Below are positions 1-64,000 of a stretch of DNA of 64,000 bases, piece after piece; within the stretch, counting starts at the first letter, position 1; the number at the start of each line of letters is the position of its first letter. The DNA is from Candidatus Woesearchaeota archaeon (GTDB taxonomy: Archaea; Nanobdellota; Nanobdellia; Woesearchaeales; JAGVYF01), in NCBI GenBank assembly GCA_041650315.1, contig JBAZLJ010000001.1, positions 141,237 to 205,236 on the forward strand, written 5' to 3'. Under the pieces are notes generated by a model. The model was not told where the DNA came from, searched no databases, and was given only the letters and a program-made list of their open reading frames with translations. The translations under genes and the position numbers were made by a program.

Positions 1-3000
1 GATGTGAAATTGAATCTTGTGCTTGCAGTAACTGATTTTGTTTCATTTTGCGTCCAAATTGTCGGCCAAGTTCCGTATAATGTACAGCTTCCAGTTTTTG
101 TGGATATTGCTGAGAATGTGTATGATAATCTGTCATTAGTGTAATTGACCAAATTGGTTACGTTTAATGCTATAGTTCCTGTTATTGTCAGCGGAAGATA
201 ATCAGTATTATTTGGATCTCCATTTATTGAATAAGTTGTATCACATATTCCGTTGCCATTTGTATCTGCACATAATTCGCTGAAGCCCGAGCCATTCGTA
301 AGCGTCCAATAATTACCACCAATGTAATCGTCATTCTTTATATTCGTGCGTAGCGTATATGATGTGTTCCATGCGTTATAATACCCGTGAGTTACACCAT
401 TCCCTAGATAGTAATAGAAATTGTCTAAAGAACTATTGAAATAGTTGTTATATACATTACAATTTTCGCAATAATATGGTTCTAATGCATAAGTATTATT
501 GATTATAATATTAAATGAAATTTCATTGTTATACCCATTCATATAAATTCCAATAGAATTATTTCTTATTGTGTTGTTTATTATTTTGTTATAATTTCCT
601 TCAGCGTATATCGCATGACTTTCAGGATCAATAAGAGTGCCGTCAAATGTGCAATCTGTAATGTTATTGTAATCGCCATACATCTCTACCCCCTCATAAT
701 AATTATCTAAAAATGTAGAGTTTGTGACTGACATATAGTCAACTAAACTAAGTCCGGCATATTGATTGTTTGTGAAGGTGCATCCGGTAATGGTCTGATT
801 ATACATTGGATTAGTGCTAAAATAAAGGCCATAATACGCGTTATTGATGAAATTGCAATTGACAAATGCATTATTGTTTCCATTGCCGTATAAAGTAGTC
901 ATAAATGCTCCATCTCCACTCGTATCTATGGTTAATCTTTCAAAATAGTTGTTATATCCTTCAAGCCAAGGACCATCAACATTATGACTATCTATGACAT
1001 TGATTACTTTTACATCTATTATTCCATCAAAATACATACCATTGTCGTCATTTCCACTGAAATTAGAATCGAATACATTGGTATGGTTGGTAAATTTCAA
1101 TTGAAGTCCATATCTTGTTGAGTTGGCAAAAAGAGAATTGATAATGGAATTATTATCGCCTAATTCAATCCAATTGCCGTCGTTTAGATAGAATTGAGAA
1201 TTAATTATAGTTACGTTCTTAACAACTGTTGTAAAAAATCCATGATCTCCAGTAGTGGTTACGTTTAATGATTCAAATCTCAAACCATTTACATATTGAG
1301 CATATATCCCCATATTACTGAATTCACTTATTGTACAATTAACTATTTTGATATCAGATATCCATGCAGTCGGTGAGGTGTATACATCTATTCCATCATA
1401 ATTGCCAGCTAAATTACTATCAATTCGGTAGCCTCTGCAGTCTAACGTGATATTGCTTGCAGTTATCCTCATACATGTACTCGCTTGATTCATTATATCT
1501 GCATTAAGATAATAAACTGTATTTGGAATACTCATCGTAATACAGGTTGTGATTGTTTTATTTGGGACATATACCTGACTTGTAGAACTATTGATACTCC
1601 ATACTACATTTCCGGAAATATCTGAGCAGTTAATTCCCCATGAATACGCAAAGCCATTCGGCGGGAATGTAATTGATGTGAAATTGAATCTTGTATTTGC
1701 GGTAACTGCTTTTGTTTCATTGATTGCCCATGATCCTGACCAATTACCGAATAAACTGCATGATCCAGTTTCGTTAGATTGCGCAGAAAATATGAATGTT
1801 TGCCAGTCATTACTATAATTCTTTACATTTGAAATTCCTGGTGCGATTGAATCAACTATAAATAGGCTATAATTTCCTTCTGAGCTCCATGCTAGATTTG
1901 AAGAATTGTCATATCCTAAGCAGTTCCATGTATAATTTCCATAAGAGGACAAATTTATATTCCAAGAACTTAAGTTAGAAGTTCCTGATAAAGATGAAGA
2001 ATACCCTTCATATTTCAATAATCCTGATTTGTCTACTACTGCCGGAAGGTGAGAAGCTACATAGATATTACCTAATTTATCTGAGGCAATGCCTGAACCC
2101 CAACTTCCGGTCTCAGAAAGATAACCTACTGTTTTGTTCCAGATGTTATTGCCATTTGAATCATATTTAACTGTCCATCCATAAGTTGGTGCCTGGCCAG
2201 TGATATAAAAATTCCCTGCAGAGTCTGTAGCGCCGGCTAAAGCTGTATCTGAATAAGGTGAGCCGAATGTTCTGTTCCACAATTGATTACCATTAGAATT
2301 AAACTTAATTGTCCAATAATCATCCATTCCTGCGCCTGACTGATTTGTAATTCCAGCTACATAATAATTTCCTGCATAGTCAAAGGATATGTCCACTCCA
2401 TTGTCAGATAACTCCCCCATGGTTGTATTTGAAATTTGAGTCCCATTTGAATAATATTTTACAATCCAGAGACCTCCCGTTTCAAATGATGAAGTTGTTC
2501 CAACAATGTAAATATTTCCACTACTATCTGTAGCAATTCCCGAACCAATATCGGATCCAGTACCTCCTATAGTATTATTCCATATTTGAGTTCCATTTGG
2601 GTAGTATTTTATGGTCCATACATCCGAATCTCCTGCACCAAATGAATTTGTTGCACCAGTCACTAAAATATTTCCGGAATTATCTTTTGAAATAGCATAG
2701 CCATAATCATTGTCACTTCCCCCTGCGGTTTTATTCCAAATTTGAACGCCATTTGAGTTATACTTAATTGTCCAAAAATCTATATTGCCTGAAGAATTCG
2801 TGTATCCAATCGCATAAATATTCCCTAGATCATCAGTGATAATGCGCCGGGCGTATTCATCATATGATGTTTCCCCTATAGTTTTATTCCATAGCTGATT
2901 TCCAGAAGAATCATCTTTTTCAATCCAAATATCAAAAGGATACCATGTTGTTGGTCCTGATTGGTATCTTACCGTTCCAATGAAGTATACATTTCCATCT

Positions 3001-3377
3001 GAATCTGTAGCCACATCTTGAGGGCTAGTGAAATATCCTGAACCTAATGTAGGCGAATCTCCAGTTAAAGTTTTATTCCAAATCTGAATATTATCGCCTG
3101 TAATGTAATTACCGGATGAATCCCAAACATATAATTCTAGATTGGTTACTTGAGTTTCATCAGTTATATTGCAAGTGAATGTTTGACTAAGGGAAGAGGC
3201 TGTAGTATTATTTGATGGTGATATTAGTTGCACAATTGGCGGAGTAGATTCCATCATTTCGTAGATGCCGAAACCGGTTATCTTTGGCTCGAAGTAGATA
3301 CCGAATCCAATAAAAATCGCTATGAACAAACCTAGTATAATCTTAGAACTATTGTTAACTGGTTCTTCTATCACCAT
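1..3377 (-). CDS. Large secreted/surface protein, partial (C-terminus beyond window start). N-terminal signal/TM segment, ~7 SBBP-type beta-propeller repeats, right-handed parallel beta-helix (NosD/pectate-lyase-like) region, Ig-like repeated modules
   Basis: Manual reverse-complement translation from the ATG at 3377 is open to position 1; it is absent from the ORF track because no stop lies in the window. N-term MVIEEPVNNSSKIILGLFIAIFIGFGIYF. Repeats of the form D.xGN.Y..G.T.S.G....WTIKY.SNGxQIWNKT occur 7 times. Long NxxNNxI/NCxFxNN beta-helix-like region. Motif NETK.VTA.TRFNFTS occurs twice (nt 1-47 vs 1674-1720). Confidence 0.8.
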   Translation of the reverse strand, partial: MVIEEPVNNSSKIILGLFIAIFIGFGIYFEPKITGFGIYEMMESTPPIVQLISPSNNTTASSLSQTFTCNITDETQVTNLELYVWDSSGNYITGDNIQIWNKTLTGDSPTLGSGYFTSPQDVATDSDGNVYFIGTVRYQSGPTTWYPFDIWIEKDDSSGNQLWNKTIGETSYDEYARRIITDDLGNIYAIGYTNSSGNIDFWTIKYNSNGVQIWNKTAGGSDNDYGYAISKDNSGNILVTGATNSFGAGDSDVWTIKYYPNGTQIWNNTIGGTGSDIGSGIATDSSGNIYIVGTTSSFETGGLWIVKYYSNGTQISNTTMGELSDNGVDISFDYAGNYYVAGITNQSGAGMDDYWTIKFNSNGNQLWNRTFGSPYSDTALAGATDSAGNFYITGQAPTYGWTVKYDSNGNNIWNKTVGYLSETGSWGSGIASDKLGNIYVASHLPAVVDKSGLLKYEGYSSSLSGTSNLSSWNINLSSYGNYTWNCLGYDNSSNLAWSSEGNYSLFIVDSIAPGISNVKNYSNDWQTFIFSAQSNETGSCSLFGNWSGSWAINETKAVTANTRFNFTSITFPPNGFAYSWGINCSDISGNVVWSINSSTSQVYVPNKTITTCITMSIPNTVYYLNADIMNQASTCMRITASNITLDCRGYRIDSNLAGNYDGIDVYTSPTAWISDIKIVNCTISEFSNMGIYAQYVNGLRFESLNVTTTGDHGFFTTVVKNVTIINSQFYLNDGNWIELGDNNSIINSLFANSTRYGLQLKFTNHTNVFDSNFSGNDDNGMYFDGIIDVKVINVIDSHNVDGPWLEGYNNYFERLTIDTSGDGAFMTTLYGNGNNNAFVNCNFINNAYYGLYFSTNPMYNQTITGCTFTNNQYAGLSLVDYMSVTNSTFLDNYYEGVEMYGDYNNITDCTFDGTLIDPESHAIYAEGNYNKIINNTIRNNSIGIYMNGYNNEISFNIIINNTYALEPYYCENCNVYNNYFNSSLDNFYYYLGNGVTHGYYNAWNTSYTLRTNIKNDDYIGGNYWTLTNGSGFSELCADTNGNGICDTTYSINGDPNNTDYLPLTITGTIALNVTNLVNYTNDRLSYTFSAISTKTGSCTLYGTWPTIWTQNETKSVTASTRFNFT

Positions 3378-3595
3378 TCTCTGCTTATTTTATTATTATT
3401 TTGTAATATAAATGTTTCTTTTGTGATACTTATATGCTACCAACAGCAAAATGTAGCGAGTTCTATTGTGATTGTGCTATATCGCCGTAGGCTTCTATAA
3501 CGCACGTGATTTCAGAATTGATAACATTTTGAGATGGTTGGTAGCATTTGTAATATGGGTTAACCATCAGTTTTATAAATGATAATTGATAATGA

Positions 3596-4918
3596 ATGCC
3601 TATGCAAATAGAAGTTGGAGATAAGGTGATTGTTAAGTCTAAGAATGGCTCACATGAAGGAATCTATATGCCTTCTGCGAACAAAGACGTTGAAGTAATC
3701 AAGCTGGATTCTGGCTACAATATAGGCATTGACAAGGAGAATGTCACTGAAATTAAAGTTGTGGCTAAGGATAAAGAGCATTTTTCTGTTAAAGTGGATA
3801 AACCTGCGATAAATCCTACTTTACCTTTTGTTTCAATTCTTCATACTGGCGGAACAATCGCTTCTAAGGTAGATTATCAAACTGGCGGAACTGTATCAAG
3901 GTTTACACCAGAAGAATTGCTTGCGATGTTCCCTGAACTCAAACAATATGCGAATATCCGTAGCAGATTGATCAAGAACATGTGGTCGCAGGATATGAGG
4001 TTTGAGCATTACAATCTTATCGCGAAAGAAGTTGAGAAAGAATTGAAGGCGGGCGCCAAAGGTGTGATAGTCACGCAGGGGACTGATACAATGCATTATA
4101 CAAGCGCAGGACTCGCGTTTGTTCTTGAGGGTCTTTCTTCTCCGGTTATCTTGGTTGGCGCGCAACGTAGTTCTGACCGAGGAAGCTCTGACGCTTATAT
4201 GAATTTGATAAATGCGGTATATTTCATTGCGCATTCTGATTTCGGCGAAGTCGGAATATGCATGCATGAGAATATGGATGACAATAATTGCCTGATACTT
4301 CCGGCTACAAAATCGCGCAAGATGCACACTTCGCGTAGAGACGCATTCCGTCCAATCAATACTTTGCCATGGGCGCGCGTGAATTATGCTGGCAAAGAAA
4401 TAACTTATTTGAAGAATGATTATCATAAAGCGGAATCGAATGGTTCTGCTAATAGTAAATTAACACTTAAATTATTCAAAGAGGATATTAAAGTCGCGAT
4501 ACTGAAGCAGACAACAAATATGTATGCTGAACAATTCCTTTCGTACAAAGGTTATTCTGGTTTGGTCATTGAGTCGACTGGTCTTGGCTGTCTTCCGATA
4601 ACTGAAAAAGATGAATCAACTTCTGAATCTGGCAAGATATTCGACGCCGTGAAAACGCTTATCAAAAATAAAGTGGTTGTCGTTGAAGCACCGCAGACAA
4701 TCTACGGACGTCTTGTTTTAAATGTTTATTCAGATCAGCGTCAGGCGCAGGAGATCGGTGTTGTCGGTTGTTTCTCTGACATGACTCCTGAAACTACTTT
4801 CATAAAATTAGCATGGCTGCTCTCGAATCATAATCACGATAAGGCAAAAGAATTACTTTTACAGAATCTGCGCGGTGAAATCACTGAGCAGACTGATCCG
4901 AATACTTTTTTGTATTGA
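3596..4918 (+). CDS. gatD: Glutamyl-tRNA(Gln) amidotransferase subunit D (asparaginase-like domain)
   Basis: 440 aa; HTGGTIASK asparaginase threonine motif, GatD N-terminal domain; TATA box ~20 nt upstream (leaderless). Confidence 0.9.
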   Translation: MPMQIEVGDKVIVKSKNGSHEGIYMPSANKDVEVIKLDSGYNIGIDKENVTEIKVVAKDKEHFSVKVDKPAINPTLPFVSILHTGGTIASKVDYQTGGTVSRFTPEELLAMFPELKQYANIRSRLIKNMWSQDMRFEHYNLIAKEVEKELKAGAKGVIVTQGTDTMHYTSAGLAFVLEGLSSPVILVGAQRSSDRGSSDAYMNLINAVYFIAHSDFGEVGICMHENMDDNNCLILPATKSRKMHTSRRDAFRPINTLPWARVNYAGKEITYLKNDYHKAESNGSANSKLTLKLFKEDIKVAILKQTTNMYAEQFLSYKGYSGLVIESTGLGCLPITEKDESTSESGKIFDAVKTLIKNKVVVVEAPQTIYGRLVLNVYSDQRQAQEIGVVGCFSDMTPETTFIKLAWLLSNHNHDKAKELLLQNLRGEITEQTDPNTFLY

Positions 4919-4935
4919 GAATATAGAGGTAAAAT

Positions 4936-6099
4936 ATGCAAACGAAAGAAAACCTGGTGAATATGTTCCGTTATTTCGCGCATGATAAGATGAGTGAAGT
5001 ATATGTCGCGAACGCGCTGCGTTCATTTGCATTGTCGCTTATTGGATTATTCATCCCGATATTCTTTTTCGAGAAAGCGTTCACTCTTATGCAGATATTT
5101 ATTTTCTATACTTATTATGCAATGTTTTCATTAGTGCTACTTTACTTTGTCACTAGGCTCGCAGTTAGAATCGGTCCTCGATATAATATACTGTTGAGCA
5201 TGCCTTTGATGATAATTACATTCGGCATGATTTATTCAATTGAGATTTACGGCTGGCCATTGCTGCTTATTGCGTTCGTCTATGCATTGGCTGAGAATAT
5301 GTATTGGGTAGCATTCCATGCTGAATTCACGCAGTCATCATGCCAGGAATCCAGATCGAAATCCGTCAGCATGAATTATATGATTGTCACGACACTAAGC
5401 GTAGTTGCGCCGTTGCTTGGCGGTTTAATACTCTATTATTTATCATTCGATTGGCTATTCTTGTTGAGTTCATCATTGTTGTTCTTGGCAGCAATGCCCT
5501 TGCTTTTCTCAAAGGATTTGGAAATCCCTCTTGAAGTAACCAAATTGTCATTTCGCGGGGAGAAAAGGTTCAATGAATTAGGTGTTTTCATGGGCGACGG
5601 CCTTAGATCATGGGCGACCGGTATTATCTGGCCATTTTTCATATTCTTAATTGGCGCAGGCTATGTCGGGCTTGGCGGGATATACTCTGTCGTCAATTTG
5701 GTTGGCGCATTTTTCGGATTGTATGTGGGCAGATTGTGCCTGAGATATACTCCTGAAAAAATATTGAAAATAGGTTCAGTGTCGCACGCTGCATCAATAT
5801 TTGTTCGAGGTTTCATGAGCACCATATTTTCAGCGACCATTGTCACTTGTTTTGGTGCTATATCTTTTGCATTCCTTGACGTGCCATACGCATCAATATT
5901 CTATAATAAAGCAAACCGCGAGGGCGCTTTCAATTTCATATTCATGAGAGAGATGATACTTGCTGCGAGCAGGCTGATTTTTATATTATTAGTTATGGGA
6001 ATATTCTATTACACCGCGGATATCTTCCTGACATTTACACTTGCATTGATAATCGGAAGTATGGGTACATTATGCTATTCATTATTCAAAGATGATTAA
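4936..6099 (+). CDS. Polytopic membrane protein, putative MFS-type transporter
   Basis: 387 aa, ~10-12 hydrophobic helices; inserted between gatD and gatE. Confidence 0.45.
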   Translation: MQTKENLVNMFRYFAHDKMSEVYVANALRSFALSLIGLFIPIFFFEKAFTLMQIFIFYTYYAMFSLVLLYFVTRLAVRIGPRYNILLSMPLMIITFGMIYSIEIYGWPLLLIAFVYALAENMYWVAFHAEFTQSSCQESRSKSVSMNYMIVTTLSVVAPLLGGLILYYLSFDWLFLLSSSLLFLAAMPLLFSKDLEIPLEVTKLSFRGEKRFNELGVFMGDGLRSWATGIIWPFFIFLIGAGYVGLGGIYSVVNLVGAFFGLYVGRLCLRYTPEKILKIGSVSHAASIFVRGFMSTIFSATIVTCFGAISFAFLDVPYASIFYNKANREGAFNFIFMREMILAASRLIFILLVMGIFYYTADIFLTFTLALIIGSMGTLCYSLFKDD

Positions 6100-6104
6100 A
6101 TAAG

Positions 6105-7931
6105 TTGATTCAAATGGAATTAGACTACAAAAAATTAGGATTGAAAGTCGGGCTTGAGATACATCAACAGCTTGATACGCACAAGCTTTTTTGTAGCTGT
6201 CCTTCTGAATTACGCGAGGATAAGCCGGACATAATCGTACGGCGCAAAATCCGCGCAGCCGCCGGCGAGTCTGGTAAGGTCGACATCGCCGCTGAGATGG
6301 AAAAAGATAAGGACATTACTTTTGTATATGAAGCATATTCTGATACTAATTGCCTTGTTGAGCTTGATGAAGAGCCGCCGCATGATATGAATAAAGAGGC
6401 TCTTAATATTGCTTTACAAGTAGCTAAGATGCTGAATGCTCACGTTGTCGATGAGATACAAGTAATGAGGAAGACAATTGCGAATGGTTCTGTCACTTCC
6501 GGATTCCAGCGTACTTCTCTTGTTGCAACTGGTGGGCATATGAAATTTGATTTCGGTTCTGTGGGCGTTCCTACTATAATGGTAGAAGAAGATGCTGCCA
6601 AAGAAGTGTCAAGCACTCCTGATGTCGTCACTTGGCGTCTTGATCGTCTTGGAATTCCATTAATCGAATTAGCCACCACTCCTGACATACATACTCCTGA
6701 GCAAGCTAAAGAAGTTGCTGCTTATATCGGCATGGTCCTTCGTAGCACTGGCAAAGTAAAGCACGGGCTTGGCACTATCCGTCAGGACTTGAACGTAAAT
6801 ATCGAAGGCGCGCAACGTGTTGAATTGAAAGGTGCGCAAGATTTGAAGATGTTGCCGAAAATTGTAGAACTAGAAGTTGTGCGTCAGAAGAATTTGCTGG
6901 ATGTGGCTAAAAAGGTGCATAAGGATATCAAGATTGGTGCTGTTGTTGATGTAACTTCATTTTTTAAATCGTCCGAATCAAAAGTTGTTAAGTCTGCGCT
7001 TGATAATTCAGGCGTTGTTCTTGCGGTGAAATTACCTAAATTGCATGGTCTGCTTGGTCTTGAGATACAGCCTGGCCGTCGCGTCGGTACGGAGCTATCG
7101 GATTGGGCTAAGGCTCGGGCAGGCGTCGGCGGGATATTCCACTCAGATGAGCTTCCGAAGTATGGCATTACTGCATTGGATGTTGAGAATCTGCGCAACA
7201 AATTGGAATGTTCCAAAGAAGATGCTTTCGTCATGATTGCGGATACTGCTGATAAAAGCCAGAAGGCTTTGCACGGCGTTATTGATCGCGCTAAAATGCT
7301 AGAACGCGGGATTGTGAAAGAAGTGCGTAAGGTCAATGCGGACGGCACTTCAAGTTTCATGAGGCTCATGCCTGGCGCTGCGCGTATGTATCCAGAGACT
7401 GATGTTCTTAGCGTTCGTCCTGTTCTTTCGGGCATTGAAACTGCTGAGCTTATTTCAGATAAATCTTTGCGTTTCGAGAAGAAATATGGGCTTGGTAAGG
7501 ATCTTGCTGAGCTTGCTGCTAAGTCTGAGCTTTCTGATACTTATGAAGATTATTGCCGTAAGTTTGTGAATGTTAAACCTGCTTTTATCGCTGAGATTTT
7601 GTTAGGTTCTGTCAAGACTGTGCGTAGCATGTTCGGCGTTGATATTTCTCCAAGTGTTGAAGATTTCCATCTGTTATTCGAATCGCTTGATTCCGGCCTT
7701 ATTGCAAAGGATTCTGTGCTTGAGATATTGAAATTGAACAAACCTGTCAAGTCAGTGATAGATGATTTCAAGATGATGTCTGACGTTGAATTACGCAAAG
7801 AGCTAGAAGCGATTGTTGCGCATAATAAAGCTCTTCCATTCAATGCATTGATTGGCAAAGCCATGGGTAAGCTTAAAGGTAAGGCTGATGGTAAGAAGAT
7901 AGTTGATTTCTTGAAAGAAATGTGCCATTAA
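6105..7931 (+). CDS. gatE: Glutamyl-tRNA(Gln) amidotransferase subunit E
   Basis: 608 aa; N-terminus MELDYKKLGLKVGLEIHQQLDTHKLFCSCP is the characteristic GatE/GatB motif. Confidence 0.9.
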   Translation: MIQMELDYKKLGLKVGLEIHQQLDTHKLFCSCPSELREDKPDIIVRRKIRAAAGESGKVDIAAEMEKDKDITFVYEAYSDTNCLVELDEEPPHDMNKEALNIALQVAKMLNAHVVDEIQVMRKTIANGSVTSGFQRTSLVATGGHMKFDFGSVGVPTIMVEEDAAKEVSSTPDVVTWRLDRLGIPLIELATTPDIHTPEQAKEVAAYIGMVLRSTGKVKHGLGTIRQDLNVNIEGAQRVELKGAQDLKMLPKIVELEVVRQKNLLDVAKKVHKDIKIGAVVDVTSFFKSSESKVVKSALDNSGVVLAVKLPKLHGLLGLEIQPGRRVGTELSDWAKARAGVGGIFHSDELPKYGITALDVENLRNKLECSKEDAFVMIADTADKSQKALHGVIDRAKMLERGIVKEVRKVNADGTSSFMRLMPGAARMYPETDVLSVRPVLSGIETAELISDKSLRFEKKYGLGKDLAELAAKSELSDTYEDYCRKFVNVKPAFIAEILLGSVKTVRSMFGVDISPSVEDFHLLFESLDSGLIAKDSVLEILKLNKPVKSVIDDFKMMSDVELRKELEAIVAHNKALPFNALIGKAMGKLKGKADGKKIVDFLKEMCH

Positions 7932-8085
7932 TTGTTTCTTAGCTGTTTGTGATTGACATTCATATCATTTCAGAGCATATTTATTAAGATGTTGATGGTT
8001 TCAAATCAGTGTTCTGAAGTATATATTTTACTAAATATCTTTTGAAGAAACATTAATATACTAGTTTTACTATATAATTATACAA

Positions 8086-8130
8086 GGAGTGATAGGTAAT
8101 ATGGTTAAGCTACCTATGCAGTATCACTCC
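8086..8130. promoter_or_regulatory. Nested palindrome (candidate operator) overlapping the RHH gene promoter
   Basis: ggagtgata(8086-8094)/tatcactcc(8122-8130) 9-bp inverted repeat enclosing the inner aggta/tacct pair; TATA-like tatataat at ~8072-8079 just upstream. Confidence 0.45.
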
Positions 8131-8150
8131 TGTAAAGTGTTGACCCTTGA

Positions 8151-8336
8151 TTGGTTCAACAGGGTGATCCCATGCTATATGTAAACGTTCCGTTACCAAA
8201 ACCATTGGTGGACAAGATCGATCAGATTATAGCAGACGAGTCTAACAGCTTCAGGAGCAGACCCGATTTTATTCTGCAACACATCAGAGATGTAGTTGAC
8301 AAAGAGATTGAAAAGAAAAAGTTATTGCCTGAATGA
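8151..8336 (+). CDS. Ribbon-helix-helix (CopG/Arc/MetJ-like) DNA-binding protein
   Basis: 61 aa; MLYVNVPLPKPLVDKIDQIIA has a beta-strand then helix pattern typical of RHH; palindromic operator immediately upstream. Confidence 0.5.
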   Translation: MVQQGDPMLYVNVPLPKPLVDKIDQIIADESNSFRSRPDFILQHIRDVVDKEIEKKKLLPE

Positions 8337-8462
8337 GAATATATCTCATAGGTTCCTATTTTTACTATACAGCATAATCTATTATTATCCAATATATCCT
8401 TTATGGATTAGTAAAGTATTTAAAATTAAGATGTCAGAAAATTGACAGGGAGGTTGGGGTAA

Positions 8463-11312
8463 ATGGCTGAAAAGAAAAAGAAGGATAGGAAGTCTGCTAA
8501 CTCACCGGCAACATTGATAGATATTATTGAAAAAGAGAGTTTAACTGCAAAATCACAATTTAATTCTACTGCATCTGAAGGTGAACAAGTTTCTTTAGAG
8601 CAAAGAGCGACGACTTCTATATTAGAGATAGGTGACCTGGCCATAGGCACGAAAGTATTCAACCCCGACATATTGAAAGGATTAGGCTATTTCCTTGAAT
8701 CAAATGGTTATGATAAAAAAATAAAGCAAGTGATTATCGCTGGTGGTCTGAAACCGGCTATTCCTTTATTCTGGTCAGTACGTTATGGAGATTTGATGAG
8801 ATTTTTAGGCAATGATCCCGAAAGGAATGATTATGGTGAAGTCGGACGTGTCATTGAAGAATGCAAGGATCTTGTAGACGAGCTTAAGAAGTATGCTGAA
8901 AAATATTGGAAAGGAAAAGTATCCACCCCAAAAGAAGCAGAAGATATGGTCCAGAGGTATATGACTGAATTCTTCAATAAGTTGCCTGGCGCAAGAATCG
9001 ATTACTATCATGGTGATGAAGACAAGCTAAATATGAGAATGGCTGAAGAGATGGAAAGGCAGCGTATGCATGAGCAGAGAAAAGCAGAAGCTGAAGCTCA
9101 AAAAGAAAAAATTAGCCAAATGAAAGGAACATTAGATGATCTTGTTTCATCGAATACAGAATTGGAAAGAGAGAAGTTATATCATGCGCAGCTCAAGACT
9201 GTGCTTTCAGGAATATCTGTTGGATTGCAAGGACTCAATGATGATTCACAGAAGAAAGATTATATCATGAAATGGTTGAAGACTCCTGCTAATCGTAGCA
9301 CTATTCCACACGGCGAGAAAGGCAATGTGGAAGATATGCTCAATCTAACTCATCATACTGTGGATGAAGTGCAAGCGCAGATGGCAGAGCAGATTGTTGA
9401 AATTGATAAGCGTCTTATGGAGATAGACGCTGAAGCTGTCGCTAATACTGATGCGATGAATAAAGGTCAAGCTGAGATTGCTGATCTTGAAGCGAGGAAA
9501 GCTTCATTGGAAAGACCTTTGGAGAAGTTAGCGCATCTTACTGGGCAGTATTCAACCGCGCCTGGGGAAGAAGAGTTTATTTTCAAAATGGTAAAAGATG
9601 CATATAACGGCAGGCTTTATGACTTGTTCCAAGGATTGAATTTCCACGTGCACACTAGTTCAAAAGCAGATGTTGAGCTTGATTCCGGCGTAAGCACCAA
9701 GGCAAAAATTGCTGGCGAAGATGTAGGCAAAGCCGGACAGATTTATGAGATGGACGGAGAATTTAGCGCTCACGAGGTCGAATGCGGCGGTCAGAAATTG
9801 CTTATCGCAGTCATGCACAATATGAATCGTTCCAGCAATAGCGCTGGTTTGAATGATATTGAATTGATAGCTTTGGAGAATTCTTATCTTGAGAAAATGG
9901 CTGCTAATTACAAATCAAAGATGGGCAAAGTCCCAGACATATTCATAACTCAGCATGGCGCTGGCGGACTTAGGGTAAAAGCATTACCCAAGAAAAGAGA
10001 TGAAGTCAGCGAAGTCGGCTCGACAGAACGCGCGCCTATTCCTGAGATATGTATGGCAGTCAAGATTCCAGGTCTTGAAGACCTAGTTAAATTGCAGATT
10101 ATGAGGGACAAAGGTTTGAAAACACCTTCTACAATCAGGCAATCTAAAAAATTGAATGCTTCTGGCGCAACTATCCATACAGTGTTGGAAGATGGTTCGC
10201 ATGTAATCGAATATGTTGATTCAAGCTATCTTGCTGAAATCGGAGAATCTCTGACTCAGTTGGAAGGCATGGATAAGAAATCTGAAGAGTATAAGACATT
10301 GAAACAATCGCTTGATTCAAAAGTTTTGTTATCTAAACAGACTATTCGTAAGTCTTTGATTGCAGGAGATCTGCACGTAGGTGCGGGTAATCTGCCTGAC
10401 AAACCTTCTAATTACGAATATCTTGAGATGATGAAAAATTATGTTTTGTTGAATTATGTCTGGACTCAGAATGATCGTGCAGCATTGAGCGAAGTTATTA
10501 ATGGGGATCTTCCAAACATTCAAAGCCATTATAGTGAATGGGGCGATACTCCTGCAGCATTCGAACAGAAGCTTCAGAAAACTCTTGATGAAAGGATGGC
10601 TGCGATGGATGATTTATCTGTGAATAAGCAGAATAAAGGATTGAAAGAATTAGTGCATGATATCGCTAAAGAAGCAATCGATGCTTATAGAACAAGACCT
10701 ATCGCAAGCATAAGTCTGCAGATGGATGAAGCTGTCGCTCGTTTGAAACAGATATTCACTGACGTCCTTGGCGCAGGCGGAGAGCTTGTATTCGTTTCTG
10801 GAAATCACCCTAACAAGATTCCGGGCTATGATGAAGCAAAAGAACTTCGACGTGCGGTTCTTGGTTTGCAAGAGCAATACAAGGATCAAGTCAGGATTGT
10901 TGAAGGGCAAAGTTCAGGTCTTGGCGGTTCAGGCGTCATCAAAGACAAAGATGGCAAGAAAACATACTTCTGTCACGTACCACCAAGAGGCGGAAAAGAT
11001 TCAGTAGTCTCTTCAATGAAGAAAGCTCTTGGAACGGCTAATGATGCAGGACAATTCGTGCTATATCATGTCCATCAAGGAGAATGCGGTTATGCAGATG
11101 GCACAGCATATACAATCCCTCCTGGATTGCAAAATGCTTTGTATCCTGATGTGGCGGGTTATTTCTCAACCATACCTGGTTTCATGATGCATTATGGGTT
11201 GGTCGGAGAGAATACCGGCGTATATCACGCATGGCATTTCGTGCTAGGCAATACTTTGTTAAAGCATTATCCTGAGAATATCGCGAATGTGGGTTCTTCG
11301 AAACCCAATTAA
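8463..11312 (+). CDS. 949-aa protein: Lys-rich N-terminus, long central coiled-coil, C-terminal calcineurin-like metallophosphoesterase-like domain
   Basis: SD-like GGGAGG 8 nt upstream. Coiled-coil heptads ~aa 190-350 (EEMERQRMHEQRKAEAEAQKEK...). C-terminal motifs IAGDLHVGAGN (GDxHG-like), VINGDLPN (GD), VSGNHPNK (GNH), LYHVHQGE (HxH) appear in the order expected for an MPP fold. Confidence 0.6.
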   Translation: MAEKKKKDRKSANSPATLIDIIEKESLTAKSQFNSTASEGEQVSLEQRATTSILEIGDLAIGTKVFNPDILKGLGYFLESNGYDKKIKQVIIAGGLKPAIPLFWSVRYGDLMRFLGNDPERNDYGEVGRVIEECKDLVDELKKYAEKYWKGKVSTPKEAEDMVQRYMTEFFNKLPGARIDYYHGDEDKLNMRMAEEMERQRMHEQRKAEAEAQKEKISQMKGTLDDLVSSNTELEREKLYHAQLKTVLSGISVGLQGLNDDSQKKDYIMKWLKTPANRSTIPHGEKGNVEDMLNLTHHTVDEVQAQMAEQIVEIDKRLMEIDAEAVANTDAMNKGQAEIADLEARKASLERPLEKLAHLTGQYSTAPGEEEFIFKMVKDAYNGRLYDLFQGLNFHVHTSSKADVELDSGVSTKAKIAGEDVGKAGQIYEMDGEFSAHEVECGGQKLLIAVMHNMNRSSNSAGLNDIELIALENSYLEKMAANYKSKMGKVPDIFITQHGAGGLRVKALPKKRDEVSEVGSTERAPIPEICMAVKIPGLEDLVKLQIMRDKGLKTPSTIRQSKKLNASGATIHTVLEDGSHVIEYVDSSYLAEIGESLTQLEGMDKKSEEYKTLKQSLDSKVLLSKQTIRKSLIAGDLHVGAGNLPDKPSNYEYLEMMKNYVLLNYVWTQNDRAALSEVINGDLPNIQSHYSEWGDTPAAFEQKLQKTLDERMAAMDDLSVNKQNKGLKELVHDIAKEAIDAYRTRPIASISLQMDEAVARLKQIFTDVLGAGGELVFVSGNHPNKIPGYDEAKELRRAVLGLQEQYKDQVRIVEGQSSGLGGSGVIKDKDGKKTYFCHVPPRGGKDSVVSSMKKALGTANDAGQFVLYHVHQGECGYADGTAYTIPPGLQNALYPDVAGYFSTIPGFMMHYGLVGENTGVYHAWHFVLGNTLLKHYPENIANVGSSKPN

Positions 11313-11372
11313 TTTTATTTTTTGTCTCTTTTTTATATATGTTTTTATAGGTGGGATGCCTAGCAATATTGC

Positions 11373-12530
11373 ATGAATCTGGAAAAGAGGATAGGTTCTT
11401 GCGTAAAATCTCTTGCTCTAGGTCTTGCTGTGTCTTTAGGAAGTATTTTTTATCCGGTTGATTCTCGTGCGGACGATGTTAAATCAGTTTCACCAGCTGT
11501 TACAACTACTGCTAATCAGAATGTTGAGCGATTGAATAGAATGGATATAGATAAGATTGAAGAGTTCGCCGCGGGAATAAAATATGTTCCGTTTGATAGA
11601 TGTCGACGTATTAAATTAGAATCAGATAAGATAGAGGATTCTAGAATTAAGGAATTGGAAGAGATATTGCGAATGTCTTATCTTTATACTGAGAAAACAA
11701 GTAATAATTATATTTTAAAAGATAAACAAAGATTCACAAAATTGATATATGATACTTCTAAAAAAATAGGTTATAAGAATTTTGATAAGATGTCTATAGC
11801 TGAATTCATCAGATGGAACGCAAATCTTGTGATGTATTGGCATTCTTATTATAATGAGATGTTGAAATCTCCTGAAATAGCTGCTAAAGTTGATGGGGCT
11901 CATTTAGACGAGCTGTTGTATGCCGTTAACGGCAAAAAGGGAAAGACTTTTTTGATCTGTCGGAATATAAGTCCTTTACTTCAGATGGTTTTTGATTGCA
12001 CTAAGGATATTAATCCAAATCTTAAGAATACTTATTGTATATCTGTGGTTAATCAGACGCATATGTGGAATCTTTTTGTAACATTGACTAAAAAAGGACC
12101 TTATGCGGTTTCTATAGATCCAACTTTAGGGGATAATACTATGGCACATATGCAAAGTCAATTAGATTTTTCTAGCGGCGCTCATCGTGAGTTATTGCGA
12201 GACAAAGGTTATGTGCATTTATTAGCTGCTAAAATCTATTGTAATGAAAATGGTTTAATTGAATTATTGAAACGTTTAGAATTACATCAAGATTTTACTG
12301 ATAAAAATAAAATAGAATTGAATCGTTTCAGAACAAGTTCGCAGAATTATCTTCTGGCGCAATCTTTGAATCGGACTAATGAGATTATACAATTTTTCCC
12401 GCAATTATATAAATCTCGTATTCCTTCGATAGATAAATACATAAAATCTAATTTTGATATGATTCATTATAAGGTGGTAAGTAATTTAATTACTTTAGCG
12501 AAAACTCAGAAAGAGGTTTTATTCTTTTAA
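11373..12530 (+). CDS. Secreted hypothetical protein with a signal peptide
   Basis: 385 aa; N-terminus MNLEKRIGSCVKSLALGLAVSLGSIFYPVDSRADD; AT-rich gene. Confidence 0.55.
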   Translation: MNLEKRIGSCVKSLALGLAVSLGSIFYPVDSRADDVKSVSPAVTTTANQNVERLNRMDIDKIEEFAAGIKYVPFDRCRRIKLESDKIEDSRIKELEEILRMSYLYTEKTSNNYILKDKQRFTKLIYDTSKKIGYKNFDKMSIAEFIRWNANLVMYWHSYYNEMLKSPEIAAKVDGAHLDELLYAVNGKKGKTFLICRNISPLLQMVFDCTKDINPNLKNTYCISVVNQTHMWNLFVTLTKKGPYAVSIDPTLGDNTMAHMQSQLDFSSGAHRELLRDKGYVHLLAAKIYCNENGLIELLKRLELHQDFTDKNKIELNRFRTSSQNYLLAQSLNRTNEIIQFFPQLYKSRIPSIDKYIKSNFDMIHYKVVSNLITLAKTQKEVLFF

Positions 12531-12540
12531 TATAATTTCA

Positions 12541-12562
12541 ATCAAGGGTTTCGTTCCTTGAT
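12541..12562. terminator. Hairpin between convergent genes (candidate bidirectional terminator)
   Basis: atcaagg-gtttcgtt-ccttgat, a perfect 7-bp stem. Confidence 0.4.
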
Positions 12563-12609
12563 CCCGAACTCAAGTATTATTTCGCTTTGCTCAATAATAC
12601 GACAGAAAT

Positions 12610-14337
12610 CTATTCTTTAAGAATTATCTCGATCATCGCTGCGTAAGCAGGTCTTGCTATAAATACGCCGAATGATGCGCCGAGAATTGTTGTTATCGCA
12701 AAGCCTTTAAGCATACCTGCGCCAGCGAACATCAATGGTAGCATCGCAACAGTCAATGTCAGATACGAACCCATAATTATGCTGAAGCTTTCTTTGATGC
12801 GCTCTTTCCAAGTCGCTGTTTGTTTCGCTGCATCACCATACAAGACTTGATCAGTTATAACAATAAGGTTATCAACACCTGTACCTATTGCAATCAGGAT
12901 ACCTGCGATTGCTGCTAGATCAATATTCCAGCCAATCAATGCGGCCATACCAAGCAATAAGATTGTTTCTGCAATTAACGTGCATACAATTGGCGTGATA
13001 ATTTTCGCTTTTCTGTACCAGAATCCAATCAATAGACTGACTGCTATTATAACTAATATGCCTATTTCCAACGAATTATTAACGAATTCTTTACCCAATG
13101 TAGGCGAGATAGCTTCAACATTTGTCATTTCTAATTTTATAGGTAAGCTGCCTGTTTTCAATACAGTCTGAAGCTTTTTCATCTGTTCCAATGCATTGGA
13201 CATTGCTTCCTGCTGTGTTCTTCCAGAACCTGCGCCAGTTATTTGGATATCAGTAGTCGCTCTTCCTTTCAGGTCTGCAGCAATTCTTAATTCATCGACT
13301 TTAGAATCGTCTAAATATAGTTCTAATGATTTGGATAGATATTCTTGATTGTTTTCTGCAACTATGTCTAGTTTATCTGTAACTCTCGCTTGCCTCTCTG
13401 CTGCTTCCGGAGTCATGGCTATGCTGAATCTGAATCTGCAAACTGCTTCTCCTGCGCTTACTTGCTGGCAGCCATATTGCGGATCAATGCCAGAGCATGT
13501 TGCATCCCTGCATACGAATGTGATATCTCTACCGCCTATGAATACAGTTTCGTCGCCTACTTTAGCTTCGAATTTGCCTTGCTTAGACAATAGTTCTGTA
13601 ACTTCGCTTTTTGAAGCGCCAGCTATTTCGATAAGGACATATTGTTTTCCTGAACCGCCTAGATATGTTGGAAGATCGTTAGCTTGCGTTACAACTATAT
13701 CACTTAGGCCATATACATTCAATCTTTGTTTGAGATTGTCAATCAATAAAGTCATGTTGTCTGCTGATAATTGGTATTCTGGGGCTAGCAATACTCTGGT
13801 GCCGCCTTGAAGATCGAGACCTTTTTTGATATTGTTTGTTGGCGCGTTATATATTTCTATACCCAGTTCTTTAGGGCCGAGAATCTCAGTTTTAATTTTG
13901 TTTACATAAATAGTCTTTGTGACATTGCTTGTCACATTGGTTATATCATCAGTGACTGTTTCAGTCACTTCTTTAGCTTCCAGTTCTGGAAGGATGGTGG
14001 TTTTTATATTTGGTTGAACGATAAGGTAATATGTTTTGAGATTTGTTGTTATCTTTGCGCTTGTGTTTATCGCTAATGCGCTAACAATTGCATTATATTC
14101 TTCTACATTAGCTATAGGTTTGCTGTTTATTTCAATAATTCTTTCTCTTGCCATGGGCGCAATTGCAGGATTAGGATTAGCCATGCCTGCGAAATTCGCT
14201 GAGCTGTTTGCGGCAATGCTTCTAATGGCTACGCCTTCTCTGAACGGATCAGGATTAATTGATACTAACGCGAGTATGACTGCTATGATAAGGATTATCA
14301 CTCTTGCATTCTTGAATATCTGATTAAGCTTGGACAT
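12610..14337 (-). CDS. secD: Protein-export membrane protein SecD
   Basis: 575 aa; N-terminal TM, large periplasmic domain, C-terminal 6-TM region (GTGVDNLIVITDQV). Confidence 0.85.
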   Translation of the reverse strand: MSKLNQIFKNARVIILIIAVILALVSINPDPFREGVAIRSIAANSSANFAGMANPNPAIAPMARERIIEINSKPIANVEEYNAIVSALAINTSAKITTNLKTYYLIVQPNIKTTILPELEAKEVTETVTDDITNVTSNVTKTIYVNKIKTEILGPKELGIEIYNAPTNNIKKGLDLQGGTRVLLAPEYQLSADNMTLLIDNLKQRLNVYGLSDIVVTQANDLPTYLGGSGKQYVLIEIAGASKSEVTELLSKQGKFEAKVGDETVFIGGRDITFVCRDATCSGIDPQYGCQQVSAGEAVCRFRFSIAMTPEAAERQARVTDKLDIVAENNQEYLSKSLELYLDDSKVDELRIAADLKGRATTDIQITGAGSGRTQQEAMSNALEQMKKLQTVLKTGSLPIKLEMTNVEAISPTLGKEFVNNSLEIGILVIIAVSLLIGFWYRKAKIITPIVCTLIAETILLLGMAALIGWNIDLAAIAGILIAIGTGVDNLIVITDQVLYGDAAKQTATWKERIKESFSIIMGSYLTLTVAMLPLMFAGAGMLKGFAITTILGASFGVFIARPAYAAMIEIILKE

Positions 14338-15247
14338 TCTTCGCCTCTTTCTTCTTATCTGTCCATTCTAAATACCACATCATAATTCCTGCGTTCTGTA
14401 CCCAAGTCATAATCTGGTCTATTAATATTCCTATTAAGATGATTGTCAATATCTGTTGAATGTCCGGAGACATTGTCAATAATATGCCCATCGTGACTGC
14501 TACTAATGTAGTGCCATTCATCATGCAGCCTGTCTTGAATGCTCTGTAAACGTTATGCACTCTGTCTTCTTTTCTTGCTTTCAATAAATAAGTTGTGAGA
14601 AGGATGTCTGTATCGACTGAATAACCGATGAGCATGAGGAATGCTGCAATACCTGCAGTTGAGATCTTTATCCCTAAGAGGTTCGTGATTGCCATTGTCA
14701 CACTTACATCTGCGAATGCGCATAGTATAACTGCAACGCTAGGTATTGGAACTTTGAAGTATAAATAAACTACAAGAGCCATGAATAAGAACGCCAATAT
14801 CATTGATCTGAATGTTGCTTGGAAGAATGAACTTCCTAGTTGCGGGCTTATTGCCTGTGTGTTCTCTTCTAGTTGTTCTTGGGTTAAAGTCGGGACTGCT
14901 TTTAATAAAACTTCTTTGAATCTTTGGATTTCTTTTTGGTCATTTATATCAAGATCAATTTTGACCGCAAGTCCTAGTACTTGTCCGGATGATGATAATG
15001 TACGTACTTCGATATCAGATTTAGGGAATTCTTGTTTCAGGATTTCTGATATTCCGTTTTCATCTGCAGTAGGTTCTAATACTTTGATTGTAAGGCCGCC
15101 TTTTAGTGAAACGCCTTTTGTGAAAAAGTCTCCTGTAGTAGAATATTGGTAACCTAATTGCGCTAATCCTGCAATAAGAATCAACATAGAGAATATGATT
15201 AGGTACTTGTAATTCTTTGTGTATAAATCTGAAATATGTTGTGACAT
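14324..15247 (-). CDS. secF: Protein-export membrane protein SecF
   Basis: 307 aa; overlaps secD by 14 nt; SecD/F-type TM topology. Confidence 0.85.
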   Translation of the reverse strand: MSQHISDLYTKNYKYLIIFSMLILIAGLAQLGYQYSTTGDFFTKGVSLKGGLTIKVLEPTADENGISEILKQEFPKSDIEVRTLSSSGQVLGLAVKIDLDINDQKEIQRFKEVLLKAVPTLTQEQLEENTQAISPQLGSSFFQATFRSMILAFLFMALVVYLYFKVPIPSVAVILCAFADVSVTMAITNLLGIKISTAGIAAFLMLIGYSVDTDILLTTYLLKARKEDRVHNVYRAFKTGCMMNGTTLVAVTMGILLTMSPDIQQILTIILIGILIDQIMTWVQNAGIMMWYLEWTDKKKEAKNVQA

Positions 15248-15358
15248 GATTAAGCTATTCGGAGTTGGTTTTGATTTATAAATATGATGGTTCTTTTATA
15301 TGGTATTAACTTTAGCTATTAAGGAATATTTATATATGATTTATACATTAAATAATAT

Positions 15359-16312
15359 ATGGTATTGACTTCATTTTTCTTTTTTGCAGTTTCTTGTTTA
15401 ATATTAGTCATTAGTGGAGGTTATCTGGTTAAATTAATCATTAAAATAGCTACATTTTTGAAATTAAGCGAATTTGTAGTTGCGTTCATTATAATGGCTT
15501 TTTCCACATCAATCCCTGAACTTTTTGTAGGAATCAGCGCAGCATTGAATAAAAACCCCGGATTATCTCTCGGAAATGTTATTGGTTCGAATATTGCTGA
15601 TTTGACATTAGTCATAGGCTCGGCGGCATTGTTAGGTAAAGGGTTGAAGGTAAAAAATCCATTCATTAAAAGGGATAGTTTATTCATGTTTATAGTGGTT
15701 CTGATACCGATGGTGCTTATGGCAATCAATCAAAGTTTGTCACGTTTGGATGGGGTTCTTTTAATTGGTGTTTTTATTGCTTATTCAATATATTTAGTTA
15801 ATGAAAGAAAGGAAATTAAAAAACAATTTGTTCAAGAGGGGCATAATCATATTTTTGTTACGACTTTATTTTTCATTTTATGTCTACTAATACTTTTCTT
15901 CAGCGCACATTTCGTAGTTAAATATGCTACAGAACTAGCTTTGGGCTTATCCATGCCGCCAATACTTATTGGTTTATTCTTGGTAGCATTCGGGACTTCT
16001 TTACCAGAATTAGTCTTTGAAATAAGATCTATGCAGGATAGGAAGGGGGATTTGGCTTTGGGAGATGCAATGGGTAGTGTCGTTTGCAATTCTACTTTAG
16101 TATTAGGCGTGACTGCTCTAATCTATCCAATTACTACGTTGAGTTTTTCTTTGTTCGAGACTAGCGGAGTATTCATGGTGATTATCACATTCATATTCAT
16201 TATGCTGGTAAGAAGTAAAAAGGGATTGTCCATAATGGCTTCTTTGTTCTTAATCTTGTCCTATATCTTATTCATATTATTTGAATTTTATCTCAAGTCT
16301 AAAATCATTTAA
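15359..16312 (+). CDS. Sodium/calcium exchanger (CaCA family, YrbG-like)
   Basis: 317 aa; alpha-repeat motifs GNVIGSNIADLTLVIG and GTSLPELV. Confidence 0.8.
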   Translation: MVLTSFFFFAVSCLILVISGGYLVKLIIKIATFLKLSEFVVAFIIMAFSTSIPELFVGISAALNKNPGLSLGNVIGSNIADLTLVIGSAALLGKGLKVKNPFIKRDSLFMFIVVLIPMVLMAINQSLSRLDGVLLIGVFIAYSIYLVNERKEIKKQFVQEGHNHIFVTTLFFILCLLILFFSAHFVVKYATELALGLSMPPILIGLFLVAFGTSLPELVFEIRSMQDRKGDLALGDAMGSVVCNSTLVLGVTALIYPITTLSFSLFETSGVFMVIITFIFIMLVRSKKGLSIMASLFLILSYILFILFEFYLKSKII

Positions 16313-16556
16313 AAATTAAAAAAACCCACCCTCCTTCGCCCTGATAAAAATAGTTTTGTCAACAAGGCTTATCAGTTTTGCCTTGATGTTCTGAACATAT
16401 TTCCGATAGATTGCATCTATTCAGAAGTAGGTTCAGGTTCTTTTGGTTTATCACCATCAGGAGCTGGCTCCTGAGGTTCAGGTTGTTGTTCGTCTGCCAT
16501 GAAAAATCAAAGTTACAATACTATATATATGTTTGTAATCGGAGGGATTATTCTGT

Positions 16557-17111
16557 TCAGAATAAACTTAGTAGCCCGGTATATACCCAGAAGCCGTCTA
16601 ATCCTGGAATCGGAAGCATGTTGACTACGAATAGGAATCCGTTGATGTATTTGGTGAAATAGATTAATGGAAGATATTTCTTTTTTGCCATGTTTTCTTT
16701 TATTATTACATAACATGCTAGCCAGATTAATAGGTTTGCTAGAGGTCCGCCGAACGCGATTAATGCGCTGTTTAGTCCTGTTGTCGCAGTGTGGCTTACA
16801 TATGCTGGAACGAAGAATATGTATCCGACTCCCATCAGTCTTAACAATAATCCAAAAAATAGGAAATTGTATGCTGCATGGAATGTCGCAGTTAATCCTA
16901 ATGACATTGCTATGAATTTGTGGAATAGTTCGTGAAGCAGGATGGATGAGCCAACTGTGATCACTGCGTACATGAATGGTCTATAGTCCGTAGTTTGGTT
17001 CAGTGGGTCATAAGCTTGCTTTCCATACCTATTGAATATATCCTTGAAGAGATAGCCGATGACTGCAGCCATGACTAGAATATCAAATATTTCGGTTGAT
17101 TGGAACAACAT
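16557..17111 (-). CDS. Site-2 protease-like M50 family zinc metalloprotease (short form)
   Basis: 184 aa; HELFH (HExxH) plus NMLPIPGLDG (LDG motif) in a membrane protein. Confidence 0.7.
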   Translation of the reverse strand: MLFQSTEIFDILVMAAVIGYLFKDIFNRYGKQAYDPLNQTTDYRPFMYAVITVGSSILLHELFHKFIAMSLGLTATFHAAYNFLFFGLLLRLMGVGYIFFVPAYVSHTATTGLNSALIAFGGPLANLLIWLACYVIIKENMAKKKYLPLIYFTKYINGFLFVVNMLPIPGLDGFWVYTGLLSLF

Positions 17112-17146
17112 ATTAGTCTATTAAATAAGCAAACTTTAAAAACGTT

Positions 17147-17857
17147 TTGACGTATTTCCGGAATATGGCAATTTTAGGGTTCAAAAACGTGATTGGCGAG
17201 TTCTCTTTCACTGATAAGTACAAAGTATCTAAGAAGAAAGCTGATCTTGTTATTGATGAATCCAATATAGATAAATATTCTAAAGTGCTGTTCCATTTCA
17301 AGAATAAGAAGTATTTTTCTAAGTTCTTCGCTGAGAATCTTAAATTGACTACATTAGCTCTTGGCGCAAAGAAGGATTACGACTTTTTGATACGTGAGAT
17401 TATCAAAGAGCTTGATCCGATGTATCGAGCTCGCAATACTCTGAAGGATGAGATATTGCTGAAGCATCTTGATGAAGTGATTGTCGAGAAAGAGATATAT
17501 CTTGAAAGCTTAATGGAAAAGTATTGTCCGAATTTGCTTGCAGTTGCGGATGCTTTTGTTGGAGGCAAGTTAATACATGCGGCTGGTTCTCTGGAGAAAC
17601 TTTCTAGGATGACTGCGCGCAAGATACAGATAATCGGCGCGGAATCGGCATTTTTCAGGTTCTTGAAATCGCAGAGGCGTGATGCGCCTATGTTTGGAAT
17701 CATATTCAATCATTCATTGGTCAAACGTTCATTGAATAAAGGCAAGGCTTCGCGTCTGCTTTCAGATAAGATTGTGATTGCTGCGCGTGTTGATTTTTTC
17801 AAGGGGGAATTTATAGGTGACAAGCTGAGGGAAGAGATTGAGCAAAAAATTGATTAA
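17147..17857 (+). CDS. nop5: Nop5 (Nop56/58) C/D box snoRNP protein, short form
   Basis: 236 aa; Nop domain ...GAESAFFRFLKSQRRDAPMFGIIFNHSLV...KGKASRLLSDKIVIAARVDFF; directly upstream of fibrillarin. Confidence 0.7.
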   Translation: MTYFRNMAILGFKNVIGEFSFTDKYKVSKKKADLVIDESNIDKYSKVLFHFKNKKYFSKFFAENLKLTTLALGAKKDYDFLIREIIKELDPMYRARNTLKDEILLKHLDEVIVEKEIYLESLMEKYCPNLLAVADAFVGGKLIHAAGSLEKLSRMTARKIQIIGAESAFFRFLKSQRRDAPMFGIIFNHSLVKRSLNKGKASRLLSDKIVIAARVDFFKGEFIGDKLREEIEQKID

Positions 17858-18410
17858 AAAGGAAGGAGAATATTATCTGGACGGACGTTTGTTCGACGCG
17901 TGCCATAGCAAGCTTGCTGCGGCCATGAAGAACGGATTGAAGAATCCGATTAAAAAAACTGATGTTGTACTTTATCTTGGCGCGTCGCATGGGTACACTC
18001 CTTCGTTTGTAGCTGAGATGTCTGCGTTTGTTTTCGCAGTTGAGTTTTCGCAATACGTGGTTGACGCACTTATTTCTGTTTGCAAGAAGGCGGGGAATAT
18101 TGCACCAATTCTTGCGGATGCTTCCAAGCCACTTACTTATTTCAGGCGCGTTTCTGGTGTTGATATTGTATATCAGGATATCGCGCAGAAGAATCAGGTT
18201 GGGATATTTGTTAAGAATATTAATCTGTTCTTGAAGAAAGGCGGGTATGGTCTTTTGGCTGTTAAGTGCAGAAGCATTGATGTTGCTGCAGATCCTGCTA
18301 AAGTATTCTCATCTGTAAAGTCTGAATTAGAAAAGCATTTAAAGATTGTAAGTTATACTTCTCTTGAACCTTTTGAGAAGGATCATTATTTCGTGATTGT
18401 GAGAAAATGA
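17838..18410 (+). CDS. flpA: Fibrillarin-like rRNA/tRNA 2'-O-methyltransferase
   Basis: 190 aa; [19 protein letters not shown] (cf. VLYLGAASGTT) and C-terminal ...[16 protein letters not shown]...[12 protein letters not shown]. Confidence 0.75.
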
Positions 18411-19789
18411 CATTAAAGCTATACAATACGCTTACGCGCAAGAAACAGGATTTCAAACCGATACATAAGAATGAAGTTGGTTTCTATAGCTGCGGGCCTA
18501 CTGTTTACAATTATGCACATATAGGCAATCTTCGTACATACATATTCAATGATACTTTGAAACGTGTCTTGATGTATGATGGTTTCAATGTAAGTCACGT
18601 AATGAATATCACAGATGTCGGACATCTTACTTCTGATGCGGATTCTGGCGAAGACAAGATGTTGAAAGGAGCTAAGCGCGAGCATAAATCAGTATGGGAT
18701 ATAGCTGAGTTCTATACCAATGCGTTCAAGGATGACATACATAAATTGAATATTTTAGATCCGACTGTATGGTGCAAAGCGACTGATCATATTAAAGAAA
18801 TGGTTGAGTTGATCAAGAAGATTGAAGCAAAAGGTTATGCTTACACTGCCGGTGGAAATGTTTATTTTGATACTTCAAAGTTTAAGAAATATGGAAAATT
18901 AGCTGGTCTGAAATTGGATGATCTGAAAGCTGGCGCTAGAATTGATGTTGATGTCGAGAAAAAGAATCCACGCGATTTCGCTCTTTGGTTTACAAAATCC
19001 AAGTTTGAAGATCAAGAGATGAAATGGAATAGCCCTTGGGGCGTTGGTTATCCTGGTTGGCATATTGAATGCTCAGCTATGTCTATGAAATATCTCGGCA
19101 CTCATTTTGATATACATACCGGCGGAATCGATCATATTCCTGTGCATCATACCAATGAGATTGCGCAATCGGAAGCGGCTACAGGTAAAAAGTGGGTTAA
19201 TTATTGGTTGCATGGCGAATTCCTTGTGATGGATAAGGGTAAGATGTCTAAGTCAGGAGATAGTTTCATTACGCTTTCTACTATTATTGAAAAAGGATAT
19301 GATCCTCTCGCATATAGGTATTTCTGTTTAGGTTCGCATTATAGAACGCCGTTGACTTTCAGTTATGAAGGTCTTGATGGTGCGAAGAATGCTTATCACA
19401 ATCTGAAGAATAAAGTTTTGGAGATACGCGGTTTGGATCTTCCTGGAAGCGATGGCAAGAATTACGTCTCTCAGTTCGAGGAGTACATCAATGACGATTT
19501 GAATATGCCTAGAGCGCTTGCAGTCATGTGGGAGCTTGTGAAAGATGAAAGCGTTTCTTCTAAGGATAAGTATAACGCTTTATTGCTATTTGACTCTGTA
19601 TTCGGTCTTAAATTGGATATGATTCACGCAGAGACTGTTCCTGCCGCAGTCATGAAACTAGTGCATGAACGCGAGACTGCGCGTGCTGCTAAAGACTGGA
19701 AGAAGTCCGATCATCTGCGTGATGAAGTTAAGAAGCACGGATATTTAGTAGAAGATTCTAAAGACGGCGTTAAGGTTAAGAAGATATAA
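18407..19789 (+). CDS. cysS: Cysteinyl-tRNA synthetase
   Basis: 460 aa; HIGN (HIGH) and KMSKS motifs, [13 protein letters not shown]. Confidence 0.9.
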
Positions 19790-22249
19790 TTAATTAGTTG
19801 GTTCTATAACTTTTGCTAAAATTATCTTAATTGATATTGGGAAATTCTCACATTTGATCATGTCTGGTTCGTGCTTGCCGAATTTTATCGCTTTTGTTTT
19901 AATAACAGCCTTCAAATCTTCTGCGCCTGCGAGTATAAGTTTTTCATGATCTGATTGTTCACAGTTAATTGTAATGCTTTCTAAATCTGCTTTGATTGAT
20001 AGGCTTGCCTGCGCCTTGAATTTCCTGACTACATTGATTATATCAATCATCATGTCGCCAGCGAGTTCTGCTTTTTCGTCGACCAATGCGTTATCTGCCT
20101 TAGGCCATTGCGAGATATGGATACTGTCGCATCTTTCTTTTTCTGCGAAATATGATAAGTAGACTGATTCTGTAATATGCGGCATGATTGGAGCGAAAAG
20201 TTTCAATACGTTCAGCAAACTTGTATATAATGCATATTGTGCCGCGTTCCTTTCTTCTACGCCCCTTATCTCTGGATTGTACAATCTTTCTTTTACAATT
20301 TCTAGATAATTGTCACACAAGGTGTGCCAGAAGAATATGTCCACTTCGGATTTAGGTTTTGAATAATCGTAGGATTCAAATGCTTCTGTTGACGTCGCTA
20401 TAAGTTTTTGTAGTTTGCTTAATATCCATTTGTCCATTATCTGGAGCTTTGGTTTTGATAAATGGTAATCCTGTAAATGCATGAATGCGAATTTAGATGC
20501 GTTCCATAATTTGGTGACTGTTTTCTTGCCAGTCATTAGATCTTTTTCTTGGAACGGCATATCTTCGCCTAGTTTGGAGCCTGCTGCCCAGTATCTCAAT
20601 GCGTCAGCGCCGTATTTGTCAACCATCAGCTGCGGTTCTATGGTATTGCCTTTGGATTTGGACATCTTCTTCCCGTGCGGGTCAAGTGCCCAACCTGAGA
20701 TGACGATGTTCTCCCAAGGATTGACATTGTTGTGCATTTGGCTCTTTACCATTGTGTTGAATAACCAGAAGCTAATGATGTCGTGCGCCTGAGGTCTCAA
20801 TGACATTGGATAAAGTTTTGTGAATATCTTATGGTCTTTGAAAAGTTCTGTTGATAACTGCGGTGATAGTGATGACGTCGCCCATGTATCCAAGACATCT
20901 TTTTCAGGGATAAATTCTTTCGATCCGCATTTTGGGCAAGGCGTTTTCGGATTACTAGTTAATGGATCTATTGGTAAGTCTTTTTCGTCCGCTAGAATCA
21001 CATTCTCGCATTTCTTGCAGTACCATACTGGAAATGGAACTCCGAAATATCTTTGTCTAGAGATGCACCAGTCCCATTGCAAGCCAAGTATCCAGTTGTC
21101 TAATCTTGATTTCATATAAGGCGGATACCAATTCATCTGCCTGCCTGCTTCTAGAAATTTTTCTCTTAAGTCAAGATATTTGATGAACCATTGCTTAGTC
21201 TCTAGGATTTCAATAGGTGTTCCACATCTTTCGTGCACATTCACTGTATGGGATATTTGTTTTTGTCCAGTCAATAGATTTTCGGCTTTAAGGTCTTCGA
21301 TGACTTCTTTCCTTGCTTCGGCAATCTTCATGCCTTTGTATTTGCCGGTAAGATCTGTCATCTTGCCGTCTTTTGTGATTGCGATTTTTAATGGGAGATT
21401 GTGAGCCTTGTACCATTCGATGTCAGTTTGGTCTCCGAATGTGCAGCACATGACTAAGCCAGTTCCTTTTTCAGGGTCTGCTCTTTCGTCTGCTAAAATA
21501 GGGACTTCGAAGTTCATTAATGGGACTTTAGCTTTTTTGCCGATTATATCTTTGTATCTTGTGTCAGTTGGATTTGCGAATAGTGCTACGCATGCAGGTA
21601 GCATTTCCGGTCTTGTTGTTGCGACGGTGAGTTCTTTGCCACCTATTTTGAATATGATATCGTTGAAATGTGAGGTAAGTTCTTTGTCTTCTAACTCTAC
21701 CTGCGCAATAGCAGTCTGGCATTCAGGGCACCAAATTGTCGGCGACTCTTTCCTGTACTCCCTTCCGTCTTTGTATAATTGGATGAAAGACCTTTGAGAG
21801 ATCCTTCTGCTATGATCATTGATAGTTGAGTAGAATATGTCCCAATCACATGAGATTCCGATTCTTTTCCAGTCGTCTACGAATTTCGGTCTTATTTCTT
21901 TTAATGTTTCTATGCAGAGCTGGATGAATTCTTCTCTTTTCATCATGCTAGCTTTGACTTTTTTTGTCTTTTCGATTAATCTTTCAGTTGGAAGTCCGTT
22001 ATCATCTGTTCCGAACGGATAGAATACGTTCTTTCCTGTCATCCTATGATATCTGACTATGAAGTCCTGTTGTGAGTATGAGAATGAATGGCCCAAATGC
22101 ATCGCGCCTGACACTGTTGGTGGAGGTGTATCTACAGAATAAACTGGCCTGGTTGAGTTAGGATTGAATTTGTAGATTCCTTTCTCTTGCCAGAGCTTCT
22201 GAATCCTAGGTTCGTCCACTTTCGCGTCATAATTGACTACGTTATCCAT
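19790..22249 (-). CDS. valS: Valyl-tRNA synthetase
   Basis: 819 aa; PPPTVSGAMHLGH, PFGTDDNGLPTE, KMSKSKGN. Confidence 0.8.
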   Translation of the reverse strand: MDNVVNYDAKVDEPRIQKLWQEKGIYKFNPNSTRPVYSVDTPPPTVSGAMHLGHSFSYSQQDFIVRYHRMTGKNVFYPFGTDDNGLPTERLIEKTKKVKASMMKREEFIQLCIETLKEIRPKFVDDWKRIGISCDWDIFYSTINDHSRRISQRSFIQLYKDGREYRKESPTIWCPECQTAIAQVELEDKELTSHFNDIIFKIGGKELTVATTRPEMLPACVALFANPTDTRYKDIIGKKAKVPLMNFEVPILADERADPEKGTGLVMCCTFGDQTDIEWYKAHNLPLKIAITKDGKMTDLTGKYKGMKIAEARKEVIEDLKAENLLTGQKQISHTVNVHERCGTPIEILETKQWFIKYLDLREKFLEAGRQMNWYPPYMKSRLDNWILGLQWDWCISRQRYFGVPFPVWYCKKCENVILADEKDLPIDPLTSNPKTPCPKCGSKEFIPEKDVLDTWATSSLSPQLSTELFKDHKIFTKLYPMSLRPQAHDIISFWLFNTMVKSQMHNNVNPWENIVISGWALDPHGKKMSKSKGNTIEPQLMVDKYGADALRYWAAGSKLGEDMPFQEKDLMTGKKTVTKLWNASKFAFMHLQDYHLSKPKLQIMDKWILSKLQKLIATSTEAFESYDYSKPKSEVDIFFWHTLCDNYLEIVKERLYNPEIRGVEERNAAQYALYTSLLNVLKLFAPIMPHITESVYLSYFAEKERCDSIHISQWPKADNALVDEKAELAGDMMIDIINVVRKFKAQASLSIKADLESITINCEQSDHEKLILAGAEDLKAVIKTKAIKFGKHEPDMIKCENFPISIKIILAKVIEPTN

Positions 22250-22350
22250 AGCATCGGTGTATACATGGCGGATTTAAAAAGGTTACTAGAATTCATATAT
22301 AGGGTAGCAATCATAAATGTATAAATATGAGTAAAGAGTAATTCTATATT

Positions 22351-23562
22351 ATGGCCGCAGACACATGGACTAAGAAGTATGCGCCTAAGAAAGGCGCGGA
22401 AGTTGTAGGTCAGGATAAGGCGATTACTGCACTGAAGACTTTCGTTGTCAATTTTAAGAACGCTAAACGTCGCGGTCTTATTCTGTATGGTCCGCCTGGT
22501 TGCGGAAAGACTTCTTCAGTTTATGCAATTGCTAATGAACTTGCTAAAGAAATCATTGAAGTGAATGCTTCAGATTGCAGAAATAAAGATGCGATTGATG
22601 CGGTTGTTGGTTCTGCTTCGAAGCAGACTTCTCTTTTTTTCAGGGGCAAGATTATACTTGTGGATGAGCTTGACGGAGTATCCGGCATGAATGATCGCGG
22701 TGGAGTGGCTGCAATAGCCGATATTGTGAAAACAACTTCATTTCCTATCGTAATTACTGCGAATAATCCTTTCGATGAGAAGTTTTCATCTCTGCGCAAG
22801 GTGTGCGATTCAACGGAGTTTGTTGAGATGGATTGCAATAATGCATTTGCGATTTTACGAAAGATAGCTGACGCCGAAAAGTTGAAATGCGAAGATGCTG
22901 ATCTGAAATCACTCGCTCGACGTTCTGGCGGCGATTTGCGCGGAGCGATCACTGATTTGCAGATATTGACAACTGTCGGCGGCGTTTTCGATAAGAACGC
23001 TCTTGATGATCTTGAAGGGAGGAAGCAGACTGAATCAATGCCGACTGCTCTGACTAAGGTATTGAAAACGACTGATCCGAAAATTGCACTTACTGCATTC
23101 GAGAATGTGAATGAGGATGTGGATGAGCAGATGATGTGGGTCGATTATAATCTTGGCATGGAATATACAAAAGCTGAGGATTTGTATCGCGCTTATACTT
23201 CACTTGCGAAGGCTGACATATTTAGTCATCGTATTAGACGATGGATGCATTGGAGATATCTTGTATATGTCGGCGCTTTGATGACTGCAGGTGTCGCTGT
23301 GGCGAAGGATGAGAAGTACAAGTTCGTAGGATACAAACCGACTTCGCGTATCTTGAAGATATGGGGCGCGAATATGAGAAACGCGAAAAAGAAAGCGATT
23401 GCTGAGAAAATCGCTGAACATACACACACTTCCAAGAAGGTTGTGATTCGCGATGTTATGCCTTATTTACAAGTCGCTTTTAAGAATGATGCTAATATGT
23501 GCAAATCTGTTTCTGAAGAGCTTGATCTGAGTTCGGAAGAAGTTGATTGGCTGAAGAAGTAA
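22351..23562 (+). CDS. rfcL: Replication factor C large subunit
   Basis: 403 aa; WTKKYAPK...LILYGPPGCGKTS AAA+ clamp-loader N-terminus. Confidence 0.85.
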   Translation: MAADTWTKKYAPKKGAEVVGQDKAITALKTFVVNFKNAKRRGLILYGPPGCGKTSSVYAIANELAKEIIEVNASDCRNKDAIDAVVGSASKQTSLFFRGKIILVDELDGVSGMNDRGGVAAIADIVKTTSFPIVITANNPFDEKFSSLRKVCDSTEFVEMDCNNAFAILRKIADAEKLKCEDADLKSLARRSGGDLRGAITDLQILTTVGGVFDKNALDDLEGRKQTESMPTALTKVLKTTDPKIALTAFENVNEDVDEQMMWVDYNLGMEYTKAEDLYRAYTSLAKADIFSHRIRRWMHWRYLVYVGALMTAGVAVAKDEKYKFVGYKPTSRILKIWGANMRNAKKKAIAEKIAEHTHTSKKVVIRDVMPYLQVAFKNDANMCKSVSEELDLSSEEVDWLKK

Positions 23563-23587
23563 TTTAACTATTATAATTGTTGAATTC

Positions 23588-24001
23588 TTATAATCTATTT
23601 TTATATTTGATAATTAATTCACGTACGCCTAAAACTAAATCTTTTTCTAATATTTCGTCAATTGAGAAATAGCTTACCTTTTGTCCTTCATTTAAATTAA
23701 TCTCATGCAGTTCTGCATCAATCAATGCTTTAAATATGTAAATATCGATGTTATAATCCTTTTCTTGAATTCTTTGCGTATGTTGAATCTTTGTGACCAA
23801 ATCAACATTATAAATGTCAGTACCAATTTCTTCTCTAATTTCCCTGATCAATGCTTCTGTAGGATTCTCTCCTTCTTCAATCCCTCCGCCGAGTATTGAC
23901 CATTTATTAGGGTTGGGAATAGTTGGTTTATTATCTCGTAAGACGAATAGATATTTATCCAATTTTGGATTTTTCAGAAAAACTTTAGCACCAGGTAACA
24001 T
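23588..24001 (-). CDS. NUDIX hydrolase
   Basis: 137 aa; Nudix box GGGIEEGENPTEALIREIREEIG. Confidence 0.8.
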   Translation of the reverse strand: MLPGAKVFLKNPKLDKYLFVLRDNKPTIPNPNKWSILGGGIEEGENPTEALIREIREEIGTDIYNVDLVTKIQHTQRIQEKDYNIDIYIFKALIDAELHEINLNEGQKVSYFSIDEILEKDLVLGVRELIIKYKNRL

Positions 24002-24048
24002 ATTAGGAAATATTATAATTAGATATAAAAAGATGCCTAAATATAAAA

Positions 24049-24122
24049 AGGAGGTACTGGGATTTGAACCCAGAGGTTATCGGGTTGCAGCCGATTGCCT
24101 TACCGGATTTGGCGATACCTCC
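24049..24122 (-). tRNA. tRNA-Cys (anticodon GCA), discriminator U73
   Basis: Manual cloverleaf: acceptor GGAGGUA/UACCUCC, anticodon stem AUCGG/CCGAU, loop CUGCAAC (anticodon at 24086-24088), T-arm CUGGG-UUCAAAU-CCCAG. Confidence 0.85.
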
Positions 24123-24252
24123 AGCTTTTTGACTCCGCTGCGCTCCGCAAAAACCTGGGAAAACAACGCAAGTGGGGTATTACTACGTAAACCCCACGAA
24201 GAGTTAATTCTTCATATTTATAACGATTTATTGTCTTTGGTGAATATAAAAA
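24123..24252 (-). other. 130-nt GC-enriched spacer between two co-oriented tRNA genes with strong hairpins (possible small RNA / processed spacer)
   Basis: GUGGGGUUUACGUAGUAAUACCCCAC hairpin and a GCGGAGCGCAGCGGAG block; no TATA box within 40 nt upstream of tRNA-Cys. Confidence 0.3.
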
Positions 24253-24359
24253 ACGCACTCGGGAGGATTTGAACCCCCGATCTACAGCTTAGAAGGCTCT
24301 AGCGAAAAGGCAATTATTTACTGCCATTTTGTCGCCTTATCCAGGCTAGGCTACGAGTG
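24253..24359 (-). tRNA. Intron-containing tRNA, best read as tRNA-Arg (anticodon UCU); 32-nt intron at non-canonical position 29/30 (~24297-24328)
   Basis: Acceptor GCACUCG/CGAGUGC, D-arm GCCU/AGGC with GG18-19, T-arm GGGGG-UUCAAAU-CCUCC. Only removal of AAAUGGCAGUAAAUAAUUGCCUUUUCGCUAGA gives a perfect anticodon stem ACAGC/GCUGU with loop CUUCUAA (anticodon at 24290-24292). Own TATA box ~30 nt upstream. Confidence 0.6.
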
Positions 24360-24406
24360 CATATATAAACGAAAGAAATAAGCGATTTATAAATATAGCG
24401 GTAAAT

Positions 24407-25498
24407 CTAATCCAAGAACTTCTTTTTCTTGATCTTTTCAGGCAGATATGTATCTGAGATGAATGTGATACCTCTTGCGCTCATAGCCTGAATCTCGGCT
24501 TTTGCCTTGAAGTCTTTCATCTTCTTGAACTGTTTCTGCCATGCTGCATTGTCCTTAAACCAAGGATATTCTGACATCTGTTTAAGCCTGCTGATGTCAA
24601 CGTCTTTTAGTTTGATGAAATGTTTTTGAAGTCCGTAATCTTCAATATCTTCTGCCATGATGCCTAGGAATTTGGCTTCAGGTATAGCTAGTTTCTCTGA
24701 CATGTGAGCAAGACTGATGGAACCGAATTTCAATACTGAGTATATGTAGAAACCCCATGGATCAAAATCTGCAAGCACATAGATCGGGAGCTTGTGCTCT
24801 TTCGCTAATCTCTGGAGCAATCTTCTGATGCCTCTCGTAGTCTGGCCTTGAGATGTTACAATGATACAGTTCTGTTTCTTCCAGAATTTATCTTCATGAA
24901 GACGTTCCCAGACTGCCTGTTTCTCCATGTAAATCACGTAATCTGCTTTGACTTCTTTGAATTCGATATTTTCAACATTTGACGGGATTGACCAACCACC
25001 TGAACCTAGTTTTGACCAGTTGATTGTATCTTCTCCGTCTATGATTGTGACGTTTCCTGCAACTGAACCCATTTTGTTTGCGTTGATGTTCAATTCTTCC
25101 CTTGAGCAGTCTGTCATCAATTCTAGATCTTCCAATGATTTGTCTGATTCTGACTGATCGTCAACAATGTTAGCATTAGTGCCAGGTATATTCCTTTTGG
25201 CCATGTAGAACACATCCCTTAAGCTGGCGTGTTTGGATATCTCTAGGAGCTGTTTTGCGATTTTCGCTACCTCTAGCGTCTGCATGAATTTCTTCGCATG
25301 ACCGACATTGAAGAAACTTCTTTTAGCAAGGTTTTCGCCTAGCATCAATCTTTTCTTCTTTTCGTCAAATTGGACGTTTGATAATGCGCGCGTTCCGAAT
25401 TCTATTGTAGGATTTTTCGCGCTCTTTACATCTTTCAGTAGTCCTTTACCGAGTTTTTGCAATTCAGATAATGCTTTCTTTTCACTCATCTGAATCAC
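24407..25498 (-). CDS. top6A: DNA topoisomerase VI subunit A (Spo11-like)
   Basis: 363 aa; toprim motif YVLADFDPWGFYIY. Confidence 0.9.
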   Translation of the reverse strand: MIQMSEKKALSELQKLGKGLLKDVKSAKNPTIEFGTRALSNVQFDEKKKRLMLGENLAKRSFFNVGHAKKFMQTLEVAKIAKQLLEISKHASLRDVFYMAKRNIPGTNANIVDDQSESDKSLEDLELMTDCSREELNINANKMGSVAGNVTIIDGEDTINWSKLGSGGWSIPSNVENIEFKEVKADYVIYMEKQAVWERLHEDKFWKKQNCIIVTSQGQTTRGIRRLLQRLAKEHKLPIYVLADFDPWGFYIYSVLKFGSISLAHMSEKLAIPEAKFLGIMAEDIEDYGLQKHFIKLKDVDISRLKQMSEYPWFKDNAAWQKQFKKMKDFKAKAEIQAMSARGITFISDTYLPEKIKKKKFLD

Positions 25499-27176
25499 CT
25501 TTTTTATCTTTCACTTCTTCCTCTTCATCTTCTTTGTAATCGCCTAATTTATATTTCTGATCTTCTTCATCGATGGTATTAATCTGTTCCTGGAATTCAG
25601 GTTTCTTGACCATCTTTTGGAAATCTGCAAGAAGTTCTTGCATTTTAGTATCTGATAAGTATGCGATGGATTCCGCTACAATCGGCAAGTATTTCTCAAA
25701 TATGTTCACTCTTTCCAGCTGTTCTTTCATTTTTCTTTTCTTTCTTACATAACTGGCGAGTTCTCTGCCGCATTCCTGCAATCCTAATCTCATCTCTTTG
25801 ATGATCTCAGGATAATGTGCAATCGCTTCTTTGCTTTCAGATGTGAACGGAACCCAGACTGATGCTATGTGAATCACGACCGAGACTGGTCCGACTGGCA
25901 ATGAGCCTTGACTCTGACTAAGTCCGTACTGTCTCCAATTCATACCTGAAATAGCTTTGAATGTAGAACATCCTGATTGCTGGAATAGTAAAGGAACTCT
26001 GTTAGCGAATCTCAACAACCTCATCGGCTCTTCGGATGATTGATTTCCGCCGTATGCCAATCCTACTTCGATCTGGAACGGATTTCCCCTGTAAACTGCA
26101 GGAGGTCTTGTGTTAGAAGTGTAAAATTCTGCTTCAATCTCTTTTTTCAATCCGCCCTTCAATGTTTCTGCGCCAATCGGCGAGATGCAATCTGAAGGTG
26201 GTGAGAATAGTTTTGTATTTTTGATGCCTTCCATGAGTTTTTCAATCATCTCTCTGGATAATGATTTAGGTTTTGTGTTAGGCAATAGCGCTGAATTCTC
26301 GCAGATGGTTTTCGCGGCTCCTGCACCTACTCTACTGAATTCTGCAGTCAAGAATGCTTGAAGCGTCCTTGATTCTGTGTTTTCTAACATCTTCTGCATC
26401 AAGCCAAGTTCTACACCATATGGGTGCGGTTTGATCTCTAACGGCTTTTTCGGGAGCTTGTCTGTTGATCTTGCAAAAATTATCTGTTCTGCTTTAGGTG
26501 TTGTGTAAATTATAGTAGCGTGAGGATTAGTAATTGCTGTCTGCTTCAGATATTCGTCGATTGATTGATTGCCTTTCTGGTAGGTCGCTTCTAGGTCTAT
26601 CTCTACTCTTGTGCCGTGATCCTTTTCCCATTCAACAACTTCTTCTTTCAATACTTTCGGCGCGTTCTTCTGCGTGTCAAGCATGAGTTCTACGAAATTA
26701 GATGGATAATTTTTTCCAATTGTGGATGTTATTTTTGCAGCTCTTCCGGTTGTGAGCTGTCCGTACATGACTGCTGCGCTTATACCTATGCCTTGCTGGC
26801 CTCTTGACTGTTTCATTGAATGGAATTTGCTTCCGTACAATAGTTTAGCGAAAATCTTAGGAATCTGGTCTTTGACAATTCCTGGGCCATTATCTTCTAT
26901 GACAACACGGAATCTATCATTTTGCATGTCAATGACTTCAACAATGATTTCTGGCAGGATATTAGCCTCTTCGCACGCGTCCAACGAGTTGTCGACTGCT
27001 TCTTTAATTGCGGTCATCAATGCTTTTCTTTTGTTATCGAAGCCAAGCAAGTGCCTGTTCTTCGCGAAGAATTCTGCTACGCCGATATCACGCTGTTTTT
27101 TAGCGAGCTCTTGAGCTATTGGAGTCTCTTTCGGCTCTTTAGAAGGTTTAGCATCGTTGAGTGTCTTTTGTTCCAT
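25482..27176 (-). CDS. top6B: DNA topoisomerase VI subunit B (GHKL ATPase)
   Basis: 564 aa; Bergerat-fold motifs DNSLDACEE, EDNGPGI; overlaps top6A by 17 nt. Confidence 0.9.
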   Translation of the reverse strand: MEQKTLNDAKPSKEPKETPIAQELAKKQRDIGVAEFFAKNRHLLGFDNKRKALMTAIKEAVDNSLDACEEANILPEIIVEVIDMQNDRFRVVIEDNGPGIVKDQIPKIFAKLLYGSKFHSMKQSRGQQGIGISAAVMYGQLTTGRAAKITSTIGKNYPSNFVELMLDTQKNAPKVLKEEVVEWEKDHGTRVEIDLEATYQKGNQSIDEYLKQTAITNPHATIIYTTPKAEQIIFARSTDKLPKKPLEIKPHPYGVELGLMQKMLENTESRTLQAFLTAEFSRVGAGAAKTICENSALLPNTKPKSLSREMIEKLMEGIKNTKLFSPPSDCISPIGAETLKGGLKKEIEAEFYTSNTRPPAVYRGNPFQIEVGLAYGGNQSSEEPMRLLRFANRVPLLFQQSGCSTFKAISGMNWRQYGLSQSQGSLPVGPVSVVIHIASVWVPFTSESKEAIAHYPEIIKEMRLGLQECGRELASYVRKKRKMKEQLERVNIFEKYLPIVAESIAYLSDTKMQELLADFQKMVKKPEFQEQINTIDEEDQKYKLGDYKEDEEEEVKDKKGDSDE

Positions 27177-27235
27177 CGTATAGAATAAAAAATCGAGACT
27201 TTATAAATTTTTAGTTATTATCGGTTCTTAATCTT

Positions 27236-27263
27236 TAAGTCTGCAACGGATAATGTGGACTTA
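27236..27263. repeat. Short copy of the 'taagtctgcaacggataa' repeat family forming a hairpin (taagtc...gactta)
   Basis: Exact 20-mer shared with 34796-34816; lies immediately 3' of the KH-protein gene. Confidence 0.5.
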
Positions 27264-27273
27264 GAATTAGCAA

Positions 27274-27861
27274 TTATTCTTCTTTCGTATCTTCTTTAAT
27301 TTTAAGATTCTCTCTGAATTCTTCGTTATTTGTTATCTTTGATTCGTGTAACTGCGCTCTTTTTTTCTCAAGCCATTTGTAAACGGATGCATGAGGACTT
27401 CCTGTCAGCAATGCTTCGACTGCTTTCCTTGCGGTTGTCACATTTTCAGGCTCTCCGATTATAGCGATGGTTTTTCCATAGACCGAAATATAAGTTTCAG
27501 TGTGATCTTCAATTATGTTCCTTGTCTTGCCGTCTTTTCCGATGACTCTTCCTTTGATCCTGTTCAATGTGTTAGCATTCTTGGTGAAGTCATTCAAATT
27601 TATCATGTTAAGAATATAATCCGGTTTTAGTAATAATAATGCCACTTCGGGATTGAAACCGCGACCTACTGCTTTGACTATTTCTCTTGCAGAAAGCAGA
27701 CCTAATGGGTCAGAACCTTCGATAGTAACATCGCCTTCTTTAGAATCAATTATGAGTTTAGTATGGGTTGTCTCCTCGATCTTCTTCTTGGTTTCACCTG
27801 ATTTGCCAATTAGAACTGCGATTCTGATTTTCGGCGCTTTGGTTTCGTAGGAGTATTCCAT
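27274..27861 (-). CDS. KH-domain RNA-binding protein (aDim2/Pno1-like, two type-I KH domains)
   Basis: 195 aa; IGKSGETKKKIEE... and IGKDGKTRNIIED... GxxG KH loops; adjacent to rio1, a pairing conserved in archaea. Confidence 0.8.
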   Translation of the reverse strand: MEYSYETKAPKIRIAVLIGKSGETKKKIEETTHTKLIIDSKEGDVTIEGSDPLGLLSAREIVKAVGRGFNPEVALLLLKPDYILNMINLNDFTKNANTLNRIKGRVIGKDGKTRNIIEDHTETYISVYGKTIAIIGEPENVTTARKAVEALLTGSPHASVYKWLEKKRAQLHESKITNNEEFRENLKIKEDTKEE

Positions 27862-27960
27862 GGTGGTGATATGTCTTTTGCAGACATTATATACGATTGT
27901 ATATGATTAATTTAAAAAGCTGATGCTCTATTTAAAAGGCTTGCTATTTTAAAAAGCCAG

Positions 27961-28668
27961 TTATTTTCCGGTGACTTGTTTTTTTAGTTCTTCAGACGTT
28001 ATTTTCGCTCCGTGCTTTGTGAAGAATGTAGCAATGTTATGCACATCCTTGTCGAGCAGTTCTTTGGCGTTCTGCGTGCTTACCGGCATTGCCTGTGAAA
28101 AGTCTATGAATACTGGTTTCTCATTATAATTTAGGATATTGAATGAAGACAAATCGCCGTGCACAAGTCCTGCTTGGTACAGCTTTTTCATGTTCGAAAT
28201 GACCATTTCTAAGAATTTCTTAGGATTTTCAGGCGGATAATCTTTGAGTTTTGGCGCTACATCGTCATCGCCTATGAATTCCATGATAAGTATATTGTCT
28301 TTAATCACAATAGGTTTCGGGATTGATACTCCTGCTTCTCTTGCTTTCATAAGGTTCCTGAATTCCCTTTGGGTCCAAGCGAATATGATCTTCCTTTTGT
28401 GCTTCTTTAGCCAGAGATATCTTGGATCTGACCTAATGTAATCATACATCTTATTGAAATCGCAGGTTTCAAGCCTATGGATCTTGACTATGACCCTTTC
28501 GCCACTTTTAGTGCTTGCTGAGAATATGTGGGATTCCTTGCCTATGCTAATAGGGCTTTTAAGTTCAATGAAATGGCCTTTGCTGGAAAGCTCGAATAGA
28601 TCTCTATTTATGAATCCGTCAAATACCCCTTGGTATGTCTTCCAGGCTTCTTTTGTCTTTTTGACCAT
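27961..28668 (-). CDS. rio1: RIO-type serine kinase Rio1
   Basis: 235 aa; LVHGDLSSFNIL catalytic loop, IDFSQAM. Confidence 0.85.
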   Translation of the reverse strand: MVKKTKEAWKTYQGVFDGFINRDLFELSSKGHFIELKSPISIGKESHIFSASTKSGERVIVKIHRLETCDFNKMYDYIRSDPRYLWLKKHKRKIIFAWTQREFRNLMKAREAGVSIPKPIVIKDNILIMEFIGDDDVAPKLKDYPPENPKKFLEMVISNMKKLYQAGLVHGDLSSFNILNYNEKPVFIDFSQAMPVSTQNAKELLDKDVHNIATFFTKHGAKITSEELKKQVTGK

Positions 28669-28680
28669 ATTTCCTTTATA

Positions 28681-28708
28681 AATAGCCTTATTTATAAGGG
28701 TATCGCTC
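28681..28708. promoter_or_regulatory. Palindromic double TATA box (cctttataaata-gcct-tatttataaggg) followed by GGTATCG; promoter of the rio1 operon (leaderless) and possibly bidirectional
   Basis: TATA centred ~-27 from the rio1 ATG; the same TTTATAAAGGTATCG arrangement recurs at 34751-34769 and 55244-55262. Confidence 0.5.
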
Positions 28709-28769
28709 TATTTCATCTACTATATATTTCATATATAATAATCAGAAAGCTTTATAAATAACCCCTAGT

Positions 28770-28945
28770 TCTGTTCAGCTACAGAAGAATTGCGTGAATG
28801 GGTCCTCTTTTGAGCTGAAACTACTAAATGTTTTGGCGGTGAAAAAAGAGACACTCTTATGCAATCCAGCCCGTCACGAGAGTACTCAAAGGAGCACACG
28901 CTAAAAGCAGGCCATGATAATTGGGAGTTAGTGTTACGGGCAACA
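28770..28945. ncRNA. Candidate structured ncRNA in a GC-enriched island of the 390-bp rio1-dnaG intergenic region (identity unresolved; strand uncertain)
   Basis: Local GC ~45% vs ~35% background. Complementary segments GUUCAGCU(28773-80)/AGCUGAAC(28813-20) and GCCCGU(28868-73)/ACGGGC(28936-41). AAAGCAGGCC loosely resembles the SRP RNA helix-8 AGCAGG motif. The overlapping 61-aa ORF has atypical composition. Confidence 0.3.
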
Positions 28946-29112
28946 TTCATTTCACATTCAACAAATCATATATCACACAAAACAAACGCAGAATAAGTTC
29001 AATTTCACAGATCATCACAAATCAAGAGTCAAAAGGGGTATCGGATAGCAATTAGGTAGTGCATGATTGTGTTAAAATACTTATTCTAGCAATCCATTCG
29101 GAGGCGATTAAA

Positions 29113-30471
29113 ATGGGAAAAATAAGCCCAGTATCAGCAAAATACATAATCAACGCATCAATCAACATTGATGGAGTAGTAGATAGGCCGGACGTAATCG
29201 GCGCAATATTCGGCCAGACTGAAGGCCTATTAGGCTCTGACTTAGAGTTAAGAGAGCTTCAAAGGTCAGGCAGAATCGGCAGGATAGAAGTAAACGTAGA
29301 CACAAAGACCGGAAAATCAGTAGGTAATATTGTAATTCCTTCTTCATTAGATAAAGCGGAGACTGCAATCGTTGGAGCATCTTTAGAGATAATCCAAAGG
29401 ATTGGTCCATGTAATGCTAAAATCTTAGTAGCTAACATAGAAGATGTCAGGATCTCAAAACGTTCATTCGTTGTTGAAAGAGCTAAAGAGCTTTTGAAAA
29501 CTTTGATGGATAATGTGATGCCAGATTCACAGGAATTGGCAGAAGAAGTAGCTCATTCCGTAAGAGTAACCGAAATTGGTGAATACGGAAAAGATAAACT
29601 TCCATGCGGTCCTTCAATCGAAGATTCTGATGAAGTCATAGTTGTAGAAGGTCGTGCGGATGTATTGACATTATTGAAACATGGTTTCAAGAACTGCATC
29701 GCATTGAACGGAAATTCAATTCCAGAGACTATAATCGAGCTTTCGAAGAAGAAAGTCTTGACAGCTTTCGTTGATGGAGACAGAGGCGGAGTATTAATCT
29801 TGAGAGAATTGTTCGCTCAGGTTGATCTAGATTTCGTGACCAGAGCTCCAGACGGAAAAGAAGTTGAAGAATTGGCTAAGAAAGAATTGCATAAAGCGCT
29901 TAGGTCAAGAGTATCTGTAGAACAAGCTAAAGTAGAGGTCGAGAAATTGCTCTCTATCGAAGGCAAAAGAAATTCACAGAACTTGTACACCGGCGTTATG
30001 CAGAGAAGGCCGCAAACAAGTGCAACACCTTCCTCAAGGCCAGTATCTAGTACTTCTTCAAGCCCTAGCTCAAGCATGAGTTCAAGTTCCAGCTCTAGTT
30101 TCCAGAGATCAGCGCCTGTATCAAGGCCAATCTCAGCTAGTGCTCCAATGAGCGTATCTGCGCCTAAAACAGTGATAACTGCTGAAGAAAAGCAGAAATT
30201 CAAGGAAATGCTTGAATCATTGATAGGCACAAGAGGCGGATATATCTTGAACAAGGAATTGACCATACTGGGTAAAGTGCCAGTATCTGAGTTGATGCCA
30301 ACATTGAAGAGCTTGAATACTGCAGTATATGCTGTTGTGTTCGACGGCGCGATTGACAAGGTTCTTGCTAACGTAAGCGAGAAGATTCCAGTGACCCATA
30401 TTGTCGCTATGCATTCGACCGTGAAACCAAGCGAGACTTCAGTGAACGTTTTCACAATCAATGACTTATAG
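29113..30471 (+). CDS. dnaG: Archaeal DnaG primase-like protein (Toprim; exosome-associated) with a Ser-rich low-complexity insertion
   Basis: Start chosen at MGKISPV (SD GGAGG 9 nt upstream; the ORF track starts at 29059). VIGAIFGQTEGLLG N-terminus, Toprim EGRADVLTLLKHGFKNCIALNG. Ser-rich stretch ~nt 30000-30160. Confidence 0.85.
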   Translation: MGKISPVSAKYIINASINIDGVVDRPDVIGAIFGQTEGLLGSDLELRELQRSGRIGRIEVNVDTKTGKSVGNIVIPSSLDKAETAIVGASLEIIQRIGPCNAKILVANIEDVRISKRSFVVERAKELLKTLMDNVMPDSQELAEEVAHSVRVTEIGEYGKDKLPCGPSIEDSDEVIVVEGRADVLTLLKHGFKNCIALNGNSIPETIIELSKKKVLTAFVDGDRGGVLILRELFAQVDLDFVTRAPDGKEVEELAKKELHKALRSRVSVEQAKVEVEKLLSIEGKRNSQNLYTGVMQRRPQTSATPSSRPVSSTSSSPSSSMSSSSSSSFQRSAPVSRPISASAPMSVSAPKTVITAEEKQKFKEMLESLIGTRGGYILNKELTILGKVPVSELMPTLKSLNTAVYAVVFDGAIDKVLANVSEKIPVTHIVAMHSTVKPSETSVNVFTINDL

Positions 30472-30549
30472 AGAGTTCAACTCTCTTTTTTTCTTTTTAT
30501 TATTTTTCATATAGAAATTTATTTATAGTGATATCTCTATCTTAATCCC

Positions 30550-30873
30550 ATGGAAACACGCGGACGTCCGGTCGGTTCTGAGATTCGTTCTAATATCATC
30601 GAAATACTTTTTTTCATGGGGCAAGGATATGCCTATGAGGTGTATAAAACGTATCGCGAGATATTTCCGAAAGTCACTATGCGTTCTGTGTATTACCATC
30701 TGAACAAAGGCGCTGCTTTAGGCGTGTTCAAGGTGAAGGAAGTTAAGACGGAATCCGGCGATTATTCTTGGGGAACTTCTGCAGAGAAAATCTATTATTC
30801 TCTGGGCGAAAATGCCAAGCCTGTCGGCAATCTTCTGGTCAAGGATTATATTGATAAGAAACCGAAGATATAA
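30550..30873 (+). CDS. Winged-helix transcription regulator, PadR-like
   Basis: 107 aa; ...GQGYAYEVYKTYREIF...SVYYHLNKGAALGVF...YYSLGENA pattern. Confidence 0.5.
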   Translation: METRGRPVGSEIRSNIIEILFFMGQGYAYEVYKTYREIFPKVTMRSVYYHLNKGAALGVFKVKEVKTESGDYSWGTSAEKIYYSLGENAKPVGNLLVKDYIDKKPKI

Positions 30874-30905
30874 GTCAGCGGCTGGTTCAGATTGCGCATC
30901 TTAAA

Positions 30906-30957
30906 TATGATGACTGCCATTCCCGGGGACTGGGGACCTTGGCAGTTTTATTTTTTG
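30906..30957 (+). repeat. GC-rich hairpin element copy 1 (ATGATGA-CTGCCA-TTCCCGGGGACTGGGGACCT-TGGCAG + T-run); terminator-like
   Basis: Homologous to 34835-34870 with covarying stem bases (CTGCCA/TGGCAG vs ATAGCCA/TGGCTAT); followed by ttttattttttg. Confidence 0.5.
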
Positions 30958-31071
30958 TTTGATAATCTTCACAATTGTCGCTGACTTTCGAATAAAACAT
31001 AGAAAGGTATATATAAATGAGATTCTTGGTATATATTAGTTTATTTCAATCTAAAAAAGAGGTGCAATATA

Positions 31072-31329
31072 ATGAATGATACAGGATTTGTGAGACAACC
31101 TTTCTCTGCGTCTTTTCTACTGATAGGCGTTGTTGGTTTTTTGGTCAGTCTTTATTATACATGGTTTGGAATGCTTAATCTTACTTATGGTCTGCTTTTC
31201 ATGCTGATGTTTGCGATATTCGCAGTGGCTGCATTGAGGTCATTCGAAGAGAGCAAAAGCAAAAAAGTTGAAATGGTTAAAAAGCCATTAAAGAAAAAAG
31301 CTAAGAAAGTAGTCAAAAGAAGGAAATAG
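31072..31329 (+). CDS. Small membrane protein with Lys-rich C-terminal tail
   Basis: 85 aa; two hydrophobic helices then KKPLKKKAKKVVKRRK. Confidence 0.35.
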   Translation: MNDTGFVRQPFSASFLLIGVVGFLVSLYYTWFGMLNLTYGLLFMLMFAIFAVAALRSFEESKSKKVEMVKKPLKKKAKKVVKRRK

Positions 31330-31369
31330 ATTCTTTCTTTTCTTTATTTTTATATTAATTTTATTTTTC

Positions 31370-32710
31370 TCAGAAATTGATTTTCTCGTCTTTGACGTTA
31401 CGTTTCTCAGGCGTTCCGGATAATGCGCTTGGCGCTTCTCCGCCGTGCCATGTGAATCTCGGACGGATCATGACTTGATACAATCTTTCGTTCTCGTCAT
31501 CTAGAATCACGGCTGAACCTTTTGATCTCGGCAAATTCTCAAACTGTTGGCCGAGATTCTCTCTCATATAGGATTGCGTCAGCATGCCCAATGCATCAAC
31601 ATCAAGTCTTGCGGTTATCCTGTGGCTGATGACGACATCAGATTGTGTCATAACATCAGTATGAATTTTACCGGGCTGTTGACTTGCCAGAACTAATGAA
31701 ATGCCTGGCTGCCTGCCTTCTCTTAGGATAGTGATCAATGCATCTGTCGCAGTAGTCTTGCCTACATTTGGGAGGAATTCATGCGCTTCATCGATTATGA
31801 GCCAGACCAATGGATTCTGTTCTTCAGCTGCAATTTCTCTGAAATAATGCTCAGATTCTTGGATTGCTTTGAATTCTTCATTTTTTCTGGCTGCCATTCT
31901 CTCAATGAATAGCTTTTGAGCAACAAGACCAATTACCAATGATTTAATTTCCCAGCCGTTTGGCGCTGTCGCATAACAACTAACATCTATGATGCTGACT
32001 TTTCCGCCAATGACTAAATCTTTGAATGGAGTTCCTTCAGGGCTGAACAAGCCCCACATGTCCGCATTCTTGAAATGGTTTATTGCTGCTTGTATCACAT
32101 GCGGTTCATTGGATTTATCTTCTTGAAATTTCTGGATGATATCGTGTATAGAATAATTCTCTTTTTCGATTAAAAGGTCATTAAGTATGGTTTCGATGAG
32201 TATTGCGATTGGATCATTACTCGCCAGTTTGAATGTCAGTATCCAATCCTGCGCAGTTAAATCGCTCGGCCTTATCGCGTAGGGGAAATCTGTTGGTATG
32301 CCTTTCTCTTTGTATTCTTTGTAGTATCCGATTGGCGTGAATATCTGTACGTCAAGAGCTTTGCCTTCAAGATTCCACTCTTTGAGCATTGCCTCATCTT
32401 TATGATTAGGATATTTCATGGTCCAGTAAACGCCCATTGTATCTAAAATTACACAGCTGAGATTTTTGGATATATCAGAATCGAGTCCAGTGATGCCTTC
32501 GGCGATGACACCCATTGTATATGATTTACCACCGCCTCTTTTTCCGCAGACGAATACAACGTGCGATCTCGCTACATCTAAGTAAAGATTGTTTGCCAAT
32601 GAAGTAATTTGGCCCATATGCACGAATTGCCTGGCTAGAAAGACTGTTCCTGACTTGCCATATTTTTCTATGTCGGATTTCTTCCTGCCTATGATTATGT
32701 CGTAGACCAT
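31370..32710 (-). CDS. FtsK/HerA-superfamily P-loop ATPase (DUF87/HerA-like)
   Basis: 446 aa; Walker A GKRGGGKSYTMGVI, Walker B LIIDEAHEFLP; no NurA partner nearby. Confidence 0.7.
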   Translation of the reverse strand: MVYDIIIGRKKSDIEKYGKSGTVFLARQFVHMGQITSLANNLYLDVARSHVVFVCGKRGGGKSYTMGVIAEGITGLDSDISKNLSCVILDTMGVYWTMKYPNHKDEAMLKEWNLEGKALDVQIFTPIGYYKEYKEKGIPTDFPYAIRPSDLTAQDWILTFKLASNDPIAILIETILNDLLIEKENYSIHDIIQKFQEDKSNEPHVIQAAINHFKNADMWGLFSPEGTPFKDLVIGGKVSIIDVSCYATAPNGWEIKSLVIGLVAQKLFIERMAARKNEEFKAIQESEHYFREIAAEEQNPLVWLIIDEAHEFLPNVGKTTATDALITILREGRQPGISLVLASQQPGKIHTDVMTQSDVVISHRITARLDVDALGMLTQSYMRENLGQQFENLPRSKGSAVILDDENERLYQVMIRPRFTWHGGEAPSALSGTPEKRNVKDEKINF

Positions 32711-32819
32711 TGCCTTTTTTGATGTTCTCTAATAATATAAATCTTCGGTTTCTTTCATTCTTCTTTGATATCCTATTTTATTGTATATAAATCTTTAAAA
32801 GCGTAAGTTTCATCATTTT

Positions 32820-33860
32820 GTGCAAGGAGGGGATACAATGAATAGTCATCCACCAAATCTCATATTTGAAGAAGAACAAAAACATCCTGTGAACAGGAAA
32901 ATGAAACTTAGATACGGAAGATTAATATTTCTTTTATTATTAGTTGCGGCGGCAGTATTCTTTTCAAACGGGTATACCGGCGCCTCAGTATTCGGTAGTC
33001 TTTTCACTGGCGATGTCGCTGCAGTTGTTGATGATCATAAGATTTTAATTTCTGACGTAGAAGCAAGATTTGCTCAGCTTCCTGAATATTATCAAGCGGT
33101 ATTCACAAAAACAGATTTGCTTGACAAAATGATTGAGGAGTATCTGTTCCATCAAGATCTTGATGCGAAAGGGTATACTGTTTCTGATGAGGAGCTAAAA
33201 ACCGCTTTCGCAGATTTCAAAGTGCAGGCTGCAATGTCTGATGACGAGTTCTTGCAATATCTAGAGACAGAAGGAGTGCAATTGGATCAATTCTTGATTG
33301 CATTGAAGAGCAAATTATTGAGCGACAGATTCCTGGATTCTGAATTGTTCGGAGATATTTCTGCGAGCGAATCAGAGATGTTGGCGAAATACAATGAGAA
33401 TCTTAAATTATTCACTGAACCTGAAAAAGTCAAGGCAAGGCATATTCTATTGAAGACTGATAATCGCAAAGAGGATGAAGCTTTGGCAAAAATAAATGAT
33501 CTTTTTGATGAGTACAAAGCCGGCGCTAAGTTCGAGGATTTGGCCAAGACTTATTCCGAATGCCCTAGCGCAGTTAACGGCGGAGATCTCGGCTATTTTA
33601 CCCGCGATCAAATGGTAAAAGAATTTGCTGATGCGGCGTTTGTCACTGCGGTTGGTCAAGTGTCTCAGCCAATCAAGACCAGTTTCGGCTATCATCTGAT
33701 ATTTGTCGAAGAGAATGTTCCTTCGCAAGTCATCGCTTTCAAGGATGTATCTTCACAAGTTGAAGAGCTTGTTATTTCGGAGAAGCAACAGAAGATATTC
33801 GATACTTATATGGCGCAGTTAAAGAGCAAAGCCAAGATCGATATTTATTATACTGAGTAG
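32820..33860 (+). CDS. Membrane-anchored parvulin-type peptidyl-prolyl isomerase (SurA/PrsA-like)
   Basis: 346 aa; N-terminal TM (LIFLLLLVAAAVFF), SurA-N-like helical region, PpiC domain ARHILLKT...GGDLGYFTRDQMVKEFADAAF...SFGYHLIFV. Confidence 0.75.
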   Translation: MQGGDTMNSHPPNLIFEEEQKHPVNRKMKLRYGRLIFLLLLVAAAVFFSNGYTGASVFGSLFTGDVAAVVDDHKILISDVEARFAQLPEYYQAVFTKTDLLDKMIEEYLFHQDLDAKGYTVSDEELKTAFADFKVQAAMSDDEFLQYLETEGVQLDQFLIALKSKLLSDRFLDSELFGDISASESEMLAKYNENLKLFTEPEKVKARHILLKTDNRKEDEALAKINDLFDEYKAGAKFEDLAKTYSECPSAVNGGDLGYFTRDQMVKEFADAAFVTAVGQVSQPIKTSFGYHLIFVEENVPSQVIAFKDVSSQVEELVISEKQQKIFDTYMAQLKSKAKIDIYYTE

Positions 33861-33913
33861 AGATTCTACTCTTTCTTTTTCTTTGTTAAATTTTTAAGAA
33901 TTAGTTTGGAATC

Positions 33914-34714
33914 CTATTCCATGTCTTTCCATGCGTGATTGAAAAGATGATCTAATGCGCCTGCGAAATATGCGCCGTGGCTCCAGATGCCAACATCGTA
34001 ATTAGGATGCACATCTTTGTCATCAAGAACCATGAATGTGACATGCTTGCCATCAACTGTGCAGAATCTGGCATTCAATCCTTTTGAATTTTTCACTTCA
34101 ACCAATCCTTTAAGGTCAGAAGCCATATCTTTCTCTTGCTTGCTGCTGATTGGCGCTGCTATCCTAATTGTAACGCCTTTGTCTTTCAATTGCTGGAATA
34201 TATGTTTCATTCCTTCAGCTTTTCTCAGGAAGCCTTGCGCAGTTGTGACAATATTAACATTTTTCTCCGCAGATTTTAGAGTTTGTTCAAGATGATCGTA
34301 AAGATTTCTCCTTCCTTTCAATGAACCAGCATAATCTGTTGGTTCGACAAGTTCTATGCCTTGATTATGGAGCGAGCTAAGCTCTTTCATTAAATCAGAG
34401 TCATTCAATGATTCAAGCCTTTTGACTTTTTCATCGGCTTCTTCTTTCATATTTTTCTTGACCCTAGATACTACTTCAGTAGGCGGCACTGCTAGATATT
34501 TTATCGGCTTGCCAAGTTTCATCACTACGAAACCTTTTTTCTCAAGCGTTTCTAGAATGTCGTATGATCTCGATCTCGGAACGTTTGCGATATCAGAAAG
34601 TTCGCCGGCGGTAGATACTCCGCGTGAAAGAAGAGCTGCCCAAACTTTTGCTTCGTACAGGTTAAGAGAAAAATATCGACGAAGTTTGTTCAAAAATTCT
34701 TCTTTTACTATCAC
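33914..34714 (-). CDS. TrmB-family transcriptional regulator
   Basis: 266 aa; N-terminal wHTH YEAKVWAALLSRGVSTAGELSDIANVPRSRSYDILETLEKKGFV; apparent GTG start with GGAGGGG SD. Confidence 0.8.
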   Translation of the reverse strand: MIVKEEFLNKLRRYFSLNLYEAKVWAALLSRGVSTAGELSDIANVPRSRSYDILETLEKKGFVVMKLGKPIKYLAVPPTEVVSRVKKNMKEEADEKVKRLESLNDSDLMKELSSLHNQGIELVEPTDYAGSLKGRRNLYDHLEQTLKSAEKNVNIVTTAQGFLRKAEGMKHIFQQLKDKGVTIRIAAPISSKQEKDMASDLKGLVEVKNSKGLNARFCTVDGKHVTFMVLDDKDVHPNYDVGIWSHGAYFAGALDHLFNHAWKDME

Positions 34715-34797
34715 TTGTCTACCCCTCCGATTTTACTAAGAATTTATAGCAACTATTATTATATAAAGGTATCGAAACAAATTCAACGATTGAGTTT

Positions 34798-34911
34798 TAA
34801 GTCTGCAACGGATAAATTTTCTACTTCTAATTGCGATGATAGCCATTCCCGGGACCGGTACCTTGGCTATTCTCTTATTATGCTATAAAATTTATAATGG
34901 TTGCAGACTTA
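34798..34911. repeat. Composite palindromic element (MITE-like): 12-bp terminal inverted repeat taagtctgcaac/gttgcagactta enclosing the conserved GATGATA-GCCATTCCCGGGACCGGTACCTTGGC hairpin (34835-34870)
   Basis: Left arm 34798-34809, right arm 34900-34911. Shares an exact 20-mer with 27234-27253 and the inner hairpin with 30906-30945. Confidence 0.55.
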
Positions 34912-34918
34912 ATTAGAA

Positions 34919-35980
34919 TCAGTAACTAGTTTTGTAACGCAATATCGCACCTATGCCGCCAAGTCCGTCTAACTTTTTTCCGCCGTCATGGAGCGATGAT
35001 ATGATTGTGATGTCTCCGTTCGTCTGGTCAACAATTTTCATTATCTTGTCGATTTCATTGTATACATTATCCAATCTTGTCTTTTCAATGAAATTGTCTG
35101 TAATCAATAACTGCTCAACTGCGCCGGCATGAGCTTTTTCTTGGACTTCTTTCAAGCCATATGCTGCTTTGCCATCAATTGATATTTCTTTGAGCAGGTT
35201 TTCCACAAGATTTATTTCTTTTGCGGCTCTGTCTTGTCTTAGTACTGTTTGCGTTTCCGGTCTTCTTAGGACTTCATTAATAGCAGTTTCGCTCGCGCTT
35301 GAGCAAGTGACCAATGTTATCTTTTGTTTTATCATGCTGTCTGTGATTAGTTTCAATAAGTCTTCTTTCCAGAATGCGGGGCTTGCCAGCAGGATTTTTT
35401 CAATTTCATATCTTTTGGTGTACTCAGTCATTTGCTTGATTATGTCTTGATAGAAAGTGTTCCTTGATGCTGCGCTTTCCTGCTTTTTCTCAACATCGCC
35501 TTGCAGGCTTGTAAGTAGCGTGTATCCGGATTGGCTTGATAACGCGAAGAAAGCTTCTTCTCGGTCCATCACGCATATGAGTATCTTTGGGAGTTTAGGT
35601 TCAGCAGCTTCCTGCAGTTTTTTTATCTGGTAAGTAAGCCATCTTTCCTTTTCAATTGTGATTACTGAGTTTTCTTCTAATGTGAATGAATGGTAGCTTC
35701 CCCTTGGAACATCATCCGGGCCTTCTGTAATTGGTCCGAGTATTCTTAATTGGTTTGTTTCGTATTCTATCTTTTCAACTTGGATCTTGATGAAAGCTGG
35801 TTTTTTAATTACGTTTGCTTTACGCTCATCGCTTCCGCCTTCAAGTTTTATTTTCCTAAACGTTCTTCCGCTGACAAAATCCTTTTCTGATATCAGTTGG
35901 CTTAGATACCAAAGGTCATCAGGGTTTGTCACCTGTACTGTGGCTGTGCCATGGTTTAGGCTCTTTGAAATGATTTTCAT
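34919..35980 (-). CDS. pelA: Pelota (Dom34) ribosome-rescue factor
   Basis: Start set at MKIISKS...; TNPDDLWYLSQLISEKDFVSGRTFRK N-domain; eRF1-like domains. Confidence 0.85.
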   Translation of the reverse strand: MKIISKSLNHGTATVQVTNPDDLWYLSQLISEKDFVSGRTFRKIKLEGGSDERKANVIKKPAFIKIQVEKIEYETNQLRILGPITEGPDDVPRGSYHSFTLEENSVITIEKERWLTYQIKKLQEAAEPKLPKILICVMDREEAFFALSSQSGYTLLTSLQGDVEKKQESAASRNTFYQDIIKQMTEYTKRYEIEKILLASPAFWKEDLLKLITDSMIKQKITLVTCSSASETAINEVLRRPETQTVLRQDRAAKEINLVENLLKEISIDGKAAYGLKEVQEKAHAGAVEQLLITDNFIEKTRLDNVYNEIDKIMKIVDQTNGDITIISSLHDGGKKLDGLGGIGAILRYKTSY

Positions 35981-36153
35981 GACATATATAAGGAAAGATA
36001 ACATTTATATACCTTTAGTATCAATAGAATATATAATATAAAGATATTATAGAAGGGTTAATTTAGTGGTAAAATCCTTCTAATATACTAGCAAGGTTTC
36101 AAAAATTAATGTTTGCTATTATACTTTATACTATAATAAACAGGTGATATGGC

Positions 36154-37335
36154 ATGTTCAATAGAAAAGCTCAGGAAGGCGGCGGATCTGCTGCTATTTT
36201 AGTCGCATTGATTGCATTGTTCATTCTCGTATATCTTTTATTCGTACCACCAAGCGTAAGGCTTGAGATATTAGAAGGAGATGGTACTGAAACTGATAGT
36301 TCTGATGATGAAGTCACTGTAAATGGAGCTGTACTATTGCGTGAGAATCCTGGTTCAGTTGTTGAAGAAGGAAGCACTTCTTTATCGCATAGCATGCCAT
36401 CATTGAACTTGTATACTAAAAGCGAAGGCAAAGTGCTTGAGAATCTAGGCGGAGTTGCGATTGCTCGTTCTGATTTCAGCTCAACTTTGAAAAGCTATCC
36501 TTTCACTATATCCAATCTAGGTAATGTCAATAATGTGATGTTGACTTTCAATGTAATCACTTCTGAAGGCAATTTGATAGTTAAATTGAATGGCGTTGAA
36601 ATATTGAATAAGCAAGTGACTGGTTCAGTTGAACCTATAGTCATTGCAAAAGGTTTGCTTAAAGAGAATAATCTGCTTGATTTTGATGTGACTTATCCAG
36701 GCTGGAGATTCTGGGCAAAGAATGATTATGAATTATCAGCTGTTGCTTTGCGAGCAGATGTCACTGACACCGAGCATAAGAAAGCTACAACGCAATTCTA
36801 TATCGATTCTGAAGAGAAATCTAGTCTCAGAAGCGCTTTATTATACTTCTTCCCTTATTGCGGAGCTAATGCTGATACTATGACTATGAAGATAAACGGC
36901 AATCAAGTATTCAGAGGAACTCCTCAATGCGGATACAGCAACAGGTTTGAATTATCGCCTGAGCAATTGCAGTCCGGAGAGAATAATGTAGAATTCGATA
37001 TTGCGGGCGGGTCATATACTATTACACAATTGAAAATCAATACTGAATTGAAAGCTAAGAAGAATACCATATATCATTTCGAAATAAGTGATAAGCAATA
37101 TGTGAATATCACTGATAGAGATTATGATGTGTATGTATCTCTTAAGTTCCCTTTGGATTATGAAAGAAGGGAAGGCAAGCTCTATATCAATTCTGATATA
37201 AAATCATATGATACATCTGATTCAATATTCCAGTACAAAATAACAGATTTCGTTAGGGAAGGATTCAACTCGGTCAGGATAGTGCCTGAAGCTTCCTATG
37301 AAATAGACGAAATTAAAGTCTGGCTCAAGAAGTGA
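36154..37335 (+). CDS. Membrane-anchored (N-terminal TM) beta-rich extracellular protein; first gene of a 5-gene surface locus
   Basis: 393 aa; SAAILVALIALFILVYLLFV TM; TATA plus GGTGAT SD upstream. Confidence 0.6.
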   Translation: MFNRKAQEGGGSAAILVALIALFILVYLLFVPPSVRLEILEGDGTETDSSDDEVTVNGAVLLRENPGSVVEEGSTSLSHSMPSLNLYTKSEGKVLENLGGVAIARSDFSSTLKSYPFTISNLGNVNNVMLTFNVITSEGNLIVKLNGVEILNKQVTGSVEPIVIAKGLLKENNLLDFDVTYPGWRFWAKNDYELSAVALRADVTDTEHKKATTQFYIDSEEKSSLRSALLYFFPYCGANADTMTMKINGNQVFRGTPQCGYSNRFELSPEQLQSGENNVEFDIAGGSYTITQLKINTELKAKKNTIYHFEISDKQYVNITDRDYDVYVSLKFPLDYERREGKLYINSDIKSYDTSDSIFQYKITDFVREGFNSVRIVPEASYEIDEIKVWLKK

Positions 37336-37363
37336 GCCTTTTCGCGATAAAAAAAGAGGTCGA

Positions 37364-40057
37364 GTGATGGCTGAAGAGAGCAAACTGAAGTCTTTGTTGA
37401 TCACCATAATCAATCTTATAGTAGCACCTTTCAAAGAGAAAAATATGGAGTTTGAGGTGCCTTTAACTGTTGCTCTTATCGCAGATCTCACTCCTTTTTT
37501 TAGTTTTATTTTTGGGATATCATTTTTAAAAGATTTATTCGGGTCTAGTTTCATCGCTTTCTTCCCTGATTATAATCAGATTATGTTTATGACAATATTG
37601 TTTTTTATCGCATGGGGATATTTTGGTGTTACTTATTCAATTTTGTTCTTTTTCAAATTTGTTCCTATTGTGTATATCTTTCCGATATTCACAACAATTA
37701 TCCTGACTAATTACCTCAATTCCATACAAGGCGAGGCATCTGATGCGGCTGGCAAATTCATCGGTATACTTGCTGGGGCGAAGAAGACTTATCCATTCTG
37801 GGCGATTGTTTTCAGAGTCATTGCCGGGATTATGCTTTGTGTGGTTGTTTTAGGCAATATGACAAATTCAGCGAATGTTCTGATGGGCAATTTGCCAGGT
37901 GTAATCGCGCAGCCTCTATATGAAAAAGCATTGCCTGAGTATCAGGCGCAGGTTATTACTTTGAGGCAGATGCTAGATCCTAGAACTGCTTATACTGCCG
38001 CAATTAACAGCATTAAGAAGACTGTTTCTTATCCAGTTACTTCAGTCAAATCGTGGTTCACTACACAAATCAATGTAGCGACTGGCGGATATTACATGGG
38101 TCAGGTCGATAAGTATGCCAATAAAGATCTTGGCGTTTATTTGCGTGAAGTGAAACCAACTGAAAGATGGTTCTATCTAGATGAATCCACTTATCAAGTT
38201 CCAGCTATCCAAATAATGGCGAGCGTTGAGGGTGCGGCGATTGATGTGGATGATTGCGAGCAATACTTGACCGAAGCTGAAACTGATTTTGAAATTAAGA
38301 AAAATCAGCTTACTGCTGAGCAGGAAAAAGCTTATTATGCAAACATATTGTATAAAAATAAAGGAGATTGCGAACTCAATCAAAAAGTCAAATTAGGTTG
38401 CGCAATCAGTAATAAAAGAATAAACGGCACAGTGAATCCTTCTACGATTTCTTTATTCGAAATACAGAATGGTTTTGCGATGCTTGAATGCAATTTTGAT
38501 AAGGCTAAACTTACAAAGCCTAGTTCTGAGCTTGTTGATATCACTGCAAATTTCCCCTTCGTCACAAAATCTTATTTGAAAACTTATTTCATGGATCTGA
38601 AAAGGTTCCGTGATATGAAACTTCAGAAACTTGATCCTTTGACCTATTATAAAATAACAGATACAAAACCTATTGCGGTTTATACCGGCGGTCCTGTTAT
38701 GATTGGGATTGGCATAAATGATGTGCTTCCTTTGACACTTATCACCGATATAGATTCTCCTGAACCAATTAGATCGTACAGCTTGGGTATAACCCTTGAT
38801 AATAAATGGACTGGCAAGATCGCTGAATTGATGGATATTGTAGTTGTGCTTCCACCACAACTTGAATTGAGATGTCCTCCTTATTTCGAAGCGGATCCTA
38901 TTGAAAGCAATAAATATATCTTGACTGATTTCAGCAAGAAGCAAGTAATAGCTGAGAAAGGGTTCAAAGAATCAAAGACCTATAATTGCAGGATACTGCC
39001 TAAAACAATTCTAGCTGCGCGTGAATTATTGAATAATGTTCCGTTAGCCACTAAGTATGTGCAAGTGACTGCATCCTATAAATATGAAATATCTGAGTCG
39101 ACTTCCATTACATTAAGGCAAGGTGATGGTATAAAATCTGATTTGAGTTCGGGTTGTACTGATACTTCTACACCTTGCGGGGATTATGACGGATGTTATT
39201 GCACGGAAGGATGTCCTGCAGGTAATTATTTGTCAGAAGTCAGTCGTGAGTATAATTGCAATGGAAAGTATGTGGCTATTCCTGAAGCTGTTATGACTAC
39301 TACGAGCGGTACTGGGACCGGAACGATTACTTCTGGCGAGAAACCTTATAGCTGGGATGCGGATACTACTGGTTTGAGTCCAGTATCTTCGATCACAGGA
39401 ACGACTGTGCCTAATGAACCTTCCTCTGGATTCAATTCTGCTCATGCTACAGAGTTTGCAGATGGGAGAACTTATGTCACTTCTTATTATACTCCAGTTA
39501 GAAGTGATTTTAGCGTTTGGTCTACTTTCAAACAAACAGCAGATTATAAGGATTATATGTACACAGATAGTAAAGGCAGAGAGTTATTGACTGATGCTTA
39601 CTTCACTAAAATAGGACGTGATAACTCCTTCAGATGGTGCGTAATTTCTCCGAAAGGATTCTATGAAGAAGTGCAATGCCAAGGTGAGGGTGTGGATAAT
39701 CAGAAAAAATTAGCTTATAGCTATGCGACAATCAGGATAGAGGATGAAACTGCTGGAGCTACTCCCTTATCCGGTACTGGTCTTTCCTATACCCCTAGAT
39801 ATACTTTGGCTGGACCAAGCAGCCTTCAAGGCAGAGAAATATACCTTTTCTTTGGCGTAAAGAGTTCTTGGAATGGATGTTATAAAGTTCAAGATACTGG
39901 AAGTGCAATCCAAGGCAATCATCTAGATCTTTTTAGAGGGTTTTCTAAAGAAACACATCCATCCCAATTCCCGAAAGCATATCTCTATCCTGGATGCGTA
40001 GCTGCATATGAAAAATTGAAAGCAGAACAAGCAGCTGCTGCGACGATAACACAATGA
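37364..40057 (+). CDS. Large polytopic membrane protein with Cys-rich extracellular region and C-terminal 3D/RlpA-like double-psi beta-barrel (DPBB) domain
   Basis: 897 aa; 4-5 N-terminal TM helices; CTDTSTPCGDYDGCYCTEGCPAGNY; C-terminal ...GREIYLFFG...NGCYKVQDTGSAIQGNHLDLFRGF (3D-domain DTG..I.G..iDlf signature). Confidence 0.65.
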   Translation: MMAEESKLKSLLITIINLIVAPFKEKNMEFEVPLTVALIADLTPFFSFIFGISFLKDLFGSSFIAFFPDYNQIMFMTILFFIAWGYFGVTYSILFFFKFVPIVYIFPIFTTIILTNYLNSIQGEASDAAGKFIGILAGAKKTYPFWAIVFRVIAGIMLCVVVLGNMTNSANVLMGNLPGVIAQPLYEKALPEYQAQVITLRQMLDPRTAYTAAINSIKKTVSYPVTSVKSWFTTQINVATGGYYMGQVDKYANKDLGVYLREVKPTERWFYLDESTYQVPAIQIMASVEGAAIDVDDCEQYLTEAETDFEIKKNQLTAEQEKAYYANILYKNKGDCELNQKVKLGCAISNKRINGTVNPSTISLFEIQNGFAMLECNFDKAKLTKPSSELVDITANFPFVTKSYLKTYFMDLKRFRDMKLQKLDPLTYYKITDTKPIAVYTGGPVMIGIGINDVLPLTLITDIDSPEPIRSYSLGITLDNKWTGKIAELMDIVVVLPPQLELRCPPYFEADPIESNKYILTDFSKKQVIAEKGFKESKTYNCRILPKTILAARELLNNVPLATKYVQVTASYKYEISESTSITLRQGDGIKSDLSSGCTDTSTPCGDYDGCYCTEGCPAGNYLSEVSREYNCNGKYVAIPEAVMTTTSGTGTGTITSGEKPYSWDADTTGLSPVSSITGTTVPNEPSSGFNSAHATEFADGRTYVTSYYTPVRSDFSVWSTFKQTADYKDYMYTDSKGRELLTDAYFTKIGRDNSFRWCVISPKGFYEEVQCQGEGVDNQKKLAYSYATIRIEDETAGATPLSGTGLSYTPRYTLAGPSSLQGREIYLFFGVKSSWNGCYKVQDTGSAIQGNHLDLFRGFSKETHPSQFPKAYLYPGCVAAYEKLKAEQAAAATITQ

Positions 40058-41031
40058 TCTACAAATATATAGCGATAATCTGTATCTTAATGTTCATATC
40101 TAGCTGTACTTCTACAAATCCTTCGTATATCGATATCAAGAAGATACGTACAGGCACTGACGGAATATCTATGGTGTTCCTTCCTCAGGGAGATATACCT
40201 ATGATGGAAGAAGAGAGCCGTACTGTTTCTGTGCAGTTGAAGAATGACGGCGCGTTCGATGTAGGGCATATGTATTTCCTGCTGGGCACTGAAAGCGATT
40301 ATGTGACTCTCGGAAAGACTTATTTCAACGGAGGAGAGGGTAAACAGGAAGACAAGCAAGGTCAGCTCACGACCTATCTGCCTGAGAATCTGTTCAAAGG
40401 CAAATCTTTGAAAACTGTTGTCGGTGATTATGCTGAATATGATGCGGAACTCACTACGAAAAAGATAACTCTTAGCAAATATCAAGACACTTTATTGAGC
40501 GCTATATTGTGCTATGAATATGGTACTGTAGCAGAAGATGAAGTGTGCATCCAGCCATCTGTTTCGGTGATCGGATTGCAAGCAGCATGCGTACCTAAAG
40601 ATTTGACTTTCTCTAGTCAAGGCGCGCCTCTTGTTGTGAATAAAGTCGAAGTGAAAAGCACATTGACAACTAACAAACAGATAAAGACCTTATTTAAAAT
40701 ATATTTCGAGAATAAAGGCATAGGCGATGTATTGAACTGGAATACCGGCAGATTGGTCTGTTCATCTAAACCTATGGGTGAAGAGAAGATATGGAATTAT
40801 TTCATAATGGCTGCTTTCCTTGGCGATAAGGAGATAGAATGCAGAGTGCCTAAGACTACAGTATTGGGAGATAGTTACTGGTTGGTAAGATTAAAGGGCG
40901 GGAAAGCTGAAGTCGTATGCGAATCGACAAGTCCTAGCGGAGTTGCTTATACAACGCCATTCACAGTCAAAGCATTTTATGATTATACACAGACATTGAC
41001 TAAGAAACTAACTATTGAACGTACTAGTTAG
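40054..41031 (+). CDS. Secreted lipobox-type protein, paralog 1 of 3
   Basis: 325 aa; signal peptide ending ...LMFISSCTST; shares C...FSSQGAPL...K..VK...K.L.KIYF.N.G.GDV with the next two genes. Confidence 0.6.
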   Translation: MIYKYIAIICILMFISSCTSTNPSYIDIKKIRTGTDGISMVFLPQGDIPMMEEESRTVSVQLKNDGAFDVGHMYFLLGTESDYVTLGKTYFNGGEGKQEDKQGQLTTYLPENLFKGKSLKTVVGDYAEYDAELTTKKITLSKYQDTLLSAILCYEYGTVAEDEVCIQPSVSVIGLQAACVPKDLTFSSQGAPLVVNKVEVKSTLTTNKQIKTLFKIYFENKGIGDVLNWNTGRLVCSSKPMGEEKIWNYFIMAAFLGDKEIECRVPKTTVLGDSYWLVRLKGGKAEVVCESTSPSGVAYTTPFTVKAFYDYTQTLTKKLTIERTS

Positions 41032-41089
41032 CAAAATATTTATATACAGCAATTTATATAATATATAGTATCGAAAAAGAGATGATAGC

Positions 41090-42304
41090 ATGAAAGTACC
41101 TAAACTATTGGCAGTATTATCGATTCTTATAGTCATTTTCAGTTCTGGATGCACAAGTTCCACAACACCTAATCTCGATGAAGAGATATATAGGGGCACT
41201 AGAGCATTGACAATGAATTTTTTGCAGGATGTGCCGCCTACTGAGACTTTTGCTAGCACAGGTGATGAGTATGAGATGGCTATCGAATTGAAGAATGAAG
41301 GCACTTATCCAGTATACGGCAAGATTTATTTCTCAGGTTTTGATCCTAACATAATCAGTTTCTCTAAACTAGGAATGGATCAAGGTTATTCTTTCCCATC
41401 ATCAAATTGCGGTTTTAAAGAGATAATTCCAAGATCTAAATTGAATCCTCCTGGCGGAGCTTGCGTTGAAGAATTCAAAGGCAAACTTAATCTTGATTCA
41501 ATCACTGATTCATATTCAGCGAATATTTTCGCTCAGGCAGTCTATAAATATATAACAGATGCTAGCATTGTCATGTGCGTAGATCCTGACGTGTATCACG
41601 TATCACCTGCGCAAAGAGCTTGCACAATGAGCGCGTTCTCATCAGGTTCCGGACAAGGGGCGCCTCTCGGAATTACTAAGATAGAACCGACTGCCATAGG
41701 TGGCGGCCAGATACTTTATAGAATTTATATCCAGAACATGGGCGAAGGAGAAGTTGTCGACTATATGAAAGCGCCTTATGAGCTGAAACCTAGCGATGTA
41801 GGTAAAGTTAGATACAGAATAGGAACGCCTGCGAATACAAGAACGGGTATTACGGTATCTGCTAACGGTGGATCAGTGTTTGTAGGCAATGCAATTGCTG
41901 ATATAACTGGCAGAGCTATCGGATTGTCTTATACTGATTCTAATTTCAGGATAAATTTCAATCCTAAGTCAAACTATGCATATTCTGAGGATGTAATCAG
42001 ATTGAACAACGGCCAAGGAGTAATCACTAAGGTCATCGATTACAGCGGAAATGCTTATGCATTCCAGACTCCTCTGCAGATAACATTGGAATATGGATAT
42101 ATGCATGCGGTCCAGAAGAATATAGAGATAGTCAATATCGATCAATATAATTCTGCATACGGCGCCGGTGGTATCAGATTCGTTTATGATAAGAACGGCA
42201 AGAGAGTAGAATTGAATCCAGACGGCTCTGTGAGATATAGGGATGATGATTTCCAGATAGATCTCCCTTCAGATACATTGGATCTGAATAATCTTTTCAA
42301 ATAA
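41090..42304 (+). CDS. Secreted lipobox-type protein, paralog 2 of 3
   Basis: 404 aa; SP ...VIFSSGCTSS; motif CTMSAFSSGSGQGAPLGITKIE...ILYRIYIQNMGEGEV. Confidence 0.6.
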   Translation: MKVPKLLAVLSILIVIFSSGCTSSTTPNLDEEIYRGTRALTMNFLQDVPPTETFASTGDEYEMAIELKNEGTYPVYGKIYFSGFDPNIISFSKLGMDQGYSFPSSNCGFKEIIPRSKLNPPGGACVEEFKGKLNLDSITDSYSANIFAQAVYKYITDASIVMCVDPDVYHVSPAQRACTMSAFSSGSGQGAPLGITKIEPTAIGGGQILYRIYIQNMGEGEVVDYMKAPYELKPSDVGKVRYRIGTPANTRTGITVSANGGSVFVGNAIADITGRAIGLSYTDSNFRINFNPKSNYAYSEDVIRLNNGQGVITKVIDYSGNAYAFQTPLQITLEYGYMHAVQKNIEIVNIDQYNSAYGAGGIRFVYDKNGKRVELNPDGSVRYRDDDFQIDLPSDTLDLNNLFK

Positions 42305-42316
42305 GGAGGTATCATA

Positions 42317-43285
42317 ATGAATAAAATAATCACATTAATTGTTATTGCGATGATGGTGTGCATGTCAGGATGCACCGGTTCTAAAACGCCTACTAAAGCA
42401 GCAGTCACGCCTTTCATTGGCGGAAGCGATGCTTTGAAAGTAAGCTTTGTCGAAGGAACTCCACCTGCACAAATATATGACTCAGGCAGTTCAGCGTTTG
42501 CTATCGGTCTTAAATTGGATAATGTAGGTGAGCATACTGTATTAGCTACTGATGGTTATGTGGAGATTCTTGGTTTGAATGCGCAAGACTTTGGTCTTGG
42601 TTCACAAGTTGATTTGAAAAAATCTTTTGTCTCTGATATCAGAGGCGCTAAAAAGAATCTTGACGGCACCACACTTGAAGGCGATTCAGTCTATATGGAT
42701 TTCTCGGATATGAAATATCTTCCAGATCTAAAAGGAGATGTTGAATTCAAGTTCCGTGCTAATCTATGTTATGATTATGTGACGCAGACAAGTTCAAAGA
42801 TTTGCTTGAACAAGAATCCTTTAGCAGGTCTTGGAGAAGCAATTTGCAAAGTTTCTGCTGATAAAACAGTCTATAATTCAGGCGGCCCTATTCAAATTGT
42901 GAAAGTCAAGGAAAGCCCTCTAGGCAATAACAAAATTCAATTGCTTTTCGAGATTGGACATAAAGGTTCTGCAAACAATCTGTTCTATAAAATGGGCACT
43001 GCTTGCGATGATGCATTGACAAATACAGACAGATATAAAGTGCTTGTGAAAGTCACATCTGATGTGAATGGTGCAACTGCGCAATGTTCAGGTCTTGAAT
43101 CTGCAGTTAGCGGGTCTGAAGGCTATGTCACATTGTTCGGCGGCAAGAACAGAGCAATTACTTGCGTGCTTGACTTAGCGGCTGTTGATAGTGTCTACGA
43201 GGACTTATTCAATGTCGATCTGTATTACAGATATAATCAATTCCTTGATAAGACAATAGAAATACAGGATACTGGCAGCAGTTAA
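42317..43285 (+). CDS. Secreted lipobox-type protein, paralog 3 of 3
   Basis: 322 aa; SP ...VCMSGCTGS; motif CKVSADKTVYNSGGPIQIVKVKE...IQLLFEIGHKGSANN. Confidence 0.6.
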   Translation: MNKIITLIVIAMMVCMSGCTGSKTPTKAAVTPFIGGSDALKVSFVEGTPPAQIYDSGSSAFAIGLKLDNVGEHTVLATDGYVEILGLNAQDFGLGSQVDLKKSFVSDIRGAKKNLDGTTLEGDSVYMDFSDMKYLPDLKGDVEFKFRANLCYDYVTQTSSKICLNKNPLAGLGEAICKVSADKTVYNSGGPIQIVKVKESPLGNNKIQLLFEIGHKGSANNLFYKMGTACDDALTNTDRYKVLVKVTSDVNGATAQCSGLESAVSGSEGYVTLFGGKNRAITCVLDLAAVDSVYEDLFNVDLYYRYNQFLDKTIEIQDTGSS

Positions 43286-43433
43286 GGCTGCTTTTTTTAT
43301 TTATATTATTTCTTAAATAATAGTTCTAATACAAATAGCTAATATTCCGCCTAAGACCATGCCTACTCCTATCTTGAGAAAGAAGAATTCTATTTGAGCT
43401 TTTTTTGACATAATCTCACCTCTGTAGAGATTT

Positions 43434-43766
43434 CTATTTTTTAGGTTTATATATCTTTTCATTGGTATCTACCTTCTGTTTTAAGAGTTCTATCTTCTTA
43501 TCATGATCATGAAGAATGGATAACACATTCATCTTATCTTCTATTTTATCTAGTCTTTGGAATATTCCTTTAATGTCTATTGTATTCTTCTTTACTTTTT
43601 TGGTCCTATCTTGTAGCCACGAAATTGCCCAACTGATAATCAGCATTAGTCCACATATTATGATCAATCCTATCCAGTATTCGTTCAATTGGAAATATTT
43701 CTCTAAAACTAGTGGAACCAAAGCGCCGATAAGGACTATCAGCAATGTTTCTCCATACTTATTCAT
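43434..43766 (-). CDS. Small membrane protein with coiled-coil tail
   Basis: 110 aa; two TM helices then KIEDKMNVLSILHDHDKKIELLKQK. Confidence 0.4.
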   Translation of the reverse strand: MNKYGETLLIVLIGALVPLVLEKYFQLNEYWIGLIIICGLMLIISWAISWLQDRTKKVKKNTIDIKGIFQRLDKIEDKMNVLSILHDHDKKIELLKQKVDTNEKIYKPKK

Positions 43767-43816
43767 GGTTTTTGAGATTATTTGTTTTATTTAAAAGAAT
43801 TTAGCTAGTATGATTT

Positions 43817-44797
43817 CTATTTTATTTTCAATAACATTACGAAAGCTAACAATGCTTCTAATTGTATATATTCGTCAGAGCCTTCAACTAATCTGAATTC
43901 TACTTCTCCACATTTGTCTATGAGCTCTACTTTCTTTCTGTTGTCTAAGTCTAGGTCCCATACACCAGTTTCAATCTGTTTGATGATGTCTAAACCTGAA
44001 AGTCCGTAGTTCAACATTGTGTCTAATAGTTTTCTTCTTGCGTCTTGAAAGTTTTGTTTTAACGCTAGATCTAAGAATTCTCTAACTTCTTGCGGGCGTG
44101 CTTGTGACGCTAATGAATAAACGAGATCTGCAGTGATGTCCTTATATGCCAAATCTTTTGAAGGTTCAGCTACTGCTAGGCATGATTGCAATATATTGGT
44201 GACTTTCCTTGCGTCTCCGTTGGATGCTAGATACAATGCGTCAAAAGCATCATCCCATATTCTAAATTCTTCTGATTTCGCAATTTTATCAACCATTACT
44301 TTTATATCTTCCTTCGGCAATGGTTTAAATTTGAATACTGCGCATCTGCTTTGGATAGGATCGATTATCTTTGAGCTGTAATTGCAGCTGAGTACGAACC
44401 TGCAAGTCTTTGTGAAGTTCTCCATAGTTCTCCTTAACGCTTGCTGTGCTTCTTTTGTGAGTGCATCACATTCGTCTAAGTAAATGATTTTGAATGGGAC
44501 GTCTCCGATGGCTCTTGTCCTTGCGAAATCTTTGACTTTTATTCTGACAATGTCAATGCCTCTTTCGTCCGATGCATTTAGTTCTAAGAAGTTGGATCTC
44601 CATGATTCGCCGAATAATTGTTTGGCTATGATTAATGATAATGTGGTTTTTCCCACTCCGGCTGGTCCGCTGAATAATAAGTGCGGCATGTTCTTCTGCT
44701 CTACGAATGATTTGATTCTATTCACTACATGCTGCTGGCCCTTCATATCCTCGAAGTTTGATGGCCTGTATTTCTCGGTCCAGATGGTGGATTCCAT
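43817..44797 (-). CDS. rfcS: Replication factor C small subunit
   Basis: 326 aa; WTEKYRP...LLFSGPAGVGKTT, DEAD-like LDECD, SRC motif. Confidence 0.85.
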   Translation of the reverse strand: MESTIWTEKYRPSNFEDMKGQQHVVNRIKSFVEQKNMPHLLFSGPAGVGKTTLSLIIAKQLFGESWRSNFLELNASDERGIDIVRIKVKDFARTRAIGDVPFKIIYLDECDALTKEAQQALRRTMENFTKTCRFVLSCNYSSKIIDPIQSRCAVFKFKPLPKEDIKVMVDKIAKSEEFRIWDDAFDALYLASNGDARKVTNILQSCLAVAEPSKDLAYKDITADLVYSLASQARPQEVREFLDLALKQNFQDARRKLLDTMLNYGLSGLDIIKQIETGVWDLDLDNRKKVELIDKCGEVEFRLVEGSDEYIQLEALLAFVMLLKIK

Positions 44798-44882
44798 GAT
44801 GTTTTGGGATGGGATGATTCTTTATAAAGTTATCTTGACTCATACGTAATGTTTAAAAAAGAAGGTTGTTTTTAGTTTTGTT

Positions 44883-45437
44883 ATGGGATACTTCAATTAC
44901 CAATGCGGGCCATGGGTGCGCTATTTAGGTGGCTCTAAAGAAGAAGTGAAAGATGCCATTGATTTCTGTTTCAAAAACCATTCAGGGATAAAATCGTTAG
45001 GTTTTCCTATGCCTAAAGATGAAGAGATTTCTTTCTTAGACAAGATAGTATTAGAATGCTGGATGCCGTTGTGCGCAAAAGATCAGTATATCAAGATGGA
45101 TATACTTCCTGATTTTTCATTGGATGTTAATGCTAATGTTTATCATTTCTTGCTTAATCAGGTTTCTAAATTAGATATGAAAAAAGAAGGGCCATTGTAT
45201 AGAATGAGGAAAAGCCCTGCAGAATATCTTTGGGTGCCTGAAAGCGTGAAGAACGGATTGCAAACCTATAATTGGGAATTTTATCGCGAGATGGTTGATG
45301 CTTGTCTTGAAGATAGGACTAAACGTCTTTCCGATCTGTCTGAGAATATAGCGACGGATATTATACAGCGCGATGGTAGGTTGATGAAAGTCTTTGCTGT
45401 GCCGCATCCTGAAGCGGGAAAAAAGATTTTGAATTGA
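44883..45437 (+). CDS. Hypothetical protein
   Basis: 184 aa ORF, no recognisable motif. Confidence 0.45.
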   Translation: MGYFNYQCGPWVRYLGGSKEEVKDAIDFCFKNHSGIKSLGFPMPKDEEISFLDKIVLECWMPLCAKDQYIKMDILPDFSLDVNANVYHFLLNQVSKLDMKKEGPLYRMRKSPAEYLWVPESVKNGLQTYNWEFYREMVDACLEDRTKRLSDLSENIATDIIQRDGRLMKVFAVPHPEAGKKILN

Positions 45438-45568
45438 TATTTTTGATTAATCTATATTCTGCAATCACTAAAAATATTTAAATAAGTTCACGCCTATGTT
45501 ATTGGTAATAGAAAGCTTTTTCTGTTACACATTGAAAAAATCACGTAAAAATTTAATGAGGTGTAAAT

Positions 45569-46795
45569 ATGAAAAATGGATATACAATACCTGGCCAGAG
45601 CTGCGGCGCATCTTCTATAGGCGTAACTGCTCCTGTCCTGAAATCCGGAGATAGCATAGAAGATTTCGTAATCGACGCATTGAAACCATTCTACGAGAGC
45701 GGCGCTTTAGGCGATGATGATATCGTATGCGTTACAGAATCGGTAGTTGCGAGATCGCAGCAGAACTATGTCACACTTGATAATATCGCAGAAGATTTTG
45801 CAAGAAAGCTGCAGATATCTGCTGATGATAATGTGGGTATTGTGTTTCCTATCCTTAGCAGGAATAGATATTCCATGATGCTGCATGCATTCGCTAGAGC
45901 TGCGCCTAATTTAACTCTATTATTGGGTTATCCTAGGGATGAGCAGGGCAATCAGTTGATGAGCGAAGAGCAGATCAAGCAATTGGGCAAGAATCCGTAT
46001 ACAGACTTGATTGATATGGCTGAATATGATTCATTGGCTCCAAAATTCCTGCACCCATTCACTCACATGAATTATGTGGATTATTATAGGGAGATAATGG
46101 CTCAAGAAGGAACCAATGGCGCAGTTTATCTAGGGAATGATCCTTTGCAGATAATGAGATTTGCGAATAAGATATTAGTATCTAATATCCCTGGAAGGTT
46201 CTCTGACAAAGAGAAATTGAAAGAAGCTGGCGCTCAGCATGTGATTACTCTTGATGAAGTATGCAATGAGCCTAGCACAGCGCATGGATACAATCCTCAG
46301 TTCGGTTTGCTTGGTTCAAATATATCGAATCCAGCGATTGAACAATTGAAATTGTTCCCGCGTGATGGCGACCTGTATGCTAAAAGGATTCAAGACAGAT
46401 TGCTTGCAGAATACGGCAAAAAGATGCATGTAATCATCTATGGTGACGGCGCATACAAAGATCCAACTTCGCAAGTCTGGGAATTGGCAGATCCTGAAGT
46501 GGCCGCTGGATGCACACCTGAAATCAAAGACAGAGTGCCAAAAGAGCTTAAATTCAAGTATCTTGCAGATAAGTATACTGCACAAGGTATGAGCCATGAA
46601 CAGATTGCTGCGCAGATCAGGCATGATATTGACCATAAGGAAGCGGATCTTGAGAAAAGGTTTGAATCTCAGGGAACAACTCCAAGGTATGTCCGTAATC
46701 TGATTGGCAGTTTGGCTGACTTGACTTCGGGTTCTGGAGATAGGGGAACACCTATTGTCTTAGTCAAGAACTATTTCACAAATTGGACTAGCTAA
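45569..46795 (+). CDS. CofE-like (F420-0:gamma-glutamyl ligase family) protein, long form
   Basis: 408 aa; KSGDSIEDFVIDALKP...DDDIVCVTESVVARSQ, KKMHVIIYGDGAYKD, GDRGTPIVLVKNY parallel the CofE conserved blocks. Confidence 0.4.
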   Translation: MKNGYTIPGQSCGASSIGVTAPVLKSGDSIEDFVIDALKPFYESGALGDDDIVCVTESVVARSQQNYVTLDNIAEDFARKLQISADDNVGIVFPILSRNRYSMMLHAFARAAPNLTLLLGYPRDEQGNQLMSEEQIKQLGKNPYTDLIDMAEYDSLAPKFLHPFTHMNYVDYYREIMAQEGTNGAVYLGNDPLQIMRFANKILVSNIPGRFSDKEKLKEAGAQHVITLDEVCNEPSTAHGYNPQFGLLGSNISNPAIEQLKLFPRDGDLYAKRIQDRLLAEYGKKMHVIIYGDGAYKDPTSQVWELADPEVAAGCTPEIKDRVPKELKFKYLADKYTAQGMSHEQIAAQIRHDIDHKEADLEKRFESQGTTPRYVRNLIGSLADLTSGSGDRGTPIVLVKNYFTNWTS

Positions 46796-46864
46796 GTCCA
46801 TTTTTTATTTTTCTTTTTAATTATTTTTGTTAAATTCTAAGAAAATAGAAATAATAAGAAGACC

Positions 46865-47125
46865 TTAAATTATGTCTTCTTCTGCAATGACTAAGAAATC
46901 TCCTGAAGCGATTACTGCGCTATAAGGTATTAGTATTTTACCTTCTTTGCTTTTTTCCAGTTCAAGCTTCTCGGTGTATGAAGTTGGGTTTGCTAATTCA
47001 ATGTGAATCAGTTCACCAGATTTAGTCTCGAAAATTATGTCGCCGACTTCGCCGAATCTTTTGCCGGTCTTGCTAACTACTGTTTTACCCATTAGGTTTC
47101 TTGCGAAAGTTTTATCGTCAGCCAT
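46865..47125 (-). CDS. PRC-barrel domain protein
   Basis: 86 aa; LMGKTVVSKTGKRFGEVGDIIFETKSGELIHIEL...IPYSAVIASGDFLVI. Confidence 0.7.
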   Translation of the reverse strand: MADDKTFARNLMGKTVVSKTGKRFGEVGDIIFETKSGELIHIELANPTSYTEKLELEKSKEGKILIPYSAVIASGDFLVIAEEDII

Positions 47126-47377
47126 CTTATCCCCTCACTATATATTATAATATTATAATTATGACTATACTCTATTAATCCTGTTTCTATTTAAACTTTT
47201 TGGTAGTGATTTATCTATAAAACTATAGCTATTTTAAGGATTTGTCCAGAATACTCACTATCGTTCGGTCAATGCGGCTTCACATCTACTACTTTTTATT
47301 GATTTCAAGATAAATCTTGTATTTAAATGTAGAATAAGTATGTTCAGTATAGACATTGACACTATTCTGGATAAACC

Positions 47378-48271
47378 CTATTTAGCTTTAATACCAATTT
47401 TTTCGTTCAGTAACACTTTGTTTTGGCATTCGCCTTTCAGGCTGCAGGCATTGCATTTGTTCTCAGAATGAATTGGTTCAGGTATTTCACTTGAATCCAA
47501 GGTTTCTTTTACTTTTTTTATTAACGCTAGGATGTCTTGCTTCAAGAAAGGGTTCATTATGACATCGTATTTGATGTCTTCGTTAAGGTAATGGATGTAT
47601 CCGCCTTTGACTTCAAGGCCGTATTTCTCTTCTAGAAGGAGCATGTATGCCGCTAATTGTATCCTGTGACCCTCCCATAATGTGTCTGTCGGCGCTTTGC
47701 CTGTCTTTAATTCGGCGGGTATAATGTTGCCTTTGTAGATCTCTACTCTATCTATGACTCCCATTAGTTCGAGTTTTTGGGATTCAACCCTTACTTCAGA
47801 TTCTATTTTAGGCGTAAGCTTTTCCCATAATTGTTCGCCTAGAAGGTTATTTTCTTTGATGAATTCGCAGATATTCTGGGATCTGAACTTGTACTCTTTT
47901 TCCATAAACGGCCAGATTGTCTTGAAAGTCTCGCCTAGATCAAGATTCACATCTTTTAGTGAAGGTTTGAACTTGATAATGGATTCTCTTACAGTCAGAG
48001 AATATTTTTGCTTGTAATGATTCTGAATAGTGTTTATGTTCTGGTCTTTTATTGATAGGACTATGCTTTTCTCCATCTTATTGATTTTGTCATAGATGTC
48101 ATGCCTTAATGAGCCGATGATTGTGGCTTCCCTTGGCGGTTCGATGAATCCTAATACTTTAGTAAGATAGAGTTTTCTAGGGCAATATAGGTAGCTGGTC
48201 AGTGCAGTTACGCTTAGCATAGATTTTATGTGGGGAATGGAGTATATAAATCTCACGGGTGACCAGTGCAC
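47378..48271 (-). CDS. Cas4-like PD-(D/E)xK nuclease (DUF83) with Fe-S cysteine cluster, stand-alone
   Basis: 297 aa; N-terminal YLYCPRKLYL, IGSLRHD, GVIDRVE, ELKTGK, QLAAYMLLLE, C-terminal CNACSLKGEC. Confidence 0.65.
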   Translation of the reverse strand: MHWSPVRFIYSIPHIKSMLSVTALTSYLYCPRKLYLTKVLGFIEPPREATIIGSLRHDIYDKINKMEKSIVLSIKDQNINTIQNHYKQKYSLTVRESIIKFKPSLKDVNLDLGETFKTIWPFMEKEYKFRSQNICEFIKENNLLGEQLWEKLTPKIESEVRVESQKLELMGVIDRVEIYKGNIIPAELKTGKAPTDTLWEGHRIQLAAYMLLLEEKYGLEVKGGYIHYLNEDIKYDVIMNPFLKQDILALIKKVKETLDSSEIPEPIHSENKCNACSLKGECQNKVLLNEKIGIKAK

Positions 48272-48319
48272 TATGGAGGATGTCCAGTGCTACTCTAATT
48301 GTATTATTACTCTCTATAA

Positions 48320-49693
48320 ATGCTTATAAAACGACTTTTTGTTTTCGAGTGCATGAGATGGTGGTTATTGGTTTTATTGGTTTTAATGCCGTTTGCTTGC
48401 GCTGAGACTTATTTCTCAGAAGTGATGTATAATCCATTGGGATCTGATACTGGTTTTGAATGGGTTGAGGTTTATAGTAATGATTCTTTAGAGATTACTT
48501 CTTGTAAGTTTTTGGAAGCTGGTGTGAATCACGGCATTACTTTGAGTTCTAATGGTACTTCATCTTATTTTGTGATTGCGGACGTGCCTTCAAAGTTCTT
48601 GGGGAACTATAGCTATAATGGCACTTTGTATGATTCAGCATTCTCTTTGTCTAATACTGGCGAGGCTTTGAGTTTTGTTTGTGATGGCATTACTATCGCT
48701 TTTGTGAATTATACGGATATTGCTCTGGAAGGCGATACTTTGCAGTTCATTTCATCTGAGTGGGTTTCGGGTGTTGCATCTCCGGGTTATTTGGGCTTAA
48801 AGACTGAAGTACCAAACGAAACATTGCCGGAAGCTGTGAACGAATCAGTTTCTTTCATTAAGATTGATAAGGTTGATGCGAATGTAACGTTTGGTTCAGT
48901 TCTGGATGTGAAGTTCACTGCACATAAAGGCGATACTTCGAAGTATGCCGTTTATGTGTGGGTGGATGGCGCGAGCGACAAATCGCAGGTAAATATGTAT
49001 ACCAAACTTTCAGATGGCACTTTCACTATCCCTGTGCAATTGCGCCCTAATTGCGATGGCCGCTACGATGAAGGCGATTATACTTTACGAATATCTGGTC
49101 TTGGTGTTGAAGTGAATGCTTCTGTGCATGTGTCTGGAATCAATACTAAGCTGTGCAAGGTTGTTGAGAAGACTGTGACGAAGACAACCGGTTCTTCTTG
49201 TCCCGCTACTTCTAGCTTCGAGTATTCTCTTGTAGGTTATCCTACAGCAGTTCTTGTCGGTTTGGAATTCAAGACGTTGGTTAAGATTGTGAATAATTAC
49301 GATTATGAGATTCCTGTGAAAGTCTGGAGTTATGTGTATCGCGGTTCGAAGACGTATTCCGGCGAACGCGAAGAGAACATGATTTCTTTCGATCTCGATT
49401 CTGGCGATGAGAAGATTATCGAATTGAAGAATACTGTTGAAGATGCTTTATCTGGCGATTACAAGCTTAAAGTCTTAATCAATAAGAAGGATCAGAAGAC
49501 TAATCAGGAACTGACTTCGGACATTTCTATTTTCGCAATACCTGTCGCGGAGAATAAGACTTGCGCAGTGTGTCCGACGTGTTCTTCTGCGGAAAAATCG
49601 GTTTCGAAAGAGATTGTCATGTCTGGCGCGAAAGCGGGCTTTGGTTATGAGAATGTCGCAAGCGATGTTATTTCTGATGGAATTGTGTACTAG
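48320..49693 (+). CDS. Secreted protein with N-terminal lamin-tail domain (LTD); in-frame TAG followed by a C-terminal TM anchor
   Basis: 457 aa; signal peptide then FSEVMYNPLGSDTGFEWVEVYSND (LTD motif); the frame is open past the TAG for 33 more codons (49694-49795). Confidence 0.6.
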   Translation: MLIKRLFVFECMRWWLLVLLVLMPFACAETYFSEVMYNPLGSDTGFEWVEVYSNDSLEITSCKFLEAGVNHGITLSSNGTSSYFVIADVPSKFLGNYSYNGTLYDSAFSLSNTGEALSFVCDGITIAFVNYTDIALEGDTLQFISSEWVSGVASPGYLGLKTEVPNETLPEAVNESVSFIKIDKVDANVTFGSVLDVKFTAHKGDTSKYAVYVWVDGASDKSQVNMYTKLSDGTFTIPVQLRPNCDGRYDEGDYTLRISGLGVEVNASVHVSGINTKLCKVVEKTVTKTTGSSCPATSSFEYSLVGYPTAVLVGLEFKTLVKIVNNYDYEIPVKVWSYVYRGSKTYSGEREENMISFDLDSGDEKIIELKNTVEDALSGDYKLKVLINKKDQKTNQELTSDISIFAIPVAENKTCAVCPTCSSAEKSVSKEIVMSGAKAGFGYENVASDVISDGIVY

Positions 49694-49795
49694 TCGGACG
49701 CATTACTGCAGAAGAAAGCTGTGCCAATGTTCCTGAGCTTGGTAGGGTTGCTGGGCGTGGGTTTGTTCAAGTATAAGTTTGAAGAAGGCGAATAA
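49694..49795 (+). other. In-frame extension downstream of the TAG stop of the LTD protein, encoding a TM anchor (SDALLQKKAVPMFLSLVGLLGVGLFKYKFEEGE)
   Basis: Same frame as the upstream CDS; hydrophobic helix plus charged tail; GC-richer than the background. Confidence 0.4.
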
Positions 49796-49798
49796 ATT

Positions 49799-50362
49799 TT
49801 ATTGCACCATGCCGAATTTCTTATTCTTCTTTGTCATCTTGACGAAGTTGTCCAATCTGTTCTGGAAGATTCTCTTGCCTTGAGCCCTTGAATGCTCAAT
49901 ATAACCAATACGTACTCTTTTGTAGCCGTCTGAGAAGTTTTGGAAATGTTTCCATGCTTCTTTATCCGCTTTCAACGCTTTGAGGATATCTTTGGCGATG
50001 ATGAATTTTTCATCTTTATCCTTATCGAATGCGTGCTTCACTGCTTCGAGCCCTATCTTCGTCATCCTTTTGTTCTTAATTAGCCTGCGGATGCGTTCTT
50101 TGTTCATTTCCGAGAGCACGCTTGTCGGTTTCCTTGGCGTGAATCTCTGCGCGAACTTTTCGTCATCAATTCTTTTTACGATGCTGTCAATCCAGCCATA
50201 ATTCAACGCTTCTTCCACTGCATCATTGTACGGGATCCTGGGCTTGTTGCTGGATTTCCGGTAATATATCAGCCAGATACATTTCTCTTTCTTAGAATTG
50301 TTCTTTAGCCATGAGCGCCATTGTGTTCTGTTGGTGACATACAGCGTTTTGCCTATTTCCAT
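49799..50362 (-). CDS. YdeI/OmpD-associated family protein (DUF1801/DUF1905-like)
   Basis: 187 aa; NYGWIDSIVKRIDDEKFAQRFTPRKPTSVLSEMNKERIRRL. Confidence 0.6.
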   Translation of the reverse strand: MEIGKTLYVTNRTQWRSWLKNNSKKEKCIWLIYYRKSSNKPRIPYNDAVEEALNYGWIDSIVKRIDDEKFAQRFTPRKPTSVLSEMNKERIRRLIKNKRMTKIGLEAVKHAFDKDKDEKFIIAKDILKALKADKEAWKHFQNFSDGYKRVRIGYIEHSRAQGKRIFQNRLDNFVKMTKKNKKFGMVQ

Positions 50363-50553
50363 GACATTTAATAAATAATTGAAATTTATAAAACTATAGA
50401 ATCAGATATCATCTTTTCTTAAAGTCTGCATAGAAGGACATTATTCCCAATGCTAGAAATAACAATGCTTCAATCCAGTTCTGTTTTTGGAATGCTTCTA
50501 TCAATGCTATCCCAAAGAATAAGATAAAAACAGCGATGTTAGTGTATTCCATT

Positions 50554-52308
50554 CTATATGCCCCAAAGCGGAGTTCTAACTCTCATTATCTCCATGATTT
50601 CTTTGATGCATTCGACTTCTTTAGCAGTGAGATATTTCTTGAGTTTTTTGAGTTTCCTGAAATCCTCTTCAGGCATTGCTGAGTATAAGAAATCGCCTTC
50701 CATGGCTTGTCTGCCCATGGTGATCTTGTCGTAAGATACAGCCACTTGCTTGCCTTGTTTCGCTTCGCAGATATTTTCTTTGTTCTCTTGCATCTCTTTC
50801 GCGGTCGTTATGGTCATTCCTTCCTTGTTCATCAATGGAGTGCCTGTTTTCAATACGCCTGCAATTATATCTGTTCCGCAGACTGCTGGATTGTTTTGCC
50901 TGAATACATAGCCAGTCATCAGTTGAACTTTGCATGGTCTGATTATTAAATCCAATTCTCTCTTTTCCTTATTTTTTTCCATATCAAGAACCCATGCGTC
51001 GTACTCTTCGATAAGTCTGTAAACGACTTGGTTCATTATGATTTTAATATAAGAACAAGAATCTAATTCAGCTTTCACATTGAATCCAAGGATTACTGCG
51101 TGCAATGGATTCTTTTCTAAGTTTGATTCTGCTTCAACAACATCTTTCTTAGTGATGTTCCCGATTGCCGCTTTTCTTATCGGAATCTTCTTGTCTTTCA
51201 ATAATTTTGATAATGCTTCTAATGCGCCTAGAGTGTCTGCTTTGATTACAACGCCTTCTTTGTCTGTTTCAATAAGGACTTCGTTGACTTCTTTCTGTAT
51301 CTCTTCAGATACTTTTTCCAATGTTAGCTTTGTAGCAACTCTTATTGGCATGCCTGCGATGACGCCGTTCATGTCTGGCGCTGAGATTTTGACTCCGGTC
51401 GCAGCATATACTTCTTTGACATTGTCGTATTTGCTCTTCTTGTCGCGCATCTCTGCTAATGGCGTAGGCTGAAGCAATGCTCTGACTTTTGTCACGATTG
51501 GTTTGTCAATTCCGCCGATGACTATCATGTCATTGACTTTGAGATTGCCTTCGTAAAGAATAACATCAATTGTAGTGCCTAATCCTTTGTCTTCCTTGAC
51601 TTCAAGAATTGTTCCTTTGCCTGCGTTTTCCGTATTGCATTCAAGGCATGCGTTCAGATATTTTTGCGCAAGCGCTGTGATTATCATCAACAATTCTGGA
51701 ATGCCTTCTCCAGTCTTTGCTGATACTGGTATGATTGTGATTTTCTTTGTGAAATCTTCAACTCTGTCGAAGCGTTCTGCATCAAGTCCATTCTCTTGGA
51801 GCTGACCTACCATCTCGTACATTTTTGTCTCAAATTTTGCGATGACTTCAGGGGATTGTTTTTCAATACTTTTCGCTAAAATTTGGTCTTTGTTCTGCCA
51901 ACCGTGAATCAAGTCGACTTTGTTGGCTGCAATCACGAACGGAGTCTTATAATCTCTTAGGATATTGATAGATTCTAATGTCTGCGGCATAAGTCCTTCG
52001 TTGATGTCAACGACTAGAATCGCGATGTCTGCTAAGTTGCCGCCTCTTTTTCTCAGGTTTGTGAAAGCTGCGTGTCCTGGCGTATCAATTGTCAGGAATC
52101 CTGGTAATGTTATGTCTGTTTTTAGAGAATCTAGAAGTTTTCCGCAGATCTTCTTGATTGTTGAGATAGGGATGATAGAAGCACCGATTGCCTGTGTGAT
52201 ACCGCCGGCTTCTGTGGCTGTGATAGCGCTGTTCCTAATCTTGTCTAGTAAAGAGCTTTTCCCATGGTCAACATGACCGAGCACCGACAATATCAGACTG
52301 CGTTTCAT
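50554..52308 (-). CDS. infB: Translation initiation factor aIF5B (IF-2)
   Basis: 584 aa; GHVDHGKSSLLD, DTPGH, NKVD G-domain. Confidence 0.9.
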   Translation of the reverse strand: MKRSLILSVLGHVDHGKSSLLDKIRNSAITATEAGGITQAIGASIIPISTIKKICGKLLDSLKTDITLPGFLTIDTPGHAAFTNLRKRGGNLADIAILVVDINEGLMPQTLESINILRDYKTPFVIAANKVDLIHGWQNKDQILAKSIEKQSPEVIAKFETKMYEMVGQLQENGLDAERFDRVEDFTKKITIIPVSAKTGEGIPELLMIITALAQKYLNACLECNTENAGKGTILEVKEDKGLGTTIDVILYEGNLKVNDMIVIGGIDKPIVTKVRALLQPTPLAEMRDKKSKYDNVKEVYAATGVKISAPDMNGVIAGMPIRVATKLTLEKVSEEIQKEVNEVLIETDKEGVVIKADTLGALEALSKLLKDKKIPIRKAAIGNITKKDVVEAESNLEKNPLHAVILGFNVKAELDSCSYIKIIMNQVVYRLIEEYDAWVLDMEKNKEKRELDLIIRPCKVQLMTGYVFRQNNPAVCGTDIIAGVLKTGTPLMNKEGMTITTAKEMQENKENICEAKQGKQVAVSYDKITMGRQAMEGDFLYSAMPEEDFRKLKKLKKYLTAKEVECIKEIMEIMRVRTPLWGI

Positions 52309-52442
52309 AGTGAAAACGATAAAATAGGCTCTTTTTAAAGGTTGTGTTTATAAATAAGGCATTTCCGAGAATACTAATTCGTATCATTTATATACTAATA
52401 TTTCCTAAATAATAGCAGTATTATTCAAAAGAGGTGTGATAT

Positions 52443-53357
52443 ATGGATAATTCATTAAAATTCATTTCGATTTCTTTAGCGGTTCTTTTTGTTGTGATTA
52501 TAGGTTTTGGTTCTCCTTTGGTGGAGAATACCATTGTAGGCGATGCAATTCGAAATCAATTTGAGAGTAATCGTATTGCGCTTAACTGGCACCAATGCAC
52601 AGAAGGTTATAAGTGCATTTCAAAAAATACTTTAGTTTATCAGTCTGAAAATTGCAGGCATACCAAAACAACTTATTGCAGATATGGGTGTGAAATGGGC
52701 GTGTGTAAAACTGCACCTAATTTCATACCGCCATATGATTGCGCTGATACTGATGATGGCGCGGATAAATTCTATATGAAAGGAACTGTCACTGGTAGCA
52801 TTCCAAGCATAGTAACAACACTCACTGATCTATGTGAGAATCCTGATACTAAAGAATCTTGCGAAGGCAGCGTGGATTGTCCTCTTCTGGAGTTTTCATG
52901 CACAAGAACATGGAACAAATATACTGGTTATATAGTCAAAGAAAGGTATACATGCCCTTACGGATGCAAAGAAGGAGCTTGCTTGGCTGGATGTCCTATC
53001 GAGTATGTCAAAGCAGTATGTCCTGACGGAATGATTGAGAATCCAACATACGATGAAAATGGTTGCCATATAACTGGCGAATGCATACAAATGCCTGCCT
53101 GCACTGACTCCGATCTAGGTCAAGATCATTATTTGATGGGGATTAACTCTGGCTATTTCATCGGAGAAGATACTACTTTTGATAGGTCTTCTGCAGTGTT
53201 CCAACAATTCAATGATTCATGCAGTGGTATAAATCTAAATACATTGAAAGAGTTCTATTGCACAAATGATGGGTATCTTACCTTTAATTCTTTCACCTGC
53301 CCAGGCAGATGCGTTAATGGCGCTTGCATAGAACCAGTGTTAGAAACAACGAACTGA
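52443..53357 (+). CDS. Cys-rich secreted/membrane-anchored protein with repeated CxxGCxxGxC modules
   Basis: 304 aa; N-terminal TM; CRYGCEMGVCK, CPYGCKEGACL, CPGRCVNGACI. Confidence 0.5.
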   Translation: MDNSLKFISISLAVLFVVIIGFGSPLVENTIVGDAIRNQFESNRIALNWHQCTEGYKCISKNTLVYQSENCRHTKTTYCRYGCEMGVCKTAPNFIPPYDCADTDDGADKFYMKGTVTGSIPSIVTTLTDLCENPDTKESCEGSVDCPLLEFSCTRTWNKYTGYIVKERYTCPYGCKEGACLAGCPIEYVKAVCPDGMIENPTYDENGCHITGECIQMPACTDSDLGQDHYLMGINSGYFIGEDTTFDRSSAVFQQFNDSCSGINLNTLKEFYCTNDGYLTFNSFTCPGRCVNGACIEPVLETTN

Positions 53358-53419
53358 GATTCAGTTCTTTTTTCTTTTTTTCCGTTTTCTTTATATATTG
53401 GCTTTTTTCTCTATAGTGC

Positions 53420-54412
53420 ATGGATTCAATAACAGAAGGCAAAGCGAAGCTGAACGTTCACTTAGGCAAGATTTCTAAGAAACTGCCTGTGTTCTATAAT
53501 CCTGTGATGAAGCTGAACAGAGACATAGCCATCTCTTTGATAAACGCTTCAGGCAAATCGCCGCGTGTAGCAGATTTTCTTGCCGGCTGCGGTGTTCGCG
53601 GCATCCGTATGTTGCTTGAATGTCCATCTATTGAATCAGTAACTTTCAATGATTACAATCCTAAAGCGGTTGAGATGATCAATTCCAATCTTTCTCTTAA
53701 TGGTCTCAAAGCAGAAGTCCATTGCGAAGATGCTGAAAAATTCTTGCTTGAGTCAAAAGGTTTTGATTATATCGATATTGACCCGTTCGGTTCTCCTAAT
53801 CAGTTCCTAGATGCTTCTGTCAAACGCATTTCTCGCGATGGTATCCTTGCAGTTACTGCTACGGATACATCTTCTCTTGCTGGCTCTTCACGGAATGCTT
53901 GCATACGTAAGTATTGGGCAGTGCCTTCACACGATTCTCTCATGCATGAAGTAGGCATGCGTATACTAATCCGTAAAGTGCAATTGATTGGGGCGCAGTA
54001 TGATAAGGCACTAATTCCGATATTCTGTAATTCTACTCTGCATTACATGAGAGTGTATTTCAGATGTATCAAAGGCAAGACTAAAGTCGATGCTATGTTG
54101 AAATTGCATGGAATGTTGTCTAATTCCGGTCCGATGTGGTTAGGCAAACTTTGGGATGCTGAGCTTGTAGCTAAGATGGACTTAGGTTCGTTGTCTATTA
54201 TCACTGATGAAGCTAAAATTGATGTTGTCGGTTTCTATGATGTGCATCAATTGGCTAAGAAACATAAGTTCAAGCTGCATAAGATGGTTGAGATTTTAGA
54301 ATTGGTTCATAAAAAAGGATATTCTGCAAGCTTGACGCATTTTTCGAATTATGGAATCAAGACAGATATGCCTATTGAAGAGTTCTGCGAAGCAATGAAG
54401 AATTTTTCTTGA
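53420..54412 (+). CDS. trm1: tRNA (guanine26-N2)-dimethyltransferase Trm1
   Basis: 330 aa; KLPVFYNPVMKLNRDIAI..., DxFGSP-type motif IDPFGSPNQF. Confidence 0.85.
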   Translation: MDSITEGKAKLNVHLGKISKKLPVFYNPVMKLNRDIAISLINASGKSPRVADFLAGCGVRGIRMLLECPSIESVTFNDYNPKAVEMINSNLSLNGLKAEVHCEDAEKFLLESKGFDYIDIDPFGSPNQFLDASVKRISRDGILAVTATDTSSLAGSSRNACIRKYWAVPSHDSLMHEVGMRILIRKVQLIGAQYDKALIPIFCNSTLHYMRVYFRCIKGKTKVDAMLKLHGMLSNSGPMWLGKLWDAELVAKMDLGSLSIITDEAKIDVVGFYDVHQLAKKHKFKLHKMVEILELVHKKGYSASLTHFSNYGIKTDMPIEEFCEAMKNFS

Positions 54413-54773
54413 TAAGTCTTAGATACATTCTGTTGCTGATTCCCATTGTTAGATAAACTAGGAATGATAAGAATAAAGTCATTCCGTGCACTAATGCGAT
54501 TATCCATGCAGGTGTGTTGATGGTATAGAGCATCAATGTCACGAATACCACTTCAATCACAGTATAGCTGGTAGTGACTTTTAGCATTGTGGCTCTTGGC
54601 ATAGGTTCTTTGAAAACAATCCCGTAGAATACTCCTAAAGCAATAGCTGCCACCAATACTGATAGTTCTACTGGCACTTTAATTAACGAGAAAATATACC
54701 ATATCAAACCATAAAGAAAGAATAATAATATCGCGAGAACAATGAAATTTCTGAAGAGTTTTTTTATATCCAT
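54372..54773 (-). CDS. Membrane protein (4 TM), hypothetical
   Basis: 133 aa hydrophobic ORF. Confidence 0.4.
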   Translation of the reverse strand: MDIKKLFRNFIVLAILLFFLYGLIWYIFSLIKVPVELSVLVAAIALGVFYGIVFKEPMPRATMLKVTTSYTVIEVVFVTLMLYTINTPAWIIALVHGMTLFLSFLVYLTMGISNRMYLRLIKKNSSLLRRTLQ

Positions 54774-55052
54774 CTAGCCAATCGCTCTTCTTACGTCTAT
54801 CACTTCTACGGAATTGACGTCTTCTAATGTAGAAATATCTTTTTCTAAAGGATCAGTAGTTCCTTGGCTTTCTTCCATAACAAAGATGATATTGACTGAT
54901 TTCAAGCCAAAAGCTATAGGTTCAACAGTAGTCCTGGTTTCGGTCTGGCCTGCGAACTTGTAAATCTTTTGCTTTACATCATTCTCTAGCTTAACAAGAT
55001 CCACGTCTGGGCTTGTAGGCATCACTCTTAATGTGACGATCGCTCTTGCCAT
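54774..55052 (-). CDS. Elongation factor 1-beta (aEF1B)
   Basis: Start set at MARAIVTLRVMPTSPDVDL...; conserved aEF1B fold motifs. Confidence 0.8.
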   Translation of the reverse strand: MARAIVTLRVMPTSPDVDLVKLENDVKQKIYKFAGQTETRTTVEPIAFGLKSVNIIFVMEESQGTTDPLEKDISTLEDVNSVEVIDVRRAIG

Positions 55053-55053
55053 C

Positions 55054-55227
55054 TTAGTTTGGACCTGTGAAACCGCATTCAGGGCATTTGTACTTAGCAA
55101 CAATCTCTCTGCAATGTGCGCATCTGATTAGTTCGAATTTGCCGCAATTTGGGCATTTGAACTGCACACTGCCTATATTGTTAGTAAGTTCTGTTTTGCA
55201 TGAATTGCATATTAGTTGTGATTTCAT
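55054..55227 (-). CDS. Zn-ribbon protein (COG2888-like; conserved partner upstream of aEF1B)
   Basis: 57 aa, not in ORF track: MKSQLICNSCKTELTNNIGSVQFKCPNCGKFELIRCAHCREIVAKYKCPECGFTGPN, with several CxxC pairs; TATA ~-23 from the ATG. Confidence 0.6.
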   Translation of the reverse strand: MKSQLICNSCKTELTNNIGSVQFKCPNCGKFELIRCAHCREIVAKYKCPECGFTGPN

Positions 55228-55271
55228 TTTAGTATTTGAATTAGAAGTTTGTTTATAAAGGTATCGCTTAT

Positions 55272-56351
55272 TTATACACGGATTATATTCCCGTCTACCT
55301 TGAATATCTTGCCTAGGAATTGCTCAGTAGTCCAGATGTTCGTCTTTGTGTGCTCGGTCATGTTCACGACTTTCATTTCGCCGCCGAATGCTAGGAACGG
55401 GATGAGGTTGTCTGCGAGATGTTGGTCAACACAAGCGCCGGAGTCTATCTCTTTAGCTAGCTTCTCTGCAGCGATCCTTCCGACGTCTTCTGAAGGCAAG
55501 CCTTTCTCGCCGAATGCATCTGCGCCTAGTATGACTGGGTTGGCATAATCTTTTTCTTCATTGCCTTTTGAGAATCTTGCCCAGACTGTTATTCCTGAGC
55601 CTATGCCATGTGTATCGCAATATATTGTGTCAATATTAACTGGGCAATTGAATTTTGATAATATGGTTCTTGCAGCTTTCGCCTGTCTTTCTGCGACATT
55701 CGCATTCTGCAGGTTCATGGATGCGTGCGATATTCCGCTGATGTTTACTATTTTGCCTTGCTCTAATAAATCAATCTTTGATTTGTTCTTCCTGAAGTCG
55801 TCCATCATAGAAAGGAAACTTTCGTATTCTTTCAGGTGATACTTCGGCTTGATTGTGAGCTCGATATGGCCGCCGCCTTCTGGATAATATCCTCTTTTCT
55901 CAAGTTTGAGCTCTAAATCTGCGTATTTAACAAGATGCGGCATCACAACATGACGGAAGTAATCGATTGACATTGACCATTGGACGTCTGTTCCTCCCGT
56001 TAGCCTGAATTTCGTCCTTTTCTCTGCGAACAATGCCGGAAGAATTGTTGATTGCAATAAGAGTGTGATTGAGCCTGCAGTTTCTATATCGATTGTGATT
56101 ATTCCACCTTTGACTTCCCCAGGCATGTACATGACATTTGATGATCCTAATTTGGCATTAGTTGTTTTCGCATTGCAGAGCTTTTCCAATGCTTTAATGC
56201 AGAACAGATGTTGGTTTTTGATGCCTGCATCTTTGCGTCCTTTCCTTATATGCTGCATCTCGAACGATGTTTTGGTTAATGTTGATAGGGCTAGCGCTGT
56301 CCTGAGTATCTGTCCGCCGCCTTCACCTTGTGATCCGTCTAGGTATAGCAT
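55272..56351 (-). CDS. rtcA: RNA 3'-terminal phosphate cyclase
   Basis: Start at MLYLDGSQGEGGGQILRTALALS; RtcA family. Confidence 0.85.
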   Translation of the reverse strand: MLYLDGSQGEGGGQILRTALALSTLTKTSFEMQHIRKGRKDAGIKNQHLFCIKALEKLCNAKTTNAKLGSSNVMYMPGEVKGGIITIDIETAGSITLLLQSTILPALFAEKRTKFRLTGGTDVQWSMSIDYFRHVVMPHLVKYADLELKLEKRGYYPEGGGHIELTIKPKYHLKEYESFLSMMDDFRKNKSKIDLLEQGKIVNISGISHASMNLQNANVAERQAKAARTILSKFNCPVNIDTIYCDTHGIGSGITVWARFSKGNEEKDYANPVILGADAFGEKGLPSEDVGRIAAEKLAKEIDSGACVDQHLADNLIPFLAFGGEMKVVNMTEHTKTNIWTTEQFLGKIFKVDGNIIRV

Positions 56352-56436
56352 TCTCTCTAGGTAGTAATCCGTTGTATATAAAGTTTGACTGGCTTTTGTC
56401 AACAAATTTAAATATAATCGCGCTAAATCTAGAATT

Positions 56437-56700
56437 ATGGCACATTCAGAAATGTTGGATTTATTCCATCACATACATCATAATCAGGAAGGGCATGTTG
56501 TTCATCATTGCGGGGGGAAGCATGTCGAGGTAGATTCCAAACTGGATTATAATATTGAGCATTGCAAATGCGGTAAGCATAGAATTGATAAGAAAAAAGT
56601 AATTGGCCATGATTTCTCGCATAATGAAGTGCTTGTTGAATTTTTTGAGAAATGCCCTGAAGGCGGTTGGCATATAGAAAGCGGGAAGAAGGTTAACTAA
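56437..56700 (+). CDS. Small His/Cys-rich protein (possible metal-binding)
   Basis: 87 aa; HHIHHNQEGHVVHHCGGKH...HCKCGKH. Confidence 0.4.
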   Translation: MAHSEMLDLFHHIHHNQEGHVVHHCGGKHVEVDSKLDYNIEHCKCGKHRIDKKKVIGHDFSHNEVLVEFFEKCPEGGWHIESGKKVN

Positions 56701-57349
56701 AAACTATTCTTGCATCTACTACTTTCGCGTCTTTTGAGTTTATCATCAATGGATTGATGTCAAGCTCTTCTATCTTCGGATGCGTTTTAGGTATCTTGGA
56801 TGCTTTGACTAGAATCTCTTTCAGAAGCCTTAGATTGACTGGCTTTTCATTCCTGAATCCTGTTAGTAATTTATTTAATTTTAAATCCGCTATCATTTGT
56901 TCTGCGTCTTTTTCTGTGATTGGACAAGATCTGAATTGGACGTCTTTGAGCATTTCTGTGTAGATTCCGCCAGTGCCGAACATTATCACATGACCGAATG
57001 TCGCATCCTTTTTTATGCCTACGATAACTTCTTTGCCTTTGATGTATTCTTGAGCGAGAATTCCTTCTAATTTTAGCTTATTTGCTTTGACTATTTTTTC
57101 AAGCTCTTGATATTGAATCACTAAGTCTGTTTTGTTGTTGACTATTCTGATTCCTTTTATTTCGGTCTTGTGGAGAGCTTGCGGTGATATGATTTTTAGA
57201 ACAATAGGATACTTTTTCGCGAATTTCAATGCTTGTTCGGCATTCTTAGTTAGCTCGCTCTTCGCTACCGGCAGGTACTTCTTCAGAAAGTCTTCTGCTT
57301 TTTTCTCTGCGAACACTTCTTTTTTCTTACCGAATAATCTGCTGAACAT
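56693..57349 (-). CDS. Acetate--CoA ligase (ADP-forming) beta subunit (ATP-grasp)
   Basis: 218 aa; ...GHVIMFGTGGIYTE...DINPL. Confidence 0.7.
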   Translation of the reverse strand: MFSRLFGKKKEVFAEKKAEDFLKKYLPVAKSELTKNAEQALKFAKKYPIVLKIISPQALHKTEIKGIRIVNNKTDLVIQYQELEKIVKANKLKLEGILAQEYIKGKEVIVGIKKDATFGHVIMFGTGGIYTEMLKDVQFRSCPITEKDAEQMIADLKLNKLLTGFRNEKPVNLRLLKEILVKASKIPKTHPKIEELDINPLMINSKDAKVVDARIVFS

Positions 57350-57432
57350 ATAGAGAATAATGGATTTTTGGGTATTTATATGTTTCTGTGTATAGAAATG
57401 CTTTTAAGATAATTCTTCTATTTAATGGTGTA

Positions 57433-58368
57433 ATGAATAGCATCAAAAGAATTCTTGTGACTGGCTCCAACGGATGCATAGGTACCAGATTGTGCGAAAC
57501 TTTGCTAAATCGGGGTTATGAAGTTGTTGGGGTAGATATCAAACGAAATGCTTGGAATCCTAAAGTGGATGCCATCACTAAGCTGATAGATCTCCGCGTG
57601 CATAATTCGTTGGATGCTTTGAATCAGGATTTTGACCTGATAATACATTTAGCGGCGAATCCTTATGTTTTCAATTCTGTTGTTAATCCGAATTTGGCTT
57701 ATGAGAATTTCCAGTTGGTGTATGAAGCTCTTGAATTCGCACGCAAAAGAAAAGTTCCTAGATTCATGTTCTCTTCAAGCCGTGAAGTGTATGGCAATAC
57801 TCAGAAGGAGATATTGACTGAAGAGGATTCTTATGTCAAGCATTGTGAGAGTCCTTACACTGCAACTAAGATAGGCGGAGAGGCTTTGATACATTCTTAC
57901 ACGAAATGCTATGATTTGCATCACATGATATTGCGTTTCTCTAACGTTTATGGCATGTACGATGAGAGCGATAGGTTGATTCCTAAGTTCATTCGTAGGG
58001 CTAAGCGCAGTGATGACCTCACTGTGTTCGGCAAAGATAAATTGCTTGATTTCACGCACATTGATGATTTGATGAATGGTATTCTACTTTGCATCAAGAA
58101 GTTTGATTCATTCCCTAATAATACTTTTAATTTATCTGGCGGACAGCCTACGCCTATATTGCGCGTTGCTGAATTGATCACTGAGAATCTGCGTTCTCAT
58201 TCTAAGATTATCTTAGGAGTGCCTCGCGCTGGTGAAGTCATCAGGTATGTGGCGGACTTGACCAAGGCACGGCAATTCCTGGGGTATTTGCCATCTATCA
58301 CGATTGAAGACGGAATAAAGAAGAGCATTGATTGGTACGAAAGGTTTGCGGATCTAGACAAGGAATAA
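57433..58368 (+). CDS. NAD-dependent epimerase/dehydratase (SDR family)
   Basis: Start at MNSIKRILVTGSNGCIGTRL (Rossmann GxxGxxG); YxxxK in YTATKIGGE. Confidence 0.8.
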   Translation: MNSIKRILVTGSNGCIGTRLCETLLNRGYEVVGVDIKRNAWNPKVDAITKLIDLRVHNSLDALNQDFDLIIHLAANPYVFNSVVNPNLAYENFQLVYEALEFARKRKVPRFMFSSSREVYGNTQKEILTEEDSYVKHCESPYTATKIGGEALIHSYTKCYDLHHMILRFSNVYGMYDESDRLIPKFIRRAKRSDDLTVFGKDKLLDFTHIDDLMNGILLCIKKFDSFPNNTFNLSGGQPTPILRVAELITENLRSHSKIILGVPRAGEVIRYVADLTKARQFLGYLPSITIEDGIKKSIDWYERFADLDKE

Positions 58369-58398
58369 ATTTATATACTTCTGAGTCATTGAAATGTT

Positions 58399-58599
58399 AT
58401 GGGAATCATTGATATTTTATTTGGCGGAAAAAATAAAGTAACATGCGCAGATTGCGGTGCTCCATTTTATTTGCCTTTCAAGCCTAGTGAAGGAAAGCCG
58501 GTATATTGTAAAGCTTGTGTTAAACAAAAACAAGAGAAAGAAATCGCTAAGGCGGCAAAGCAGAAAGCATTGGCTAAAATCGCTAAACTCAGAAAGTGA
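58399..58599 (+). CDS. Small zinc-ribbon protein with Lys/Ala-rich tail
   Basis: 66 aa; CADCG...CKAC then KQKQEKEIAKAAKQKALAKIAKLRK. Confidence 0.45.
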   Translation: MGIIDILFGGKNKVTCADCGAPFYLPFKPSEGKPVYCKACVKQKQEKEIAKAAKQKALAKIAKLRK

Positions 58600-58663
58600 T
58601 TAATTTCTGGCATAATCTTTATATAGCTTAATCTCTATAGTCTTATTAGTAAAAAGAGGCAAG

Positions 58664-60019
58664 ATGGACTTAGATAAATTCTTCAAGGCGAAAACTGTAG
58701 CAGTAATCGGCGTTTCTGAGAATCCTAGTAAGGTGGGGCATGTTATATTTCGTAATTTCATAGAAGAAGGTTTTTCTGGTAAAGTCTATCCAGTCAATCC
58801 TAATCTTGAATCAATCTTAGGATATACTTGCTATAAATCAGTTCTTGATATACCCGGCGAAGTTGAGTTAGGCATTGTAGCGATTCCTGCGAAGATAATT
58901 TTGTCTACTATTAAGGAATGCGGGAAGAAAGGAATACATGATCTCGTTATCATTACATCTGGTTTTGATGAGATTGGCAATCATTCTTTGGCTGCTGATA
59001 TGAAAAAATTGTTGGACCAGTATAAGATACGCGTGATCGGACCGAATTGCTTAGGTGTTTATGACGCGCATACTAAATTAGATTCTTTATTTTTACCTGC
59101 GGATAGACTACAACGTCCTTCTGCGGGCGGAATTTCATTTGTTTGTCAGTCAGGCGCGGCTGGTTCTGCATTACTTGATCTTGCGGCGTATGAGAATTAC
59201 GGATTCGCTAAATTCATCAGCTATGGGAATGCTGTTAATGTTAATGAGACTGACATAATCGAATATCTCGGGAATGATCCTGATACTAAAGTGATTTGCC
59301 TTTATGTTGAAGGCGTGAAAGCCGGACGTCGTTTCATTGATGTCTGTCAGAAAGTCTCTTTGAAGAAGCCGATTGTCGCAATCAAAGGTGGCGTTAGTGA
59401 GGCTGGAGCAGCGGCTGCCATGTCGCACACTGGGTCTTTAGCGGGTTCTGCTGCGGTTTACGAAGGTGTGTTCAAGCAGGCCGGCGTTTTACAAGTTCCT
59501 TTCTTGCGCGATATGTTCTCTTACGCTAGAATACTTGAAACTTCTGTTAAGCCTGCAGGTAAAAGGATACAGATAATCACTAACGGCGGTGGTTACGGAA
59601 TACTCTGCACGGATGCTATTGAAAGATATGGTTTAGAGATGGCACATATGGATGCTAAGACTCAGGCTGAATTGAAGAAGCATTTCTCTGAGCTTGTGAT
59701 TGTGAACAATCCTATTGATCTGATTGGTGACGCTGATAATGAGCGTTATAGATTGTCTATCACTGCTGCTTTGAATGACAAGAACGTGGATATTGTTTTA
59801 GTTGTGTTGCTTTTCCAGACTCCTTTGATTACTTCTGAGATTGTATCGATTGTATCTGAGTTGACTGAACGTCAGAAGAAGCCGATTGTCACGATTTCCA
59901 CTGGCGGCGATTATACGCGCGAATTGCAAGAGAAGCTTTCTCGTAAGGGCGTGCCTACGTTTACATTCCCGAATGAAGCTGTAAAAGCGATTAAGGCGCT
60001 TTGCGATTATTGGTTGTAA
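58664..60019 (+). CDS. Acetate--CoA ligase (ADP-forming) alpha subunit (CoA-binding)
   Basis: 451 aa; KTVAVIGVSENPSKVGHVIFRN CoA-binding fold, succinyl-CoA-synthetase-like domains. Confidence 0.85.
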   Translation: MDLDKFFKAKTVAVIGVSENPSKVGHVIFRNFIEEGFSGKVYPVNPNLESILGYTCYKSVLDIPGEVELGIVAIPAKIILSTIKECGKKGIHDLVIITSGFDEIGNHSLAADMKKLLDQYKIRVIGPNCLGVYDAHTKLDSLFLPADRLQRPSAGGISFVCQSGAAGSALLDLAAYENYGFAKFISYGNAVNVNETDIIEYLGNDPDTKVICLYVEGVKAGRRFIDVCQKVSLKKPIVAIKGGVSEAGAAAAMSHTGSLAGSAAVYEGVFKQAGVLQVPFLRDMFSYARILETSVKPAGKRIQIITNGGGYGILCTDAIERYGLEMAHMDAKTQAELKKHFSELVIVNNPIDLIGDADNERYRLSITAALNDKNVDIVLVVLLFQTPLITSEIVSIVSELTERQKKPIVTISTGGDYTRELQEKLSRKGVPTFTFPNEAVKAIKALCDYWL

Positions 60020-60059
60020 TTAGAAAGTTATTTAAATGTAAATTCTTATTATTAATACA

Positions 60060-60677
60060 ATGACTAAAGAACATAAATCTAATGATAAACCTCATGAGGT
60101 TCATTTCGATTATTTTAGTCATGGTTTTAAATTTATGGCGGGCGCTTTTGCATTTTTCTTTGTATTATCGGTTGTAGTTGGAATGTATGGATTTTATGTC
60201 TTGAATAGCGCAGATAGTGCTCAAACATCACTTTCAGAACGTGAACAATTACCAACTATTCAAACAACTCCCCCACCCGCAGATGAATCTCCATTTTTAC
60301 CTGAAAGTATAATTAATACTGAAAATGGAATATCTTTATCTATTGATAAATTTGAATTTGAAAATAAGGGTACTTGGGGAAAAATAACTAAATTAGAAAT
60401 GACTCTCCTAAATAAGGGTGTTAATACTATTAGTCCAACTATTACAGTTAGAGTTTATTCACCAAATGCTGATGCTAAAGATAGATCTGAAGATTTAGCG
60501 GTTATTGATTTAGAGGTATTAGGATTAGGCGTTGGCCAGCATGTGATTAAGAATATCCCTCAACCAATTAGTTTTTCGGGGAATGGCCCTAAAATTCTTA
60601 AAATTACAGCTTATGATGGATGGTTATTTGATAAGCAATATCTAGTTAGTACTGAAAAAACTTTTGAAGTTAAGTAA
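60060..60677 (+). CDS. Hypothetical membrane-anchored protein (very AT-rich gene)
   Basis: 205 aa; one TM (FAFFFVLSVVVGMYGFYVL). Confidence 0.45.
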   Translation: MTKEHKSNDKPHEVHFDYFSHGFKFMAGAFAFFFVLSVVVGMYGFYVLNSADSAQTSLSEREQLPTIQTTPPPADESPFLPESIINTENGISLSIDKFEFENKGTWGKITKLEMTLLNKGVNTISPTITVRVYSPNADAKDRSEDLAVIDLEVLGLGVGQHVIKNIPQPISFSGNGPKILKITAYDGWLFDKQYLVSTEKTFEVK

Positions 60678-60749
60678 CTTTTATTCTATTAGTGATTATT
60701 ATCTTAGAGAAGAGATATATTTAAAAAAGAATTATTTTTTGATTAAATT

Positions 60750-61304
60750 ATGGATTTACCTTTAAATTATGATTCATATTATAAATTTCAAGTTTCATTG
60801 GGTTTAATTCTATTTATTTTTGCAGCATTTTTTCCTACAGTATTTACCAATAATATCTTGAACGAATTTAAAGATTTAAAAGAAACTACTTTTGAGAATA
60901 TAAACTTATTATCTCAGATAAATGAATCCAATTCTAATTATAATATGACTTCATCATTGATTAAAATTGAACAACAAATGTATAGTGTTAAATTTAAGCT
61001 ATATTCTCCCAATTACTTAAGAGTTTTAGAACTATTTGACCTATTTTTATTATTTTTAGGGGCTTTAATGTTTTATTTTGGTATGAATAATTGGAAAGAT
61101 AAACAAAATTTAATGGATTTAGAACTTAAGAATAAAATAGTTATGCAATCTCTTGAGCATGAGAAGAAGATCTGGGAATTAGCTGACAAAATAGAATTAT
61201 CTCAAATTGACAAAATATTACTTGCTACAAGTATAAGCTCTTCTGAAAGTATAGTGAGATATAATAAAGCAAAACAAATGATAAATTCTAATCTGAAAAA
61301 ATAG
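60750..61304 (+). CDS. Hypothetical membrane protein (very AT-rich gene)
   Basis: 184 aa; two TM helices. Confidence 0.45.
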   Translation: MDLPLNYDSYYKFQVSLGLILFIFAAFFPTVFTNNILNEFKDLKETTFENINLLSQINESNSNYNMTSSLIKIEQQMYSVKFKLYSPNYLRVLELFDLFLLFLGALMFYFGMNNWKDKQNLMDLELKNKIVMQSLEHEKKIWELADKIELSQIDKILLATSISSSESIVRYNKAKQMINSNLKK

Positions 61305-61959
61305 ATAATTTCTTAGAACTTTTTGTCAAGACTTTACCGCCGACTTCTAACGTGTCTTCTATCCTGATTCCGAACTTATTGCTGAAGTAGATGCCGGGTT
61401 CTATCGTTATGATGTCGCCCTTGTTCAGCGTTTGGACTGGGACTTTCTTTCTCATCGATAGTCTTGGCTTGTCGTGGATTAGTTTGCTCACGCCGTGGCC
61501 TAGACTGTGATATTGATGCTCGAAATAACTTTTCAATTGCTTCTTGTTGAATAATGCGAGCTCTTTGTTGGTCATTCCGGGTTTTACGTGTTTAATATCA
61601 TTCTCTTGCACTTGCTTGAGGAAATTATAGAATTTTAGTTCGTATTTGGTAGGTTTGCCGATGTAAACCATCCTAGTCATATCCGAGCAGTATCCATTGT
61701 ATTTCGCACCCATATCGATTATGCAGAATCCTTTCTGCCATCTGTTTTCAGGTTTGTGATGGATGCTTTTGGGATAAGGCAATTTCCCTATAGAAACTAT
61801 CGGCGGGAATGCGGGTTTTACTCTGAGTTTTTTGAATTCGTTCCTAATGAATCTTTCAACATCTTTTTCAGAATGAAATCTGCTAAAATTTTTTAATACG
61901 TTGGAATATACTTTGTCTGTTATCTTGCAGGCTTTCTTGATAGAATCAAGCTTGTTCAT
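61288..61959 (-). CDS. M24-family metallopeptidase catalytic (pita-bread) domain
   Basis: 223 aa; DMGAKYNGYCSDMTR, HSLGHGVS, GDIITIEPGIY, GIRIEDTLEV. Confidence 0.7.
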   Translation of the reverse strand: MNKLDSIKKACKITDKVYSNVLKNFSRFHSEKDVERFIRNEFKKLRVKPAFPPIVSIGKLPYPKSIHHKPENRWQKGFCIIDMGAKYNGYCSDMTRMVYIGKPTKYELKFYNFLKQVQENDIKHVKPGMTNKELALFNKKQLKSYFEHQYHSLGHGVSKLIHDKPRLSMRKKVPVQTLNKGDIITIEPGIYFSNKFGIRIEDTLEVGGKVLTKSSKKLSIFSD

Positions 61960-62555
61960 TTACTTTTGTAGCCTAAATTGAATATCTTAATATTGTCAGC
62001 CAATGATTTCTCAGGCACAACTGATTTCATCGCATAAAGGACAGCTTCTCTGCTCAAAGGTAATACTTTCTCTTTAGTGACTCTGCCTAAAATATAAGCA
62101 TTTGCGAGCATTGTGTACTTGGTCTCTTTTTCAGTTGCATAAGTCGCATCCATTTCAATCACTTTCTTAGATACGCTCTTCAATGTCTTCTTAACTTCAG
62201 TTATAAGCGGATAATGTATTTCATCACGATAAGTTATATTTGGGATTTGCCTTTTTGTGTCGAACATTATAACAGTATCCTTATTTGCGAATTTCAGAGC
62301 TTTCAATGCTTCCAATGGCTCGTGGGCAATCAATAGATCAGCATTGCCGCCGCCTACCATAGGCGACATTATTTTCTTCTTTCCAATCCTGAGATGGACT
62401 GATAATGATCCGAAACGCACTGCCAATCCATGCAGTTCGCTTGCTTTAACATCGAAGCCTTGCTTGACTGCAGCTCTCGCTAGAATTGCTGCTATAGTTA
62501 ATACGCCTTGACCGCCTACTCCTACAATGATTGTGTCATATATCTCTTTTTTCAT
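61956..62555 (-). CDS. iorB: Indolepyruvate/2-oxoacid:ferredoxin oxidoreductase beta (gamma-type) subunit
   Basis: Start at MKKEIYDTIIVGVGGQGVLT; overlaps iorA stop (ATGA). Confidence 0.75.
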   Translation of the reverse strand: MKKEIYDTIIVGVGGQGVLTIAAILARAAVKQGFDVKASELHGLAVRFGSLSVHLRIGKKKIMSPMVGGGNADLLIAHEPLEALKALKFANKDTVIMFDTKRQIPNITYRDEIHYPLITEVKKTLKSVSKKVIEMDATYATEKETKYTMLANAYILGRVTKEKVLPLSREAVLYAMKSVVPEKSLADNIKIFNLGYKSK

Positions 62556-64000
62556 GTTTCTTTTCTCGCAGATATAGCTGATACTGGGCATACTTGCGAA
62601 CATGCGCTGCAGCCCCAGCATAGGCTTGGATCGATAAATACTTTGCCGTCTTTCTCTTTTTCTATTGCAGGACATGCGTATTTTTCTACGCAAGTATTGC
62701 ACCTTATGCATTTCTTTTGATCAATCTCAAATATAGGAACTTTAAATCCTTCTTTCCTGGATCTTCTCATATACTGCAATCTGCATTCGCCTTTTGATAC
62801 TAGCAGAGAAGTACCTGGTTTAGCATAGGCATCTTTAATTTTCTGAGTAGTCTCTCTTAGATTATAGCAATTGGCAATAACTACGTTATCTACTCCGCAA
62901 GCTCTTCCGACATCTTCTATTCTCAATGCTTTTGTCGGTTCGCCCATTGCGGTAATTCCTGTAGTAGGATTAGGCTGGTGGCCAGTCATGGCTGTCCAGC
63001 GATTGTCTAATGCAATCAGCAATGAATTAGCTTTATTGAATACGTCATTAACTAACGCAGGTATACCTGCGTGGAAGAATGTGCTGTCTCCGATGAATGA
63101 GACGGGTTTCTGTTGTGTTGATTTGGCAATTCCATGTGCTATTCCTTGCGCGGCACCCATAGATATCACGAAATCTTCCATCTGTGTTGGTGGATATATG
63201 CCTAAGATGTAGCATCCGATGTCTCCTGCCAATACGGTTTCTGGCGGCACTGACTGCTTGACTGACCAGAACGATGCTCTGTGCGGGCAGCCTGGGCAGA
63301 ATGTAGGCAATCTTCTTGCCGTCTTAATTTCTTTCTGTTCGACATATTCGATTTTAATCTTGAATATCTCACTAAACGCTAAAGTCACTATTTCTTGATT
63401 AAGCTCGCATGTGCCTGGAAGATGATTTTTACCAATTATTTTGGTCTTGATATTGGCCTGTTGAGCGATAAATGAAATTTCTTGTTCCATAATAGGTTCA
63501 AGCTCTTCTACCACTATAGCAGTCTCTAATTCTTTTAAGAATTTCTTGATTTGCTCTTCGGGGAGCGGATTGGTCATTCCTAATTTAAATATTGGGATTT
63601 TCAAGTCTAATCTTTCCAATGCTTCCATAACATGACAGAATGCGACTCCCGTGGTTATAACGCCTATTTTTCCTTTGCCGGGAATTATCTTATTTAAATC
63701 AGTGATTTTTTTCAGCTTATCCATGTTCATATTCAATTCTTCATGGACGCAGAGTATGTCTGGCGGCATGTTTCTTGTCTTGTAATCTTTAGTATATTTT
63801 CCAATAGTTTTGCCTTTTATTATTGGATCAAGTTTGACTATTCCGCTGGCATGAGATACTCTCGTAGTAGTCCTTAATATGATTGGGAGTCTGAATTTTT
63901 CAGAAATTTTATAGCCAAATTTAACGAAATCTTTACAATCTTGCGGATCTGACGGCTCAAGAACTGGAATATGGCCCATTCTTGCGAAGAATCTTGAATC
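62552..64000 (-). CDS. iorA: Indolepyruvate ferredoxin oxidoreductase alpha subunit, partial (N-terminus beyond window end)
   Basis: TPP-binding GDIGCY..., two 4Fe-4S motifs CIRCNTCVEKYACP and CWGCSACSQVCP; frame open to nt 64000. Confidence 0.8.
   Translation of the reverse strand, partial: DSRFFARMGHIPVLEPSDPQDCKDFVKFGYKISEKFRLPIILRTTTRVSHASGIVKLDPIIKGKTIGKYTKDYKTRNMPPDILCVHEELNMNMDKLKKITDLNKIIPGKGKIGVITTGVAFCHVMEALERLDLKIPIFKLGMTNPLPEEQIKKFLKELETAIVVEELEPIMEQEISFIAQQANIKTKIIGKNHLPGTCELNQEIVTLAFSEIFKIKIEYVEQKEIKTARRLPTFCPGCPHRASFWSVKQSVPPETVLAGDIGCYILGIYPPTQMEDFVISMGAAQGIAHGIAKSTQQKPVSFIGDSTFFHAGIPALVNDVFNKANSLLIALDNRWTAMTGHQPNPTTGITAMGEPTKALRIEDVGRACGVDNVVIANCYNLRETTQKIKDAYAKPGTSLLVSKGECRLQYMRRSRKEGFKVPIFEIDQKKCIRCNTCVEKYACPAIEKEKDGKVFIDPSLCWGCSACSQVCPVSAISARKET

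Follow-up and report, generated by a model that had tools for sequence, protein, structure and literature searches.

A premature stop codon, probably a recent nonsense allele, separates a woesearchaeal surface protein from its predicted membrane anchor

The deposited 446-aa protein analyzed here is a truncated form of a 480-aa protein with a predicted membrane anchor, and its database entry ought to carry a flag for a possible pseudogene or an assembly variant. Sequence comparison establishes that the stop is derived, that the tail encoded beyond it is homologous to the C-termini of intact proteins, and that this tail is undecayed. The reading that we favor, and judge to be probable, is that of a real nonsense allele, likely segregating, which arose by a single multi-nucleotide mutation. 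Whether the allele is real or an artefact, termination at the derived stop is ordinary and involves no special decoding.

The truncated gene and its in-frame extension

In the window, i.e., the whole 64-kb stretch of DNA under analysis, an ORF at 48320..49693 (+) encodes 457 aa. Its C-terminus reads ...SDGIVY, and the TAG stop occupies 49691-49693. Beyond it, the frame stays open for 33 codons (49694-49792), which encode SDALLQKKAVPMFLSLVGLLGVGLFKYKFEEGE, up to a TAA at 49793-49795. The ORF and translation coordinates confirm what the earlier note had described, a TAG-ended ORF followed in frame by a hydrophobic helix and a charged tail. The features of the locus are as follows.

48353..49693, + strand: truncated CDS of 446 aa, ending at the premature TAG
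48353..48403, + strand: predicted Sec signal peptide, MRWWLLVLLVLMPFACA (from the sequence; cleavage probably after ACA; residues 2-11 are helical in the model)
48407..48775, + strand: N-terminal beta-sandwich, lamin-tail-like, residues 19-141 counted from the Met at 48353 (AlphaFold2, pLDDT >90)
48854..49141, + strand: predicted second beta-sandwich, Ig-like, residues 168-263 (AlphaFold2; Foldseek; weak Golvesin_C match)
49217..49534, + strand: predicted third beta-sandwich, residues 289-394, which holds WSYVYRGSKxYSGERE (AlphaFold2)
49550..49690, + strand: probably flexible stalk with CAVCPTC, ending in ...GIVY, residues 400-448 (pLDDT <50)
49684, + strand: linked synonymous difference, ATT (Ile) in the window and ATC in four other assemblies
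49691..49693, + strand: premature stop TAG, GAG (Glu) in four other assemblies; the Glu is that of the V-Y-E-S motif
49694..49795, + strand: orphaned ancestral 3' end, 33 codons plus the original TAA (identity with intact alleles)
49718..49768, + strand: predicted transmembrane segment, AVPMFLSLVGLLGVGLF (from the sequence; KK outside, KYK-FEEGE on the cytoplasmic side)

Translation from the ATG at 48353 gives 446 aa and from the ATG at 48320, 457 aa. The 446-aa form matches exactly NCBI MFA5141504.1 (P0075; in NCBI and IMG), a "hypothetical protein" of a Ca. Woesearchaeota MAG. The ATG at 48353 is thus the annotated start, and it is more likely than 48320 to be the one used, as it yields a canonical signal peptide, placed directly before ETYF. 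At 48324-48331, some 26 nt before ATG 48353, the window reads TTATAAAA, and that ATG lacks a Shine-Dalgarno motif. This combination fits an archaeal TATA box with a leaderless transcript; it argues for 48353, and against 48320, as the true start.

Several window ORFs have in-frame extensions of at least 30 codons after their stops, and in a window of 38.6% GC the length of the extension alone is unremarkable. That is, the extension is judged to be non-random because it is homologous to intact C-termini, not because of its length. When a profile of the family's C-terminal tails is run over the window's 958 stop-to-stop segments, the extension is the only match (E 1.5e-7). The match holds at E 8e-4 once the allele itself is left out of the profile; when the five closest orthologues are left out as well, the extension is no longer matched.

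Intact alleles in other assemblies

A search with the fused product found P0001, a 480-aa protein that is 100% identical to the window protein and reads ...GIVY-E-SDALLQKK... through to ...FEEGE. The 90%-identity cluster of P0001 has four sequences, the truncated 446-aa protein (NCBI and IMG) and three intact forms. The intact forms, P0001 (480 aa), P0076 (491 aa), and P0077 (469 aa), come from ENA, Logan, and JGI assemblies, and all read ...VYESDALLQKK... to ...FEEGE. Across the stop position, the intact peptide is ...GIVYESDALLQK.

At the DNA level, four other assemblies of the same species have ATC GTG TAC GAG where the window has ATT GTG TAC TAG. These GAG-bearing assemblies are ERZ27247363 (in a 1,007,146-bp contig), Logan SRR8542065, ERZ27249449, and JGI 3300014208. 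The last is from the GW1 groundwater well at a municipal landfill in Southern Ontario, sequenced as Illumina 2x150 reads (PMC9723747). The assemblies represent two strains, one essentially the window's own and the other about 96.5% identical to it in neighboring genes. Window positions 1-59,795 were compared with the ERZ27247363 contig in three tiles (1-21,312, 21,370-42,710, and 38,353-59,795), and only two bases differ: 49684 (T in the window vs C) and 49691 (T vs G). That contig, k141_3083672, matches the window's 615-kb source contig over this entire span bar the two bases; it is possibly an almost complete genome of the Woesearchaeota population in question and would make the better reference.

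Since the same-species assemblies all carry GAG, GAG is ancestral and TAG derived. The orphaned 33 codons show no decay and are 100% identical to those of the intact alleles. The near-identity of the window to its relatives, together with the undecayed tail, means that the change is either very recent or not biological.

More distant relatives agree. In those at 36–51% identity (P0002–P0004, P0008, and P0010), the tail is fused to the protein and the stop position is occupied by E or Q. The consensus of these close-relative tails is VY(E/Q)S(D/T)..QKK.xP..L...GLL..GLF followed by basic residues. The question raised in the earlier note, whether the anchor is fused in relatives, is thus answered in the affirmative, by GAG and a continuous ORF in the same-species assemblies and by the tail in 56 of 61 relatives. 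The first explanation offered there, a nonsense mutation or a sequencing error splitting an anchored surface protein, is supported both by the GAG of the four assemblies and by the fused relatives.

A single event or an assembly artefact

The two differing sites lie 7 bp apart. Given two differences in the compared span, the chance that they would fall within 7 bp of one another is about 2 x 7 / 59,795 = 2e-4. The spacing therefore indicates that they represent one event or one haplotype.

Under the reading that we favor, one recent event would have changed ATC to ATT, which is silent, and GAG to TAG. The conserved Glu would become a stop, translation would end at ...GIVY, and the anchor codons would be left as an untouched remnant. 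The truncated product would keep its three folded domains and lack the anchor, so that it would presumably be exported and released instead of being held at the membrane. Such a loss of anchoring would amount to a loss or a change of function. If the allele is real, it exemplifies how surface anchoring can be lost within a population of an episymbiont-type archaeon, in which surface proteins mediate contact with the host.

On a less likely reading, the organism has ATC...GAG, and the contig carries a local consensus error or follows a wrong branch of the assembly graph; the gene would in that case be unbroken, and its product anchored. G/T confusion is a common type of Illumina error. The window is otherwise identical to another assembly over 59.8 kb, bar the two nearby sites, and three other assemblies of the same strain or species, made with other assemblers or from other samples, have GAG. 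For the related JGI sample, the underlying data are short Illumina reads (PMC9723747). Against an artefact, two errors 7 bp apart would need to dominate the reads inside a 615-kb contig, random errors seldom reach the consensus, and the site has no homopolymer, repeat, or strong hairpin to cause a systematic error. The length of the contig implies decent coverage. In addition, the two-base haplotype fits inside a single k-mer bubble. An assembler should emit the pair only if several reads carry both bases, which would favor a real variant over random error.

The TAG haplotype is found in one deposited assembly only, i.e., the NCBI MAG and its IMG source. Exact-pattern scans of metagenome and genome contig collections gave 0 matches, both for a degenerate pattern covering the two haplotypes and for an invariant adjacent 46-mer; the collections evidently lack the locus and lend independent support to neither haplotype. 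A template for both substitutions was also sought, as in gene conversion, a quasi-palindrome, or a DGR-like mechanism. This candidate was rejected, as the 19-mer has no further copy in the window even when 3 mismatches are allowed. A search for inverted and direct repeats gave none of relevance, and no reverse transcriptase is found among the annotated neighbors.

Termination at the TAG codon

Three further possibilities in the earlier note were programmed readthrough of the TAG, phase variation, and separate translation of the anchor as a 22-aa peptide. The evidence supports none of them.

Programmed readthrough or recoding, by pyrrolysine or a suppressor tRNA, would produce secreted and anchored isoforms from one gene. 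The downstream frame is indeed open and encodes a perfect anchor, and some low-level natural readthrough is possible at any stop codon. We nevertheless regard a programmed event as very improbable. The stop is missing from otherwise identical genomes, which means that it is not an evolved feature, and relatives have E or Q in its place, with E in 37/56 tails. TAG also ends the genes for aIF5B, the RFC small subunit, SecD, DnaG, and Topo VI-A at normal lengths, which bears out the earlier statement, made from dnaG, that TAG is a genuine stop elsewhere and that genome-wide recoding is unlikely. Overall, TAG terminates 16 of the 74 window ORFs of at least 100 aa, and TAG, TAA, and TGA all end conserved window genes. 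The only tRNA in the 64-kb window is tRNA-Cys; that is, there is no tRNA-CUA there. No Pyl genes are present among the annotated genes at positions 1-59,795. A search of Rfam gave only a chance snoRNA match (19 bits vs 90), and the 116 nt from the stop onward fold no better than shuffled sequences (z = -0.13), so that no stable fold follows the stop. The finding therefore gives no reason to infer that stop codons are recoded in DPANN archaea.

Phase variation often acts on surface proteins, and both states of the site, TAG and GAG, are present in public assemblies. A reversible ON/OFF switch of surface anchoring is nonetheless hardly credible here. The site and its surroundings contain no simple-sequence repeat or homopolymer, and neither an inverted-repeat switch nor a donor copy is found there. 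The mutated 19-mer occurs once in the window, even with 3 mismatches allowed, and base substitution does not provide a reversible switch.

Equally hard to credit is translation of the tail alone, from GTG 49721 or ATG 49727, as a membrane peptide of 22–24 aa. A 24-aa ORF is present at 49721..49795, but no GGAGG-type ribosome-binding site is found upstream of it, whereas AAGGAGG precedes the one internal gene start that was inspected. The tail is identical to that of the intact gene, an unchanged ancestral sequence with no independent evolution, and it never occurs as a separate gene in family members.

Architecture of the protein

An AlphaFold2 model of the intact allele has a mean pLDDT of 82. 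In the model, residues 449–478 form a single long helix, the only one, and the stop falls two residues before it, after three confidently predicted beta-sandwich domains. The intact product thus has the predicted layout of a type I surface protein, with a signal peptide, a lamin-tail-like domain, two Ig-like domains, a flexible Cys-containing stalk, and a conserved V-Y-E-S...K-K..P motif next to the membrane, followed by the TM helix and a few cytoplasmic residues, as judged from the sequence and the model.

The assignment of the protein to the lamin-tail-domain family, made in the earlier note, needs to be qualified. For the protein itself the assignment is weak, with a PF00932 score of 14.5 bits where the cut-off is 34.3, and the intact allele has no PF00932 match at E <= 0.01. 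In the homologues, the domain is clear: PF00932 scores 51–142 bits, and most matches have a precomputed PF00932 assignment. The model places a beta-sandwich where PF00932 aligns. Foldseek against the PDB returns generic tandem Ig/FnIII-like arrays, such as RbmA, and gives no functional lead. The most conserved motif of the family, WSYVYRGSKxYSGERE, is in the third domain.

At the start of the stalk, CAVCPTC is encoded at 49564-49584, and P0002, P0003, P0004, and P0008 have KCPVCxC at the same place. This Cys motif may be a metal-binding, disulfide, or lipidation site.

The family and its C-terminal module

The tail, at 49676-49795 in the window, belongs to a module that ends 56 of the 61 family members, (V/I)-Y-E-S-x3-K-A-K-x-L-x-P-x-F followed by a TM helix and K/R-K/R. 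Of the 56 tails, 50 have the Y of this motif, 37 the E, and 52 the S. The window TAG replaces the Glu of this "YES" motif. The window tail is a sub-variant, QKK..P...GLL..GLFKYK-FEEGE, and the general profile recognizes it only when close orthologues are included.

A profile of 41 tails was searched exhaustively against 1.84 billion representative proteins; an earlier word-indexed search with a 36-position tail profile had been too insensitive and gave one match. At E <= 0.001, the exhaustive search matched 287 representative clusters. All of the 150 matches listed of these 287 lie near the C-terminal end of the protein. The module is mostly carried by one family, as the body of that family is also matched in 114 of 140 new tail carriers and the remainder are mostly fragments. 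At least one carrier lies outside the family, a ComEA-like HHH_3 protein (P0156, 63.9 bits), and one family member, P0006, also has a staphylococcal-nuclease domain.

Four different tails gave no match to Pfam or NCBIfam at E <= 10. The module is uncatalogued in these databases and is a candidate addition to them, which may be of some wider value. The tail profile found no second carrier in the 64-kb window, and no archaeosortase- or sortase-like gene is present among the annotated genes in the approximately 60 kb examined.

A bolder proposal, which we think improbable, is that the module is not a passive anchor but an undescribed Woesearchaeota C-terminal sorting or processing signal like PGF-CTERM. 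The TAG allele would then be a natural, pre-cleaved, shed variant of a surface adhesin or DNA-binding protein, segregating in the population. As part of this proposal, the presence of the module on LTD, SNase-containing, and ComEA-like proteins would hint at surface capture of extracellular DNA by these nucleotide-auxotrophic symbionts. If this is so, the TAG ends the protein almost exactly at the would-be processing cut.

Strain variation at the locus and in neighboring genes

Between the two strains, the mature part of the surface protein is nearly identical, with one SNP at 48886 in addition to the stop-site pair (window 48306-49996 vs L003/L004). The adjoining Cas4-like gene, at 47378..48271, is about 3.5% different between the same two strains. 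Most of the variation is in the signal-peptide codons at 48348-48394, where there are several substitutions as well as 3-nt indels. The intergenic region upstream of the surface-protein gene has an indel of more than 50 bp. The near-identity of the mature gene body suggests strong constraint or a recent exchange of the gene body.

Elsewhere in the window, the ORFs at 41090-42304 and 42317-43285 (+) lie in the same frame, separated by TAA and 12 nt. They were considered as a second split gene (41090..43285), which was rejected, as the two proved to be paralogues in tandem (21% identity, E 8e-12). A signal peptide and an SGCT lipobox-like motif are present in both, and the second has an AAGGAGG ribosome-binding site before it. 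Upstream of this pair, 37364-40057 (+) encodes an 897-aa protein with no confident domain and a weak 3D-domain match; its counterpart in the second strain has 946 aa. The segment at 39634-40732 is 88.9% identical between the strains over about 1.1 kb, vs about 96.5% for the flanking genes. The 897-aa protein is locally hypervariable and probably surface-exposed.

Comparison with known systems

No described family includes the two central domains of the window protein or its tail. The N-terminal part of the protein resembles the prokaryotic PF00932 extracellular proteins, including nucleases of the ExeM/NucH type, in having an LTD-like beta-sandwich at the N-terminus and in being predicted to be secreted. 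Unlike the ExeM/NucH-type nucleases, it has no catalytic domain, and its LTD score is below the Pfam threshold.

The known archaeosortase and exosortase signals (PGF-CTERM, PEF-CTERM, and VPXXXP-CTERM) consist of a motif, a TM helix, and a basic cluster (Haft et al. 2012; PMC6098224). The module described here is similar in that a short motif at the extreme C-terminus, with a Pro just before the helix (here often P-x-F), is followed by a TM helix and a basic end, on proteins predicted to be secreted by the Sec pathway. It differs in that it matches no NCBIfam CTERM model and in that no archaeosortase gene is seen among the annotated genes of the approximately 60 kb examined. Its carriers also belong mostly to a single protein family, and the window tail ends in acidic residues (KYKFEEGE) and not in a pure basic cluster. 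The module is thus at most a candidate member of this class.

For the truncation itself, a parallel is found in the premature-stop (PMSC) alleles of internalin A of Listeria monocytogenes. In these alleles, a nonsense substitution upstream of the anchoring region causes the protein to be secreted rather than displayed, a phenotype that has been shown experimentally. InlA belongs to a Gram-positive bacterium and is anchored through an LPXTG/sortase signal; its premature-stop alleles segregate among otherwise near-identical strains. The present case differs from InlA in that the organism is an uncultured DPANN archaeon and the predicted anchor is a TM helix with an uncharacterized motif. By analogy, the two cases would share the same essentials: a single nonsense substitution keeps the folded ectodomain and removes the anchor.
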